From the NCBI GenBank assembly GCA_047947115.1, contig CP170459.1:4640001-4704000 (forward strand): a DNA stretch of 64,000 bases. The letters are read 5' to 3'. The notes under the pieces are model-generated. The model had not been told where the DNA came from and searched no databases. It saw only the letters and a program-made list of their open reading frames with translations. Source of the DNA: Verrucomicrobiota bacterium (lineage in GTDB: Bacteria; Verrucomicrobiota; Verrucomicrobiia; Limisphaerales; AAA164-E04). Made by a program: the position numbers and the translations under genes. Positions 1 through 64,000 of this stretch are shown here, piece after piece; position 1 is the stretch's first letter; every line of letters begins with the position of its first letter.

Positions 1-2
1 CC

Positions 3-149
3 CGCTCAGCGGTCGTTTACTATGACATTGCCAATCAAGCCTCTCCCTCAGGTAGCGAAATTGTTTACCTCGATGTTGACGCCTCATCGGCTGAAACGGC
101 CGTCTCACGGGGAGGCAGCAAGCCGTCAGGTTTCAACACCCATTTTTAG
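3..149 (+). CDS. Probable 3' end of a CDS entering from the left edge (RSAVVYYDIANQ...GFNTHF*)
   Basis: Frame 3 is open from the window edge to TAG at 147-149 with protein-like composition; no family recognised. Confidence 0.35.
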   Translation, partial: RSAVVYYDIANQASPSGSEIVYLDVDASSAETAVSRGGSKPSGFNTHF

Positions 150-503
150 ATTGCCGGCACCGAAAGATCCACTGTCATCAATTCGGATTCCTGGCATATT
201 TACAAAGCTCCCAAAGGGTATGCGCGAGATATGACGCGGGATAGGAGATCACGGGCAGCAATCCCCCAACCTTCGTTAGAGAAAATATGCGCAGAGGCGC
301 AGCTATTGATAGGAAGAATGTGTCTTGAACGCCTAAACCGAGCCGACGCAAGACCCGTAAGCTTGAGGAATGATCATCCATGCTCGGGAAACGGGGCGGA
401 TTTGGACCGGGTTCATTGAATACCTTGCTCCTATCATCCCCCCTCACCCGGGGAAGATGATCTTACGACTGGAAGCTTACCCTGCTTCTGCTAGGATCCA
501 CGA

Positions 504-2927
504 ATGCAATTCCGAGTTTATCGCACATGTCTACATTTGGTTTTAAGGGCGGCTTGGACTCAAGTCTTTTGCCTTTTTCTCTTAGGCCTGCTTCATGCGC
601 ACGCTGCCGACAGGTTGGTGGTGTTGACCTTTGACGATTCGAAAGCCTCACAGTTTACAAACGTCCGGCCCATACTCCAAAAGCACGGGTTCAATGCCAC
701 GTTCTTCATCACGGAAGGTTTCACCTTCAGCTCCAACAAGGACGATTACATGACCTGGGAGCAGATTGCCCAGTTACACCGTGACGGTTTTGAGATTGGG
801 AATCATACCAAAAGTCACATCGGTGTTTCAGCGGACACTCTGGGGATCATTCGGCAGCAGATTGAATACATCAATGATCGCTGCATCGAACACGGCATTC
901 CCCGCCCCACCAGCTTTGCGTATCCGGGCAATGCCATTCATAAAAGCGGACCGGACATGCTCGCTGAATACGGCTTCGTGTGGGCACGTCGAGGCGGGGC
1001 TCCGGAGTTTCCTTACGAGGACGGTCGCGGAAGCGCGTTTGTACCGGGCAAGGACAGCACGCGCTTGCTTCCATCGGCGGGGGATGCACGCCCTCACTGG
1101 ACCTTGGACAATTTCAAGCAGGCTTTGGCGACTGCAGATCAGGGCGGCATTCCCATCATTCAATTTCACGGCGTACCGGACCGGGATCATCCCTGGGTGT
1201 CCACCCGCCCCGAAATGTTCGAAGCCTACATGAACCATCTCAAACAAGAAGGCTACACGGTCCTTTCCCTGAGAGATCTTGCCAGTCATGTGGACACGAC
1301 TCTTCAACCGGAGGATCCCTGGGCGATCATCAATGAACGAAAGGAAGCACGCAAGGAAGTCTACGTAAAAGGCATTGTTCGGGATGCTGACACAGGGGAG
1401 GAGCTTCCTTCACGGATATACATCAAAGATATCCATGGAAAACCGTATTACCCACGCAACATTTCGAGTCGAGGCAGTTCTGTGGATTATCGGAAGCAAA
1501 ACTGGGTCAACCAAAAGGCCACCGAATACCACACCACCCTGGCAGCCGGTGCCTTTTCGGTCGAGCTCCCCCCGGGCACGTATCAATGGACCATAGAGCG
1601 TGGAAAGGAATACACCCCCATCCATCGTGAAATCGTTGTTGAAAGCAGGCAACCGATCGAACTGGCATTCGAACTCAAGCGCTGGATCAACATGGTGGAC
1701 CGCAATTGGTTCTCCGGTGACACACATGTGCACCGTGCGATGCATGAACTGCCCAACGTGATGATGGCGGAAGATCTCAACGTGGCGTTTCCTTTGAACC
1801 ATTGGGTAACGCGCGCCTTTCAGGCACCATCCCAAGGTGACAAGAATTTACGCATTGATGATCCTCCCACACTGGTCACAGTGGACGACACTCATGTCAT
1901 TTATCCGCTCAATACAGAATACGAAATCTTCACCGTCAATGGCAAAGCCCACACCCTCGGCGCCGTTTTTCTGTTAGGGCACCAGAAACCGTTTGAACAA
2001 GGCGCCCCCCCCATGGAATCCATCGCCCGGCAAGCACACGCCCAGGGCGCGTTGCTCGATCTGGACAAACACGACTGGCCCTGGTCGATGGCTTTGGTTC
2101 CTGTGATGGATGTCGATTTGTTCGAACTGTCCAACAACCACATCTGGCGCACCGAATTCGGATTCTCAAACTTCACCACCCCTGCTCCTGCTTACATACA
2201 TCTTCCCAACAAGGGAGTCAAAGGAACCGAAAAGGACTGGATGCTCTACGGTTTTCAAAATTACTACACCTTGTTGAACTGCGGATTCCATCTTCGCCCC
2301 ACCGCCGGAACGGCCAACGGCGTGCATCCTGTTCCGTTGGGGTTCGGGCGTGTGTATGTGCACCTGGAGAAGGGATTCTCCTACGATCAATGGTTCAAGG
2401 GACTGGATATCGGACGCAGTTTTGTGACCACCGGCCCCATGCTGTTTGTCAAAACAAACGGTCAGCATCCCGGATTCCGGTTCATCACGGACGCATCCAA
2501 ACAAAAAGTCATCGCCCGCGGAGAGGTCATCTGGGATCACCCGGTCGAAACCCTGGAGTGCATCGTCAATGGAAAGGTCACCCACAGCCAAACCGTATCC
2601 AACACCCCCACCCATCAAGGGGGCTATCGATCTGAAATCAATATGGAGATCCCCATCGAAGGAAGTAGCTGGGTGGCCATCCGATGCTTCGGGGAACCAG
2701 AACCCGGACGCACCCGCTTTGCCCATACAGCCCCGTGGCATTTCATTCATCCGGAAAAGCCCTTGTTGCCTTCCGTGGATGAAATCGATTTCCTCATCGA
2801 CCGGGTGGCATCTCAAATCGAACGCAGCCGCGAAACGCTACCCCCGGAAGCGATTCAGGAATACGGACAGGCGTTGAAAGCATACCAAGATATCAAGGCA
2901 AAGGTCATCGAGGCATCGGCAAATTGA
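504..2927 (+). CDS. Secreted polysaccharide deacetylase (NodB) fused to a CehA/McbA-family PHP-like metallohydrolase
   Basis: Signal peptide; VVLTFDD and FEIGNHT..H NodB motifs; C-terminal WFSGDTHVHR and AGTANGVHPVPLGFGRVYV. Confidence 0.8.
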   Translation: MQFRVYRTCLHLVLRAAWTQVFCLFLLGLLHAHAADRLVVLTFDDSKASQFTNVRPILQKHGFNATFFITEGFTFSSNKDDYMTWEQIAQLHRDGFEIGNHTKSHIGVSADTLGIIRQQIEYINDRCIEHGIPRPTSFAYPGNAIHKSGPDMLAEYGFVWARRGGAPEFPYEDGRGSAFVPGKDSTRLLPSAGDARPHWTLDNFKQALATADQGGIPIIQFHGVPDRDHPWVSTRPEMFEAYMNHLKQEGYTVLSLRDLASHVDTTLQPEDPWAIINERKEARKEVYVKGIVRDADTGEELPSRIYIKDIHGKPYYPRNISSRGSSVDYRKQNWVNQKATEYHTTLAAGAFSVELPPGTYQWTIERGKEYTPIHREIVVESRQPIELAFELKRWINMVDRNWFSGDTHVHRAMHELPNVMMAEDLNVAFPLNHWVTRAFQAPSQGDKNLRIDDPPTLVTVDDTHVIYPLNTEYEIFTVNGKAHTLGAVFLLGHQKPFEQGAPPMESIARQAHAQGALLDLDKHDWPWSMALVPVMDVDLFELSNNHIWRTEFGFSNFTTPAPAYIHLPNKGVKGTEKDWMLYGFQNYYTLLNCGFHLRPTAGTANGVHPVPLGFGRVYVHLEKGFSYDQWFKGLDIGRSFVTTGPMLFVKTNGQHPGFRFITDASKQKVIARGEVIWDHPVETLECIVNGKVTHSQTVSNTPTHQGGYRSEINMEIPIEGSSWVAIRCFGEPEPGRTRFAHTAPWHFIHPEKPLLPSVDEIDFLIDRVASQIERSRETLPPEAIQEYGQALKAYQDIKAKVIEASAN

Positions 2928-2960
2928 CGTGGTCATCAGGTTATGTAATATCTCTTTTTA

Positions 2961-3119
2961 AACCGCAGATTCTAAAGATTGTCGCAGGTGTCCCATGAAT
3001 AGATGGGCACGCAGTTGAGTGATCGATCGCCACTTGATGTGATTCATACAACGGCAAAACATCTGGTTACATAATTTAAATGAACCTTCTATCTGCGAAA
3101 ATTTGCGCAATCTGCGGTT
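2961..3119. repeat. Intergenic inverted-repeat element with CGCAGAT-type arms (MITE/REP-like)
   Basis: AACCGCAGATT (2961-2971) is the exact reverse complement of AATCTGCGGTT (3109-3119); imperfect arms extend to about 29 bp; a related element lies at 55543-55627. Confidence 0.7.
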
Positions 3120-3237
3120 CTTAACAAATTCAAAAGTCCCACACGGGCTTTTGATGCTCGTTGCTATTGAAAGACTTCGATTTTACAGGTTTTGTCCTCC
3201 TCAACTGGCTTGACCTGTTGCCCGATCCTTGAGACAT

Positions 3238-4551
3238 ATGGAGGACATGAAACACCTCACTCTTTTCGGCCTTGGATTGGTAGCGTTGGTCAATGGCATG
3301 ACTGCCCAATCGTACCAACTGCATTCGTTTGAAAAGATCCAGTTGACGGATCGCTTCTGGAGCGAAGGAGCCACCTTTGGCGATTTCAACAAGGATGGGA
3401 ACCAGGATGTCGCCTCGGGCCCATACTGGTGGGCCGGACCTGACTTCAACGCCCGTCACACTTTTTACCCAGACACAAGGGCATGGCAGAAACAAAACAA
3501 GGATGGCAGTATAAAAACCATCCCCGGATTCGAAGGCGCGCTCGGCAGCAAGAACACCTATTCAGACAACTTCTTCGCATTCTCACATGACTTCAACGCC
3601 GATGGATGGGACGACATCCTCATCCTTGGATTCCCCGGACAGGAATCTTCCTGGTATGAAAACCCCCGGGGAAAACCCGGATACTGGGCACGCCACATCA
3701 TTCTGGATGTCACGGACAACGAATCTCCCACCTTTGCCGACCTGACCGGTGATGGCAAACCCGAGGTCATTTGCAGTTCGGGAGGACACTACGGCTATGC
3801 CAGTCCGGATTGGGCACACCCGGAAAAACCATGGACATTTCATCCAATCACCCCAAAAGGTCCTTGGGCAAAATTCACCCACGGCATGGGGATTGGAGAC
3901 GTGAATGGGGATAAGCGCCTGGACTATCTCGCCAAAGAAGGTTGGTGGGAACAACCCGAACAACTCGATGGCGATCCGGTCTGGAAGTTTCATGGTTTCC
4001 CCTTCAGCCCCGGCGGAGGAGCCCAGATGTACGCCTATGATGTGGACGGAGATGGTGATAACGACGTCATTACCAGCATCGCCGCTCATGGTTATGGTTT
4101 GGCATGGTACGAGCACATTCCCACTGCGGAAGGCATCACATTCAAAGGTCATACCTTCATGAACAAGGAGCCATCCGAGAACCGATATGGAGTCAAATTC
4201 TCCCAACTGCATGCCATCGACCTGGTCGATATGGATGGAGACGGGCTGAAGGATATCATCACCGGAAAACGCTTCTGGGCTCACGGTCCTCATGGCGACG
4301 CCGAACCCAATGAGGCCGCTGTTCTTTATTGGTTCAAGTTGGAACGTACCAAAGATGGAGTAGACTTCGTCCCGCACCTCATCGATAACGACTCCGGAAT
4401 CGGCACTCAAGTGATGGCTCGGGACATCAATGGCGACGGCCTGCCCGAGATCGTGGTAGGCAACAAAAAAGGAACCTTTGTCCACAAGCATTCCGCGGTC
4501 AAAGTGGATCGTGACACATGGCTGAAGGCACAACCCAAAGCCCTTTATTAA
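3238..4551 (+). CDS. FG-GAP/VCBS repeat secreted protein
   Basis: Signal peptide; repeated DxNxDGxxD motifs (DFNKDGNQD, DFNADGWDD, DLTGDGKPE, DVDGDGDND, DMDGDGLKD, DINGDGLPE). Start uncertain (3229/3238/3247). Confidence 0.85.
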   Translation: MEDMKHLTLFGLGLVALVNGMTAQSYQLHSFEKIQLTDRFWSEGATFGDFNKDGNQDVASGPYWWAGPDFNARHTFYPDTRAWQKQNKDGSIKTIPGFEGALGSKNTYSDNFFAFSHDFNADGWDDILILGFPGQESSWYENPRGKPGYWARHIILDVTDNESPTFADLTGDGKPEVICSSGGHYGYASPDWAHPEKPWTFHPITPKGPWAKFTHGMGIGDVNGDKRLDYLAKEGWWEQPEQLDGDPVWKFHGFPFSPGGGAQMYAYDVDGDGDNDVITSIAAHGYGLAWYEHIPTAEGITFKGHTFMNKEPSENRYGVKFSQLHAIDLVDMDGDGLKDIITGKRFWAHGPHGDAEPNEAAVLYWFKLERTKDGVDFVPHLIDNDSGIGTQVMARDINGDGLPEIVVGNKKGTFVHKHSAVKVDRDTWLKAQPKALY

Positions 4552-4573
4552 TGCCAACAACCACTATTAACCG

Positions 4574-5971
4574 GTGAAATCAACCGGAACCATCAGCCAA
4601 ATCTGGGCGTTTCGCTCCATTGAGCGCAAGCTGTTTTTCGCCTGTTTCCTGACCATCGGATTCGGTTACGCCGGTTTCTTCCTGAACGATCTGAAGCAGG
4701 CCAGCGAAACGGTTCAGCGCGGTATTCTCCCCTTGGTTATTTTCGGCATCAGCCTCTTGATCATGCACGGCTGGTTCTTGATAACCCGATTCAAAGGGGA
4801 TCCTGTCATTCTGGGGTCGGTTGTCTTTCTGGGAGGTTTCGGAATCCTGGCCCAGTACCGGATGGGATTGTTCGACTTTGAACACCCCTGGAGGTTGAGC
4901 CATTTCGCCTATCCCATCGGTGTGATCCTCATGCTGTTTGTGATCGGGATATTCAAAAACGGCCGGTATCAGCTGTTGCGTTCCATGGGATGGATCGCAG
5001 CAGCCGTTTCCGTTTTCATCGTTGCTGTTCTGATTGCCACCGGATCACGTTACCGAGGCGCGTACTATGCCGCCGGTCAGTTGACCCCGACGGAAATACT
5101 CAAGCTGTTGATGGTCGTGTTCATGGCTAGCTATTTTGCAACTCGGGAAAAAGAGATCCGGAAGGCAGTCAGTGGAGGCAAAGCTTCCATGTGGGCAATT
5201 CTCTGGCCCGTCGGGGCCGTTTATGCGGTTTTAATGGGATTGTTGATGATTCAACGGGACCTGGGGATGCTGGCTGTCTTGACCATGACCCTTTTCATGG
5301 TGCTGTTCTTTATCACCGGACAATGGCGTTATATCCTCGCATCCACCACAGCAGTGGTTTTGGCCGGCATGCTGGCCAATGCATTCATCTCCCACGCCAG
5401 AGGCAGGATTCAAACCTGGATGAATCCATTCGGAGATCCCACAGGAAGCGGATGGCAGATCCTACAGGGTTTGTCAGGAATGTTTGCGGGAGGATTGTTC
5501 GGGGCCGGATTTGGAAAGGGCAATCCTGAAAGAATACCCATTGCCGAATCCGATTTCATCTATGCGGTCATAGGGGAGGAACTGGGATTTGTGGGATGCA
5601 TTCTGGTGGTCGTGTTCTATCTGGTCTTTTTCCGGCAGGGCTTCCGCATCGCCCACCAGACAAAAGATTACTTCGGCTCACTGCTTGCAGCCGGTCTGGT
5701 GTCCATCTTTGCATGTCAGACCTTGCTGAACATCGGAGGCGTCACCAAAGCCATCCCGATGACCGGCATTCCCCTTCCTTTGATCAGTCACGGAGGCAGC
5801 AATCTGGTGACGGTGTTTCTTGGCCTGGGCCTGCTGCTCAGCATCTCTGAGAATCAGGGAAAAGCGGCAACCAAAACGGCCACCTCCAAAAAAAGCCCCG
5901 CCAAATCAAATACCGGAAAAGCCGCTGCCAAGAAAGCCACTAAGAAACAGAGTAAACCCAAGGGGCGTTGA
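4574..5971 (+). CDS. FtsW/RodA/SpoVE (SEDS) family peptidoglycan polymerase
   Basis: Multi-TM; motifs PTEILK, QRDLG, RIQTWMNP, ESDFIYAVIGEELG, PMTGIPLPLISHGGS; Lys/Ala-rich C-terminal tail. Confidence 0.9.
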   Translation: MKSTGTISQIWAFRSIERKLFFACFLTIGFGYAGFFLNDLKQASETVQRGILPLVIFGISLLIMHGWFLITRFKGDPVILGSVVFLGGFGILAQYRMGLFDFEHPWRLSHFAYPIGVILMLFVIGIFKNGRYQLLRSMGWIAAAVSVFIVAVLIATGSRYRGAYYAAGQLTPTEILKLLMVVFMASYFATREKEIRKAVSGGKASMWAILWPVGAVYAVLMGLLMIQRDLGMLAVLTMTLFMVLFFITGQWRYILASTTAVVLAGMLANAFISHARGRIQTWMNPFGDPTGSGWQILQGLSGMFAGGLFGAGFGKGNPERIPIAESDFIYAVIGEELGFVGCILVVVFYLVFFRQGFRIAHQTKDYFGSLLAAGLVSIFACQTLLNIGGVTKAIPMTGIPLPLISHGGSNLVTVFLGLGLLLSISENQGKAATKTATSKKSPAKSNTGKAAAKKATKKQSKPKGR

Positions 5972-5982
5972 ATGAGCAGTTG

Positions 5983-8922
5983 TCAGTTCTTTCGGTCATA
6001 GCCGAGGAAACCGAGCAGATCCACCACTTCCTGAGGTTTCCTTCCCGTCAACAACCCTTCGGGCATGGCAGAAAGGGATGATCTTTGCCGATCTATGATG
6101 GTCGCAGGATCAATCTGGTGCTTCTGCCCCAGCACATCCATCAGAACCAGGCCCTGTTCATTCTCCTGCTGCAGGACTCCTGTAAGCAAAAGACCATTCT
6201 GTGTTTCAATCGAGATCACTCCGAATTCAGGTTCCACCACCAAAGAGGGTTGCAGAATATGCTTCAAAGCTTCGCTCTGCGTATATTTTTCAGCGACACG
6301 ACCAAGATCCGGACCAAGGTCACCTCCTTTCCCATTGACCTTGTGACACGTGCCGCATTGGAGTGAGGCATCTTCAAAAAACATCCTGCGTCCGTTTTCA
6401 ATGTCGGGTTTCAAAGTGTCCAGCAAAGTCAAATCCAACGCATCCATTCGATTGGATGAAGATTCAAAGAACCGCCTCAGCACATCACGTCGAACCGGAT
6501 CGTTCAGTTCACGATAAAGCTTACCCACCATCTCCTTTTGTCTCTCATCCAACCATCCCCGGTCCATCGCATGGGCCAAACCGAGCACTCCGCTCAGATG
6601 TTGTCCCAGGGAATGAATGGCGGCTTGCATGTCCCCTGCATGAGTCTGATTTCGAATGCGTTCAATTTCGTTCAACACTTCAGTCGTCCGATCAGCAACA
6701 CCGGAATCAACTTTTCCCAGCGAGCGAATCCAGTCGAAAACCAGTTTCAACCCTTCCACATCCAATCCCCCTTGCATTCCCAGATGAGGCATTTGCCCCG
6801 CGCCCGTCTTTGCCACTCGGACGTATAAGACGGATCGGAAAGGATCTCCGGGTTCGATGACGGACGCATCGGTCAGGCCAAAGTCACCACGTAGTGTCGC
6901 TTGATTCACCAGTGAAGCCTGTGCCAATGGTTTCTCAAAATACATGAGAGATTGTACCATGGCGCCCGCGTTTTCACGGTGACAATGCCCGCAGTTGGCG
7001 TGCAGATAAGCACGTGCGCGATACTCCAGATCGTTCATTTTTTCACCACGTCCGGTGTTGCGTGATTGCTCCCGATTCGTGAGTTTCAATTGATTCAGAC
7101 GATCCCACGAAGCTTGAACGCCATCATCAGCCCGCATCGTCCCACGCAATTGCAACTTATTCCATCCCAAGGCATATCCACTCCAAGAATTATGACAACG
7201 AAGGCAATTGGCCCTGGCCTCGTAATGCCAGGCACTCGGTGCGTGCTCTCCCTTTAATCCTGACAAGGCGGAGTTTGAATCGTCAGCAAGAAGGGTCTGC
7301 CCTTCCGCTTTCACCAGTCGAGCATCTTTGCCGCGAGCATCCCAGGCATAGACGTAGGCATTCCAATGCTGACCATCGTAGTGCATCAATTGCGTTTCAA
7401 TGGGTTTCCCTTGTTCGCTTCCCGGGGTTGATTCCGGGTTCGGCCAAAAAAGTGTCTTCGCCAAAACAGCATCAGCAGGAAACGTGGCGGCACGATCAGC
7501 CACCTGGACACGTGCAGTGCCTGGCAAACCAACCCAGCGGCGTGCCATGGCACCGTTTTCCCAATGCGGCATTTCAACCTCGTAGGGATAAACTCCCGGC
7601 GAAGGAATGTGCCCGCCGACATCTTCAAAGAGCCCTGTCTGGCTGAGCCATTCCGGAAAATCGGAACCTTGTTCTTCCCCGCTGTGCGGCCTCAGTTGAT
7701 AGAGCCCACCCGCGTAATCCACCACCCATAACTCTCCTTGATGATCCTCGCCAAAGGTGATCACTCGAAACGGCGCGTCGGTCAATTCTTCATGCCACAC
7801 CACTTGATCCCCCTGAACACGCAAACCCCAAATCTTTCCGGTTTCGTAATCACTGTAAATGTAAGCTCCGCGCAGATCGGACAACTCTCGCCCGCGGTAA
7901 ACATATCCCCCGGTAATCGAAGCTGCTTCGGAATGGGGATGTTCCACGATGGGCGCACGAAACATCCCGGGACCTTGTGGCAGTCCTTCCTGAACAAGGT
8001 GGTTGCCTTCCATGATCGACCATCCATAATTCCCACCCTTTTCCACTCGATGAATCAGCTCCCAGAGTTCCCACCCGACATCCCCCACCCAAAGATCACC
8101 GTTCTCTTGATCAAAATTCATCTTGAAAGGATTTCGAAAACCAAAAGCCCACACTTCAGGACGTGCATCGGGGTGGCGGACAAACGGATTATCTGCGGGG
8201 ATGGCATAGCTCAATCCCGGATCCTGATGATCCACATCAATCCTTAAAACTGATGCCAGCAAGTCCGAAATATCCTGCCCCGTCTTCAATATGTCGGGCG
8301 GGTTGGGCCCGGTTCCGTCACCGGTGGTGATGTAAAGGTAGCCGTCCGGACCGAACCGAAGGCAACCACCGTTATGCCCTCCTCCTTTCCATGTTAACAA
8401 GACTTGTTCCGATTCGGGCAATATGACCGGTGGTTGGGTGTCTGAAACGATGAATTTGGAAACACGAGTATCATCGGGTCCGCCGCCTCCCAGCACGTAA
8501 CACAAGTAAACCTGCCGATTCGTTTTGAAATCCGGATGAAATGCCATTCCATAAGCGTCAGCCATACGTTCCTGATGCGTTTTCAGGTGGATCACCAGAT
8601 GCTTCTCAGGCGAGTCGGAGGCCGGGTCGAAGGCATAAATCCCCCCCCTTAACTCCATCATCCACATCCAACGGGTCCCCGGCATGGCCACCAGTTCCAC
8701 CGGATTGTCAAAGGAGATATCCGGAAGCATTCGCTGCAGGTCAAAAGCAGCCGGACGCCCCGGATGCCCCTTTACCTTGGAAACCATCCACGGCACGCGC
8801 GCAGCGGAAGCAGACTGGGCTAGCGACGCTTCACAACATCCAAGATAAAGAGCCAAAGCACAAACAACGCCACGCAACGACAAAACACGTTTAACCAGGG
8901 CAAGGAGTTTGGGAAAATTCAT
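5983..8922 (-). CDS. PQQ-dependent glucose/sorbosone dehydrogenase-family protein with c-type heme domains (PVC-type)
   Basis: HNGGCLRFGPDGYLY, AFGFRNPF and GGNYGWS GSDH motifs; CLRCH, CGHCH and CGTCH heme motifs; C-terminal SAMPEGL. Start at ATG 8922 inferred (ORF open to 9003). Confidence 0.85.
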   Translation of the reverse strand: MNFPKLLALVKRVLSLRGVVCALALYLGCCEASLAQSASAARVPWMVSKVKGHPGRPAAFDLQRMLPDISFDNPVELVAMPGTRWMWMMELRGGIYAFDPASDSPEKHLVIHLKTHQERMADAYGMAFHPDFKTNRQVYLCYVLGGGGPDDTRVSKFIVSDTQPPVILPESEQVLLTWKGGGHNGGCLRFGPDGYLYITTGDGTGPNPPDILKTGQDISDLLASVLRIDVDHQDPGLSYAIPADNPFVRHPDARPEVWAFGFRNPFKMNFDQENGDLWVGDVGWELWELIHRVEKGGNYGWSIMEGNHLVQEGLPQGPGMFRAPIVEHPHSEAASITGGYVYRGRELSDLRGAYIYSDYETGKIWGLRVQGDQVVWHEELTDAPFRVITFGEDHQGELWVVDYAGGLYQLRPHSGEEQGSDFPEWLSQTGLFEDVGGHIPSPGVYPYEVEMPHWENGAMARRWVGLPGTARVQVADRAATFPADAVLAKTLFWPNPESTPGSEQGKPIETQLMHYDGQHWNAYVYAWDARGKDARLVKAEGQTLLADDSNSALSGLKGEHAPSAWHYEARANCLRCHNSWSGYALGWNKLQLRGTMRADDGVQASWDRLNQLKLTNREQSRNTGRGEKMNDLEYRARAYLHANCGHCHRENAGAMVQSLMYFEKPLAQASLVNQATLRGDFGLTDASVIEPGDPFRSVLYVRVAKTGAGQMPHLGMQGGLDVEGLKLVFDWIRSLGKVDSGVADRTTEVLNEIERIRNQTHAGDMQAAIHSLGQHLSGVLGLAHAMDRGWLDERQKEMVGKLYRELNDPVRRDVLRRFFESSSNRMDALDLTLLDTLKPDIENGRRMFFEDASLQCGTCHKVNGKGGDLGPDLGRVAEKYTQSEALKHILQPSLVVEPEFGVISIETQNGLLLTGVLQQENEQGLVLMDVLGQKHQIDPATIIDRQRSSLSAMPEGLLTGRKPQEVVDLLGFLGYDRKN

Positions 8923-9089
8923 GGTCCATAGATTACAGTTTGGAAGTGGTTTGGCAATGAGTTTGAGACAGCTTTGTTGGATGCCATTGAACCCTCTGAG
9001 CAAGGAAGGCTGATCGTTGGGAACGTTGCATCGATCTGGTTTGATTTCTGTGTGTGCCGATGGTAAACCAATCTGAATCGGTCGCAGAC

Positions 9090-9926
9090 ATGATCAAAAA
9101 TTTCAACTCATTGGAAGTCTTTACTGGAATCACCGTAGTGGTTGGCATCCGATACCTTGTATTGGCCTTCATTGCCTGGACCTTGTGTTACTGGCTCTTT
9201 TACTCGCGATGGTTCCACCGCAAAATCGTCAAGCGACACCCCCGCCGGAAGGATATCCGAAGGGAACTCCTCTACTCCGCACTTTCGATCCTGATCTTTG
9301 GAGCCGTCGGCATGGGGACCATCACCCTGGCCAGGATGGGATACACGCGAATCTATTGGAGCGTGGCGGAGAGAGGTTCGGGTTGGTTTGCCTTGAGCAT
9401 CCTTCTGGCTGTCTTGCTCCATGACACTTATTTTTATTGGTCCCACCGATGGATGCATCACCCAAAACTTTTCCACTGGGTTCACAAGGTGCATCACCAA
9501 TCCAATAACCCCACACCCTGGGCGTCCTATTCCTTCAGTTTTTGGGAAGCGATGGCACAGGCGGCCATTTTTCCCCTGACCGCATTTCTGATCCCCATTC
9601 ATCCACTGGCTTTCGGCATATTCATGGGGTGGCAAATTTTCAACAACGTCCTGGGGCATACAGGATTTGAATTTTACCCACGCTGGATGATGAAAGGCTG
9701 GCTGCGCTACCTCCTCAACACCCCCACCAACCACATCATGCACCACGAAAAGCCCAATGGAAACTACGGCATCTATTTCAACATCTGGGACCGCATCATG
9801 GGCACCAACCACCCCGACTACGACCAACGCCTGACCGAACTCATCCAGGCAAAAAGAAATCCCACAATACCCAACATGCCGCAACAAGAACGGACGACAG
9901 CGAAGGTCACAGCGAGCAAACTGTGA
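9090..9926 (+). CDS. Sterol desaturase / fatty acid hydroxylase family protein
   Basis: His boxes HDTYFYWSHRWMH, HKVHH and HIMHH; NYGIYFNIWDRIMGT. Start uncertain (9054/9060/9090). Confidence 0.88.
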   Translation: MIKNFNSLEVFTGITVVVGIRYLVLAFIAWTLCYWLFYSRWFHRKIVKRHPRRKDIRRELLYSALSILIFGAVGMGTITLARMGYTRIYWSVAERGSGWFALSILLAVLLHDTYFYWSHRWMHHPKLFHWVHKVHHQSNNPTPWASYSFSFWEAMAQAAIFPLTAFLIPIHPLAFGIFMGWQIFNNVLGHTGFEFYPRWMMKGWLRYLLNTPTNHIMHHEKPNGNYGIYFNIWDRIMGTNHPDYDQRLTELIQAKRNPTIPNMPQQERTTAKVTASKL

Positions 9927-10011
9927 TGGGTGACGTTATACAACCGAGAATGGCTGCGATTTCCGCAGCTTTCCTTCGGCGCATTTGTGAAGGGATCATC
10001 CAGGGGAAAGA

Positions 10012-10959
10012 TTATTCGTGGGCCTCACCAGGTTTGCTGGCGGTAGCAAGGAGAGTTTGAAAGTGGGGAGGCTCATCCTCTTTGGCGACGACTTCGATTT
10101 CAACATTCACGAATCCGGCTTTTTCCAACCATTGCTGGAGTCGACTTTCCTCAAAACCAAGCCAGACATCCCCGTAAAGTTTTTCCGCATCTTCAAAATC
10201 ATGCTTCAATAAATCCAGAATCAGCACTTTGCCTTTTGGCCTGAGAATGCGGTAGGCCGATACCAAAGCCTGTTCGGGATCTGCTGCATGATGCAATGCC
10301 TGACTCAGTATCGCCACATCAATGCTCTGGTCGTCGATCGGTGGTTGAGTCAAATCACCATGCCTGAACGATAGATTGTCCAGACCGTTTTCCTTCGCCT
10401 TGCGCTTTCCGAATTCGACCATTTTCTGACTGTTGTCGACGGCTATGACCGAGCGCGCGTTATGCGCCAGGAGTTCGGACAACAATCCCTCGCCCGAACC
10501 GAGATCGGCAATGTCGATGGCCGGAATCAATCTCAACAACATCTGCCCGAAGGCCTGCCATGAACGCCCAGGCCCGTAACTTCGATCAAACCGCCCCGCA
10601 ATTTGATTGAAGTAGAGTTTTGCCTGATCCTCGCGGCGCTCCAGGATGCGCTTGAGGTTGATGTGATCCGATTCGCAGGTATCCAGCTCCCGGGCACCTT
10701 GCAGAGCCAACTCCAACAAATTTTTGCCATGTTCCTCCTTGGATGGTATTAGCCTGTAGAAAACCCGCTTGCCTTCACGCCTTGAAGCCAGAAACCCCTG
10801 CTTCTGCAATTGGCCAAGATGGGTACTGATGCGGGACTGCCCCATATGGGTGATTTCCTGCAATTCATTGACCGACAACTCATCCTCTGCCAACAACAAG
10901 ATTAATCGCAGACGGGTGGAATCAGACAGCACTTTCAAAGATGAAACAATATCGTTCAT
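10012..10959 (-). CDS. sahR: ArsR-family regulator with C-terminal SAM-binding methyltransferase domain (SahR-like)
   Basis: ArsR HTH (LSDSTRLRLI...ELSVNEL...QSRISTHL) plus DLGSGEG SAM motif; divergent from metK-ahcY. Confidence 0.82.
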   Translation of the reverse strand: MNDIVSSLKVLSDSTRLRLILLLAEDELSVNELQEITHMGQSRISTHLGQLQKQGFLASRREGKRVFYRLIPSKEEHGKNLLELALQGARELDTCESDHINLKRILERREDQAKLYFNQIAGRFDRSYGPGRSWQAFGQMLLRLIPAIDIADLGSGEGLLSELLAHNARSVIAVDNSQKMVEFGKRKAKENGLDNLSFRHGDLTQPPIDDQSIDVAILSQALHHAADPEQALVSAYRILRPKGKVLILDLLKHDFEDAEKLYGDVWLGFEESRLQQWLEKAGFVNVEIEVVAKEDEPPHFQTLLATASKPGEAHE

Positions 10960-11026
10960 GGCAAATCGAATCACAAAAGAAAAACCGCTCACCAGAGCAA
11001 AGTCGAGATAATCTACGAATTTGCCA

Positions 11027-11081
11027 TTGACGAATCGAAAACCAGTTATATCGTCCTATCAAGATACGTCAATATGATAGG
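11027..11081 (+). promoter_or_regulatory. Putative sigma70 promoter of metK-ahcY with a candidate SahR operator just downstream
   Basis: TTGACG (11027-32)-16 bp-TATCGT (11049-54); CTATCAAGATACGTCAATAT (11056-75) resembles an ATCAA-N6-TTGAT palindrome; IR CCTATCA/TGATAGG spans 11055-11081. Confidence 0.5.
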
Positions 11082-11110
11082 CGGCGTAACCAGTCGAAAA
11101 CAATAATATC

Positions 11111-12292
11111 ATGAGCAATAATTATATTTTTTCATCCGAATCCGTCGGCGAAGGACATCCTGACAAAGTTTGTGACACCATATCCGATGCCATTCTGGAC
11201 GCGTGTCTTGCACAAGACAAGACGAGTCGGGTAGCCTGCGAAACCTTCGTGAAGAGTAACGTGGTTGTGATCGGTGGAGAAATCACCACCAAGGCCAAAT
11301 TCGACTATAACGAAGTGGTACGTGAAGCAATACGTGGCATTGGTTACACCAACGACGATGACGTATTTCACGCTGACAAGGTATTTATCAACAACTACCT
11401 CACCACCCAAAGCGCAGACATCGCCCAGGGAGTGGACGCCAAAGCCGCCAAGGGAAAAGCCACCGACGAACAGGGAGCCGGAGACCAGGGTTTGATGTTC
11501 GGTTACGCGTGCGACGAAACCCCTGAGCTGATGCCTGCTCCCATCATGTTTGCCCACCGTATCGGACGTGAACTGACCCGTATCCGCAAGAGCGGCAAGG
11601 CCAAATGGCTCCGCCCTGACGCCAAATCACAGTGCTCCGTGCGTTATGAGAACGGTAAACCGGTGGAAATCACAAGCGTCGTGGTCAGCACACAGCACAC
11701 TGATGATGTGAGCCACAAACAAATCCACGATTTCATCGTCAAGAAGATCGTGCAAAAAGTGCTGCCCAAAAAGATGCTCAACAAGAACACCCAGTATCTC
11801 ATCAACCCAACCGGTCGATTCGTGGTCGGAGGTCCTCAGGGAGATGCCGGTCTGACCGGACGTAAGATCATTGTCGACACCTACGGCGGCATGGGACGTC
11901 ATGGCGGGGGCGCTTTCTCCGGCAAGGATCCCAGCAAAGTGGATCGCAGCGCAGCCTACATGGGACGTTACGTTGCCAAAAACGTTGTGGCCGCCGGATT
12001 AGCCAAGCGGTGTGAAGTTCAATTTGCCTACGCCATTGGCTATCCCGATCCCGTATCCATTGCCGTGGACACCTTCGGCACCGGCATCGAGTCCGATGAA
12101 AAAATTACCGAAGCGGTAAAGCAGGTGTTCAGTTTCAAACCGGCAGACATTATCTCACAACTGAAACTCCTCCGCCCCATTTATTCCGAGACCACCAATT
12201 ACGGACACTTCGGAAAAGTGGACGACACCAGTGTCATCACTTGGGAACAAACCAACAAAGCGGCCGCATTGAAAAAGGCCATCAAGGCATAA
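11111..12292 (+). CDS. metK: S-adenosylmethionine synthetase
   Basis: [17 protein letters not shown] and GGGAFSGKD signatures. Confidence 0.98.
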
Positions 12293-12325
12293 ACCTCCAA
12301 AACCAACATCAAATACGATAACATT

Positions 12326-13759
12326 ATGAGTACAACAGTCGATTCACCCACCGAGACACAAGACTTCAAAGTCGCTGATCTTGGCCTGGCAGAATGGGGA
12401 AGAAAAGAAATCTCCATCGCTGAAAAAGAAATGCCCGGCTTGATGGCCATCCGTGAAAAACACGCCGCCGACAAACCTCTCGCAGGAGTGCGTGTGACCG
12501 GATCACTTCACATGACCATTCAAACAGCCGTTCTCATTGAAACCCTCGCCGACCTCGGCGCCACAGTTCGTTGGGCAAGCTGCAACATTTTCTCCACGCA
12601 GGACCACGCAGCGGCGGCCATCGCCGAAGCCGGCCACCCTGTTTTCGCCTGGAAAGGTGAGACGTTGGAGGAATACTGGTGGTGTACCTACAAGGCACTG
12701 ACCCACGCCGATGGCAAAGGCCCACAACTGATCGTTGACGATGGGGGTGATGCCACTCTCCTGATTCACAAAGGATACGAACTTGAAAATGGAAGCGACT
12801 GGGTCAACACCCCTTCTGGCAACCACGAAGAACAAGTCATCAAAGACTTGCTGAAAAAAGTTCATGCCGAGGATCCCCTGCACTGGCACGAAGTCGTCAA
12901 GGAACTGAAAGGTGTATCCGAAGAAACCACCACCGGGGTACACCGTCTTTGCAAGATGCAACAGGAAGGCAACCTGTTGATCCCTGCCGTAAACGTCAAT
13001 GACTCCGTCACCAAATCCAAATTTGACAACCTTTACGGATGCCGTGAATCCCTGGCAGACGGCATCAAACGCGCTACCGACGTCATGGTGGCCGGCAAAG
13101 TCGTCGTGGTCGTTGGGTATGGAGATGTCGGCAAGGGATGCGCCCAGTCGATGCGTGGCTTTGGCGCTCGCGTCATTGTGACCGAAATTGATCCGATCAA
13201 TGCCCTGCAGGCTGTGATGGAAGGTTTCGAAGTCACCACCGTTGAGGATACACTCGGCCGTGCAGACATCTATGTCACCACCACTGGTAACAAGGACGTC
13301 ATCACACTGGATCACATGCTCCAGATGAAGGATCAGGCGATCATCTGTAACATTGGTCACTTCGACAACGAGATCCAGGTGGACAAATTGAACAGCCACC
13401 CAGGCGTCAAGAAGACCACCGTCAAACCCCAGGTCGACCAATACTTCCTGGAAGACGGACGTTCCATCTTCATGCTGGCCGAGGGTCGCCTGGTGAACCT
13501 TGGCTGCGCCACCGGCCACCCATCCTTTGTGATGTCCAACAGCTTCGCGAACCAAACCCTCGCTCAGTTGGATCTCTGGGAAAAACGCGACACCAACAAA
13601 CCCAGCGTTTACGTGTTGCCCAAAGTGCTGGACGAAGAAGTTGCACGACTTCACCTGTCCAAACTCGGCGTCAAATTGACCACCCTCAGTCAGGAACAGG
13701 CCGATTACATCGGAGTGCCTGTTGAAGGTCCTTACAAGCCCGAGCACTACCGCTATTGA
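12326..13759 (+). CDS. ahcY: Adenosylhomocysteinase
   Basis: [33 protein letters not shown] and NLGCATGHP motifs; C-terminal YRY. Confidence 0.98.
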
Positions 13760-13786
13760 TTCGCTGACACAAACACCATCTCAAAC

Positions 13787-13817
13787 AAAAAGGGCGACCC
13801 TCAAAGTCGCCCTTTTT
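13787..13817 (+). terminator. Rho-independent terminator after ahcY
   Basis: AAAAAGGGCGAC-cctcaaa-GTCGCCCTTTTT hairpin with T-tract. Confidence 0.85.
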
Positions 13818-13840
13818 CCATCCTAATAACCGCCCTAGCA

Positions 13841-14112
13841 ACCAAGTAGCCGCTTTCGCCAGAAAGTGGCCGCCCTCGCAATCAAGTAGCCGCTTTCGCC
13901 AGAAAGTGGCCGCCCTCACAACCAAGTAGCCGCTTCCGCCAGAAAGTGGCCACCTTCCCAACCAAGTAGCCGCTTTCGCCAGAAAGTGGCCACCTTCCCA
14001 ACCAAGTAGCCGCTTTCGCCAGAAAGTGGCCACCTTCCCAACCAAGCAGCCGCTTTCGCCAGAAAGTGGCCACCTTCCCAACCAAGTAGCCGCTTTCGCC
14101 AGAAAGTGGCCA
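13841..14112 (+). repeat. Tandem array of seven 40-bp units, each carrying a GTAG-type REP hairpin
   Basis: Units start at 13841, 13881, 13921, 13961, 14001, 14041 and 14081; core GTAGCCGCTTTC-GCCA-GAAAGTGGC. Confidence 0.92.
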
Positions 14113-14712
14113 ACCTTTACCCGTCTCGAGGAAATCCCCCCATCACTACTTGATTTCTTCACTGACTCTCGACATCAATGGATCCCATCCACTTGCCGTC
14201 AGATGAGAAAATGGGGAATTGACCCGCTCCATACCTTCCTCCCCCGGGGTTTTTCCGGTCACCAGGTTGAAATGATAAATCTTTCTGCCTGATCCGGAGA
14301 GGTTACAGGCCAATTGACTCCCTTTTTTGGAAAGGCTGATACCGTTACTATAGAAAAGCGTCATAAAGAGATTCCGGGAAGGTCAGAGAAGTTCGGATCG
14401 GCGCGGCTCTTCGGGTAAACGTGGATTTTCCAAAGGGTTGGCAGGTTCCCATTCCCTGGCAAGAAGCATCGAAATGATCAAAAGCAGCACCCTCAAGACT
14501 CCATTTTGTCGTGTCAGAATCATGTATGCGCGATCTACTACACACAGCTTATCAGATCCCGACAGGAATCCACTTTCACAAAGGGCCAGATCGAGACGCG
14601 CATCATCCACATCACGGAGTTGCTGCCGCTCGCCTGTTGCGACTGTCAAAAAAACCCCCTTGTTGTTCGGTAAGGTTGCTCACTATAATCAGGAGAAATC
14701 TAACAAACCAAC

Positions 14713-15822
14713 ATGGCGGATACCTATCGAGTAGCAGTAATTGGAAGCACCGGCCGGGGCAATTATGGCCACGGACTGGACGTCGTATGGCGTGACATCC
14801 CGCAAGCAAATCTGGTGGCAGTGGCGGACGACGATCCGGAAGGTCTCGCCCAGGCCAAAGAACGCCTTCAACTGGACCAGGGTTTCGATGATTACCGGAA
14901 TATGTTGACGGAAGTGAAACCGGACATCGTCAGTATCTGTCCCCGTTGGCTGGATCAGCACAGGGACATGGTCCTAATGGCCGCCGCTGAAGGAGTCAAA
15001 GGCATTTATCTGGAAAAACCCCTCTGCCGAACGCTGGAAGAAGCTGATGCCATGGTGGCCGCATGCCAGACTAACAATGTGAAAGTGGCGGTGGCTCACC
15101 AAACCCGCTACAGCCCCATTCTGGCGGTGGTCTATCGCATGATCCATGAAGGCAGGATCGGCCGTGTGCTGGAGATCAGGGCGCGCGGCAAAGAAGATCA
15201 ACGCGGCGGCGGAGAAGATCTTTGGGTGCTGGGAACACATGTTCTTGATTTGATGCATTACCTCGGTGGAAATCCCAAATGGTGTTTCGGTTCGGTGTTT
15301 CAGGAAGGTGAACCCGTCGACGCATCACACGTTCAGGAGGGCAAGGAAGGGATTGGCCCCCTGGCTGGTGATCAGGTTCAGGCTACCTATGCTCTGGAAG
15401 ATGGCATTTTCGGATATTTCAATTCCACCCGCAACGCTCAGGCAGAGACATCGCGCTTCGGCATCATGATTTACGGTGATCAGGGAATCATCGCCATGAA
15501 CACCGGCTACCTGCCCTCCGCCAGTTGGTTGCCCGATCCATCCTGGACACCGGCCCGCACCGGAAAACGATGGATCCCCATTACCTCAGGCGGTCCGGGC
15601 CAACCTGAATCTCTCGAAAACGGTGGATTACATTCCGGAAATATATTGGCGTGTCAGGATCTCATCGCGGCCATCGAGGATAATCGTTCACCAGAGAGCA
15701 GTCTGGAAGCTGCTCGCACGACCACTGAAATGATCGTGTCCGTTTTCGAATCCCATCGAGTCGGGAAAAAAGTGTTTTTTCCACTTCAAAACCGCAAAAA
15801 CCCTCTGTCCGAGCTTTATTAA
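14713..15822 (+). CDS. Gfo/Idh/MocA family oxidoreductase
   Basis: Rossmann VAVIGSTGRG, IYLEKP and GGGEDLWVLGTHVLD motifs. Confidence 0.9.
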   Translation: MADTYRVAVIGSTGRGNYGHGLDVVWRDIPQANLVAVADDDPEGLAQAKERLQLDQGFDDYRNMLTEVKPDIVSICPRWLDQHRDMVLMAAAEGVKGIYLEKPLCRTLEEADAMVAACQTNNVKVAVAHQTRYSPILAVVYRMIHEGRIGRVLEIRARGKEDQRGGGEDLWVLGTHVLDLMHYLGGNPKWCFGSVFQEGEPVDASHVQEGKEGIGPLAGDQVQATYALEDGIFGYFNSTRNAQAETSRFGIMIYGDQGIIAMNTGYLPSASWLPDPSWTPARTGKRWIPITSGGPGQPESLENGGLHSGNILACQDLIAAIEDNRSPESSLEAARTTTEMIVSVFESHRVGKKVFFPLQNRKNPLSELY

Positions 15823-15849
15823 ATCATCACCACCGAGTAGGATGACGAC

Positions 15850-16890
15850 ATGATAAGGACCTTGGAATGGACGAATGAAAGCCTCCGCATTCTGGATCAG
15901 ACCCTGTTGCCTCTTGAGGAACGCTATTTGGATCTGACCACGCTGGACCAGGTCATAGAAGCCATTCGATCCCTGCGAGTCAGAGGAGCACCCGCGATCG
16001 GGGTCAGCGCAGCTTATGGAATGGTGATAGCGGCAAGGTCCATAGCATCATCAGACGTCACGATCTTTTTGAAAGAACTGCGGGAATTGGCGAACCGCCT
16101 GATTGCGGCGCGGCCAACAGCGGTAAACCTGGAATGGGCCGTGGAATCCATCATGATCCGGCTGGAAGAGCGGCCTCCTGAAAAGACCGAAGCCATCGTC
16201 TCCGGCATCTTGAAGCAAGCCATGGCCATCCATGAAGACGATCGACAACGATGTGATGTGATGGCCGATCATGGAGTCCAAATTATCCCTGACAAAGCGG
16301 GCATCCTCACCCATTGCAACACCGGTTACCTGGCAACAGCAGGGATTGGCACGGCTTTGGGAGTGATATTTCGAGCGCACGAAGCGGGAAAAGTTTCGAT
16401 GGTTTACGCCGATGAAACCCGCCCACTCCTTCAGGGAGCCAGATTAACAGCCTGGGAATGCGCTAAAGTGAGTGTCCCGCACACACTGATCTGTGACAGC
16501 ATGGCGGCCGTATTGATGCGTCAGGGAAAAGTCGATCTGGTCATTGTCGGTGCGGATCGCATTGCAGCGGACGGTTCGGCAGCCAACAAGATTGGCACCT
16601 ACGGAGTGGCGGTCCAGGCTCATCACCACAATGTCCCCTTCTATATCTCGGCTCCTCTGTCGACCTTCGATCTGAATCTGGTTTCGGGAGAAGCCATCCC
16701 CATCGAGGAAAGAAATCAGGACGAGGTGCGCCGGATCATGAACACCTGTCAGATTGGACCTGAAGAAACACCCTGCTGGAACCCGGCATTTGACGTCACT
16801 CCTCCTCATTTGATCAGCGGCATCATCACCGAAGCAGGCATTCTCAAGCCTCCGTATGCACATTCCATTGCGGAGGCTTTCGATGTTTGA
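15850..16890 (+). CDS. mtnA: S-methyl-5-thioribose-1-phosphate isomerase
   Basis: RVRGAPAIG, ARPTAVNL, LTHCNTG, DETRPLLQGARLTAWE, GADRI...ANKIGT and NPAFDVTP motifs. Confidence 0.95.
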   Translation: MIRTLEWTNESLRILDQTLLPLEERYLDLTTLDQVIEAIRSLRVRGAPAIGVSAAYGMVIAARSIASSDVTIFLKELRELANRLIAARPTAVNLEWAVESIMIRLEERPPEKTEAIVSGILKQAMAIHEDDRQRCDVMADHGVQIIPDKAGILTHCNTGYLATAGIGTALGVIFRAHEAGKVSMVYADETRPLLQGARLTAWECAKVSVPHTLICDSMAAVLMRQGKVDLVIVGADRIAADGSAANKIGTYGVAVQAHHHNVPFYISAPLSTFDLNLVSGEAIPIEERNQDEVRRIMNTCQIGPEETPCWNPAFDVTPPHLISGIITEAGILKPPYAHSIAEAFDV

Positions 16891-16958
16891 TTCTGGACGA
16901 CACCCCCATCTCGCAGTAGTTTGCTAGTCCGCGTGTGACGATTGCGCGCGGATGGATT

Positions 16959-17291
16959 ATGAAATGTCCCAAATGTGAACAGATTGAACTGGAATCCCGG
17001 GTCGTCGAAGACGTGGAGGTCGACCGATGTCCGGACTGCGGCGGCATCTGGTTTGATCAGGATGAATTATCAAAAACACTTTCATTGAACGCGAGCGAAC
17101 TGAAACCGCTGACCAAAGGCAAGGAACGTCCCGAATTAAATAAACTCATCGGAACCTGCCCCGTGGACCAAACAGACCTGATCAGAGTCTGCAGCCAGCA
17201 CAACCGGTCCATCATACTGGATCGTTGTCCCGAATGCCTGGGAGTCTGGCTGGATGGTAGTGAGTTCAAACGCTTGATCAAGAAAGCATAA
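16959..17291 (+). CDS. Double zf-TFIIB zinc-ribbon protein
   Basis: MKCPKC...DRCPDCGGIWFD..EL, repeated as DRCPECLGVWLD..EF. Confidence 0.8.
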   Translation: MKCPKCEQIELESRVVEDVEVDRCPDCGGIWFDQDELSKTLSLNASELKPLTKGKERPELNKLIGTCPVDQTDLIRVCSQHNRSIILDRCPECLGVWLDGSEFKRLIKKA

Positions 17292-17294
17292 CAA

Positions 17295-18647
17295 GTGAAC
17301 ATCGTTATTGTAGGCGCGGGCGAAGTGGGCAAGCATCTGGCCGAAAGTTTGTCCACACAACTGCACAACATCACGGTCATCGAAGCTTCGGAAGAAACAT
17401 CGGAGGACCTGAATGAGAGTCTTGATGCCAGTGTTCTGTGTGGCAATGGCGCTTCGGCGACCACACTGGCGGAGGCAAATGTGGGTGAATGCGACTTGTT
17501 CCTGGCGCTTACCAGTCTCGACAACACCAATCTGGTCTCAGCTTCCATCGCAAAATCCCTGGGAGCCAAGAAGACCGTCTCACGAGTCCATGCCAGCGTT
17601 CAACGCGAAGAATGGCTTTTTGATATCCGTTCCCACTTCAATATTGACTACCTGTTCAGCACCGAACGACTGGCCGCGGTGGAACTGGCAAAGTTCGTGC
17701 GCAACCCTGAAGGTCTGGTGGTTGAGGACATTGCCAGGGGACGCATAGAACTCCATCAATATAAGGTGGCTGCAGAAAGCAAAGCCATTCATGTGCCTAT
17801 TTCAAAGCTTCACCTGCCCCCAAGGGTGCGCATCGCATGCATCATGCGTGACGGTTTGAACACCATACCCGGTGGTGCCGACACCTTGATGGCAGGTGAT
17901 CTGGTGACACTTTTCGGCGAACCCTCTCTACTGGATCAGGTCATCAGCCTGCTGGATCCAAGCGCTCAGCGCAAAAAGGACCTGAAAGCGGTCATTTTTG
18001 GTGGTGGAGAATACGCATTTGCCTTGGCGCAAATGTTGGAGGGAGCAGCCGTGCAGGTGCGCATCATGGAAAAGCAGGAAAGTGAATGTCGCCGACTTTC
18101 CGGCATGTTGCAGGATTCATTGATCATCAATGGCGACGCCACATCCCTGCAGCAACTCCGCGAAGAGCAGGTCGACCAGGCCGATTTCTTCATAGCGGTC
18201 AGTCCAGACGACGAGGACAATGTCATGGCCTGTCTCCAGGCCAAAAGCCTCGGCACGGAATACTGCCTCACAATGATCCACCGAGCCGACTATGCCGACG
18301 TCATTTACCGCAACCGCCAGCGGCTTGGCCTGCTGGCTGCCGTCAGCCCCCGACTGGCCACCAACCGCGATCTGCTTCGTTTCATGGAAACGGACAAATA
18401 CCACAAAGTCTCGACCCTGCAAGGCGGGGTTGAAGTGATTCAACTCAGTCTCAGAGAGGGTGCCCGCGTCATCGATCAGAAGGTATCCGACATCAAATGG
18501 CCCAAAGGCGCCGCACTCGTGGGCTTGCTGAGGGACCAGATGGCCATTGTTCCAACCGGAGAAGACACGCTGAATGTCGAAGACACGGTCTACGCCATCA
18601 CCACAGCCGATGCCCGTAAACCTCTGGTCAAACTGCTCACCCGCTGA
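17295..18647 (+). CDS. trkA: Trk system potassium transporter, NAD-binding subunit
   Basis: Two RCK_N/RCK_C pairs; IVGAGEVG and IFGGGE. Confidence 0.93.
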   Translation: MNIVIVGAGEVGKHLAESLSTQLHNITVIEASEETSEDLNESLDASVLCGNGASATTLAEANVGECDLFLALTSLDNTNLVSASIAKSLGAKKTVSRVHASVQREEWLFDIRSHFNIDYLFSTERLAAVELAKFVRNPEGLVVEDIARGRIELHQYKVAAESKAIHVPISKLHLPPRVRIACIMRDGLNTIPGGADTLMAGDLVTLFGEPSLLDQVISLLDPSAQRKKDLKAVIFGGGEYAFALAQMLEGAAVQVRIMEKQESECRRLSGMLQDSLIINGDATSLQQLREEQVDQADFFIAVSPDDEDNVMACLQAKSLGTEYCLTMIHRADYADVIYRNRQRLGLLAAVSPRLATNRDLLRFMETDKYHKVSTLQGGVEVIQLSLREGARVIDQKVSDIKWPKGAALVGLLRDQMAIVPTGEDTLNVEDTVYAITTADARKPLVKLLTR

Positions 18648-20119
18648 TGAACTTTCACCTGCTTTGCAAAATCCAGGGTGGACTGCTGCTGCTGCTCGGT
18701 GTGGCACAAAGCTTCTGCTTGGCGTATGCGTATCAATTTGATGGAAGGAGCAAAGGGCTGGATTCAGTGGAAGGTTTGACCCTGTCGGTTTCGGTCAACA
18801 TTGTGTTTGGATTGATTTTACTCATGCTCGGTCGCGGGTCCGGAAAGGAAATCCTTCGCAAGGAAGCCATCGCCATCGTCGGTTTGAGCTGGATTGTCTG
18901 TGCCGTATTCGGTGCATTGCCCTATGTGTTCTGCGAACCCAGAATGGGGCTCGCAGACGCGTTTTTCGAATCCATGTCCGGATTCACCACCACCGGCGCT
19001 TCTGTCATTCAGGATCTGGAAACCTATCCGAAAGGAATTCTGCTATGGCGATGCCTCACCCAATGGCTCGGCGGGATGGGGATTCTGGTGTTGTTTGTGG
19101 CGTTACTCTCTTATCTGGGTGTCGGCAGCAAGGCGCTGTTCCGTCACGAATCCTCGGCAAAGGAAGGCGGCGGCCTCCAGGCCCGCATTCACGATGTGGC
19201 GCTCAAACTCTGGCAGATTTATGTCGTTCTGAGCCTCGTGCTTTTCGGTGGTTTCAAACTGTTGGGCATGTCGGTGTTTGATGCCCTTTGCCACACTTTT
19301 GCGACCATTTCCACCGGAGGCTTCAGTCCGCATGGATTGAGTATCGGCCATTACAACAACCCCCTGATCGAAGCCTGGACCATGTTGTTCATGGTTTTGG
19401 GGGGCATCAGTTTCATGTTGTATGCATGGCTCCTGCGCGGCAAATGGGATCGTTGGCGAAAGGAGGAAGAAACCAAGTATTTCCTCGGAATCGTTGCCAC
19501 CGTCACACTGGCCATCACCTTGCATCTGGTCATTTTCGGGGAGAACATGACACTGTTTCATGCCTTGAGAGTCAGTTCTTTCCAGGTCATCTCCATCATC
19601 ACCACAACCGGTTTCGTCACCGACGATTATGACATGTGGCCCACCTTTCCGATTCTGCTTCTACTGGGACTCATGATGGTCGGTGGCTGCACGGGTTCCA
19701 CGGCTGGAGGGGTCAAGATAAGTCGCTGGCTCCTTTTCTTCAAAACGATGCGGAAGGAGTTGAACGAAAGTTTCCGCCCGAATGTCATTCGTTCCGTCAG
19801 CCTGAACGGCAACAATGTCGATGATGAAGTCCAGTTCCAGACCATGTTTTTCATTGCCATTGCCGCGGTGATCATCGGCGTGTTCACCTTGACAGTCAGC
19901 TTGCTCGAACCGGGGCTGGATCTGGTTTCCGCTCTTTCGGCCGTTTTTGCGACCTTTATGAACATCGGCCCCGCCCTTGGCCAGTTGGGCCCGACCGAAA
20001 CGTTCTACGACCTCAAAGCACTCACCAAAATCCTGCTCAGCATGCTCATGGCGGTGGGACGTCTTGAAATCTTTGCCATTCTCGTCCTCTTCTTTCCATC
20101 GCTATGGAGAAAATACTGA
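18647..20119 (+). CDS. trkH: Trk system potassium uptake membrane protein
   Basis: FESMSGFTTTGAS, STGGFS, TTTGF, GCTGSTAGGVK and GRLE motifs; overlaps the trkA stop. Confidence 0.93.
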   Translation: MNFHLLCKIQGGLLLLLGVAQSFCLAYAYQFDGRSKGLDSVEGLTLSVSVNIVFGLILLMLGRGSGKEILRKEAIAIVGLSWIVCAVFGALPYVFCEPRMGLADAFFESMSGFTTTGASVIQDLETYPKGILLWRCLTQWLGGMGILVLFVALLSYLGVGSKALFRHESSAKEGGGLQARIHDVALKLWQIYVVLSLVLFGGFKLLGMSVFDALCHTFATISTGGFSPHGLSIGHYNNPLIEAWTMLFMVLGGISFMLYAWLLRGKWDRWRKEEETKYFLGIVATVTLAITLHLVIFGENMTLFHALRVSSFQVISIITTTGFVTDDYDMWPTFPILLLLGLMMVGGCTGSTAGGVKISRWLLFFKTMRKELNESFRPNVIRSVSLNGNNVDDEVQFQTMFFIAIAAVIIGVFTLTVSLLEPGLDLVSALSAVFATFMNIGPALGQLGPTETFYDLKALTKILLSMLMAVGRLEIFAILVLFFPSLWRKY

Positions 20120-20275
20120 TGAAATGACCTTCATGGTTTATTGAAAAAGTTACATCGGCTTCCCCTGCCCTCATTCTTTTTGACAAGGACCAACCTGCTC
20201 CTTTCATTCAGAATGCGCGCATTGAACGGAACTGCAGGCCATCATCATGTCTTGCCTGCGCATGCTGTGAACACA

Positions 20276-20986
20276 TCACTGGCTGGGACCAATCAATACC
20301 ACAAATTCCCCTTTGATCTTGAGGGTCTGCCGTTGGGCCCACAAATCAATCGATTTCCCTCTCACCCATTGCTCGAATTTCTTTGTGAGTTCCCTGGCCA
20401 ACACCACATCACGATCAGGCATCAAGTCTTTCAGTTCTTCCAAAAGCTTTTCAATCCGATGAGGCGATTCATAAAGAACAAGCGTGCCAGGGATATCCAG
20501 GCAGGATTCGAGCTTCCGTCGTCGTCGGGCGCTCTTACGGTCAAGAAAGCCTAGGAAATGCACCTCATCCGTCGGCAAACCACATCCGCTCAAGGCTGTG
20601 GTAAAAGCACATGCGCCCGGCAATGGCTCCACACGAAACCCCTGATGAATGGTTTCCGCGATAATACGCTGGCCCGGATCACTGATCCCAGGCGTTCCGG
20701 CATCGGTCACCAAAGCCAAACGCCCCCCTTGAGACAACCGCTCAAGGATCTGTTCCTGACGCGCAGCCTCGTTGAACTTGTGGTAACTGAGCATGGGCTT
20801 CCCGATGTCGAAATGTTTCAACAACTGCCCCGTATGACGCGTATCTTCCGCGAGCACCAAATCGCAGGATTTTAAAATATTCAACGCTCGCAAGGTAATG
20901 TCTTCCAGATTGCCAATGGGAGTCGGTACAACGTAGAGCACGCCGGCGGGTGTCATGGATGGAGATGTGGCTGGTTCCTCACTCAT
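20276..20986 (-). CDS. rsmI: 16S rRNA (cytidine1402-2'-O)-methyltransferase
   Basis: LYVVPTPIGNLEDIT, AEDTR, DAGTPGISDPG, YESPHR and RELTK motifs. Confidence 0.95.
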   Translation of the reverse strand: MSEEPATSPSMTPAGVLYVVPTPIGNLEDITLRALNILKSCDLVLAEDTRHTGQLLKHFDIGKPMLSYHKFNEAARQEQILERLSQGGRLALVTDAGTPGISDPGQRIIAETIHQGFRVEPLPGACAFTTALSGCGLPTDEVHFLGFLDRKSARRRRKLESCLDIPGTLVLYESPHRIEKLLEELKDLMPDRDVVLARELTKKFEQWVRGKSIDLWAQRQTLKIKGEFVVLIGPSQ

Positions 20987-21065
20987 CGATCTTTGGATTG
21001 CATCCTCACAGATTCAATGCAGAGTGTCAGGCATAAGTTGAAAGTAAATCTCTCTCGCAACACAT

Positions 21066-22070
21066 ATGAACCGTTTGACATATCTAATGCCTTCGTCACT
21101 GTTGTGGGTCTTGTGCGTGATATTTTCGCAAGCAACCACCCAAGGCGCATCCCGTGAAGACTGGAAGATCCAACCACTCCTGTTTGAAGCCCTGACCGAA
21201 CCTCCCTGCTCTTATGTCTCAACAGAACACCGAAAAGGATTTGTGGAAAACACCGACAAGGTTGTTGCCTGGCTGCGAGGTGCCCATAATGGAGGCGCCA
21301 TCCCATTAAGACACTTTCTGGCGGGACCACGGATCATCAACGACACTTACGGGCTCTTTTTCTATGATCCGGAAGGTGGCTACGTTGCCGCCTATAAAAA
21401 GGATTACGGTTACTCGTTTTATGGATGGCGGAAAGAAGTCATGCTCGTAAAAAGCAAAGATGGCACTGTCTGGTCCGCTCTGAGTGGACGGGCTTTGGAG
21501 GGACCGCAGGAAGGAAAAACCCTGCAACGTATCCCATCCATGACGACCACCTGGGGAAATTGGCTGATGTTGCACCCCGAATCCACCGCCTACAATCTTT
21601 TCAAGGGGGATAAATACCCGGTTGTCGAACTTCCCGATGCCGACGCCTGGTCTCAGCAGCATTCACAGAAAACCCAAATCATCGCGAACGACCTCGTGAT
21701 GGGCGTTGAAAGCGAAGATGGTCAAATGGCATTTCCTCTTGATTTGACCAGGGAAAGGGCCTGCTACAATGACACACTGAACAAACTTCCCGTCACGGCC
21801 TTCTGGTATGGCCCAACGCAATCTTCCGCTGCATGGATCCGTCAGGTGGGCGACAAAATACTGACCTTCCGCGCAGATGATATCGCTCCGGAAACAGCCC
21901 CCTTCATGGACAATGAAACCAATAGCCGATGGACACTGGCAGGTCGGGCAGTGGATGGTCCGCTGCGGGGTACGGAACTGGAATGGATTCCATCCATTCA
22001 ATGCCGTGCAGAAGCCTGGATGGCGGAATATCCGGCATCCACCTCGTTTCAACCCCAAACAAAACCATGA
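21066..22070 (+). CDS. DUF3179-like secreted protein
   Basis: Signal peptide; duplicated WSALSGRALEGP / WTLAGRAVDGPLRG units and TTWGNWLMLHPES. Confidence 0.7.
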   Translation: MNRLTYLMPSSLLWVLCVIFSQATTQGASREDWKIQPLLFEALTEPPCSYVSTEHRKGFVENTDKVVAWLRGAHNGGAIPLRHFLAGPRIINDTYGLFFYDPEGGYVAAYKKDYGYSFYGWRKEVMLVKSKDGTVWSALSGRALEGPQEGKTLQRIPSMTTTWGNWLMLHPESTAYNLFKGDKYPVVELPDADAWSQQHSQKTQIIANDLVMGVESEDGQMAFPLDLTRERACYNDTLNKLPVTAFWYGPTQSSAAWIRQVGDKILTFRADDIAPETAPFMDNETNSRWTLAGRAVDGPLRGTELEWIPSIQCRAEAWMAEYPASTSFQPQTKP

Positions 22071-23149
22071 CATCCTGCCTTCGAATCTGTATTGGATGCT
22101 GTTTGGCACTCCTGAGCTGGAAAGCTCTGGCTCAAGATGCGAACGACCTGATAAAGGGCTTGTTGATAGAAGCCTCCTGGCTGCAACATCAGCAAGCACA
22201 GCCATTAAAGGACTCCGGATACAAACAATTGGTCATCAACATCCAGTCATCCCCTACCGACTCACAGTTGAGGGCTCTCCAAAGACTGAAAGAACATGAT
22301 CTGGAAGTATGGTATTGGATCGAAATCGCCCGGGATGAACAAATGGCAGCCCAACACCCCGAATGGATGGCCAGCATTCAAGGACATCCCGAATGGCGCC
22401 GTTTTCACCCGAATTTCCCCAAGGAAACACAAGGGGAAGTTGTAAAAGTGTTTCCATGGGTTCCCGTGTTTTTCGAAGGAGCATTTGAAGCTCATTTTGA
22501 AAAAGTAAATGATCTATTGGAACAATGGCCTTCAGCCAAAGGTGTGTTCCTGAACGACCTCCAGGGAGCGCCAACGGCTTGCGGATGCGGGCATACGCTA
22601 TGTCGATGGACCACCGATTACGGCCCGAAAACAACCGCCAGGAACCTGGGCCACACAGCCCCGGCTCAGTTTATCAAACGGGTAATGGAGGCGCATCCCG
22701 ATATGGAATGCATCCCGGTGTGGGCCACCGAGTGTGAAGCGCATGATAAGGACAGCCTGTGTGCCGGAGTGGGATGTTATAACGGCGCCTGCTGGCGCGA
22801 GTGGTCCAAGCAGCTCGCTCCCATCTCCCAGGCCACTACACATCTGGCGGCCCTGCTGACTTACAAGGAACTTCAACGTGACCTGGACGTCTATGGCACA
22901 AGAGCAGGATGGATCCCTAAAGCCATCGACAGCTTTGCCAGCGAATCCAAGCGATTCAACCACCCTGCCGTTCCTCCTGAGAGACTGATCGGCATACTGC
23001 AAGGATGGAACACCACACCGGAAGAAGAAACGGCCCAGATACGTCATCTGGAAAAATCGGGCACTCATGGATTCATCCTTTCAAAAATGCCGATCACCTC
23101 CGAATGGGAACCGCGCATCCTGAAAATGGATGGAAAGCCTCTGCGATAA
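22067..23149 (+). CDS. Secreted hypothetical protein (TIM-barrel-like, Cys-rich)
   Basis: ATGA overlap with the upstream stop at 22067-22070; signal peptide; GVFLND..G..ACGCGH.LC. Confidence 0.7.
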   Translation: MTSCLRICIGCCLALLSWKALAQDANDLIKGLLIEASWLQHQQAQPLKDSGYKQLVINIQSSPTDSQLRALQRLKEHDLEVWYWIEIARDEQMAAQHPEWMASIQGHPEWRRFHPNFPKETQGEVVKVFPWVPVFFEGAFEAHFEKVNDLLEQWPSAKGVFLNDLQGAPTACGCGHTLCRWTTDYGPKTTARNLGHTAPAQFIKRVMEAHPDMECIPVWATECEAHDKDSLCAGVGCYNGACWREWSKQLAPISQATTHLAALLTYKELQRDLDVYGTRAGWIPKAIDSFASESKRFNHPAVPPERLIGILQGWNTTPEEETAQIRHLEKSGTHGFILSKMPITSEWEPRILKMDGKPLR

Positions 23150-23274
23150 CCGCTCATGGATCAGGAACTCACGGCGGTTTGTGGCAACGAAAAACAAGCG
23201 TTGGGAACTCAGAATATTGAATCCATCAGACTGTAGCAGCTACGCGATGTCAGGCTTGAATCTCGAAAAGTCTC

Positions 23275-24663
23275 CTAATTGGTAGCCTGTATATTTTGGG
23301 CGGCATCAAGGGATTGATAGTGTTCCAGAAAACGGAGGCGTTGCTTTTCCAATTGCTCCAGCTGACGGGTCGTTTTCTTGATGACAGCCGAGGCCCTGGT
23401 GGCCAGCTGCCCTCGTCGTTCAGGCTCATATCCGACGTCATCCATCATGGAATCAAAGGACTGAAACAAGTCCAGATAGGATTCGATCAACGGCATGACT
23501 TCAAAGTGGGACTGGGCTTTCAACAACTGCAATTGCTGGATCAGATGCTTTGTTTGGGCCTCACGCTCCTCTTCATCCCAGGTGGCAATGACATCTTTGA
23601 ACGCAAACGTTTGCCAGCGGGGCAGGTCGTCTTCCAAAACGGCCATTTTTGCAGGTGGATTGAGAATCCTGCCCAATTCCTCCAGGCTTCTCTCCATCCC
23701 CCACCGGCGTCTGTCGTTGTATTGCGTAATGGAGGCAGTCAGAACAGCCCACCATTTTTCAAGGCTGAGCATATTGGGAAAAGAAGAACGGTAGGCCTGA
23801 TGAAACGCTGTTTGCCAATTAAGATAGTTTGGAAGCATTTCGATGAAGCGATGCATGGAAGACTTTCCGTCCACTATCAGGCACAATTCCCGAAACATCA
23901 AATGGGAACAATGCCTGAAGTTCATGGTCCGCACCCATTGGTCATCCGATGAAAATAACTGCTCGGCACTGAGCGGATCATTGGTTTGAAGGAATTGCTT
24001 GGCCTGGAAGGTCGATTCCCGCTTGTAAAACCAGGGAGTGGGCTTGCCAAGTTTATCGCTGGGAACCCCGACCTCCACCATGTCGTCCACAGTCAATGAT
24101 GGATCCATGATGGCAGAATGCACCACAAACTGTCGAAGCCCCTCAATCAACCAGGCGGGGGGATGGCACATGACTTCCGGTGAGGGGCGGTTGACAATCT
24201 CCAGAAAAATGACATGAACAAGGTTCCTGAGCCAAATGTCTTCAGAGATTTTGGGTTTCAACACCACTTGAAATCCCCACCCATTGGCATATCGCGTCGG
24301 AACGGTAATGAACGGCTCTTTGGATCGACGGCTGGAGCTGATGGTAAACCGGATTTTATTGCGCCAGCTGTCCTGCACGCCAAGAGCCTGCAACATCATG
24401 TCCTTGATTTGCTCGGCATTCAGGGCTACCAAATCGGGCGTCAATGCGATCAGACCGTTGTTTTTTTCCAAGCCATTAAGGTTCGATGGCTCAAATATTT
24501 CTCCATCCCAAACAACGACGAACTGTTCACTTTTGCTGACCAAGGTGCCAGCCATACCGCCCGAAACGCCAAGACTCAGCAAGATGCCGGCAAGTAACCG
24601 GCAAAAACGCCGGCACGTCGTCGTTCTTTGGAAAGGATTCAGCATGTCACCTTGCAAGCACAC
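23275..24663 (-). CDS. Hypothetical secreted protein
   Basis: 462-aa ORF with hydrophobic N-terminus; PPAWLIEG resembles peptidase MA-like segments, but there is no intact HExxH. Confidence 0.7.
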   Translation of the reverse strand: MCLQGDMLNPFQRTTTCRRFCRLLAGILLSLGVSGGMAGTLVSKSEQFVVVWDGEIFEPSNLNGLEKNNGLIALTPDLVALNAEQIKDMMLQALGVQDSWRNKIRFTISSSRRSKEPFITVPTRYANGWGFQVVLKPKISEDIWLRNLVHVIFLEIVNRPSPEVMCHPPAWLIEGLRQFVVHSAIMDPSLTVDDMVEVGVPSDKLGKPTPWFYKRESTFQAKQFLQTNDPLSAEQLFSSDDQWVRTMNFRHCSHLMFRELCLIVDGKSSMHRFIEMLPNYLNWQTAFHQAYRSSFPNMLSLEKWWAVLTASITQYNDRRRWGMERSLEELGRILNPPAKMAVLEDDLPRWQTFAFKDVIATWDEEEREAQTKHLIQQLQLLKAQSHFEVMPLIESYLDLFQSFDSMMDDVGYEPERRGQLATRASAVIKKTTRQLEQLEKQRLRFLEHYQSLDAAQNIQATN

Positions 24664-24689
24664 ATCATTCCAAAATCGCCATAAAAGTA

Positions 24690-25001
24690 TCAGGACGAAC
24701 TCTTTGACTTGGATTTCTTGGGTTTGGAGCTGGATTTGGATTTGGTTTCCTTGGCAGGGCTGGGTTTATCGTTTTTGGCGCCAGCCTTGTAACTTTCACT
24801 GCGGTAATCGGTAATGTAGAAACCACTCCCCTTGAAAATCAGTCCCGCGCCGGCTCCAATCGCCCGGTGAACTTTTCCCTTGCCCCATTGTTTTTTCTGG
24901 CAAATGTCCTTTGGACAGGTGGTCAGGGCGTCGTCTTTCATGGATTGAAACTGTTCAAATTCCAATCCGCACTTCTCACATTGATATTCGTATGTTGGCA
25001 T
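24690..25001 (-). CDS. FmdB-family zinc-ribbon protein
   Basis: MPTYEYQCEKCG...FKGSGFYITDY; Lys/Ser-rich tail. Confidence 0.9.
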   Translation of the reverse strand: MPTYEYQCEKCGLEFEQFQSMKDDALTTCPKDICQKKQWGKGKVHRAIGAGAGLIFKGSGFYITDYRSESYKAGAKNDKPSPAKETKSKSSSKPKKSKSKSSS

Positions 25002-25128
25002 AATAGGTGCAAATTCCATCGATCCTTCCGTAAAATCCCGTTCAGAAGCACCGATCAGCATAGCAAAAACCTAATTCGATCTAAAACTTCAAGCAAATTC
25101 CATCGCATTTTGCTTTGCAAAGCAACTT

Positions 25129-25638
25129 GTGGCAAGTAGGGATGAAGCCTTTACCGTGAACGAACCGAACCAAAACAAAAAACGATTCTACAAGAAATCC
25201 ACCTTTGTCACTCATCTGCCCGAGCGCTACCTCTACAGCCCGTCACATGGCTGGGTATGCGAGATCGAGGAAGGACTGTGGCGTGTGGGACTGACCAAAT
25301 TCGCAACCCGTATGCTGGGTGATATGGTGGATCAGGATTTTGAAGTCAAATCGGATGACACCGTTCAGTTCGGTCAAATCATCGGATGGATGGAAGGTTT
25401 CAAGGCGATCTCGGATCTGTATGCCCTGGTCGAGGGAACTTTTGATCAAGTGAATCCCGCCTTGAATTCAGACCTGTCCGCCATCACAAAAGATCCCTAT
25501 GCCAGCGGCTGGCTCTACCAGGCTCGAGGCAAGATCGATCCCCGCTGCATGTCGGTGACCGAATATACGGAACTGCTGGATGCCACCATTGAAAAAATCC
25601 TCGAACAGCAAAAACAGGAAGACGAGGAATCATCATAA
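25129..25638 (+). CDS. Glycine cleavage system H-like lipoyl carrier protein
   Basis: YSPSHGW, RVGLTKFA..LGD, lipoyl-Lys motif EGFKAISD, VN..L...DPY..GWL. Confidence 0.8.
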   Translation: MASRDEAFTVNEPNQNKKRFYKKSTFVTHLPERYLYSPSHGWVCEIEEGLWRVGLTKFATRMLGDMVDQDFEVKSDDTVQFGQIIGWMEGFKAISDLYALVEGTFDQVNPALNSDLSAITKDPYASGWLYQARGKIDPRCMSVTEYTELLDATIEKILEQQKQEDEESS

Positions 25639-25809
25639 GCCTGAGTTCTTAAGAACATTAGCCAGCGCGCCCAGTACCCAAATATTGACCAACTTCAAAC
25701 ACCAATTGCCCTGAGCAAGTTCCCACTTGATTTAGCGCAGCTTTGGCCACATTGTATCCACACGTTTCTTGTTCTCCATATCGCAAGAAAAACCCATAGC
25801 TTTAAACAA

Positions 25810-26877
25810 GTGATACATTTGAAATTCAAGGCTTTGACCCAAGGCAAACAGTCAACCACCTGGCTCATGTGCTGTTTTGCTGCCGTGATGTTGATGGCTG
25901 GTTGTTCACAGGACGATCAGATTCAGGTTTATACCGTGCCCAAAAAGGTAGCCTACCAACTACCCTCCAACTGGACAAAAACAGCAAGCACCAGCGCGAT
26001 GCGACTGGCCACTTACGACGTGAGAGGTGAGAATGGAGAGGAGGCCGAAGTGGCTATTCTTCCCATGCCTAGTCTGAATGTTGCGGATCACGAAATCGTC
26101 AACCTGTGGCGAAGCCAGTTGCAACTTCCCCCCATCACCAAGGAAGAAGTGGAGCAGTCTTCTGATCCGGTACAAATCGGGGATCTACAGGGGCGTATCT
26201 TCGATTTGACGGCACCGGAAAACGCGCCGGGCGAAATGTCGGGTGCCAGAATCATTACGGCGTTTGTGGCCGCCCCCACCGGCACCTGGTTTTTCAAAAT
26301 GACCGGTCAAAAGGATCACCTCGAAAAGGAAATCGACGGATTCACTTCCTTTCTGGGCTCAGTTGATCTGAATGCCATGCAAAAGGAAATCGCGGCATCC
26401 CGCACAACCGCCGACCCACATGCCGGGGTCAACATGGCTGCCGCCAGCGCTCCGCCCACTCGACCTTCAACGGCTTCCTCCAATCTCCCGAAATGGACGA
26501 TTCCCGATTCGTGGACCGACAAAGGGGGACGCTCCATGATTCTGGCCAGTTTTTCGGCTCAAGGCGGAGCGGTGGAGGTCACGGTCTCCATGCTCGGAGG
26601 CGGTGCGGGCGGAACATTGCCAAACATCAACCGCTGGCGCGGACAAGTCGGGTTACCTCCGGCAAGTGAAGCGGATCTGACATCCATGGCGAGCAGTATC
26701 GAAGTGGGTGACATCGAGTCCACCTACGTCAGTCTGCCGGGAGCCTCGCAACAGATCGACGCGGTGATTGTGCCAAAAGGAAATCAGACCTGGTTCTTCA
26801 AGGCCATGGGCACGCCGGCAGCCGTCCAACAGGAAACAGAAAACTTCAAGTCATTCGTTCAATCCGTTCAATTCTAG
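25810..26877 (+). CDS. Lipoprotein with two repeated domains, cytochrome c biogenesis-associated
   Basis: Lipobox MAGC; duplicated NxWRxQxxL and TWFFKxxG segments; directly upstream of resB-ccsA. Confidence 0.75.
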   Translation: MIHLKFKALTQGKQSTTWLMCCFAAVMLMAGCSQDDQIQVYTVPKKVAYQLPSNWTKTASTSAMRLATYDVRGENGEEAEVAILPMPSLNVADHEIVNLWRSQLQLPPITKEEVEQSSDPVQIGDLQGRIFDLTAPENAPGEMSGARIITAFVAAPTGTWFFKMTGQKDHLEKEIDGFTSFLGSVDLNAMQKEIAASRTTADPHAGVNMAAASAPPTRPSTASSNLPKWTIPDSWTDKGGRSMILASFSAQGGAVEVTVSMLGGGAGGTLPNINRWRGQVGLPPASEADLTSMASSIEVGDIESTYVSLPGASQQIDAVIVPKGNQTWFFKAMGTPAAVQQETENFKSFVQSVQF

Positions 26878-26881
26878 CATC

Positions 26882-28075
26882 ATGCTGAAGCAGATCACAA
26901 AGTTCTTCACTTCCCTTAAACTGACCGTCACCTGCCTGGCGTTTTTCCTCATCATCGTATTCGTCGGCACGATGGCGCAGGTCGACCAGGGGCTCTACCA
27001 GGTTCAGGAACTTTATTTCAAAAGTTTACTGATCTATTGGGGTCCTGAAAATGCGGATTGGAAAATCCCGGTACTGCCCGGTGGTTACCTGGTGGGTGTC
27101 TTCCTGATGATCAATCTGGTTGCAGCATTTGTCAGCCGCTTCAAATTGACGAAGAAGAAATTCGGCATTTATATCACGCATGCAGGGTTGATCCTGTTGT
27201 TGCTTGGACAGGTTTTCACGGATGCGCTCTCACGCGAAAGCGCCATGGAAATTGAAGAAGGCGGAACCAGTTCGCATTCGGAAGATTTCAAACTGGACGA
27301 ATGGGTGCTGATTGATCATTCCAATCCGACTGAAGACAAGGTCTGTACAATTGCCGATTCACTCATTGCCGGAAGCAAAGGATCTGTCATCATCGCCGAC
27401 TCCCTTCCTTTTAAAGTCAAAGTCCTCGACTACTGGCAAAACGTAAGCCTGACCGGGTCGCTTATCGATGAAGACGGGAACCAGAAGTCGGGTTATACCA
27501 GGGTAGAAGCCACGACAGGATTTGATAATGTATACCTCAAGCCTATACCTCCGGCCACCAGCATGGATTCAAGGGACATGAAGGCGGCCATTGTGGAATT
27601 ATTGGACGGCGATACATCTTTGGGGCAATGGCTGGTAGCGACTCGCATGAATGCCCAGAAATTCAGTCACAACGGAAAACAATACTCAGTGGCGATGAGA
27701 GCCAAGCGTTACTACAAGGACTTCTCCTTAACCCTTCTCCGAGCCACACACGACAAGTACACCGGCACGGACCTTCCCAAGAATTTCGCCAGCCGTGTTC
27801 GCTTGAAAAACGACAATACCGGAGAAGACCGTGAAGTGCTGATTTACATGAACCATCCATTGAGATATGAGGGAATGACCTTTTTCCAGCACCAGATGAC
27901 TGCCGGTGAAGTCGTCAGAAGATCCGGCATGACCCCCTCTTCCGTGTTTCAGGTGGTCAAAAATCCCACGTGGCTGACCCCCTACTTTGCCTGTATCATG
28001 GTTGGATTGGGATTGCTCATCCAGTTCATGTTCCACCTCCTGGCATTCGTCAAAAAACGCAAACAAGCAGCTTAA
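26882..28075 (+). CDS. resB: ResB/Ccs1-family cytochrome c biogenesis protein
   Basis: FTSLKLTV, GTMAQ, ITHAG, YTGTDLPKNFASRV and MNHPLRYEG motifs. Confidence 0.82.
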   Translation: MLKQITKFFTSLKLTVTCLAFFLIIVFVGTMAQVDQGLYQVQELYFKSLLIYWGPENADWKIPVLPGGYLVGVFLMINLVAAFVSRFKLTKKKFGIYITHAGLILLLLGQVFTDALSRESAMEIEEGGTSSHSEDFKLDEWVLIDHSNPTEDKVCTIADSLIAGSKGSVIIADSLPFKVKVLDYWQNVSLTGSLIDEDGNQKSGYTRVEATTGFDNVYLKPIPPATSMDSRDMKAAIVELLDGDTSLGQWLVATRMNAQKFSHNGKQYSVAMRAKRYYKDFSLTLLRATHDKYTGTDLPKNFASRVRLKNDNTGEDREVLIYMNHPLRYEGMTFFQHQMTAGEVVRRSGMTPSSVFQVVKNPTWLTPYFACIMVGLGLLIQFMFHLLAFVKKRKQAA

Positions 28076-28117
28076 CCATTCCTGATACTTTCACATCCTC
28101 CGACTGAACAAAATACT

Positions 28118-30082
28118 ATGAAGAAATTCCTCCCATTCATCGTTCTCGGACTCTTCACCCTCTGGATCGTTTCCGCCATGCGCCCCGCCAAACCACGCGG
28201 ATACATGGATGACGTGCAATTCGGCCAGCTTCCCGTTTTACGCGAAGGCCGCCTGCAGCCACTCGATTCTGTGGGCATGAATGCGTTAAAGCTTATCCGT
28301 GGCACACGCAAAGTGCCTTTGGAAGGCAACAATGAAAAAGGAGAATGGGGCAATTTTCTGGAAATCAGGGGTGACGGCAAAGGTCAGTTGACTGAACGGC
28401 GCTGGTATCAATTTTCCAAACACCCCAAAAAACTGAACCCTTCGGAATGGCTCATGGAAGTCATGATGCATCCGGAAATCGCGGACGAACGATACATCTT
28501 TGCCATCAACCACCCCGATCTGGTGGGAGAACTCAGCCTGGATGGAAAAGGTTTGGACAAATCCGGACTACGTTATTTCACGTTCAATGAAATCCGGGAT
28601 CGATTCCCAACCATCCGACACCATGCCCAAAGCGCCTTCGAACAAGAGGAAGCACTTCGCTCTCCTTTTGAAAAAGCGGTAATCAAAATCTGGGTGGGCA
28701 TGAACACTTATCTGGAGCTGAAAAACACCATCGCCCCTCAGGACTCTCACAACTTTAACAGCGACCTGGAAAATTACCTCGCCATCATCACGCCCGGTCT
28801 GGAAGCCTATCGCAATCAGGTGGCCGGAAAGGAACATGACGAAGCGATATTGGGGCAATTTTCAGCTTACATGGACCGGTTCCAGATGCTGAGTTCAGCG
28901 CGCACCCTGATGGTTCCGCCGAGTAAGGACTCTGGAATGGATGATCAATGGAGCAACATTGGAACCAATTTGATCACCGCGATTCAGACGCAGGATGTCA
29001 AGCCCGCCGTACGATCCTATGCACGCATGGCAAGCTCCTTTCATGCGGATGATTCGGGCAACTTCAACCAGGCCCTCAACCAATACCGCCAATCCCTTCA
29101 ATCGGACTTAGACAAGGAATTGAAGCGCACCCACATTGAATATTCCTACAATCGCTTTGCGCCCTTCTACAAAAGCACGGTGATTTATCTCATCGCTTTC
29201 ATCCTGGCCTGTGTCACCTGGGTAAACGGATCGGAAGGCACCCGCAAGACAGCGTTTTACCTGGTTGCCCTGGCTGCCATCGTTCACACCGGCGGACTCC
29301 TCACGCGCATGTATATTGAAGGGCGCCCGCCAGTCACCAACCTCTACAGTTCGGCTATTTTTGTCGGATGGGGCGCGGTGATTCTGGGCTTGATTCTTGA
29401 ACGCATCTACCGCGACGCCATCGGTGCCGCGATCGCCAGCATCGTCGGGGTGCTGTCGCTGATCATCGCACATAACCTGGCTTTGGAAGGCGACACCATG
29501 GGTGTTCTCAGAGCGGTTCTGGACACCAATTTCTGGTTGGCCACCCATGTTGTCACCATCACCCTGGGTTATGCATCCACCTTCTTTTCAGGATTCCTGG
29601 CCATTGTTTACATCATGCGAGGATTCTTCACCCATTCCCTTTCCAAAGAAACAGCTCAATCACTCAACCGCATGGTGTATGGTGTGATCTGTTTTTCGAC
29701 TTTGTTCAGCTTCGTGGGAACGGTCCTCGGAGGCATCTGGGCGGATCAATCCTGGGGACGTTTCTGGGGCTGGGATCCAAAAGAAAATGGTGCCCTCCTG
29801 ATTGTGATTTGGAACGCGCTCATCCTTCACGCCCGCTGGGGAGGTATGATCCGTGAACGGGGCATGATGAATCTGGCCGTGTTTGGCAACATTGTGACGG
29901 CGTTCTCCTGGTTTGGAGTGAACATGTTGAACGTAGGATTGCACTCTTACGGATTCATGGGAGCCGCCTTCAAGTGGCTCATGATCTTCAATGCCAGTCA
30001 AATCCTGATCATCGCCATCGGCCTCATGCCCCTGAGCACCTGGGCCAGTTTCAAAAGCAAGTCCAGGAACCAGCCAGCATAA
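28118..30082 (+). CDS. ccsA: Cytochrome c biogenesis protein CcsA (system II)
   Basis: WWD domain WADQSWGRFWGWDPKE; RPPVTNLY, FWLATHV and GLHSYG. Confidence 0.93.
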   Translation: MKKFLPFIVLGLFTLWIVSAMRPAKPRGYMDDVQFGQLPVLREGRLQPLDSVGMNALKLIRGTRKVPLEGNNEKGEWGNFLEIRGDGKGQLTERRWYQFSKHPKKLNPSEWLMEVMMHPEIADERYIFAINHPDLVGELSLDGKGLDKSGLRYFTFNEIRDRFPTIRHHAQSAFEQEEALRSPFEKAVIKIWVGMNTYLELKNTIAPQDSHNFNSDLENYLAIITPGLEAYRNQVAGKEHDEAILGQFSAYMDRFQMLSSARTLMVPPSKDSGMDDQWSNIGTNLITAIQTQDVKPAVRSYARMASSFHADDSGNFNQALNQYRQSLQSDLDKELKRTHIEYSYNRFAPFYKSTVIYLIAFILACVTWVNGSEGTRKTAFYLVALAAIVHTGGLLTRMYIEGRPPVTNLYSSAIFVGWGAVILGLILERIYRDAIGAAIASIVGVLSLIIAHNLALEGDTMGVLRAVLDTNFWLATHVVTITLGYASTFFSGFLAIVYIMRGFFTHSLSKETAQSLNRMVYGVICFSTLFSFVGTVLGGIWADQSWGRFWGWDPKENGALLIVIWNALILHARWGGMIRERGMMNLAVFGNIVTAFSWFGVNMLNVGLHSYGFMGAAFKWLMIFNASQILIIAIGLMPLSTWASFKSKSRNQPA

Positions 30083-30457
30083 GCGTCGAGTGCCACCCGG
30101 TTGATTGCTGCTCGCGTCCTTCCAGCAAGGTGAAGAAGGACCGGCGAGCTCCGGACAGCGAGCGCGCTGAGCGCCGTTCCGGGTCTGGTCCGCTGGTTCA
30201 ATTCGCATTCAAACACGGTAGCTGTGAACCAACACCCGTAGGTTCCACTATAAGGAATAGAATGGTATTGTATATCAGCCAATCTCAACGTTCCCCTGGC
30301 GTATCCAGAGCGGTGTCGTGACCACCGCAGTCCAAAACATCCACTTGCGTCTTCCTGTAACAACTTGAACCAACCTTTTCGCAACAAAACAGCAAACATT
30401 TTTTAAGTGCGTTTCCGGTATGTCTTGAATAGATTCAGGGCGACAAAGACACCATAC

Positions 30458-32095
30458 ATGAAACGTTTATTATACTTGTTATTTATACTGTGTGTGACGA
30501 TTCCTGTCATTGCCGCGCAACCGGACCACACCCTCTCACTCTGGCCAGGCAAACCTCCCGGTGTCACAAGAGCCACCGGCCCGGAAGTCAAATTAAAGAA
30601 CCGCCCCCGCCCTTTCTACCAGCTCACCCAGATCGCGACCCCTTCCCTCGAAATCTACCTGCCAAAGGCAAAAACCGCCAACAGCACTGCCATCCTGATA
30701 TGTCCGGGTGGAGGCATGCAGCGACTTGCTTACGAACACGAGGGATTGGAGGTGGCTGAGTGGTTGAATGCACACGGCATCATCGCCGGAGTTCTGAAAT
30801 ACCGTGTCCCCGGCCCGGCAAAAAGCGGAGCCATCGACGCCCAACGGGCCATGAGCCTGCTGCGTCAACATGCACCAGAATGGGGTATCGACGTGAATGC
30901 GGTCGGATTCATAGGCTTTTCAGCAGGTGGCGAAATCGGCGCCTGGCTTGCCACCCACCACCACACCCGCCTGTACGACCAGGTGGACGCAACGGACAAT
31001 CACGCCTTTCATCCTGATTTTGTCGGCCTGATCTATTCAGGTGGTTTATTGAAATTTAGAACGACCGAATTGAAAGAAGAATTTGCCTCCCGCATCCATG
31101 CCGATATGTCGCCCGTTTTCATGGCGCATGCCTTTAACGACGGATGTCAGAACAGCATCGCGCTGGCAATGGCCCTGAAAGAGGCCGGAGTCCCGACGGA
31201 ATTCCATTTATTTCAGGAGGGTGGACATGGTTTTGGCGTGCGGTCCACGGGAGTGCCTGTTGAAGCCTGGAAAAAGCGGTTCGTTGAATGGCTGGTTTCG
31301 AATGGATACATGGCTCCAAAAGGGGTTCGAACTTTTGTTTCCCAACTATCCACGAATGTAAAGCTGCCAAACGCGACGCTTCCCTCTCTGGTTTCTCACC
31401 TGCCGAACGCCAATTGGGCGGATGCCTATCGAGCACAAACACGTTGGGTCAAAGGCCATCTGTTTCCAAACAACGTGGGTGGATTCAAAGGAGCAGCAGC
31501 ATCCGAGGCCGCACAACTGAGTTTAGGCCTTGACGGTCCACTGACAGGTGTCCTCCCCAAGGACGGTGCCATCAGAGGTTCCGGCAAGGTGACGCTGGAA
31601 TTAAACCAGACGGGTCCCATGGCGATTGAAACAGAAATCGGCTACCGCATCGCCGTCGATATTTCCTACGAAGTGCTCACCGATCAACAAGCCCGGGAAG
31701 CCGTTTCCGCCATCGTCCCCGTTGTGGAGCTCCCCATGCGCCGTTCGATAATGGAGTCAGGAGACCAGGCAATGAACATGGTGGCTTCCAACATTGGTTC
31801 ATTCAAATACATCGTGGGTGAAGATCTGGATCCTTCCATGGTGAATCCGGATACCTGGGAGCTGACGTTAACCAAAGGCAAAACAACCATGCACTCCGTA
31901 AAGGGCGAAACCGCAAAGGGAGGGCAGTATCACAACCTGCGCAAAATCATGAATCAACTCACCCAAAACGGCCACACACTACCCGCCGGTACGTTAATCA
32001 TCTCAGGTGCTCTGGGCGGAGTCCACCCTGCCGAACCCGGAGATTATCAGGCACACTTTGGTGAGAATCATGTGATTGCCTTTGGGATAAAGTAA
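30458..32095 (+). CDS. Alpha/beta hydrolase fused to a 2-keto-4-pentenoate hydratase/FAH-family domain
   Basis: ICPGGG, GFSAGG nucleophile elbow and GGHGFG; C-terminal GFK, IETEI, VELP and ISGALG. Confidence 0.8.
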   Translation: MKRLLYLLFILCVTIPVIAAQPDHTLSLWPGKPPGVTRATGPEVKLKNRPRPFYQLTQIATPSLEIYLPKAKTANSTAILICPGGGMQRLAYEHEGLEVAEWLNAHGIIAGVLKYRVPGPAKSGAIDAQRAMSLLRQHAPEWGIDVNAVGFIGFSAGGEIGAWLATHHHTRLYDQVDATDNHAFHPDFVGLIYSGGLLKFRTTELKEEFASRIHADMSPVFMAHAFNDGCQNSIALAMALKEAGVPTEFHLFQEGGHGFGVRSTGVPVEAWKKRFVEWLVSNGYMAPKGVRTFVSQLSTNVKLPNATLPSLVSHLPNANWADAYRAQTRWVKGHLFPNNVGGFKGAAASEAAQLSLGLDGPLTGVLPKDGAIRGSGKVTLELNQTGPMAIETEIGYRIAVDISYEVLTDQQAREAVSAIVPVVELPMRRSIMESGDQAMNMVASNIGSFKYIVGEDLDPSMVNPDTWELTLTKGKTTMHSVKGETAKGGQYHNLRKIMNQLTQNGHTLPAGTLIISGALGGVHPAEPGDYQAHFGENHVIAFGIK

Positions 32096-32197
32096 CGATG
32101 ATCATCCCTGCTTCGATATAGTAAAGTCATCGGAGAACATCTGCGTCATGCCGTTGATCGAGCAAGGCTGTCGGCAAGGATCAAACAACCTCACCGA

Positions 32198-34231
32198 CTA
32201 AGCACGATCCTCCCTGCCCTCACCGGTTTCCACCACGATGGCGGATAATTCAAGCACTTGACGATCCTTGACGTTCACCTGGTAACACCGCATCTGGCAC
32301 AGTCCACATCCGACACATTTATCGCCCAGAACAACCGGCGCCAACCATTCATCCATCCCTCCGTCCGCCCGTTCCGTGCGAACGCGCGTGAACTCGATGG
32401 CTTGATACCCGGCGGCACGGCACTCGTCCACACACAACTGACAAGCCTCGGCCCCGACATGAGGCAAACAGGCTCCAGAATCCACAATGGCCAATCCCAT
32501 TTTGGTGACTCGTTTCTCTTCCAGCGGGAGCGGCAGGATCGCCTCGGTCGGGCACACCTGCCCGCAGGCGTTGCAACTGGAATCACAACCCGCCCAGTCG
32601 AGTTCGGCATAGGGGGTCCATAATCCTTCCAATCCCTGCTCGAATGCCAAGGGTTGCAGCACATGATTCGGACATACTTTGAAACATTCTCCGCATCGGA
32701 TACAGATTTCCAGAAATCTGGACTCTTCCACACTACCGGGAGGACGGACGGGCTTTAAGGATTGTTGGTCATCCAAGCGAGCGCCAAACGATTTGGTCGC
32801 CCACCCAGCCGAAACTCCTCCGACAACGCCGGCTACCATTCCGATCCCGGTCGCCAGAAAACCTCGACGCCCCAATGCGGTTTCGTTGGCAGGAGGAACG
32901 TTGGCTAATTTCAACGCCATGCCGTCAAGGCGCGGAACAAATTGAATGGCTTCCGTCGGACACACGCCGCCGCATGTTTGACAGAGTGTGCAATCCGTCG
33001 TACGGGTGGTAAAATCAGGTTTGATCGCATCAAAAGGACAGGCGGTCACACATTTGTTGCAATGAATGCAATCAGGCGAAACCTTGCGCTCGTTCCATCG
33101 AAACACATTCGCCAATGAAAAAATGGCTCCACTGGGACAAACATAGCGACACCAGAACCGAGGTCGTAAAAATCCCAATCCCAGCACCAACAAGAAAAGA
33201 CCGATGGAAAACCAATGCCCAAGATGCATGGAAGGCACCTGATGCCACCCCAACATGAATCCTGTCTGCACCGGATCAAAGAGGTAAAGCATTCCTCGCG
33301 TCAGAACTGGAATGGCACTGACAAATCCGGATAGAAGCACACCGCACAACGCTGCTATCATCACACCGGTCAACAGGTAATACTTGAGATGCACCCACCA
33401 GCCGTTGTCGGGTATTTTCAGGTTGGAAAAACGGCTGGCGATGCCCCAGTCAAATAAATCAATCAAGGTTCCAAGAGGACACAGATACCCACAGAACCCC
33501 CTCGGAATCAGCACACAAATCGCCAGAATCAATCCGGCAAACAGCAAGGAGGAAACCCAGGATCGCGCGGCCAGAGCGGTGGACAACGCCACCAAGGGAT
33601 CCAAAACAAGAAAGGCTTCCGGAGCGATACGGGTTTTATGTTCCAGGGCCTGCGCATAATGATCAGGCCAGGTTCCGGGCAATTCTTCCGAAAGTGTCCA
33701 TGGACCAAAACTGATCATCATCCATTGAAGCACGGTAGCATCGGGGCGGCTCACGGGATTCAACACCAGAGTTCCGGTTTGGATCGTTTCGATTTGAAAC
33801 AATCCCAAGTACCCCGAATCCACATCCATGGCAGAAGCGTCCAGGACATGCCAGGCTTGCCCTTTCCGGAAACTTTCGGTGGAGAGGTCGGACACCAATG
33901 TGACCTTGCCGCTTTGTCCGTCCACTTCCTGAGGCACCCATCCCGGCACAAGCTGAGCCGGAGTTGCCCCATAGGGCCAGCAAACAGAAAAAAACAGCCA
34001 AAGAAACAAGAGAAAACACACGGTTTGAATGCCGCGTCGAACAGGTGCAGCCTCCCATGTCGCGCCCAATCGACGCAATAGACGTCTGGGTTTTCCCGCA
34101 GCACGGAATGTGGCACCCGATTTCAGCCCACCCGGCAACAGGGATCGCGACCAACGATACCACACCGGACTGACACCTGCCTTGCGCAGCCGCACGCCAT
34201 GCAAGCTCGGCAAATAATGATTCCACTTCAT
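32198..34231 (-). CDS. Membrane polyferredoxin (NapH/MauN-like fused to MauM/NapG-like)
   Basis: RGFCGYLCPLG and RFWCRYVCPSG; multiple CxxCxxCxxxCP; RRGFL and RPPGS..E..F...CIRCGEC. Confidence 0.88.
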   Translation of the reverse strand: MKWNHYLPSLHGVRLRKAGVSPVWYRWSRSLLPGGLKSGATFRAAGKPRRLLRRLGATWEAAPVRRGIQTVCFLLFLWLFFSVCWPYGATPAQLVPGWVPQEVDGQSGKVTLVSDLSTESFRKGQAWHVLDASAMDVDSGYLGLFQIETIQTGTLVLNPVSRPDATVLQWMMISFGPWTLSEELPGTWPDHYAQALEHKTRIAPEAFLVLDPLVALSTALAARSWVSSLLFAGLILAICVLIPRGFCGYLCPLGTLIDLFDWGIASRFSNLKIPDNGWWVHLKYYLLTGVMIAALCGVLLSGFVSAIPVLTRGMLYLFDPVQTGFMLGWHQVPSMHLGHWFSIGLFLLVLGLGFLRPRFWCRYVCPSGAIFSLANVFRWNERKVSPDCIHCNKCVTACPFDAIKPDFTTRTTDCTLCQTCGGVCPTEAIQFVPRLDGMALKLANVPPANETALGRRGFLATGIGMVAGVVGGVSAGWATKSFGARLDDQQSLKPVRPPGSVEESRFLEICIRCGECFKVCPNHVLQPLAFEQGLEGLWTPYAELDWAGCDSSCNACGQVCPTEAILPLPLEEKRVTKMGLAIVDSGACLPHVGAEACQLCVDECRAAGYQAIEFTRVRTERADGGMDEWLAPVVLGDKCVGCGLCQMRCYQVNVKDRQVLELSAIVVETGEGREDRA

Positions 34232-34237
34232 GCAGGC

Positions 34238-35542
34238 TTAAGGTTCCATGCCTTGGGAAAGCGCCCTTGCAGTGGCTCGAATCACGGCCTCCGAAGTTAC
34301 GGTCGCACCACTCACCGCATCCACCCCCTTGACCGATTGCCTGCTCATGATGCGTTGAAGGGTTTCTTCGACGGCATGGTAATACTGCCGGTCACTCATC
34401 GAAGTGACTTTGACCGATTCGATGGAACCAGCCTTGGCTTGTGCTTCCACGTTCACAAAGCCTGAATACCCATAACTCCGGTCCCGATACACACCTTCTT
34501 TGACCTTTGCCAAATCCAGTCGATCAAACAACCGGATGACTTCCATCGTGTCTTTGGCTCGACGGTGATTGCGTTCGATTCCTGGTTTGTGGGGGCTTTT
34601 GATCTCGACCTCCAAGGCCAGTTGATAAAACCGCGTCGCTTCTTCATATCTCCCCACATTTCGACAGGCATCACCGCTCAGCAAATGGATCTCGGATGCT
34701 TCGAACCCTTGATTCATGGCTTCTTTCGCGAGCGACAATGCACGGTCGGTTTCCCTCAAACCTCCCCAAGCCTTGATCACCGCGGGTGTCAATGGGATAT
34801 CGTTCAGCAAAACCATGGCCATATCCCTGTTACCAAGCTGGGCATAACACTCCGCCAGACGCGCAGGACTGTCCGTACTACGAAATCGCTCGTTCGTGGC
34901 GACTTTTGCCGACTCCCACCAAAAAGCCGCGCGGGCGTAATCCTGGAAGAATTCAAAAAACATGCGTCCCAGTTCTTCCCTCGCCTTGACATGCGCAATC
35001 TCCGGCAAATCCGAACGTTCCAACAAATAGGCCATGAGCTTCACACCCTGGCGGTATCTGGAAGCGTTGGTGTCGATGATGTCCCAAAGGTAATGATCAA
35101 TGTGCCGTTGATAGTTCCAAATGGGGGTGTCTGTATCCGGCCACGTTAAATCCAATGTGTCCGGATAGTCGAGCGGCGTGGATTCAAACCAATCAGGCAT
35201 GGCCGCTCCGCTTTCCCGAATCAATTCACGTAAGGCTTCTTCCGTTCGTTGCAGCGCATTGCCGTTTTCCGCCTTTTGTGTGTTGTCGCTTTGTTCAATG
35301 GATTCGATCTGTGCCCGCGGAATTTTTCGAACCAATGTGCGTGTGCCGGATTTCAATTCAATCGTTACGCTTTCATCATTTCGCTTGGTGATGTCCCCGT
35401 TCAGGATCAACCCGCTTTTCAACTTGATGGCATCTCCTCCCACGGAAACAACGGAAAACGCCATCCAAAGCGCCCCAAATACAAAATACTGTATGAATCG
35501 ATTCATGATCATGACATTGATTTCCCAAATCGCTTGACTCAA
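34238..35542 (-). CDS. Secreted TPR protein with C-terminal FMN-binding (flavinylation) domain
   Basis: Signal peptide; TPR-like helices; YRDRSYGYSG and VDAVSGATVTS. Confidence 0.85.
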   Translation of the reverse strand: MSQAIWEINVMIMNRFIQYFVFGALWMAFSVVSVGGDAIKLKSGLILNGDITKRNDESVTIELKSGTRTLVRKIPRAQIESIEQSDNTQKAENGNALQRTEEALRELIRESGAAMPDWFESTPLDYPDTLDLTWPDTDTPIWNYQRHIDHYLWDIIDTNASRYRQGVKLMAYLLERSDLPEIAHVKAREELGRMFFEFFQDYARAAFWWESAKVATNERFRSTDSPARLAECYAQLGNRDMAMVLLNDIPLTPAVIKAWGGLRETDRALSLAKEAMNQGFEASEIHLLSGDACRNVGRYEEATRFYQLALEVEIKSPHKPGIERNHRRAKDTMEVIRLFDRLDLAKVKEGVYRDRSYGYSGFVNVEAQAKAGSIESVKVTSMSDRQYYHAVEETLQRIMSRQSVKGVDAVSGATVTSEAVIRATARALSQGMEP

Positions 35543-37020
35543 TCCCCGAATCTCAAAGCATACAATTCCGCATCCTTCATGCGAACTCGCAGTCGAATCG
35601 GCTGGGAACGATCCAATTCAATCACTTCTCCTTTGGCCCAACGATAAACCCGCTCTATTTCATTGCCGATCAATTCCGTCGCGTCATGCAGCGTGTATCC
35701 GGCGATGGGAACACCATTCGCATGCTCCAGTTCAACCTTGATGTAACCGGCGGCAGAGGTCGAAAAATTAAAATAAAGCCGATCACCATTCCACTGCAAA
35801 GGATGCGAAACCCATTCCCCCTCTTCATACCCTGCGGACAAACAGGACAAACCATCGAGCCGAAAACCGTAACGATGCATATGAGCGCTGGGCTGTCCAT
35901 AATCCTGATTCACAAAGAGGGACATCGAGGCGCCGCCGGTTTGCGCCAACCCAAGAGCAGGATAATTGGATCGGGAAACCCAGTTCTTTGCCCCGATGCC
36001 TGGACGGATCAATGCGGACAAGAATGTGCGGTCATATTCCAGACCACCTCTGGAGGACATCAACACGGAATCCGAGGTGTCATTGAAATACTTTGGATGC
36101 ACCTGAATCGCCTCTGCCTGTTCATCGGTGAGCACTTTACGCCCGGGCAAAAACCTTGCGGCTGTCGCCAGATAAATATGCGGCGCGCGAAAATAGGGTT
36201 GCGTCTGATTGGTGTAAAGATGGTGGCTGGGTTGCGTCGTCCGGGTGTCACTGTAGATCATCTGACCTTCTGTTTCCCAATGAGTGAAATTGCTGGACGT
36301 CGCACGAGCGATGGATCGGACCCCATTCACGGCGGAACGATAATAGAGCACGTATTTTGATTCGGCTTCCGACCAAAAGGGCACATTTTGAGAATCCAGC
36401 ACCCACCCCTCCGGTTTGAAGACCGGGGCATCCATGAGTTTCGTCCAACGAATGCCGTCTTCTGAAACAAAGGCCAACAATCCGCTGGAGGAAATCCCCG
36501 CCAAAGCTTTGTATCGCTGCCTGGAATGCGCATCGGGATGGGTGTCAATGAAGGGACAAAAGTTATGACTGGCCGGCGCTTCTCCTGTGAGGATAATGTT
36601 GTTCAATGGATGGTCCGGAAGTGGAAACAGATCCAGATCCGGTTTGATCCAGTGGACACCATCTTTGGATTCCGCATAACAAGTCACTTCCAACGAACTG
36701 CCATCACGTCCGGCATCCGGCAGCCCCCGGTAGTACATCCGGAGCAATCCCTGATCCTGAAGCACCGTGGCATATCCGCTGAAAGCGCCCTCCCAGGGCC
36801 GGTCGAACGCAAAGACCTCTCCCTCATCCACCGGATCTTTAGCTACCAGCCGCACTCCGTCCATCGATGCGATCAAGTGTCGATCCACAAAAATTTCGCG
36901 TTTGCCGGCAATGTTGTAAAGACCCTGAGCATGCAGGCACTGAAAGCCGATCAGGACAACCAGACAGAAAAAGTATCGATGCATCATCTTGTTCATTCGA
37001 TCAATGGATAATGGGTGCAC
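35539..37020 (-). CDS. Secreted beta-propeller glycoside-hydrolase-like hypothetical protein
   Basis: Asp-box-like SKDGVHW and SEDGIRW; REIFVD, RLDG and NFSTSAAG; C-terminal ELYALRF. Confidence 0.7.
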   Translation of the reverse strand: MHPLSIDRMNKMMHRYFFCLVVLIGFQCLHAQGLYNIAGKREIFVDRHLIASMDGVRLVAKDPVDEGEVFAFDRPWEGAFSGYATVLQDQGLLRMYYRGLPDAGRDGSSLEVTCYAESKDGVHWIKPDLDLFPLPDHPLNNIILTGEAPASHNFCPFIDTHPDAHSRQRYKALAGISSSGLLAFVSEDGIRWTKLMDAPVFKPEGWVLDSQNVPFWSEAESKYVLYYRSAVNGVRSIARATSSNFTHWETEGQMIYSDTRTTQPSHHLYTNQTQPYFRAPHIYLATAARFLPGRKVLTDEQAEAIQVHPKYFNDTSDSVLMSSRGGLEYDRTFLSALIRPGIGAKNWVSRSNYPALGLAQTGGASMSLFVNQDYGQPSAHMHRYGFRLDGLSCLSAGYEEGEWVSHPLQWNGDRLYFNFSTSAAGYIKVELEHANGVPIAGYTLHDATELIGNEIERVYRWAKGEVIELDRSQPIRLRVRMKDAELYALRFGD

Positions 37021-37027
37021 TTGAATC

Positions 37028-37824
37028 CTACTCTGGCATCCCGGCCATCCAGGCGGGCCATTCCGGACGTTTGTTGTTCACATCAAATTCGCGATGCCAT
37101 TTGAGTCCCCACAATCCTTTCAACCGAACCGAACGTGCGGAACCATCCATGAAAACACTGTTCAAAAACCCGCTGTGCCGGTTCATCGCGAAACGGGCCA
37201 TTCCGTTTTCATGAGCATCTTCCTGACTTGGAGGTCGATGTTGGGCCCCCTGATCATCCGGGTGCCCGCCCCATCGCCAGCCGGCGAGAAAGAGCGGAAT
37301 GTTGGGCATTGAGTGACCCGTGATTGTATGCTTGCGCCAGTTGGGCCCCACCTCATGCCCCCATAAACTGTTCATTCCGGCCGGGATATTGTAAACCCAG
37401 TTATTGATGGCATAGCTGCTTCGAAACACCTCCTGAACATCCGTGTGCTCATTCACCACATCCCACGCCGACAAAGCTCCCCGCGCCCCTTCTTCTTCAC
37501 TTTTAAACGCCCGCGGGCATACACGGATCTTTTCCCCCCTCCCAGATAATAGGGACGCAAAGGCTCCACCCAAACCCCGGCATCGGGGTTCATGAAGTAA
37601 TCTTCATTGTCCATGGTGTAGAGGCTGAAATAAATACCCCACTGCTTCAGGTTGGAAATGCAGTGAATCGTCTTGGCCTTCATTTTTGCCTTGGACAATG
37701 CAGGCAACAACATCCCCGCCAGAATGGCAATGATCGCAATCACAACGAGCAACTCGATCAACGTAAACGCGTTGACCCGTCTGTAAGACGAACCTGACAA
37801 ACTGGCATTTGAAGGTGACGGCAT
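37028..37824 (-). pseudogene. Prepilin-type N-terminal cleavage / H-X9-DG domain protein, split by a 1-nt frameshift
   Basis: [25 protein letters not shown] in one frame; SSYAIN and RH...NSVFMDGS in another. Adding one base to the C6 run at 37534-37539 joins them ([13 protein letters not shown]). Confidence 0.85.
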
Positions 37825-37880
37825 ACACGAACTTTACACGCCACCCGCAGCATTGACAACAGGTGAGTGAAAGCTTGCTA

Positions 37881-39791
37881 TCAAAGCAGCGCTCGGCGTT
37901 TATTGATCAACAAATTCACATCGATTTCCGCCCAATCCATAAAGGCTCCCAGTTTCAACAGCACCGCCTTCTCTTCATCGGACACCACACCATCCGCGAG
38001 GGCAATGTCTGTAATGGCTTCGAGCCATTGTTTACCAATGGAATGATCCGGGGGTTGTAACGTTTCTCCGTGACGTTTGGTCACAGCTTCAATCAGTCCC
38101 TTGGCATGACCTTCATCCAGTCCCAATTTGGAACATAGTTTCAAGATCGCTTCCTGTTCCTCTGATTTTAACAGTCCATCGGCTGCAACGATCTGAATCA
38201 CCCATTCCGTAAGATCCATGGATGACTTGACCGATTGAATTTGGCTTTCGATCTCTTCCAATGATTGACGCCAATCAAAGGCTGTTTTGGATGGGAGAGA
38301 GCAAGCATGCATCAAAATCCAATCGTGGGAGCCATCATTCAATACAGCGCCACAATACTCACACGCATGCGAAGTCACATCAGATTCTGCAGCTCCACAA
38401 CCCGGGCAATGCGCTGATTGAATGGCAGTGACAAGGTTCGTTTGAACGCCTTTCTGACGCGTCAAGACAAACAAACTTTGCTTACGACTCCAATCACGTT
38501 TGACAACCTTACCTTTTTCCTGAATCAAAATCCAATAACCCGCCCATTTGACCTGAACCAGGGCATAGTCGGCATCTTCCCGCTGAAGTACCCCGAGGCA
38601 ATCAACACTGCCCACCGCACAATCTCCATAGTAACTTCTCTTGCCATCCTTTTCCTGATCTTTGAAGCGCTTTCGATCATTTGCACAGTAAGACTCTGAA
38701 GCCATTTTCAGCAGAGGATTGATGGATGCCACACGATCGGAATGCATCTTGCGCCAGAAGATGACCGAGGTCCGATCCTCAATGTGTTGCAGGTTGAAAC
38801 CGGGATCGAGCGTTTGATACTTTTCAACCGAAGCCGGCAACAATCCTTCCACAGGAGTCCATTCGCAAGACTGGGTAATCTCGGCCAACACCCAATCATA
38901 TTCACCGCTCTTCAAGTGGGCACGACACGATGGACAGTCGCTGCTCTGATTCATGCTTACCTGAGTGTGGCAATTCGGACATTTCCCTTCGATCAAACCT
39001 GCTTGATCAGCTTGAGTTCTGGTGCCCACGCGCCGAATAAAACTCCAGTATTCGGTAAATCTCTGTTTGGATCGCGAACCTGAAAGGTATTTTCCAGAAT
39101 CCTTATCAACTCGATAATCCACGGCTGAAGCATTCACATGGACCGTAATGGTTTCAAAAAAAGCGCCGCGATGGAAATCTGCCAAGGCCGCATCATGGAT
39201 ATCAATTTTATCCATAAAGTTCCGATATCCCAGGTCGATCTGTTCTTTGATCTGAAGACTGAACCGCTCATAGATTCCATCCGACACAAAATGGCGCACA
39301 GGGCTCATGTCCTGATGTTGCCAGGCATCCTGGATAGCGAGGAAAGCCACGTTGAATCGTTCGATAAACAAATGGGCATGAAAATGCTCATCCTCCAATT
39401 GCAATTTGGATTCCAGAGCCTGGTGTCGATTCTGATCAATGAGATAAAACCAAGTTTCGCCTACCTCTATGTGAAGCAAATTCCCCTTTTGCATTTTCTC
39501 CCGAATGGCCAGAGTTCCATACAGGATGATAAAGCCCCCCATGTAACTGACAAAAATGATTCTTTCGAAGGGAGACATTTCACTCCATTGTTTCCCGCTC
39601 CCACCGGAAGAACCCCCAAAGCTGCCACCCCCGCTAAAACCGCCTCCTCCGCCACCGCCACCGCTATACCCCCCGCCTCCACCAGCACGTCCAAAGGCGT
39701 CGAAGTCCATGCAAAACAGGCTAACAAAAAGAAGCAGCAGCCCAGCCAGCCGTTTGACGGATTGTTTGGAATGATTTGAAAGAGCCTTCAT
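37881..39791 (-). CDS. Tim44-like domain membrane protein with zinc ribbons and C-terminal TerB-like domain
   Basis: Gly-rich RAGGGG leader; FTEYWSFIR; CPNC/CPSC and CPGC/CEYC; AADG...EE and ALADGVVSDEEK. Confidence 0.78.
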   Translation of the reverse strand: MKALSNHSKQSVKRLAGLLLLFVSLFCMDFDAFGRAGGGGGYSGGGGGGGGFSGGGSFGGSSGGSGKQWSEMSPFERIIFVSYMGGFIILYGTLAIREKMQKGNLLHIEVGETWFYLIDQNRHQALESKLQLEDEHFHAHLFIERFNVAFLAIQDAWQHQDMSPVRHFVSDGIYERFSLQIKEQIDLGYRNFMDKIDIHDAALADFHRGAFFETITVHVNASAVDYRVDKDSGKYLSGSRSKQRFTEYWSFIRRVGTRTQADQAGLIEGKCPNCHTQVSMNQSSDCPSCRAHLKSGEYDWVLAEITQSCEWTPVEGLLPASVEKYQTLDPGFNLQHIEDRTSVIFWRKMHSDRVASINPLLKMASESYCANDRKRFKDQEKDGKRSYYGDCAVGSVDCLGVLQREDADYALVQVKWAGYWILIQEKGKVVKRDWSRKQSLFVLTRQKGVQTNLVTAIQSAHCPGCGAAESDVTSHACEYCGAVLNDGSHDWILMHACSLPSKTAFDWRQSLEEIESQIQSVKSSMDLTEWVIQIVAADGLLKSEEQEAILKLCSKLGLDEGHAKGLIEAVTKRHGETLQPPDHSIGKQWLEAITDIALADGVVSDEEKAVLLKLGAFMDWAEIDVNLLINKRRALL

Positions 39792-40663
39792 CTTTGAATC
39801 AGCGCAGCCAACATAAGAGCGACCGCAATCACCCCGCCCCCGTGCAAGCAGCTCAGTGCAACATTTTTACGCATTTCAATTTCGATCCGAACATCCAATC
39901 CCCCGCTTAGATAGCGTCCGATGAGATAGTAAGCCATAAACAAAACCAACAACCCCAGATCAGCAAGCAGCAGACTCAGCCCCCATTCGTGGAGCATCGA
40001 TTGTCCCCCGGCGCCAACCACACCCGCTCGAACCACGATCCCGATCGCGAGCAACAAACAACCGAAATCCACACCAACCGCCACGTTGTCGTCATACTCA
40101 ATGAGTTTGTGAACATCATATGTTTTCCACTTGCGAAAAACAAAAGCGGCCAGACAGAGCATGACCTGGCCAAGCAACCAGAAAGCCATCACATCCACTA
40201 TCTCGCGAACAAAACTTGGGCTGTAACCAATAAAGGAACCGTTAAGAATGCAACCGGTGGCCAGCGTGGAACCCGCAACACAGAACGCCACCCCAAGATT
40301 GCGGTCCTGATGAATCTCCTTACCGATTTTGAATCCATACAAAATAAACCGGTCATTGATCAGAATACTGCACCACAACAAAATCATGGATAAGAACCCT
40401 TCCATGCAGGCTTTCGTTAGTGAACGTGAAGACAAATGATCGGAATGCATCGCAAAAGAACCCGCCACAGCCAAACCTAAAGCCACCAGAAAGGATCCCA
40501 GGAAGACGACATAAGCGGGATTTCGAAAAGGATCCGCACTGTGTTTTACTGTCGAAGCAAAAGAACGATGGAACGCTTGTTTAGCGCCCACGATCAACAC
40601 AATGCCCAAGACAAAAAGAGGCAATCTCGAACTTAATTCCAATATCCAATCCAATATCATCAT
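39788..40663 (-). CDS. DUF350-family membrane protein
   Basis: Repeated TM pairs ending EIHQDRNLGVA, LIEYDDNVAVG and EIEMRKNVA; ATGA overlap with the next gene. Confidence 0.78.
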   Translation of the reverse strand: MMILDWILELSSRLPLFVLGIVLIVGAKQAFHRSFASTVKHSADPFRNPAYVVFLGSFLVALGLAVAGSFAMHSDHLSSRSLTKACMEGFLSMILLWCSILINDRFILYGFKIGKEIHQDRNLGVAFCVAGSTLATGCILNGSFIGYSPSFVREIVDVMAFWLLGQVMLCLAAFVFRKWKTYDVHKLIEYDDNVAVGVDFGCLLLAIGIVVRAGVVGAGGQSMLHEWGLSLLLADLGLLVLFMAYYLIGRYLSGGLDVRIEIEMRKNVALSCLHGGGVIAVALMLAALIQR

Positions 40664-40777
40664 GGCGGTCAGTGAATCACTCCTCGAAACAAAACAAGAA
40701 GGAAAACACAACAAACCCTGACAAAACACCCCCCAACCAACAATGAAAAAAAAGCCCCAACTTTATAAAAACCCCAG

Positions 40778-40912
40778 GTAGCCGCATTCGCCAGAATGTG
40801 GACCCAAGTAGCCGCATTCGCCAGAATGTGGACCCAAGTAGCCGCATTCGCCAGAATGTGGCCACACTTTGGCAAGCGCGGCTACAGGTAGCTCTGGGCG
40901 TCCCGCCCGGAA
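40778..40912 (+). repeat. REP cluster: three 30-bp tandem GTAG units, one inverted copy and one GTAG-CGTCCCG-type unit
   Basis: GTAGCCGCATTC-GCCA-GAATGTGG at 40778, 40808 and 40838; inverted variant at 40862-40885; GTAGCTCTGGGCGTCCCGCCCGGAA at 40888. Confidence 0.88.
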
Positions 40913-41021
40913 CCCTCACAACGTCCGAACACAACAAAACCATAAAAAGGAAAACCCCAGACCAAAAAAGAACAACTTGACCACGCCCAACCAACCAGCG
41001 TAAATACCCCCCATCACAGAA

Positions 41022-41095
41022 GCGGGTGTGGTTCAATGGTAGAATGTGACCTTCCCAAGGTTGAGACGAGGGTTCGATTCCCTTCACCCGCTCCA
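41022..41095 (+). tRNA. tRNA-Gly(CCC)
   Basis: Acceptor stem GCGGGTG/CACCCGC, U73 and encoded CCA; anticodon loop TTCCCAA (CCC at 41054-56); T-loop GGTTCGATTCC. Confidence 0.97.
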
Positions 41096-41105
41096 ACTAT
41101 TCACC

Positions 41106-41237
41106 ATCAATAAGTTACAACTTTCTAAACTCTCAAAAATCGCAAAGTCAGAATAAAAGTCAGAATGAATTCTGACTTTTACTGAACCTGGACATTCCAT
41201 TTCGTTGATAAACGGGCGTTTGGAAAACCAGTCAGAA
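41106..41237. promoter_or_regulatory. Vestigial att-like region: IHF-like site and integrase arm-type repeats
   Basis: ATCAATAAGTTA (41106-17); AAAGTCAGAAT at 41144 and 41156, inverted at 41169-41179, partial at 41230-37. Confidence 0.55.
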
Positions 41238-41272
41238 AATGACTGTCGGAATAGGTGGATCACATTCCACTC

Positions 41273-41888
41273 TCAGACTTCGTCGTAGGTGGAATTGTAG
41301 ATTCCACGAAGCGTGTTGCCGTTGAAAGTCCAATAGGGTGCCGGAGCGACACTATACAAACCGTCTGTTATCAGCTTACGAGTGGCAGCAGTAATGGAAG
41401 TCTCCTCCCCTCGAAATCTGACTTTGCGGTCGGAAACCACCTCTACTGTTTCGTCCCCTTGGGTGAAGTGAAGAATTGATCCGACTGGAATACCCATTTC
41501 GGAGTAGTTCATGTTGGGTCGGCGCTGGAGCTTTTTGCTGGCTTCCCTGGAATCGATGTCCACTTTGTTGGCTTCCTCCACCACTGGGAGTGACATCCTC
41601 GACTGCCATCAGTTTAAGTAATGCAATGGCCTGATCGGGTTCGATCTGAAAGAATTCACGCTTCTGATTAATGCGATACGGACCGAAGGCTTGGTGAAAA
41701 GCACGCTCAACCACCTCCATATTTTCCACCTTTGCCGCATATGCGCATTCAAATGGAACAGGAACACCTGTGGAATAAAGCTCGTTCAGTCTTGTTTCAA
41801 CCTCTGCGCGGGAAGTTTTGCCAATCTTTACGAGACCCGGCATAGCTAGATTGATTAGAACGTAGACAATTCCGAGTTCCTGAGTCAT
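41273..41888 (-). pseudogene. GIY-YIG (T5orf172/MUG113-like) nuclease with C-terminal RAMA-like domain, frameshifted
   Basis: GIVYVL.N.AMPGLVKIGKT, STGVPVPF and REFF in one frame; C-terminal half (SITAA...APYWTFNG..L) in another; shift near 41585-41588. Confidence 0.8.
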
Positions 41889-42166
41889 GACAATTGCTTT
41901 CTGTTGATATCGGTATGGAGTTGGCAGGATTGCGCCAGCATGGCTCCTTCGGCGTCGGTGTAACGCGGTTTGAATTCCCGAACCTTGGCGTCGAGCAGGT
42001 TGTCGAAGAAGTAAGAACGCTCCTTTGCTCCATCGGCTGATGGCAAATCAGGATCAAACCCGCGCCGCTGCTCAGCGTCCTCGCAAGGCACTATCATCCA
42101 GCCGACAGCGTCGGCGTATTCGAGAATCCGAACTTGGGCAGTTTTTTGCTCTCCGGGAGTAGGCAT
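41885..42166 (-). pseudogene. hsdR: 5' stub of a type I restriction subunit R (copy 2)
   Basis: MPTPGEQKTAQVRILEYA..VGW...AEQRRGFDP resembles HsdR N-termini; truncated at 93 aa. Confidence 0.7.
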
Positions 42167-42169
42167 GGC

Positions 42170-44557
42170 TCAGTCTTCTGAAAGGAACCTGATTGCGTCA
42201 GTAGCTTCCTGAAACTGCCCGGAAAGCTCTGGCTTACCGACAAAGTGATATGACACGAAGCGGGCACCTTCGCGCTCGGTGCGATTAAAGAAGTAACATG
42301 CGTTTTTCGATGTTCCTGGCGAGGCATTGACTTGAATCAGCGGCAACAACTTCAGGGCGCCACTCTGGTCCCCGTTAACGATGTAAAGGCTATCGACATC
42401 CAACCATGTAGTCATCGATCGTGACTCCTTCAGGAACTCGCTGTTACTGCCTCTGAGCATGGCAATTTCATTTTCAAAAACGCCTCTGCGTGGTCTGCAA
42501 TGTATAGCGTTCACGACAACCGCCGAATCCCACACATCGGACATAGCTTGTCGAAGTTTTTCAACCTGCGCAAGTAGCTGTGCATTGCGGAGTTTTGCTT
42601 CATCTTGTCCCACGACACCACCATGGCCGCTCCAGTCGTTACGCATCTTGTTCGTTGCCCCAAGAATAGCGGCAATGCCTTTACTAGATAGCAGGCTTGG
42701 CAGCTTGAGCCCAGAATCAGCGAAAATCGACGCACAGATTGCCCTGTCGTTCTTTGCATCATCAGGTTTCTTGCCGTGCTCTTGCAGTAGTAATCGTGTC
42801 TGTTTTCCGAGGTATTCCACGACGAGCTTCCAAGTTCCAAATGTCCCGCGTCGGAAGCTAAGATTCTGCTTCCCCATTGATTCTTTCAGCTTCTGTTTGT
42901 GCAACGCATACAGCGCCTCGTTTCTGCTGAATGCACTCAGAAGAATGACACTTAGAAACTCGGCTGTTGCTTCGAAGAAATGGAGAAGGTGCTCATGCTT
43001 GGTCTTGTAGTCGTCACTTGGAGTCGCTTGCCAGGCGCGCAGGATGGATGCAATGGGAAATGGAATTGTCTCAAACCATTGGTCAAGCCCGATGCTAGCC
43101 TGCTCCTTCAATTCCCCTGTAATTCTCGCAGTGAACTCCGTCAAACGCTCACTCACGGTGTCCGCAAAGCGTGGGTTTCTCCAGAGCTCTCGCCTCAATT
43201 CCTGCAAATCGTTCTGAAGGCTGAACAAAGTGTTCTCTTCAGCAGAAAGTCTGGCTTCGATCTCAAGCATCTTTTGTTGGGTAGTCAAATCGGGGATGAA
43301 CACCTGAAGACTTTTAAGGGTCTGTTTATTCAGCTTGGGAATGGTGGTCCCTGACTTGCCCCACTCACGGATCTTCTTCCCAAGCTCAGAGTTCAGGAAC
43401 TGAGCGATAAATGATGCGTGAGATTTCGCAGGGTCGACGACGACCTGAGCGTAGTTCTGCGCTTTCATCGTCAGTTCATCAATCGAGTCGACCACATCGC
43501 TTTGACCGATCATGGGAACGAAAATTGCATTCGGCGCTATCGGGAATTTGAAACCCTCTCCAAAGCGACCGAGGTTGATTGTGGTCGCGAGATCTTCAAG
43601 AAGGATCGCAGGAAAACCGATCTGCTTACTGGCCGTTTCGAAGTAATCACTTGCCCGGAGCGAGTCTATACCGCGAAAGTCGAGCGCCTCAACATAACGG
43701 CCCAGTTCAACTGCTCCGCCTTCCTTGCCGTTGGCCAGATTGGACAGAATATGTGAGTTGGTATTTGCATCACCTGAAAGTTGCGCCACAAACATCGGCT
43801 TGGTCGACGATTTCGTGATAACCAAGAGGTATGTCGTGATTGCCGTGTAAGGAGCGAAGGACCCGGAAGGCAATGCGAGCGCCGCATCCACATTAAAACC
43901 AAGATCGGCGAAGCGCCTTAAAACAGATCGCTTGGAGAAAAAGAATGACAGCGGGACCACAAAAAGCCCCAAGCCATTCTCAGATAGCCTCGCGGTGGAC
44001 GCCGCAAGAATCAGATTCCCAAGATCATCCTTTAGCTCAAGCGGATTTCCCGCCATATCGGAAAGCAATAGCATCTCACTCGCTCTCCCGCCAAATGGCA
44101 GGCAACTGACAACGATGTCTATCGGATTTGCCAGCTTCTCCAGAAGCTCGAGAGGCTTGCCAATCATCCACTCTGCTGTAGGAAACAACGCTTTTGCAAG
44201 CATGCCCTCAGACGCATTCATATTGAAAGCGTAGCACCTTGAGACAGACACTGCGCGCTGAGCAATTGCCAGCAACGTTCCGACTCCAGCCCAAGGGTCA
44301 CACAGCGTTTGAGGAGAACGACCAGCAAGGAGTTTAGGCAGAGCATCGGAAAGAACAGGTGGAACATGAAGGTGATCAACATGAGGTCCGCCAAAAGTCT
44401 GAAGAATTGTGGGTATCAACACTGGAAGCTGGTCGGAGGGAACTGTGATTCCGAGTGAATTGAGACGCTCGGCAACGGCAATCGGAGCGACAGGAGCAGT
44501 GCCATGAGCAATTTCGTTCCTGAGTTTTCGCAGTTCGTTGAGCAATTCCGGGTTCAT
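42170..44557 (-). CDS. Fusion of a degenerate N6-adenine methyltransferase fold, an HsdS-like TRD/helix and a HEPN-like C-terminal domain
   Basis: Motif I DPWAGVG; motif IV degenerate SCLPFG; FLNSELG...GTTIPKLNK..LKSLQVFIPDL..QQK; RNDWSGH and N-terminal RNEIAH. Confidence 0.75.
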   Translation of the reverse strand: MNPELLNELRKLRNEIAHGTAPVAPIAVAERLNSLGITVPSDQLPVLIPTILQTFGGPHVDHLHVPPVLSDALPKLLAGRSPQTLCDPWAGVGTLLAIAQRAVSVSRCYAFNMNASEGMLAKALFPTAEWMIGKPLELLEKLANPIDIVVSCLPFGGRASEMLLLSDMAGNPLELKDDLGNLILAASTARLSENGLGLFVVPLSFFFSKRSVLRRFADLGFNVDAALALPSGSFAPYTAITTYLLVITKSSTKPMFVAQLSGDANTNSHILSNLANGKEGGAVELGRYVEALDFRGIDSLRASDYFETASKQIGFPAILLEDLATTINLGRFGEGFKFPIAPNAIFVPMIGQSDVVDSIDELTMKAQNYAQVVVDPAKSHASFIAQFLNSELGKKIREWGKSGTTIPKLNKQTLKSLQVFIPDLTTQQKMLEIEARLSAEENTLFSLQNDLQELRRELWRNPRFADTVSERLTEFTARITGELKEQASIGLDQWFETIPFPIASILRAWQATPSDDYKTKHEHLLHFFEATAEFLSVILLSAFSRNEALYALHKQKLKESMGKQNLSFRRGTFGTWKLVVEYLGKQTRLLLQEHGKKPDDAKNDRAICASIFADSGLKLPSLLSSKGIAAILGATNKMRNDWSGHGGVVGQDEAKLRNAQLLAQVEKLRQAMSDVWDSAVVVNAIHCRPRRGVFENEIAMLRGSNSEFLKESRSMTTWLDVDSLYIVNGDQSGALKLLPLIQVNASPGTSKNACYFFNRTEREGARFVSYHFVGKPELSGQFQEATDAIRFLSED

Positions 44558-44559
44558 GT

Positions 44560-44721
44560 TTAGTCCATTCTGATCTTCTTGCGGTGGTCGGCAGGTGGGA
44601 CTTCGGGATCAAAACCGTGCCTCTGCTCGGCTTCATCCAGCGACTCAAACATCCATCTGACAGCCTCGGCAGAATCGAGTATCCGGGCTTGGACGGCTTT
44701 GTGTTTTATTGGGTTGGGCAT
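44560..44721 (-). pseudogene. hsdR: 5' stub of a type I restriction subunit R (copy 1; 53 aa, absent from the ORF track)
   Basis: Manual translation MPNPIKHKAVQARILDSAEAVRWMFESLDEAEQRHGFDPEVPPADHRKKIRMD*, homologous to 41885-42166. Confidence 0.7.
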
Positions 44722-44727
44722 AAAAAC

Positions 44728-47682
44728 CTACTGGCTCGCCAGCGAATAGCGCCTCTCACGGGCCTTAAATGCGGCCTCCCCACCTTCAAGAAGCAGGCAA
44801 ACCGATTCCCGAATTCCCATTTCCACTCCAGCTACTGAATGCTCCAAAGAGCCAGAATCGTAGCGCAGGCATGGGTAAGGCTGGTTATCAGGACGCTCAG
44901 CCGTCGCGATAACGATTTGCTCAGCATCTGTAGCGACCACCAAATTAGGATTGTGAGTGATTAGAATAATCTGCCGGCGTGTCTTGGCCTTCCGAATGTA
45001 AGGAACGAGCTGCTTGTAAACAGACGAGTTGTCCAAATTGCCCTCAGGCTGGTCGATCAACAAAGGACGTGTGTCGTCCTCATCCATCAATAGATAGAGC
45101 ACTAGGAGTGCAATGCCGCGTGTGCCTGGTGAGAGATATTCTAGCTGAGTCCCAGAATAATGAATCTTATAAGTTAGTTCGACGTGCTCAACCGAGAACA
45201 ACCAATCATTGAGCTCAACCTCAGTCAGTTTGGCAGTTCCAAACTCGCTGGGGAATGTCCTTGGATCTATCACGGCAATCAATTCCCTAAACGCAACCTC
45301 AATTTTGTCGGGATCGCCACTCTTCCATGCTGGAGCGAGCTTCGTATCGACAATTTTCTCGATCTCATTTCTCTTGGATTCTACGCCAGCACGACGTCCA
45401 TCAAAGAAACGGGACGATTGTGCTAACCAAGACTTGGCGTCGACCTGGTATCCAACTGAGACGCTAAACTGCATTTCCTCTCCTAATTGATCAATTGCCT
45501 CCTGCAACGGGGTGTATAATTCCTTTAACCCCTCCTCGTCGGCAGACAACGCCTTGAATACTTCGAGATAGATCTCGATCTGGCGCTCCCTTCGCTTTAC
45601 AAGCATCGCCGATACCCTATCGTCGAGATTCTTGATCTCCTTATCCAGTCGCTCGGCGGACTTTGTCCGTTCAGCAATCTGCTTCTGCAGGTCAAGAAGA
45701 CGTTTTCGGCTGACCTCATCCTTCGCAACAGTCTCCTTCAAAAAGTTGATCTTTCGTTTCACGGTTAAAACAGACTGGGTGCCTTCATCGTCTTCCTCCG
45801 TTCCTTTTAGACTCGTGATTTCAGCGTCAATCTTTTCGATTTCTTTATCAAGCAAGCCATCTGCATCAGGTGACCATGTTGGGGCCAATGCAGTTACAGT
45901 GGCCTCGCCGACATCAGCAATGCGCAATTGCTTTTGGATTAAACCAATTTCCTGATCCGTGTTCTTTCTAACAGTAGAGAAAGATTCGATGGCGGTCTCG
46001 ATCACTCTTCGTATTCTTGTTTTGGTGGAGACTTTCTCTTCAATTTGATTAAGGAATGCCTGCTGCTTTTCGAGGTCCTCCAAGATTTTCTTGTCTACAG
46101 ATTGAGTTGCATCAGGAAGTTGCTTCTTAAGCTCTTCAGCTTGTTTCTCAGCTTCAGCTTTCGCTTTTATCTTCAATGGTCGTTGGTCAACTGATTCCTG
46201 TAATCGCTCGACTTCTTTGTGCAGGGTTGCCAAGTCACCACGTAAAGATTCCTTCTGAATGTTCGAAGCTGCCTCCCGTGCCTTTCGGAGTTCTCCAAAT
46301 GACGAATACCCTTCCTTTTGAACCTCATCGAGTTTCGCAAACACAACATCCTCAATAGCATTCTGCAGTTCGGTTCCCTCGTGATCCGAAGAACACAATC
46401 GCTCAACAAAATCCTGAGATAAGTAACGGACGCGCGGCTTGCTTGCAATGAATGGAGAATCAGTGAGAATTCCTTCAGTAACTTCTCCACCACCCCATTC
46501 CAGTTCAACTTTTGTTCCTGAAAGATGAAGTGCACCTTTTGTGATGAAAGACGACTGGGAATTCAAATCCATTGTGAAACCTGCGGCAAATGCAACAAGA
46601 TCAGCAATGGCGGTCTTTCCCGCTCCCTTCTCGCCAATTACTGCCACGAGTCCCTGGTTTAGTTCCAAGAAAAAAGTAGAGAACCACCCTGAAGAGTTTG
46701 AAATCGAGACGCTTCGAATTTGTTGACTTTGATCAGTTGGCCTTGGCGGTTGTTTGCCCACATGGATCCGATCCTCTGGTTCCCAAAGAATCTGACGAAG
46801 TCCATGGAAGGAAGGATCGCTTTTGATCCAGCAAAATCGGTCTTCGGCAGGTTTAAATAGAGTCTCAACGGCGTGAGCATCAGAGCCATGTATACAAGGC
46901 TTAAGGGATCGGTATTGTCTAATGATCTCATCAGTCGAAGTGCTGGCTTTTTGGCCAAGGTAGTGCTTCCGATCTGATGGGTTTCCGGAAAAAACAAAAT
47001 CGCACCACTTCAGAATTTCGTCTCTTATAGCACCAAACCCATCAAGTGGAAGGCCACTTATTCCATCTTTTCCGTTAGCAATCCCAACAAGCGAATTCGT
47101 GCGGAGCCACTTTTCCCTCCCTAACCAGTTTTTAATAGCAGTCTGATCAGGCTTGAACTGCTCGATACCAAATTTGTATGCCCGATCATCATCAGTAATG
47201 TTCGGATTTTGGACCTTTCCGAATTCGATCAATTCCTCCTTGCAGCAGCCGTAATCCTGTCCGTCATAATGGAATTTCAAATTGCGTAATGCACGCTTGA
47301 TTTGATCTACATGATCTGGCTCCGAAGGATCAACCAAAAGATGAAGATTGAGAGCTTTGCCGTCGTCCGTCTGCGGCATCATGCGAAATTCGATATTCGG
47401 TATAAGGAGATCGACAGATTTTAGACGGTCGTTGTTCCTATGCTCAACAAGTAGTTTCTCGTAACCGTCCACCGTCATGTAATCCGTTACACCAATTACA
47501 GAAATTTCTGCATCGGCCGCCGCAGTCTCAAGCGCATCCACATACTCATTCCAATTGAGACTTCCAAACGGGCTCCCGAGCTTACTTTCAGGTGTGTGGA
47601 CATGCGGGTCCCAACGCCGCCACTCGGAACCTCTTTGCCAAGTAGAAGGTGAGATTTTGATAGGTGATTCTGAATTGCTCAT
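44728..47682 (-). CDS. PHP-domain + SMC/ABC-type ATPase (TrlF-family / Ppl-like anti-phage protein)
   Basis: WDPHVHTP, GVTDY and HGSDAH PHP motifs; Walker A GEKGAGKT; coiled coil; LSPGTRG, LLIDQPEGNLDN and ITHN. Confidence 0.85.
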   Translation of the reverse strand: MSNSESPIKISPSTWQRGSEWRRWDPHVHTPESKLGSPFGSLNWNEYVDALETAAADAEISVIGVTDYMTVDGYEKLLVEHRNNDRLKSVDLLIPNIEFRMMPQTDDGKALNLHLLVDPSEPDHVDQIKRALRNLKFHYDGQDYGCCKEELIEFGKVQNPNITDDDRAYKFGIEQFKPDQTAIKNWLGREKWLRTNSLVGIANGKDGISGLPLDGFGAIRDEILKWCDFVFSGNPSDRKHYLGQKASTSTDEIIRQYRSLKPCIHGSDAHAVETLFKPAEDRFCWIKSDPSFHGLRQILWEPEDRIHVGKQPPRPTDQSQQIRSVSISNSSGWFSTFFLELNQGLVAVIGEKGAGKTAIADLVAFAAGFTMDLNSQSSFITKGALHLSGTKVELEWGGGEVTEGILTDSPFIASKPRVRYLSQDFVERLCSSDHEGTELQNAIEDVVFAKLDEVQKEGYSSFGELRKAREAASNIQKESLRGDLATLHKEVERLQESVDQRPLKIKAKAEAEKQAEELKKQLPDATQSVDKKILEDLEKQQAFLNQIEEKVSTKTRIRRVIETAIESFSTVRKNTDQEIGLIQKQLRIADVGEATVTALAPTWSPDADGLLDKEIEKIDAEITSLKGTEEDDEGTQSVLTVKRKINFLKETVAKDEVSRKRLLDLQKQIAERTKSAERLDKEIKNLDDRVSAMLVKRRERQIEIYLEVFKALSADEEGLKELYTPLQEAIDQLGEEMQFSVSVGYQVDAKSWLAQSSRFFDGRRAGVESKRNEIEKIVDTKLAPAWKSGDPDKIEVAFRELIAVIDPRTFPSEFGTAKLTEVELNDWLFSVEHVELTYKIHYSGTQLEYLSPGTRGIALLVLYLLMDEDDTRPLLIDQPEGNLDNSSVYKQLVPYIRKAKTRRQIILITHNPNLVVATDAEQIVIATAERPDNQPYPCLRYDSGSLEHSVAGVEMGIRESVCLLLEGGEAAFKARERRYSLASQ

Positions 47683-48077
47683 GGAATATATTTCATACCG
47701 TGAACATATATCTTCACGGCTATCAGTTGGTGAAGAAGGGTGTGGAAGAAGTTCTGGATTTGAATCTTCTTGGACATCTCCATAAGAATCTTCTGCTCTG
47801 TTGTCGCGAGAGCTGACGCAATTTCCTTCTGCTCGTCCAAGGTGGGCGGGATTCCGACTTTGACAGCTCCTAGTTTTGTGGAGGACCCGACCTCCTTGGC
47901 GATACGATCAAATTCATCATAGAAGAAGTCACAAAGGAGTTTGTTGAAGATCAGCGGAATGACATAATTCTTGTATTTCAGGGGGGGCTTAGCACCACGA
48001 ATCGAACAGACCGCATCCCAGATCAAGGATTCAAGTAATTTCTCTTTTACCGATTGCTTACTCAAGCTCTCCTCCAT
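47679..48077 (-). pseudogene. Chimeric hsdM' / 'hsdS deletion relic
   Basis: N-terminal half LESLIWDAVCSIRGAK...YVIPLIF.K.LCD (HsdM N-terminus); C-terminal half IPPTLDEQKEIA..L...LLHQL (HsdS C-terminus). Confidence 0.72.
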
Positions 48078-48126
48078 AATTTAAACATCGTTTCAGCCAT
48101 TTGATAACCGATTCCTGTTTAGTCAG

Positions 48127-48155
48127 ATACTAACGAAGGAATAAATATTTGGAAA
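48127..48155 (-). promoter_or_regulatory. Putative sigma70 promoter TTTCCA-17-TAGTAT (copy A)
   Basis: Hexamers and spacing identical to 54917-54945; lies upstream of ATG 48077. Confidence 0.6.
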
Positions 48156-48261
48156 GAACGAAAATTGAATATCCCATTATATCCATCACTGGCTTCTCGA
48201 AGGTGATCTCGCAGTTGCGGAGGTTCTTAGAGTGGTCAATCCAGAGACGGTGGAGCTTCAT
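48130..48261 (-). pseudogene. 5' stub of an AAA/ABC ATPase downstream of hsdS
   Basis: MKLHRLWIDHSKNLRNCEITFEK resembles the N-terminal strands of ABC-type ATPases; truncated before Walker A. Confidence 0.5.
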
Positions 48262-48264
48262 GGG

Positions 48265-49872
48265 CTAAGCAGACACTGCCGGGGATGATGCGCTCTCCGT
48301 GGTGAGTTCGGCCACGAGGGCTTCGAGGAGGTGCTGGGCAGTCGTTCGGGATTCTAGGAGCTGCGTTTCCAATTCATCCACTAGGGCAATCAGTTGGTTC
48401 ACTTTGGCGACGATCCGACGTTGTTCGGCGATGGGTGGAATTGGAACGGGTAGAGCACACATCACTCCACGTCCGACGTTCTTCATTGAGCTACTGGTGC
48501 CGGATGAGTTCTTTGCGTAATGATTTCTCGCTTGGCTTGAGGAATTAGCGAGATTGATAAAGTCTCGATCAATTTCGTCGGGGAACGTGAAGCGAACAAT
48601 CTTGTCGCTCATCATCAAATGTGGAGGGGTTTCGACGACTACCACACTTCGCGCAACCAGATCTTCGGTATTAGCTCTCGAGAGGAGGAAATCGCCAGGT
48701 TTCACTTCGCAGCCAGGTCGGGGTTCCATTTCTGGGGGTAAGGCCTTATTTTCATCAGGCTTGAAGGTGCCCCACGAGACCGCGCTAACCTTGAGCACTC
48801 CCCATTCAGTGCCTGTCCTTGGCTCAGGAAGGCACTGTGGGCTCCAGCCAGAATCACTGGTTAGACAGATACTCCCTAGTCTCACCCATTTCCACGATTG
48901 GGGAATATTGTATGGAACCTCGTGGTGATTAACATCGTCGTAGACTTTCGCTTTTTCAACAGCCCGAAGTTTTTTGATTCGCTCAATCAGCTTTTCCACG
49001 GCTTCGTCCCCCGGATCCTGTGGGACAAGTTTGCCTTGGACGGCGAGGGTGAGGATGGATTTTCGTAAGTCGGCAGGTGGGATGTGGTAGGAGGAATGGA
49101 ATAGGAAGTTGAGGTTGGCCGGGGTGGGCGCGTCGGCAAAGCGGGCCAGAGAGGCTCGGGCGAGGCCGTTTGCGCGGGTGTCGCGTTCCTTCTGCTGCAC
49201 CTCCAGTCGATCACACAAGGCCATCAACTCATCCACCTTCGCCACAATCCGCTTCTGCTCGGCAAGGGGTGGTAGGGGGAAATTAATAGATGCTAAGTCT
49301 CCCTTATTGAAACCTGCCTGAGCTGATCGGCTCGCTCCAGCGATTTTGGCCTGAAAGAAGTGTGACTTCAGCACTCTGAAGGCAAATTCTGGTAGCAAGG
49401 CGTCTTCTGGGTATATAAACTTAGCGAGCGCAACATTGTAGGCTCCGTCTCGCGCCCAGAAAATTTTGCCAACGGAGGCTCCGTATCGGCCAATGAGAAT
49501 TTCTCCTTCTCTACAAAATCGTTTTGTCGAATCCTCGGGAATGCAGACTGGAACCGGCCTTTCCCCTAAATCGCGGATTTGAAACAATCGCACATAGCCG
49601 GGCCTAGGCTGGTCAGAAAATTGACTCTTGGGAGGTTGGTTCCCTCCTTGGATGTCGCAGAATTTCCCAAAGTTCAGCAACCGCCAGTTTGAAGGTAGAT
49701 TGCTGGACAAAGGTTCATCCATATATCTGGATTCAACATTTTCATTTGTGGCGTTCTGATTGCTAAGCCGTCCTTGAACTGCCAAGTCCAAAACAAATCC
49801 TCGCATCTTCGCCACCGCATCGGGCGCATCAGCGAACTGGTCGAATTTTTCAAAAAACGTTTCGAGCTTCAT
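48265..49872 (-). CDS. hsdS: Type I restriction-modification specificity subunit
   Basis: Two TRDs, each followed by PLPPLAEQKRIVAKV / PIPPIAEQRRIVAKV; LAVQGKLVPQDP. Confidence 0.93.
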   Translation of the reverse strand: MKLETFFEKFDQFADAPDAVAKMRGFVLDLAVQGRLSNQNATNENVESRYMDEPLSSNLPSNWRLLNFGKFCDIQGGNQPPKSQFSDQPRPGYVRLFQIRDLGERPVPVCIPEDSTKRFCREGEILIGRYGASVGKIFWARDGAYNVALAKFIYPEDALLPEFAFRVLKSHFFQAKIAGASRSAQAGFNKGDLASINFPLPPLAEQKRIVAKVDELMALCDRLEVQQKERDTRANGLARASLARFADAPTPANLNFLFHSSYHIPPADLRKSILTLAVQGKLVPQDPGDEAVEKLIERIKKLRAVEKAKVYDDVNHHEVPYNIPQSWKWVRLGSICLTSDSGWSPQCLPEPRTGTEWGVLKVSAVSWGTFKPDENKALPPEMEPRPGCEVKPGDFLLSRANTEDLVARSVVVVETPPHLMMSDKIVRFTFPDEIDRDFINLANSSSQARNHYAKNSSGTSSSMKNVGRGVMCALPVPIPPIAEQRRIVAKVNQLIALVDELETQLLESRTTAQHLLEALVAELTTESASSPAVSA

Positions 49873-51350
49873 TTCGACGATCCGGCAGTGGCGGTGAGGG
49901 CTTGGTGGAGTTCCTGTTTCAACTTGCCGCGGGTTTCGGCGATTTGTTCGAGGAGTGCTTCGTATTCGGGCAGGAGTTCCTCGACGCTACGGTTGTCACC
50001 TTCGGCTTGGTGTGGGTTTTTGATATCGAGGTTGTAGTTGTTCTTCTTGATGTCCTCGATGCAGACGCGCCAGGCTTGCTCGGTTTCCTTGCGCTTGGAG
50101 TAGCGCCCGTTTTTGTCGGGTTTGCCCCACCATTTTTTCTCGGATTTGAATTCCTCAATGCGGATGGGTTTGCCCTTGTTGTAGCTTTTGGCGCCCTCGG
50201 GATAGGGGTGCTCGTAATACCATACTTCGGTGGTGGGCTGCCCCTTGGTGAAGAACAGCAGATTCGTCTTGATCCCTGTGTAGGGATTGAAGACGCCGTT
50301 GGGCAAGCGGACGATGGTGTGGAGGTTGCACTCGCTGAGGAGTTTTTCCTTGATACGGGTTTTGACACCTTCGCCGAATAGGGTGCCATCGGGCAGGACG
50401 AGTCCGGCGCGGCCACCTGGTTTAAGCACGCGCATGATGAGGACGAGAAAAAGGTCAGCGGTTTCGCGGGTGCGGAACTCGCTGGGGAAATTAGCCTCGA
50501 TGCCGTCTTCTTCCATGCCTCCAAAGGGCGGATTGGTGACGATACAGTCGACGTATTCCTTAGGCTTCCAGTCGGTGAGGGGCCTTGAAAGCGTGTTGTC
50601 GTGCCGGACATTGGACGGGACGTCGATGCCGTGGAGCATGAGGTTGGTCATGCAGAGAACATGCGGGAGGTGCTTTTTCTCGATGCCGGAGAAGCAGCTC
50701 TAGAGGGTCGCCATGTCTTTGTCGGTCTTTGCCTGGTCGCGGAGGTGGTCGATGGCACAAGTGAGAAATCCTCCCGTGCCGCAAGCGGGATCGAAGACGG
50801 TTTCGCCAAGTCGGGGGTTAACTTGCTCAACGATGAACTGTGTGACGGCTCGAGGAGTTTAGAATTCGCCCGCATTACCAGCGGACTGAAGATCCTTGAG
50901 AATTTTCTCGTAGATGTCTCCAAACAGGTGGCGGTCGTCGGAGGCGTTGAAATCGATGGCGTTGATCTTGTTGACGACCTGCCGCATGAGGGTGCCGTTC
51001 TTCATGTAGTTGTTGGCATCCTCGAACGTCATTCGGATGAGCCCGGCGATGTGATCCTGTCCGGCGGCCATGTTCTTGAGCGCGGGAAGCAGTGTGAGGT
51101 TGATGAAATCGAGCAGTGCGTCGCCGGTGATCCCCTCCTCGTCGGCGGCCCAGTTGCGCCAGCGGAGGTGATCCTTCAGCGGGGACTTGTAGTCATCATC
51201 GAAGAGTTCGAGTTGTGTCTCGCGGTCATCGAAAATTTTAAGGAAAAAGAGCCAAGCCATTTGTTCGATGCGCTGGGCGTCACCATAGGTGCCGGCATCC
51301 TTGCGCATGATGTCTTGGATAGATTTTACGAGGTTAGAAATGTTTGGCAT
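49869..51350 (-). pseudogene. hsdM: Type I R-M modification subunit with two in-frame nonsense codons
   Basis: Single frame: AGEF*TPRAV (TAA 50859-61), DPACGTGGFL, MATL*SC (TAG 50700-02), then TNPPFGG. Confidence 0.92.
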
Positions 51351-51362
51351 GAGTTAATTATT

Positions 51363-53741
51363 CTATGCTGCGGTAGTGTAAATGGCGTTTTCAAGGTCTC
51401 GAATAGCGGCGCGATAGGCGGCTTTTCCACCGAAAAACTGAACGATTTCGATGGGGGTGCCAAAACCGCGCAGTGGATCGACTTTGAGGACCTCCATGGA
51501 CTCGACGGTCTGGATGCCGCTGTCGGCGTATTTCGCAAGCAGCGCCTCAAGGACAACGCGGGCCTGCTCTCCGTATTTGCCGAACACGTTGCGCTTCTTC
51601 ACGTCGTCGGCACGTTCTTTGCGCGTAAGTGGCGGTTGGTCGTAGGCGATGTGGCAAATAAGGTCAAAGGCGTCGTAATCGCGCCCGACTTGGTCCGCCA
51701 ACTCGTCGAGGAAAAGTCCTTGGGCGGCCAGTTCGTCGATCAGGGCTTTTTTCTGATCGGCCGCGTTCCATCGGGTCAGAAAGTCGTCGAGCGTGGCAAA
51801 AGACTTATGCAGGGTCTTGCGGGTGTAGTCCGTGAGCGATTCGGTGATAAGTCGACCATCGGCGTCGAGGTATTGAACCCGCTCAATGGCGACGCTAACC
51901 TCCACGTCGTCGACGAAGTAGCATCTTGGTACCCCGGGTGCTTCGCCGCCGGGACCGTAGGGTGGTGGCGGTGGCTCTCCGATGATTCCCTCCGGGGGGT
52001 CTTCCCCGTCCCCTGGTTCGCCGGGCTCATCGGGCGGAACGACCGTTTCGCCTTCCTCCGGCTCGTAAATCTGAACGGGTTCACCATCGAAGTCGGGATC
52101 GGCGAAGAGCGCAGTGGCGCGTTTGAAATCCATGATGGTGAAGAAGAGCTTGTCGTAATCTTCGTTGATGCGAGTGCCGCGACCGATGATCTGTTTAAAC
52201 TCGGTCATGCTGTTGATACGCTTGTCGAGAACAATGAGGTGGCAAGTCTGTGCATCCACACCAGTGGACATCAGTTGAGAAGTGGTGGCGATGACCGGAT
52301 AGGTGGACTCGGGGTCGATGAAATTGTCGAGCTGTGCCTTACCCTCGTTGTTGTCACCGGTGATGCGCATGACATATTTGCTGTTCTCACCCGCAAGGTC
52401 AGGGTTGGCGTTGACGAGTGCCTGACGCATGCGTTCCGCGTGGTCGATATTTTCGCAGAAAACAATGGTCTTGGCGTAACGATTGGTGGCCTTGAGGAAT
52501 TCGGTGATTTTCGTAGCGACGAGATCGGTGCGCTTGTCGAGGACAAGATTGCGGTCCATGTCGCGTTCATTGTATTCGCGGTCCTCAATCTCAAAACCGT
52601 ATTTATCGAGCTTGCCCGCCTCCGGTCGCCAACCGTCGAGATCCTTGTCGAGGCCGATCCGGACAACCTTGTATGGCGCGAGGAAGCCGTCGTTGATGCC
52701 CTGACGAAGCGAGTAGGTGTAGATGGGCTCACCGAAGTATTCGATGTTGGAGACATCTTTTGTCTCTTTTGGTGTGGCGGTGAGACCTATCTGGGTGGCT
52801 GAGGTGAAATACTCGAGAACTTGACGCCAGGCAGCGTCAGCGGCGGCGCTGCCACGATGGCACTCATCAACAATGATCAGGTCAAAGAAATCAGGTGAGA
52901 ACTGTTTGTAAATGTTGCTGGCTTCCTCCGTGCCAGTGACGGCCTGGTAAAGGCAGAGATAAATCTCGTAGGACTTATCGACAGTGCGGTTGGTAATCTT
53001 TGTCATCGCCTGACCAAACGGCTTGAAGTCATTCGTCTTGGTCTGATCAGCAAGTATGTTTCGATCAACGAGAAAGAGGATGCGCTTCTTAGCGCCGGAT
53101 TTCCACAACCGCCAAATGATCTGAAACGCAGTGTAAGTCTTGCCCGTGCCCGTCGCCATGACGAGAAGAAGGCGATCCTCACCACGAGCAATGGCATCGA
53201 CCGTTCGATTGATGGCGTTAATCTGGTAATAACGTGGTTTCTTACCGCTGCCATCGTCGTAGTAGTCGAAAGTAGCGATGGCTTGCTGCTGAGGAGTATA
53301 CCCCTTGGAGGTGCAGTAACGTTGCCAGAGTTCTTCGGGGCTTGGGAACTTGTCGAGAGGAATCTCCCGTTCAACTGGATGTGCGCCAGGAGTTCGGTCG
53401 TGTTCGAGAAAACCATCACCATTGGAACTATAGGCGAAAGGAAGATCAAGGATCTCAGCGTAATCGAGTGCTTGTTGCATCCCTGCTCCGATGGCGTGAT
53501 TGTTGTCTTTTGCCTCGATGACGGCGATGGGAATATTCGGTTTGTAGAAGAGAATGTAATCGGCTTTTTTTGACTCACCCCGGTGCACGGTCTTCCCACG
53601 CACAATGACGCGCCCCTTGGTAAAGTGATGCTCTTCCAGGAGTTGGGTCATAACATCCCAGGAACCCTGCTTCTCTCTGTCGAGAGCAGGCGTAATGAAC
53701 TTGGTGCGGATGTCCGCTTCAGTCAGTGTTTTTTTGTTCAT
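51363..53741 (-). CDS. hsdR: Type I restriction endonuclease subunit R (EcoAI/type IB-like)
   Basis: ADYIL...IAVIEAK...QQALDYA nuclease motifs; [21 protein letters not shown] and QIIGRGTR. Confidence 0.95.
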
Positions 53742-54804
53742 GCTGCGTTCCTTCCTCGTTACTGCTTTCCTTTTCGCCGCCGCCAAGTCCCAGCACTTCG
53801 GCATCGAAGTCCGAAATGTAGAGGCGGTCCTGGACGATGCGGTATTTCTCGAATTCGGACTCGGCGTGGGCTTTGGCGATCTCGGCGGTGACTTTGCCGG
53901 CGTCCTGAAGGATCTCGCGGTCGGTTGCTTCGATGAATCGGTTGAGGCGGGTTTCCCAGTCCTGCATGGTCATGGGGATCTGTCGCTGTGCCATGTCCTC
54001 GGCGACGTCCAGGTAGGCGTTCACGAGCCGGGAGAGCTGAGCCATCTCGGGCTCGGTCAGGTAGTTCTTGGCGACACTGACATCGAACTTCTGGATCTTC
54101 CCGTGAGGAGCGTCACTCCACGTAGTAAGCCCCATGTGCTGTTTCTCTGCATCGGCCCGATCCACGATCACCTCGGCGGCGGTGTGACCGTGGATGGCCC
54201 AGTGGAGCTTGTTCTGCACGGTCGCGAAAAAGCGCTGAGTGGCGGTGGCGCTTCGGTCGTAGTCGATGGCGGTGGCGTAGATGTCGGTGATCTTCTGGTA
54301 GAACTTGCGCTCGCTGAGCCGGATTTCGCGGACGCGCTGAAGCTGTTCCTCGAAATACTGGCGTGTCAGGACGGTGCCACCGTGTTTGAGGCGCGCATCG
54401 TCCATGGCAAAGCCCTTGACAGTGAATTCCTTGACCACTGTGGTCGCCCACTTGCGGAACTGGACGGCTCGCTCAGAGTTGACCTTGTAGCCGACAGAGA
54501 TGATGGCAGAGAGGTTGTAGTGCTGCGTTTGGTAGAATTTGCCGTCAGTAGCAGTTATCCGAAATTTTCGGATAACTTCCATTTCCTCCAATTCACTGTC
54601 CTTGTACACCTTCTGCAGGTGGTAATTGATCGTTCGGACGTCGACATCATAGAGAACGGCCATCATTTTCTGGCTCAGCCAGACATTCTCGTCGGCATAA
54701 ACTGCCTCAACACCCCCTTCGCCCTTGGCAGTGATGAAAGTGAGGTATTCGGCCGCGGAAGAGCGCGTGATGGAGGTTTCCTTGTTGCCGGGCTTCTTTT
54801 TCAT
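53719..54804 (-). CDS. rhuM: Virulence RhuM family protein
   Basis: [54 protein letters not shown] and SDFD. Confidence 0.92.
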
Positions 54805-54890
54805 AATGCGACTCCAACCTTTTTGAGGATGTCACGGAGGACTTTGTCGGTTTTCTTTTCACCCTTAAATTTGTATATCAATCTCCCCAT
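54801..54890 (-). pseudogene. 29-aa leader ORF, probable hsdM C-terminal remnant, coupled to rhuM
   Basis: [33 protein letters not shown] overlap with rhuM; the tail resembles HsdM C-termini (recalled, not searched). Confidence 0.4.
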
Positions 54891-54916
54891 GATTTAACCA
54901 TTTATTATTTAGCAGG

Positions 54917-54945
54917 ATACTAGCGAGACAGCCAGGGTTTGGAAA
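54917..54945 (-). promoter_or_regulatory. Putative sigma70 promoter TTTCCA-17-TAGTAT (copy B)
   Basis: Homologous to 48127-48155, including the flanking TTCGTTCTTTCCAAA. Confidence 0.6.
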
Positions 54946-55116
54946 GAACGAACATCGGACATTTCACGGCATTTACTTGATGCCTCCGGTTCTCGGCACA
55001 GGTTTTATACAGTTGACCCAGAATCTGCGCTAAACCTTATCATCTCGTAGATAGCGGTTAATTTAAGTCCTCCCCCCCTCTTGGCATCTCGGTCCCGAAA
55101 ATGGTATACTGGATCC

Positions 55117-55329
55117 ATGGAACCAGACACTTCCCCATCCCCTGTCGCGGTGAGTCGCGACGTGTCGCGATAATCTCTTTCTGTTGAGGAGGTGGTTTTG
55201 TTGTTCGTGGAGGCTGGACTTCCCCGCTCTCATCGATCCATTCAACGTGCCTGCAAGCGAGGTCATTTTGATGCCATTCTTGGCGATACGGAAAAAGGAC
55301 AACAGCATTTCATCACCCCGGATTCAGTT
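55117..55329 (+). pseudogene. Truncated HTH-type mobile-element protein with an internal stop
   Basis: MEPDTSPSPVAVSRDVSR*SLSVEEVVLLFVEAGLPRSHRSIQRACKRGHFDA...FITPDSV; TAA at 55171-73; upstream TTGGCA-18-TATACT. Confidence 0.5.
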
Positions 55330-55430
55330 ATTCGAAATTTTCGAATAACTGAATCTTCCGCGAGTTCGTTATCGGCGAAGACTTTCTTGAGGTGGTAGTT
55401 GATGGTGTGGGTCTTTACGTCGTAAAGGAC
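55326..55430 (-). pseudogene. rhuM: Internal fragment of a second rhuM copy
   Basis: [35 protein letters not shown] aligns without gaps to rhu[36 protein letters not shown]. Confidence 0.8.
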
Positions 55431-55542
55431 ATCAAGGAAAGACTATCCTGGAAAGCGACCAAGAATTCACCAGACGACAGGTCACTTCAAAATGTAACAC
55501 CATCGGCAATCAGCTTCGAGCAACAAAGACTATTGAATAATA

Positions 55543-55627
55543 TTAACCACAGATGCCGCCGATTTTCGCAGATGTTTTTTTAGGTTTCTCCTTAATATCT
55601 GCGCCCATCTGCTTAATCTGCGGTTAA
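55543..55627. repeat. Inverted-repeat element of the CGCAGAT family (second copy)
   Basis: Left arm TTAACCACAGATGCCGCCGATTTTCGCAGAT; right arm ATCTGCGCCCATCTGCTTAATCTGCGGTTAA. Confidence 0.7.
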
Positions 55628-55681
55628 AAAATCTCCTTTTCAATTCTTCATCCACCCATCGGCGGCTGGCTGAACAAACCC

Positions 55682-56724
55682 TCAACGCGCCGCCGGGTTA
55701 AAACCTTCGGTGATGTGAACCTGGCCCTGAGCATCCATCAGCATGACTTCTGTTTGGGGTTGTTCACGGATCAACCGCAAACCCTCGGCAGGCCCCAACA
55801 CAAAGACGGCTGTGGCGAGCGCATCTGCTGTTTCCGCCAGGGGGGCAATCACAGTCACTGATTGACAGCCATTGGCTGGTCTGCCTGTTCGGGGATCGAG
55901 GATGTGGTGATACCGCACTCCCTGGTGCATCCGAAAGTTTTCGTAGTCACCGGAGGTCACGATGGCTCCATCCGACATTTCCACCACCGTAAGAAACTGG
56001 TTCGAGTCTTTGCGAGGATGCCGGACGGCGACTCTCCATGGACGCCCGTATTTCAAACCGGCAACCAGAATATCCCCACCTCCATCAATGTAAAAATTGT
56101 TCAGCCCCGCCTTCCGGAGGACACGACCGGCACGGTCAATCCCATACCCTTTGGCGATGCCTCCCAAGCCAATTTGCATACCAGGCTTGTTTAATGCGAC
56201 CCGGTTTTGGTCGACCATGATCCTTCGGTAATCCACTCGTGCGACCGCCTTTTGAATGGTTTCCTCGTCGGGGGGGAGAACACCGGATCACGCAAGTCCC
56301 AAAGCTTACCCATTCCCTTCCATGTGATGTCGAAGGCACCATGACTCTTTTCGCTGATTTGTCGGGCCCGAAGAATGATATCACGCAACTCATCCGGAAC
56401 TTCGACGGGCTCTTTTCCGGCTTGATCATTAACGACGCTGACGGGTGAATCCGGCTTCCATTCGCTCATGATGGATTCAACACGCGCCACTTCTTCAAAG
56501 GCTGCCTGGATCTGTTCCTGAATCGCGGCATGGCTCATTTGGTTGGTGTGGGCCACCTGAATGATCCACCTTGTTCCCATGAGTTGTTTTTCGGAAACGA
56601 CAGGGCTCTCGGAATCAGAGCCCCTGTCGAGGCTTTGATACCCTTTCCAAGCAAACCACCCACCCACCAAAACGCCAACCAGGAACATACCCCCCAGACG
56701 GCTTATGTATGGCTTACGTTGCAT
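55682..56724 (-). pseudogene. apbE: FAD:protein FMN transferase, split by a 1-nt frameshift (possibly a sequencing error)
   Basis: LMGT and GAFDIT; LGGIAKGY, TSGDYE, YHHILDPRTG and ADALATA. One extra base in the G7 run at 56270-76 restores FSPPDEETIQKAVARVDY. Confidence 0.88.
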
Positions 56725-56760
56725 CAGGCATAATGATCATGCTTTGCTCAAAATTGGAAC

Positions 56761-57621
56761 TCAAAACACCAGTTCCACCCAGCGCTTTCCGGCTTTCAAT
56801 TCCGCCTTGCGCCGTTCCCATGTTTCTTTGGATCCCGCCACTTTGGCGAAAACTTCGTCGAGTTCGGCGCAGATGGATTCCAATCCCGCCACATAAACCT
56901 GGGTATTGGCCTCCAGCAGCATGGTCCAGATTTCCTCTCCGCGTGAAATCAAAGCACTGTGCCAATCAATCGCATCGGACCAATGTGGACGCTGACTCAG
57001 GGCGGTGATGGCTTCGAAGGTTTCGTTGTCGTAGTAGAGTGCAAAATCATTGCGCACATCATTCATATACAACAGATCCAATCCCGTTCTTCCCCCATGG
57101 AACAAACGAATGTGGCCTTTGTATTCGGGAACATGCTGGTAGAGATGCTTGATGAATCCGCGAAAGGGTGCGATTCCCGTACCTGCGCCGATGAGGATGA
57201 GTGTGGCATCCAGGTTGTCCGGCACTTCAAAAGCCAGACCATATGGACCGGTAATGATCAAGTCATCACCCGGTTTCAGATCACAAAGATAATTGGACGC
57301 AACTCCCCTGTATCGTTCCCCGTTATAGTCGTCAATATAATCGCAACGGCGGACACACAAGGGCAGGCGCACCTTTCCATCCGGTTGTTTTTCAGGCAGT
57401 CCGGCGACACTGTACAAGCGAAAATGATGTTCCAGCCCGAAGGAGCTGCCCCCTGGAGCCAACACGCCGAGGTTTTGACCCACTTGAATGGAAAACTCGC
57501 CCCCTCCCACATCCATTACAATTTCGCGGACCTCCTCCGATGAGTCGTCCGGGGTGATACGTTCCGTTGAGATCACCGTGGCGGTGAACTGTTTTGAAGT
57601 GTCATAATCCTGCAAACGCAT
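56761..57621 (-). CDS. Ferredoxin-NADP+ reductase-like oxidoreductase (PetH/BoxA-type)
   Basis: RLYSVA, GVASNYLCDL..GD...ITGPYG and GAGTGIAPFR motifs. Confidence 0.88.
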   Translation of the reverse strand: MRLQDYDTSKQFTATVISTERITPDDSSEEVREIVMDVGGGEFSIQVGQNLGVLAPGGSSFGLEHHFRLYSVAGLPEKQPDGKVRLPLCVRRCDYIDDYNGERYRGVASNYLCDLKPGDDLIITGPYGLAFEVPDNLDATLILIGAGTGIAPFRGFIKHLYQHVPEYKGHIRLFHGGRTGLDLLYMNDVRNDFALYYDNETFEAITALSQRPHWSDAIDWHSALISRGEEIWTMLLEANTQVYVAGLESICAELDEVFAKVAGSKETWERRKAELKAGKRWVELVF

Positions 57622-57632
57622 AGTCTTTCCTT

Positions 57633-57839
57633 CTATTGAACTTGATTCTGATTCGCCCCATTGCAAGGAGTCGTACAATGACAACCGTGGCAGCGCATGC
57701 GGCCGGCCAGCACGTCCTCATCGGCGTTGGTGACCGCGAACACCCTTCGCCAAGCCAGTTGCACGATCAACCAGGCACAAAAAATGATCGTGATACCCAG
57801 GAACGCCTTGATTCCGCTTGTTAGCAAAGTGGACCACAT
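57633..57839 (-). CDS. Small single-TM Cys-rich protein in the rnf operon
   Basis: 68 aa; TM helix followed by DVLAGRMRCHGCHCTTPC; tightly spaced between rnfA and the FNR gene. Confidence 0.65.
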   Translation of the reverse strand: MWSTLLTSGIKAFLGITIIFCAWLIVQLAWRRVFAVTNADEDVLAGRMRCHGCHCTTPCNGANQNQVQ

Positions 57840-57841
57840 AA

Positions 57842-58423
57842 CTAATTTCCCAATCCGGCAAATCCCATAAAACAAATCGACAACAACCCGGCCAGAATCA
57901 TGGCCAAAGCGGCACCCTTGACCATTTCAGGTGGACGGGCCAATTCCAGTTTTTCGCGCAGACCGGCCATCAGGATCAAAGCCAAGGTGAATCCCGACCC
58001 GGCTCCAACCGCAAACACGAGCGATTGTAAAAATCCGTATCCCTTGTTGGTTTGAAACAAGGCGACGCCCAAAATGGCGCAGTTGGTGGTGATGAGCGGT
58101 AAAAAGATCCCCAGTGCACGAAACAAGGCCAGGCTCATTTTCTTGATGAACATTTCCACCAATTGCACGGTGGAAGCGATCACCGCGATGAATGAAATCA
58201 ATTTCAAATACGGTGCGTCCATGGCGGTGAGCAGCGCGTTGATACCGAATGCGCACATTGAGCTGACCACCATGACAAAAGTCACCGCACCTCCCATGCG
58301 ACTGGCAGTTCCAAGCTTGGCGGACACGCCCAGAAACGGGCAAATCCCCAGGAAGTAGGCGAGGACAAAATTATTGACGAGGCAGGAGTTCAAGAATATC
58401 TGCCACAAGGAATCTTCATTCAT
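57842..58423 (-). CDS. rnfA: Rnf/Rsx complex subunit A
   Basis: NNFVLAYFLGICPFLG and LGIFLPLITTNCAILG. Confidence 0.93.
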   Translation of the reverse strand: MNEDSLWQIFLNSCLVNNFVLAYFLGICPFLGVSAKLGTASRMGGAVTFVMVVSSMCAFGINALLTAMDAPYLKLISFIAVIASTVQLVEMFIKKMSLALFRALGIFLPLITTNCAILGVALFQTNKGYGFLQSLVFAVGAGSGFTLALILMAGLREKLELARPPEMVKGAALAMILAGLLSICFMGFAGLGN

Positions 58424-59073
58424 ACCAAAGTCTCCTTAACGTTGGAAGTTTCAGAACGCGCCTTTGCCTGGGCGCGCCAATTAAAGAACAAAAGCCAGCC
58501 GGCCAGGGTGAAGAAACCTCCGGGAGGCAGAACCATCACCACCCAGGGCTGAAACGAACTGCCAAACAACGACACACCAAACAGGCTGCCGCTGCCAAGT
58601 ATCTCACGCACTCCCCCCAGGCAGAGCAGTCCCAAGGTGAAACCTGTGCCCATCCCCAACCCGTCCAGAAAGGAACGTCCCAGACCGTTCTTGGAAGCAA
58701 ACGCCTCCGCTCGGCCAAGGATCAGGCAATTTACGACGATCAGGGAAATAAAAGCCCCGAGCGCTTTGTGCAGATCCAGACTGATCGCCTGGATCAGGTA
58801 ATCAACCACCGTCACGAACGTTGCGATGATCATGATGAAGGAAACAATGCGCACCTGTTTGGGCACGATCTGTCGAACGGATGAAACGACCAGATTGGAC
58901 ATGACCAGCACAAAAGCGGTGGCCAATCCCATCGCCAGTGCATTGACTGCGGTATTCGTCACCGCCAAGACGGGGCACATACCGAGCACTTGAACGAACA
59001 CCGGATTCTGTTTCCAAATTCCTTTTAAGAATTCATCAGTGCCGGTCGGATGTTTCTGGTCGATGTTAGTCAT
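58420..59073 (-). CDS. rnfE: Rnf/Rsx complex subunit E
   Basis: NPVFVQVLGMCPVLAVT, LIVVNCLILGRAEAFA and LPPGGF. Confidence 0.93.
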   Translation of the reverse strand: MTNIDQKHPTGTDEFLKGIWKQNPVFVQVLGMCPVLAVTNTAVNALAMGLATAFVLVMSNLVVSSVRQIVPKQVRIVSFIMIIATFVTVVDYLIQAISLDLHKALGAFISLIVVNCLILGRAEAFASKNGLGRSFLDGLGMGTGFTLGLLCLGGVREILGSGSLFGVSLFGSSFQPWVVMVLPPGGFFTLAGWLLFFNWRAQAKARSETSNVKETLV

Positions 59074-59076
59074 GGT

Positions 59077-59787
59077 TCATGGAGAACGTTTACCTTTCAG
59101 AAAGGCGTCCTTTTGAGCGTTCACTTTTGGCAGCCAAGAGGTGGAACTCTCCCGCAGCAGGGTCGCAGTGGCACGTGAGGTAATGGTCGCTCCCGAAATG
59201 CCGTCTATCTGCCAATCATCTGTTTTTTCGCCGGGTTTCACAAATTCAATAGGATTTGCCACCGACGATCCATCGGAAGTCAAACGGACATCCAAGGTCC
59301 CGAAATTCTTGAGAAACACAGGATCCGATTCAATGCGATCCCCCAGACCGGGAGTTTCCCGACTTTCCAGGACGCGAATACCAAGGATCGTTTCAGACTC
59401 GAAGGAATACCCATAAAGCAGGCGCACCACATCCTGATACCCCATCCCCTGCGCCTCGATGGCCAATCCAACCAATTGGTCACTCTCATCATAACCGGCG
59501 AACAAGAGTCCTCCGTTTTCCTGAGCCGACGGCACCGTGACAAATTGTTCCTGTTCATTCAGCATGAAAGCCTGCGTGGTGACGGCCCCGGGTAGGACGT
59601 CCTTAATGGCCTGTTCACGCATTTCGATGCGGTTCCGCTGGATGATGGGTTTGGTTCCCTCGTAAACGCCCACGATGATGAAACCGCACAGAAAGCCCAG
59701 TCCAACAACCGCCCGATACATCGGCCAGATCTTCGCCTTGTCGGCAACATGAGCCTTTTGAGCAGTATCCGTCGCGTCACTCATCAC
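59077..59787 (-). CDS. rnfG: Rnf/Rsx complex subunit G (FMN-binding)
   Basis: N-terminal TM; ETPGLGD; DGISGATITS flavinylation motif. Confidence 0.92.
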   Translation of the reverse strand: MMSDATDTAQKAHVADKAKIWPMYRAVVGLGFLCGFIIVGVYEGTKPIIQRNRIEMREQAIKDVLPGAVTTQAFMLNEQEQFVTVPSAQENGGLLFAGYDESDQLVGLAIEAQGMGYQDVVRLLYGYSFESETILGIRVLESRETPGLGDRIESDPVFLKNFGTLDVRLTSDGSSVANPIEFVKPGEKTDDWQIDGISGATITSRATATLLRESSTSWLPKVNAQKDAFLKGKRSP

Positions 59788-60803
59788 TCTAACCTCCCTT
59801 TCTGCGAGCCGTATACTTTGGGCTCAATCCAATTATCGATGTGAGTCGACGCGGCATTACCCAGAAGAATGGCATACATCACACCCTCAGGCATGCCTCC
59901 CCACACTCGAATCACCACCACCAACAGGCCAATCAACACCCCATATATCACACTCCCCAAATGGGTCATCGGAGAAGCGACCATGTCGGTGGCCATGAAC
60001 ACCGCGCCCAACATCAAGCCTCCGGACATCATCATAAAAACAGGACCGGCATAACGGCCTGGATCAGCCAAATGAAGCATACCACTGATCACCGCTACAG
60101 TGAACAAAACCGCAACAGGAATCCGCCAGTTCATCATGCCGCGGATGGCGAGATAAATCCCGCCCAATACAATCAATAACGCGCACGTTTCCCCGGCACT
60201 CCCCCCTACGGTACCGAGGAACAAATCTCGCGAAGATGTCAGAACTCCCTCAAACTTCCACGCGGACAAAGGCGTGGCGGCGGAGACAGCATCGTAGGCG
60301 GGTTGCGTGAAAGGCAGGGCCAAAGTGGAAGAAGGAAGCGACACGAATCGATTGGCAGGCATATCCGGCCAGGCCGTCATGGCCACCGGAAAGGCAGCCT
60401 GCAGAATGGCGCGCCCCACCAAAGCGGGGTTGAAAGGATTATAACCCAGCCCACCAAAAAGGAATTTGCCCAATCCCATTGCGGCAAACGCCCCGACCAC
60501 CACCATCCACAAGGCAAGACCGGGAGGCAAGGTCAGTCCGTACAACAAACCCGTGATCACAGCGGAACCATCCCCCACGCTGGTTGCCTGTCCGGAGAGT
60601 CGACAAAACATATGCTCGAAGGCGACACACGCGGCGACAGCGGTTCCGATGGTCAACAAGGCCGCCAGGCCGAACTGGTAAACGGCAAATGCGGCAACAG
60701 GCAACAAGGCCAACACGACATTGAACATGATGGTATCCACGCTGTGCCCGCTGGCAATATGCGGAGAACTACGAATTTCCAACACTTTCGTCCACTTCAT
60801 CAT
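59784..60803 (-). CDS. rnfD: Rnf/Rsx complex subunit D
   Basis: SSPH, FGGLGYNPFNPALVGR, DAVSAATPL, FMATD and PEGV.YAIL. Start at ATG 60803 inferred. Confidence 0.93.
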   Translation of the reverse strand: MMKWTKVLEIRSSPHIASGHSVDTIMFNVVLALLPVAAFAVYQFGLAALLTIGTAVAACVAFEHMFCRLSGQATSVGDGSAVITGLLYGLTLPPGLALWMVVVGAFAAMGLGKFLFGGLGYNPFNPALVGRAILQAAFPVAMTAWPDMPANRFVSLPSSTLALPFTQPAYDAVSAATPLSAWKFEGVLTSSRDLFLGTVGGSAGETCALLIVLGGIYLAIRGMMNWRIPVAVLFTVAVISGMLHLADPGRYAGPVFMMMSGGLMLGAVFMATDMVASPMTHLGSVIYGVLIGLLVVVIRVWGGMPEGVMYAILLGNAASTHIDNWIEPKVYGSQKGRLE

Positions 60804-62140
60804 GCCGGTGCCTTTGCTTTGCGGACCACCATTTTGGCAACCCTGATTTTTTGGACCAAAGGAATATGGGAAGGGCACACAAAAGTACAACATCCACACT
60901 CAAAACAATCCATCAAATGAAAATCTTCGACCATGCGTTGATGCTTTCCAGCAGAAGCCAGCAGCCCCAATTGTGATGGATTCAGGAAGATCGGGCAGAC
61001 ATCCACACAGTAAGCACATCGGATACATGGATACTCCTTGCGCGTTTTCAATCGGCCGCTTTCGTGTTCCGTAAAAGCGATGATGCCGGTGGTTCCTTTG
61101 GTCACTCGAATATCAAGACTCGAAACCGCCTGCCCCATCATCGGACCGCCCAGGAAAACGCGTGTAATATCCTCTTCCACACCGACGGTCTCCAACACAA
61201 ACCGCAACGGAGTGCCGATTTGAATGCGGTAATTCCCCTTCTTCTTCACACCTGGACCCCCAACGGTGATGACACGTTCCTGAATACCGTTACCATTGGG
61301 GAGCAACCGGCCTATCTCGGCAGTCGTGCCCACATTGACCACCACGGCATGGACATCCAGTGGCAGCTTGCCCGAGGGAATCTGCCGTCCGGTCAAAGCC
61401 GTGATCAACATTTTTTCGGCGCCTTGCGGGTATTTGACGGGAAGCACCACGACTTCGGCAGGCAGATCCTTTGGTTTGCCACTTCGGAGGGCCTCTGCGG
61501 CATCCGGTTTATTGGATTCGACGGCGATGATCACGCGCTCTGCTCCCGTGGCACGCATCAGGTAGGAGATTCCAGCGTATATATCCGCAGTGTGCTCCAA
61601 CATCACGCGATGATCCGTCGTCAACATGGGTTCACATTCGGCTCCGTTGATGATCAACGTGTCCACGTGTTTACCGTCGGGGATTTTCAATTTTGCGTGA
61701 GTCGGAAACCCTGCACCACCGAGCCCGACGACGCCGGCTTGTTGAATCGCATCGACGATTTCCTCCGGCGTTGCAGTGGCAGCATCACAAGGTTTGCCCT
61801 CCGCAATCTCCTGGGTGGAAGCGGCAAAAGGTTCGATAAAGATTCCTTTGACCATGCGTCCTGTGATACTGGGCACCAGACTGATGCTTCGAACCGTGCC
61901 CGATGCGGGCGCATGCATGGCCACCGAAAGAAACCCATCGGGTTTTGCGATACATTGTCCACGCATAACTTCCTGACCTTCCCTTACAATCGGAACGGCG
62001 GGCTTGCCTATGTGCTGCGACAAAGGAACAGCCAAGGTGCCGGCAAAGGGAAACTGGCGTATGGCCAATCCACACGTTTCCTCCTTCAAGCCCGGCGGAT
62101 GTATGCCATGGGCGAATGTTTTACTTCCGAAGAAGACCAT
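60800..62140 (-). CDS. rnfC: Rnf/Rsx complex subunit C
   Basis: QHIG.PA, GLGGAGFPT, INGAECEP, KYPQGAEK and GGPMMG; CIRC..C...CP and CFECGCC..VCP. Confidence 0.95.
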   Translation of the reverse strand: MVFFGSKTFAHGIHPPGLKEETCGLAIRQFPFAGTLAVPLSQHIGKPAVPIVREGQEVMRGQCIAKPDGFLSVAMHAPASGTVRSISLVPSITGRMVKGIFIEPFAASTQEIAEGKPCDAATATPEEIVDAIQQAGVVGLGGAGFPTHAKLKIPDGKHVDTLIINGAECEPMLTTDHRVMLEHTADIYAGISYLMRATGAERVIIAVESNKPDAAEALRSGKPKDLPAEVVVLPVKYPQGAEKMLITALTGRQIPSGKLPLDVHAVVVNVGTTAEIGRLLPNGNGIQERVITVGGPGVKKKGNYRIQIGTPLRFVLETVGVEEDITRVFLGGPMMGQAVSSLDIRVTKGTTGIIAFTEHESGRLKTRKEYPCIRCAYCVDVCPIFLNPSQLGLLASAGKHQRMVEDFHLMDCFECGCCTFVCPSHIPLVQKIRVAKMVVRKAKAPA

Positions 62141-62151
62141 ATCGCATTCCG

Positions 62152-64000
62152 TCAGTTAAATTTCCTTGCCCGGGCAATCAGTTTTTCGACGCCCTTTTCG
62201 TTGTGATCTTTTGGCAATCCAGGATGGATCACCTGCGCCGTGCATCGTTCAGCCGCTTTCACGAGATCCTTGTAGGGACCTCCGAGAGGATCCTTGATGG
62301 TCGCTTTTTTCGATTCGTTATAAACAAAGATATTTGGATTGATGTTGATGCATTCGTCACAAGAGGTGCACTGCGGACTGTCGATCCACGGTGCCTGGTA
62401 GTTGCCGTTGACTCCCGACGTCTCTTCTGTGGCGGCAACTTCCCCCTGAGTCAGGGCCGCAGCGGCATGGACGGCATCGCCCCCCATCAACTGCATCAAT
62501 CCGGCAGCCAATCTCCGGGTAAGCTCTCCCCTCACCCGATCGGCGATTTCGGATTCGGATGGCTGTTCGTCGGCCACCCGCGCTATGGAACGCAGCATGA
62601 TCCAGAAATCGCGCCGTTCTTCGCAGGCGTGCACGATCGGCGCAGCAACCAACAGGCGTGTCAGTTGATTTTTCCGATCCACCGTCCACACATAAGGAAA
62701 ACAACCTTCACGCTCGTCCTCCGGCAATTCGATAAACTCGGCAAGCGGCACCATGTTTTCGTTCCAGGTATCCGGAGGAGCGATTCGGAAATGTTTACGA
62801 AACCGAATCTCGGTCAAGGCAAAATCACCAAAGGTCAGAGGCAATACCATCGATTTGTCACGCAAACCCTCTTTGTAATTCAGGGTATAGGTCGGCCAAA
62901 GTTGGTCGGCAGCCGGATTGCCATCGAGGTCGAAACACTCCTCAGGACGAGTACCCAGATCGGGGTTGTATTTGAACAGCGGGTAAGCGCGTGATTCCAC
63001 GGCCAGTTTGGCCTGGTCATGACTCTTGTCATCGCCAATACCATGTTCCGGCTGGCAGGAGGTATAAATATTGAACAAGGCCGGACGTCGCGCCTTCAAT
63101 CCTTGAATAAACCCTTCTATCATGTGATTCGCATTGGAAATGGCGCTTTGAAGGACATACGTCGTGCGGTGGGCCATCCCGATCAAACCCATTTCCTTGC
63201 GGATCTCCTCCTTGCCCTTGATGGCCTTGCCGTACTGAGCCATGTCGGAAACCTGACCAAAGAAGCCGGAAGTGCACGCCTGTCCTCCGGTATTGGAATA
63301 AACCTGAGTATCCAGCACCAGCACCTTGATCGGTTTACCCGACATCAGCGCGCGAGAAAGATTTTGGAAACCGATGTCATACATCGCACCATCCCCACCG
63401 ATGGCCACCACCGGCGGACACAATTCCCATTCCTCATCAGTGAACTGATGCCAGTTGAAATAAGTCAGAAACTCTTCATGTTCGACCGGATTGTATTTGC
63501 CGGACAATTCCAGTTCCGCCATCCGGATCGCCTTGAAACCCTCGGCCATCTTTGCCATGTGACCTTCAAAAATCCCCATGGCCACCGAGGCGGGATCCTG
63601 GAACAAATGATTTGCCCAAGGAACGGGATACGGATTGAGCGGATAGGTGCTTCCCCAAACGGAAGAACAACCGGTCGCATTGAGAATCCCCATCTTGGCA
63701 CGTCCGTTCCCGGTAATGCCCGCAGTGTAACGCCACTTGAGCATCTTCAAAGACGTCACCAATCCGGTCACGCGGCGCAGCCAATCTTGATCGATGGGTT
63801 CACCACCACTCATCTCTTCCACCTTGGTGGCGATGCTTGCCAGGGTGACATCCCCCGTTCCCACTTTACTGAGCGCTTCGGTGAAGGATTCCGTATTGCC
63901 AACATTGATGACTTTGGTGATTTCGAGCTGGATATGCCTTTTCAGTTTGTCGATCAATTCCGTCAGATAGGCGACGTGACGCTCCACCCGTGGCTGCATC
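62152..64000 (-). CDS. Pyruvate:ferredoxin-type 2-oxoacid oxidoreductase, C-terminal part with fused ferredoxin (5' end outside the window)
   Basis: NATGCSSVWG, LFQD, TPP motif GGDGAMYDIG and DTQVYSNTGGQ; tail CTSCDEC...C. Confidence 0.88.
   Translation of the reverse strand, partial: MQPRVERHVAYLTELIDKLKRHIQLEITKVINVGNTESFTEALSKVGTGDVTLASIATKVEEMSGGEPIDQDWLRRVTGLVTSLKMLKWRYTAGITGNGRAKMGILNATGCSSVWGSTYPLNPYPVPWANHLFQDPASVAMGIFEGHMAKMAEGFKAIRMAELELSGKYNPVEHEEFLTYFNWHQFTDEEWELCPPVVAIGGDGAMYDIGFQNLSRALMSGKPIKVLVLDTQVYSNTGGQACTSGFFGQVSDMAQYGKAIKGKEEIRKEMGLIGMAHRTTYVLQSAISNANHMIEGFIQGLKARRPALFNIYTSCQPEHGIGDDKSHDQAKLAVESRAYPLFKYNPDLGTRPEECFDLDGNPAADQLWPTYTLNYKEGLRDKSMVLPLTFGDFALTEIRFRKHFRIAPPDTWNENMVPLAEFIELPEDEREGCFPYVWTVDRKNQLTRLLVAAPIVHACEERRDFWIMLRSIARVADEQPSESEIADRVRGELTRRLAAGLMQLMGGDAVHAAAALTQGEVAATEETSGVNGNYQAPWIDSPQCTSCDECININPNIFVYNESKKATIKDPLGGPYKDLVKAAERCTAQVIHPGLPKDHNEKGVEKLIARARKFN

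Follow-up and report, generated by a model that had tools for sequence, protein, structure and literature searches.

A single-chain protein joining a pseudo-methyltransferase to a predicted HEPN RNase, a candidate decoy at type I restriction-modification loci

The window analyzed here, a 64,000-nucleotide stretch of a Verrucomicrobiota genome, contains a defence cluster in which one gene encodes a protein, P0001, that is built like a type I DNA methyltransferase apparently deprived of its catalytic residues and continues into a domain resembling HEPN RNases. What is a methylase fold kept for if it does not methylate? It appears highly probable that P0001 is a defence RNase, whether of a decoy, a DNA-sensing or a PrrC-like guard kind, and we give a probability of about 0.45 to the reading that it is a one-chain decoy of a type I methyltransferase whose RNase is switched on by anti-restriction proteins. 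The cluster comprises, in this order:

53719..54804 (-): rhuM, RhuM-family gene, head of the cluster
51363..53804 (-): hsdR, open full-length frame, EcoEI-type C-terminus
49869..51350 (-): hsdM, with two in-frame stops (50859-50861, 50700-50702)
48265..49872 (-): hsdS, 535 aa, two target recognition domains (TRDs)
47679-48077 (-): chimeric stub of 132 aa, HsdM N-terminus joined to an HsdS C-terminal helix
44728..47682 (-): TrlF-family PHP and ABC-type ATPase, 984 aa, neighbouring cargo
44575-44721: hsdR 5' stub directly before the P0001 gene, related to the stub at 41885..42166
42170..44557 (-): P0001, intact ORF for a 795-aa pseudo-methyltransferase~TRD~HEPN-like~OB protein
41885..42166 (-): second hsdR, 5' stub only, immediately following the P0001 gene
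41376..41888 (-): T5orf172/MUG113 gene
41022..41095 (+): tRNA-Gly, end of the cluster

The intact reading frame of P0001 was confirmed, with all four motifs that a first-pass annotation of the letters alone had named found in their places. Its layout is as follows:

44378..44557 (-): residues 1-60, shortened HsdM N-terminal helices including RNEIAH (44504-44521), aligned to HsdM N-termini from residue 1
43637..44377 (-): residues 61-307, gamma-class N6-methyltransferase fold without catalytic residues; motif I at 44279-44299, replaced motif II acid at 44222-44224, motif IV (CLPF) at 44093-44104
43292..43612 (-): residues 316-422, single HsdS-type TRD, conserved family-wide
43088..43291 (-): residues 423-490, long helices matching the conserved dimerisation helix of HsdS, then a linker
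42530..43087 (-): residues 491-676, helical HEPN-like domain with E529 (42971-42973) and R639-H645 (42623-42643)
42173..42529 (-): residues 677-795, beta region, of which 678-738 match OB-type barrels, followed by a conserved ACYFYNR...SYH sheet

With the model of the whole protein, the top Foldseek match was 7EEW (E 8e-16, aligned over residues 1-465), whose title describes an intact methyltransferase bound to the DNA mimic Ocr. The SAM-dependent fold of P0001 is present with its motifs in gamma order. We counted motif residues in an alignment of P0001 and 127 of 149 new representatives, those of 690-1000 aa (n = 128), and used 29 neighbouring true HsdM proteins as the control set. The first residue of motif IV is N in 9/128 family members versus 29/29 controls; otherwise it is D (3/128), S (14/128), or C, I, V, A, F and others, and the full NPP[FW] occurs in 3/128. 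The variable motif IV for which the first-pass annotation had proposed to search among homologs was indeed found, with 17 different residues at position 152, none above 29/128. In active gamma methyltransferases, an acidic residue after strand 2 binds the SAM ribose; this motif II acid is E or D in 23/128 members versus 28/29 controls and is N112 in P0001. No alternative conserved catalytic residue appears in the family alignment. Residues with a structural role persist in motifs I, IV and VIII, F, W or Y still provides the motif IV aromatic in 81/128, and the LPxGxF motif is kept as well. Methylase-region dN/dS was 0.08-0.21 in six divergent bacterial pairs with synonymous sites near saturation, and 0.39 in one Methanocalculus pair, while one near-identical pair was uninformative. 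Purifying selection acts on all domains of the family. As far as sequence can tell, the methylase fold has lost its catalytic residues, in line with the first-pass annotation, and yet is maintained.

The same annotation had read the N-terminal RNEIAH as a second Rx4H site of HEPN type. This candidate was rejected: the motif is not conserved (R in 15/128, H in 9/128), at this place the family consensus reads W...R, matching HsdM N-termini, and the segment is a remnant of HsdM N-terminal helices. In the Methanocalculus copies (L056, L057, L061), motif I is lost too; these copies lie at one fixed place among housekeeping-like neighbours, with no hsd genes nearby. In longer members (L034 9470-12367, P0167, P0187), the family's TRD-HEPN-OB part is joined to a canonical HsdM with NPPF, and one longer NPPF member, in Prochlorococcus, has no hsdS in its flanks; these are possibly active methylase-RNase fusions. 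In a midpoint-rooted tree of the C-terminal half, two long members with full HsdM and NPPF nest inside the family (support of 1.0 for their clade and 0.85 joining two dead members), which suggests that a working HsdM was swapped in later.

The specificity part of P0001 is a half-S, since its HsdS-type content amounts to one TRD and one helix, where HsdS has two of each; the TRD and conserved helix had been recognized in the first-pass annotation. Across the family the TRD is not hypervariable, unlike HsdS TRDs, and its median identity is 0.38, compared with 0.37 for the HEPN-like domain. Among 45 pairs with a family TRD identity of at least 55%, the N-TRDs of the neighbouring HsdS proteins had a median identity of 9%. 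The idea that the family TRD copies the specificity of the neighbouring HsdS was rejected, as no signal of a link was found in 25 loci (mean rank 13.2 of 25, 13.0 expected).

The C-terminal domain is predicted to be a HEPN RNase, which seems likely. Only six alignment columns are invariant (n = 128), among them R639 and H645, each present in 128/128, so that the conserved HEPN-type motif postulated earlier holds throughout the family; N640 is found in 127/128 and E529, which lies in helix 517-544, in 126/128. A conserved acidic residue in the N-terminal helix is a feature of the HEPN superfamily. The R-to-H spacing is 4-6 in all 128, and both residues are present in 50/50 of the genome loci set. 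P0001 contains four R-x4-6-H matches versus 2.07 expected in shuffles, and such motifs alone prove little. An hhalign comparison of the domain with 15 Swt1-like HEPN domains gave a probability of 61% (E 8e-5) with the motif in register, versus 0.7% for the reversed control. Single members match Abi_C, HEPN_Swt1 and Abi_2 at E 0.0016-0.023 and CARF_HEPN at 0.001. Of three HEPN families sampled, Swt1/Abi2-like HEPN (PF18731) was the best profile match, with RN-x-W-x-H in register; P0001 differs by a score below the Pfam cut-off, a longer domain with inserted helices, a trailing OB fold and the methylase fusion. HEPN entries recur among the fold matches of the domain, with weak fold scores. When the C-terminal model was compared with PDB and viral models by Foldseek, nothing reached E<=0.001; a PDB sequence search with the C-terminal profile produced a single, unrelated row, and none of the curated HEPN families matched above cut-off. 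The HEPN-like domain has the lowest dN/dS of the domains (0.04-0.14, with synonymous sites near saturation). The probable OB fold that follows it (residues 678-738, matching OB-type barrels) was absent from the first-pass annotation, as were the loss of the SAM-binding acid and the wide spread of the family.

Elsewhere the HEPN-like and OB module has other fusion partners, namely a Ser/Thr kinase, a UvrD helicase, DUF5655 (in 5 proteins) or a reverse transcriptase (L067 8240-10891; L068 8306-10972; P0151, P0354, P0357, P0361, P0385; P0399). Its occurrence behind these domains is as expected of a swappable toxin, and these fusions with alternative sensors are further defence candidates.

Matching proteins numbered 488 among 8000 candidates, and 944 representatives (50% identity) were obtained at E<=1e-30, of which the upper-scoring ones were inspected. 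A genome scan yielded 72 loci, 62 of them with the M-TRD-HEPN layout retained (55 bacterial, 4 archaeal and 3 unassigned; 15 named phyla). None of 400 other sampled genomes of the same phylum matched; therefore, the family is rare. It is also mobile, given that the genes of Alkalibacterium and Marinilactibacillus are 99.7% identical and that four plasmid records carry it. The phage collection searched contained no match. The ESM Atlas returned solely unnamed clusters at 0.89-0.92, and regarding the earlier question of whether the system is already named, the C-terminal 300 residues of P0001 fall under no model of PADLOC, NCBIfam or Pfam. Members are labelled "hypothetical protein", "N-6 DNA methylase" or "restriction endonuclease subunit S" in their sources, and labels of the first two kinds would cause them to be missed or misnamed in defence inventories. 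In a Gordonia plasmid (L106 8708-11227), a member is split into two ORFs, both annotated as N-6 DNA methylase, directly after hsdM-hsdS-hsdR and near a SIR2 gene.

In 40 loci with wide flanks, hsd genes were sought with our own iterated profiles, ten labels being checked by Pfam. hsdM or hsdS was present in 27/40, two or more hsd genes in 25/40, all three (hsdM, hsdS and hsdR) in 20/40 and none in 9/40; in 4/40 there was a helicase label alone, and two of these may not be HsdR. The genome of the window has two type I loci in 6.08 Mb, and the family's association with hsd genes is therefore far above background, although related copies do not count as independent. In 18/62 loci the gene is placed between hsdM/S and hsdR, which bears out the earlier comparison of its defence context with that of PrrC; it follows the operon in 9/62, is otherwise near hsd genes in 11/62 and has no hsd genes around it in 24/62, many of these on short contigs. 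A Streptomyces plasmid copy has no hsd genes nearby. That the gene outlived decayed restriction-modification genes, as had been proposed from the window, is not typical, with all three hsd genes held by half of the wide loci. The partner type I systems are diverse, with HsdR of 780-1290 aa and motif IV of NPPF, NPPY or NPMW, the last replacing NPPF in the neighbouring HsdM of L001, L013, L014, L015, L017 and L030.

In the decoy reading, two chains would pair via the HsdS helix into a clamp of M2S type, in the manner of half-S and M~S enzymes. According to the accessible text of the respective papers, dimerisation of an engineered half-S enzyme gives a methylase that Ocr inhibits (PMC2877798), helices of this sort let M~S chains function as homodimers (PMC3874165), and a HEPN active site is built by two subunits together (DARNA preprint). 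Because the helix runs straight into the HEPN-like domain, the state of the clamp would govern whether the two HEPN halves build an active site. Binding of a phage or plasmid anti-restriction protein to the decoy would then switch on the predicted RNase, the OB fold might help to hold RNA, by analogy tRNA or rRNA, and cleavage would stall translation and abort the infection. Thus acting as a backup behind the neighbouring restriction enzyme, the decoy would punish phages that block it. An anti-restriction protein is the likeliest of the candidate ligands, if at somewhat less than even odds, given that the methylase is no longer catalytic, that the TRD takes no account of the local specificity and that there are solitary copies. 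The diverse partners, the 9/40 wide loci without hsd genes and the independence of the TRD from its neighbour fit a self-contained sensor. A slightly less probable, wider reading is that P0001 represents an undescribed, cross-domain family of one-protein "integrated decoys", in which a type I methyltransferase clamp serves as a pure receptor for DNA-mimic anti-restriction proteins, wired by its own dimerisation helix to a HEPN RNase; if true, it would parallel in bacteria those immune receptors of plants that contain integrated decoy domains.

Two other routes to an activated RNase have to be weighed. The dead methylase and TRD might bind DNA, recognizing one particular sequence, a base that is flipped or modified, or a DNA state typical of infection, and thereby turn on the HEPN domain, as could be argued from a TRD as conserved as the HEPN-like domain, from the retained motif IV aromatic and LPxGxF, and from the nucleic-acid-activated HEPN system described in the available part of the DARNA preprint. 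However, a TRD unlinked to the neighbouring HsdS cannot be reading the local methylation site, and phages could easily shed a single fixed sequence, which would also occur in host DNA, with no methylase marking it; we regard DNA sensing as unlikely, though the least unlikely of the alternatives. Also unlikely, in our estimate, is a PrrC-like guard, whose pseudo-M/S half would dock on HsdR or M2S in a complex that silences the RNase until this complex is inhibited or degraded. PrrC, as far as its literature was available, operates in such a manner, an HsdM-shaped surface could bind HsdR, and the positions between hsdM/S and hsdR or after the operon, as well as the 20/40 wide loci with all three genes, agree with it. 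This is countered by the 9/40 wide loci and the Streptomyces plasmid and Methanocalculus copies without hsd genes nearby, by partner systems of unlike types, and by the window itself, where hsdM is broken yet P0001 intact, though an intact-looking type I locus lies ~140 kb away.

That the C-terminal domain is no RNase, or that P0001 regulates the restriction-modification operon and is not a toxin, would accord with the weak fold scores and the want of a curated HEPN family match; the invariant R and H with N and the upstream E, the recurrence of HEPN entries among fold matches, the lowest dN/dS and the swapping of the module onto other sensor domains make this improbable. Least probable by far is that P0001 still methylates by way of an atypical motif IV. 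The fold and motif I persist, public annotation names some members "N-6 DNA methylase", and a full HsdM with NPPF is present in two long members, but the 17 residues seen at position 152 and the lack of a substitute conserved catalytic residue in the alignment oppose it.

Concerning known systems, P0001, read as a decoy, resembles Ronin and PrrC in concept and belongs to neither. In the accessible text on Ronin of E. coli ECOR55 (bioRxiv 10.1101/2023.04.06.535777), HsdM/HsdS is bait for Ocr, ArdA and Aop1, methylase catalysis is dispensable, and the cell dies or is arrested; a bait that needs no catalysis is also what we propose for P0001. However, Ronin is described as having a separate canonical hsdM (NPPF) and hsdS, a 61-aa membrane toxin, ronA, and no hsdR, whereas P0001 unites the presumed bait and its effector in a single chain, with a naturally dead methylase, half an S and a HEPN-like effector, and hsdR is present in the window and in most loci linked to restriction-modification. 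PrrC and RloC, in the sources available, share a C-terminal HEPN(-like) domain, and the PrrC gene is likewise embedded in a type I operon, its product acting as a backup when restriction is blocked, the role proposed here for P0001. Their regulator is an ABC-ATPase; P0001 instead carries its own M and S domains, and no ATPase family in Pfam, PADLOC or NCBIfam matched it. Single-chain M~S gamma-methyltransferases (7EEW; M.XmnI, M.DrdI, M.XcmI, PMC3874165) have an M domain, one TRD and a dimerisation helix, as P0001 does, but are described as methylases with motif IV and without an RNase, while the P0001 family lacks the motif IV and II residues and adds the HEPN-like and OB parts. P0001 weakly matches the Mad2 methylase (E 5e-10) and Mad5 specificity models of MADS because of shared M and S ancestry; its Mad5 score is 20 versus a 400-bit cut-off, and there is no MADS operon. 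The nuclease of PARIS is not known to be a HEPN protein. PARIS (AriA/AriB) is reported to sense Ocr and to cleave tRNA (PMC12409349), with two proteins, an ATPase sensor and no domain derived from restriction-modification, unlike the single-chain P0001.

In its accessible part, a 2013 survey (PMC3710099) gave nucleases, helicases and ATPases as fusion partners of HEPN domains associated with restriction-modification and left out methylases (fusion "not to the methylases"); the P0001 family is an exception to this rule, provided that its domain is indeed a HEPN, and the survey's full architecture lists may bear on novelty. A methylase-HEPN fusion was not seen in the available portions of the BREX (PMC12839542) and CoCoNuT (PMC11090510) papers, and a literature search confined largely to openly available papers found no published description of a P0001-type fusion. 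The family is real and conserved, and forms a single-gene defence candidate that is apparently undescribed. Few systems punishing restriction-blocking phages are known (PrrC, PARIS, Ronin), and each needs more than one protein; a version encoded by one gene, its methylase dead by nature, is easy to test, would show a path from enzyme to receptor and would give a simple reporter for new anti-restriction proteins.

Returning to the window, the chimera at 47679-48077 is a deletion scar of another type I operon. The intact TrlF-family protein (44728-47682), which has a PHP-like N-terminus and is distantly like anti-phage Ppl, is a second defence candidate of the cluster; as a fixed partner of P0001 it was rejected, its cluster being present in fewer than three loci. 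Copies of the hsdR 5' end flank cargo on both sides in three loci, the window, L001 (7190-7606 and 12392-13102) and L017 (9606-9956 and 12359-13333), as if cargo had entered type I operons by recombination duplicating the start of hsdR. The second type I locus (G000:C1:4825618-4831200) has open hsdM (NPPF), hsdS and hsdR frames and a 192-aa gene between hsdS and hsdR. For the hsdM stops of the window, where hsdR and hsdS are still open, contigs of four DNA runs gave short pieces only; one contig from a DNA run that may be the source sample covers 43569-44412 of P0001 with a single difference. No flanking copy of the tRNA-Gly 3' end was found near the cluster; a 30-base copy is present in a distant part of the genome. 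Just before tRNA-Gly, at 40773-40866, a 30-base unit is repeated three times in tandem, and a perfect 17-base inverted repeat is located at the other end of the cluster, at 55321-55355.
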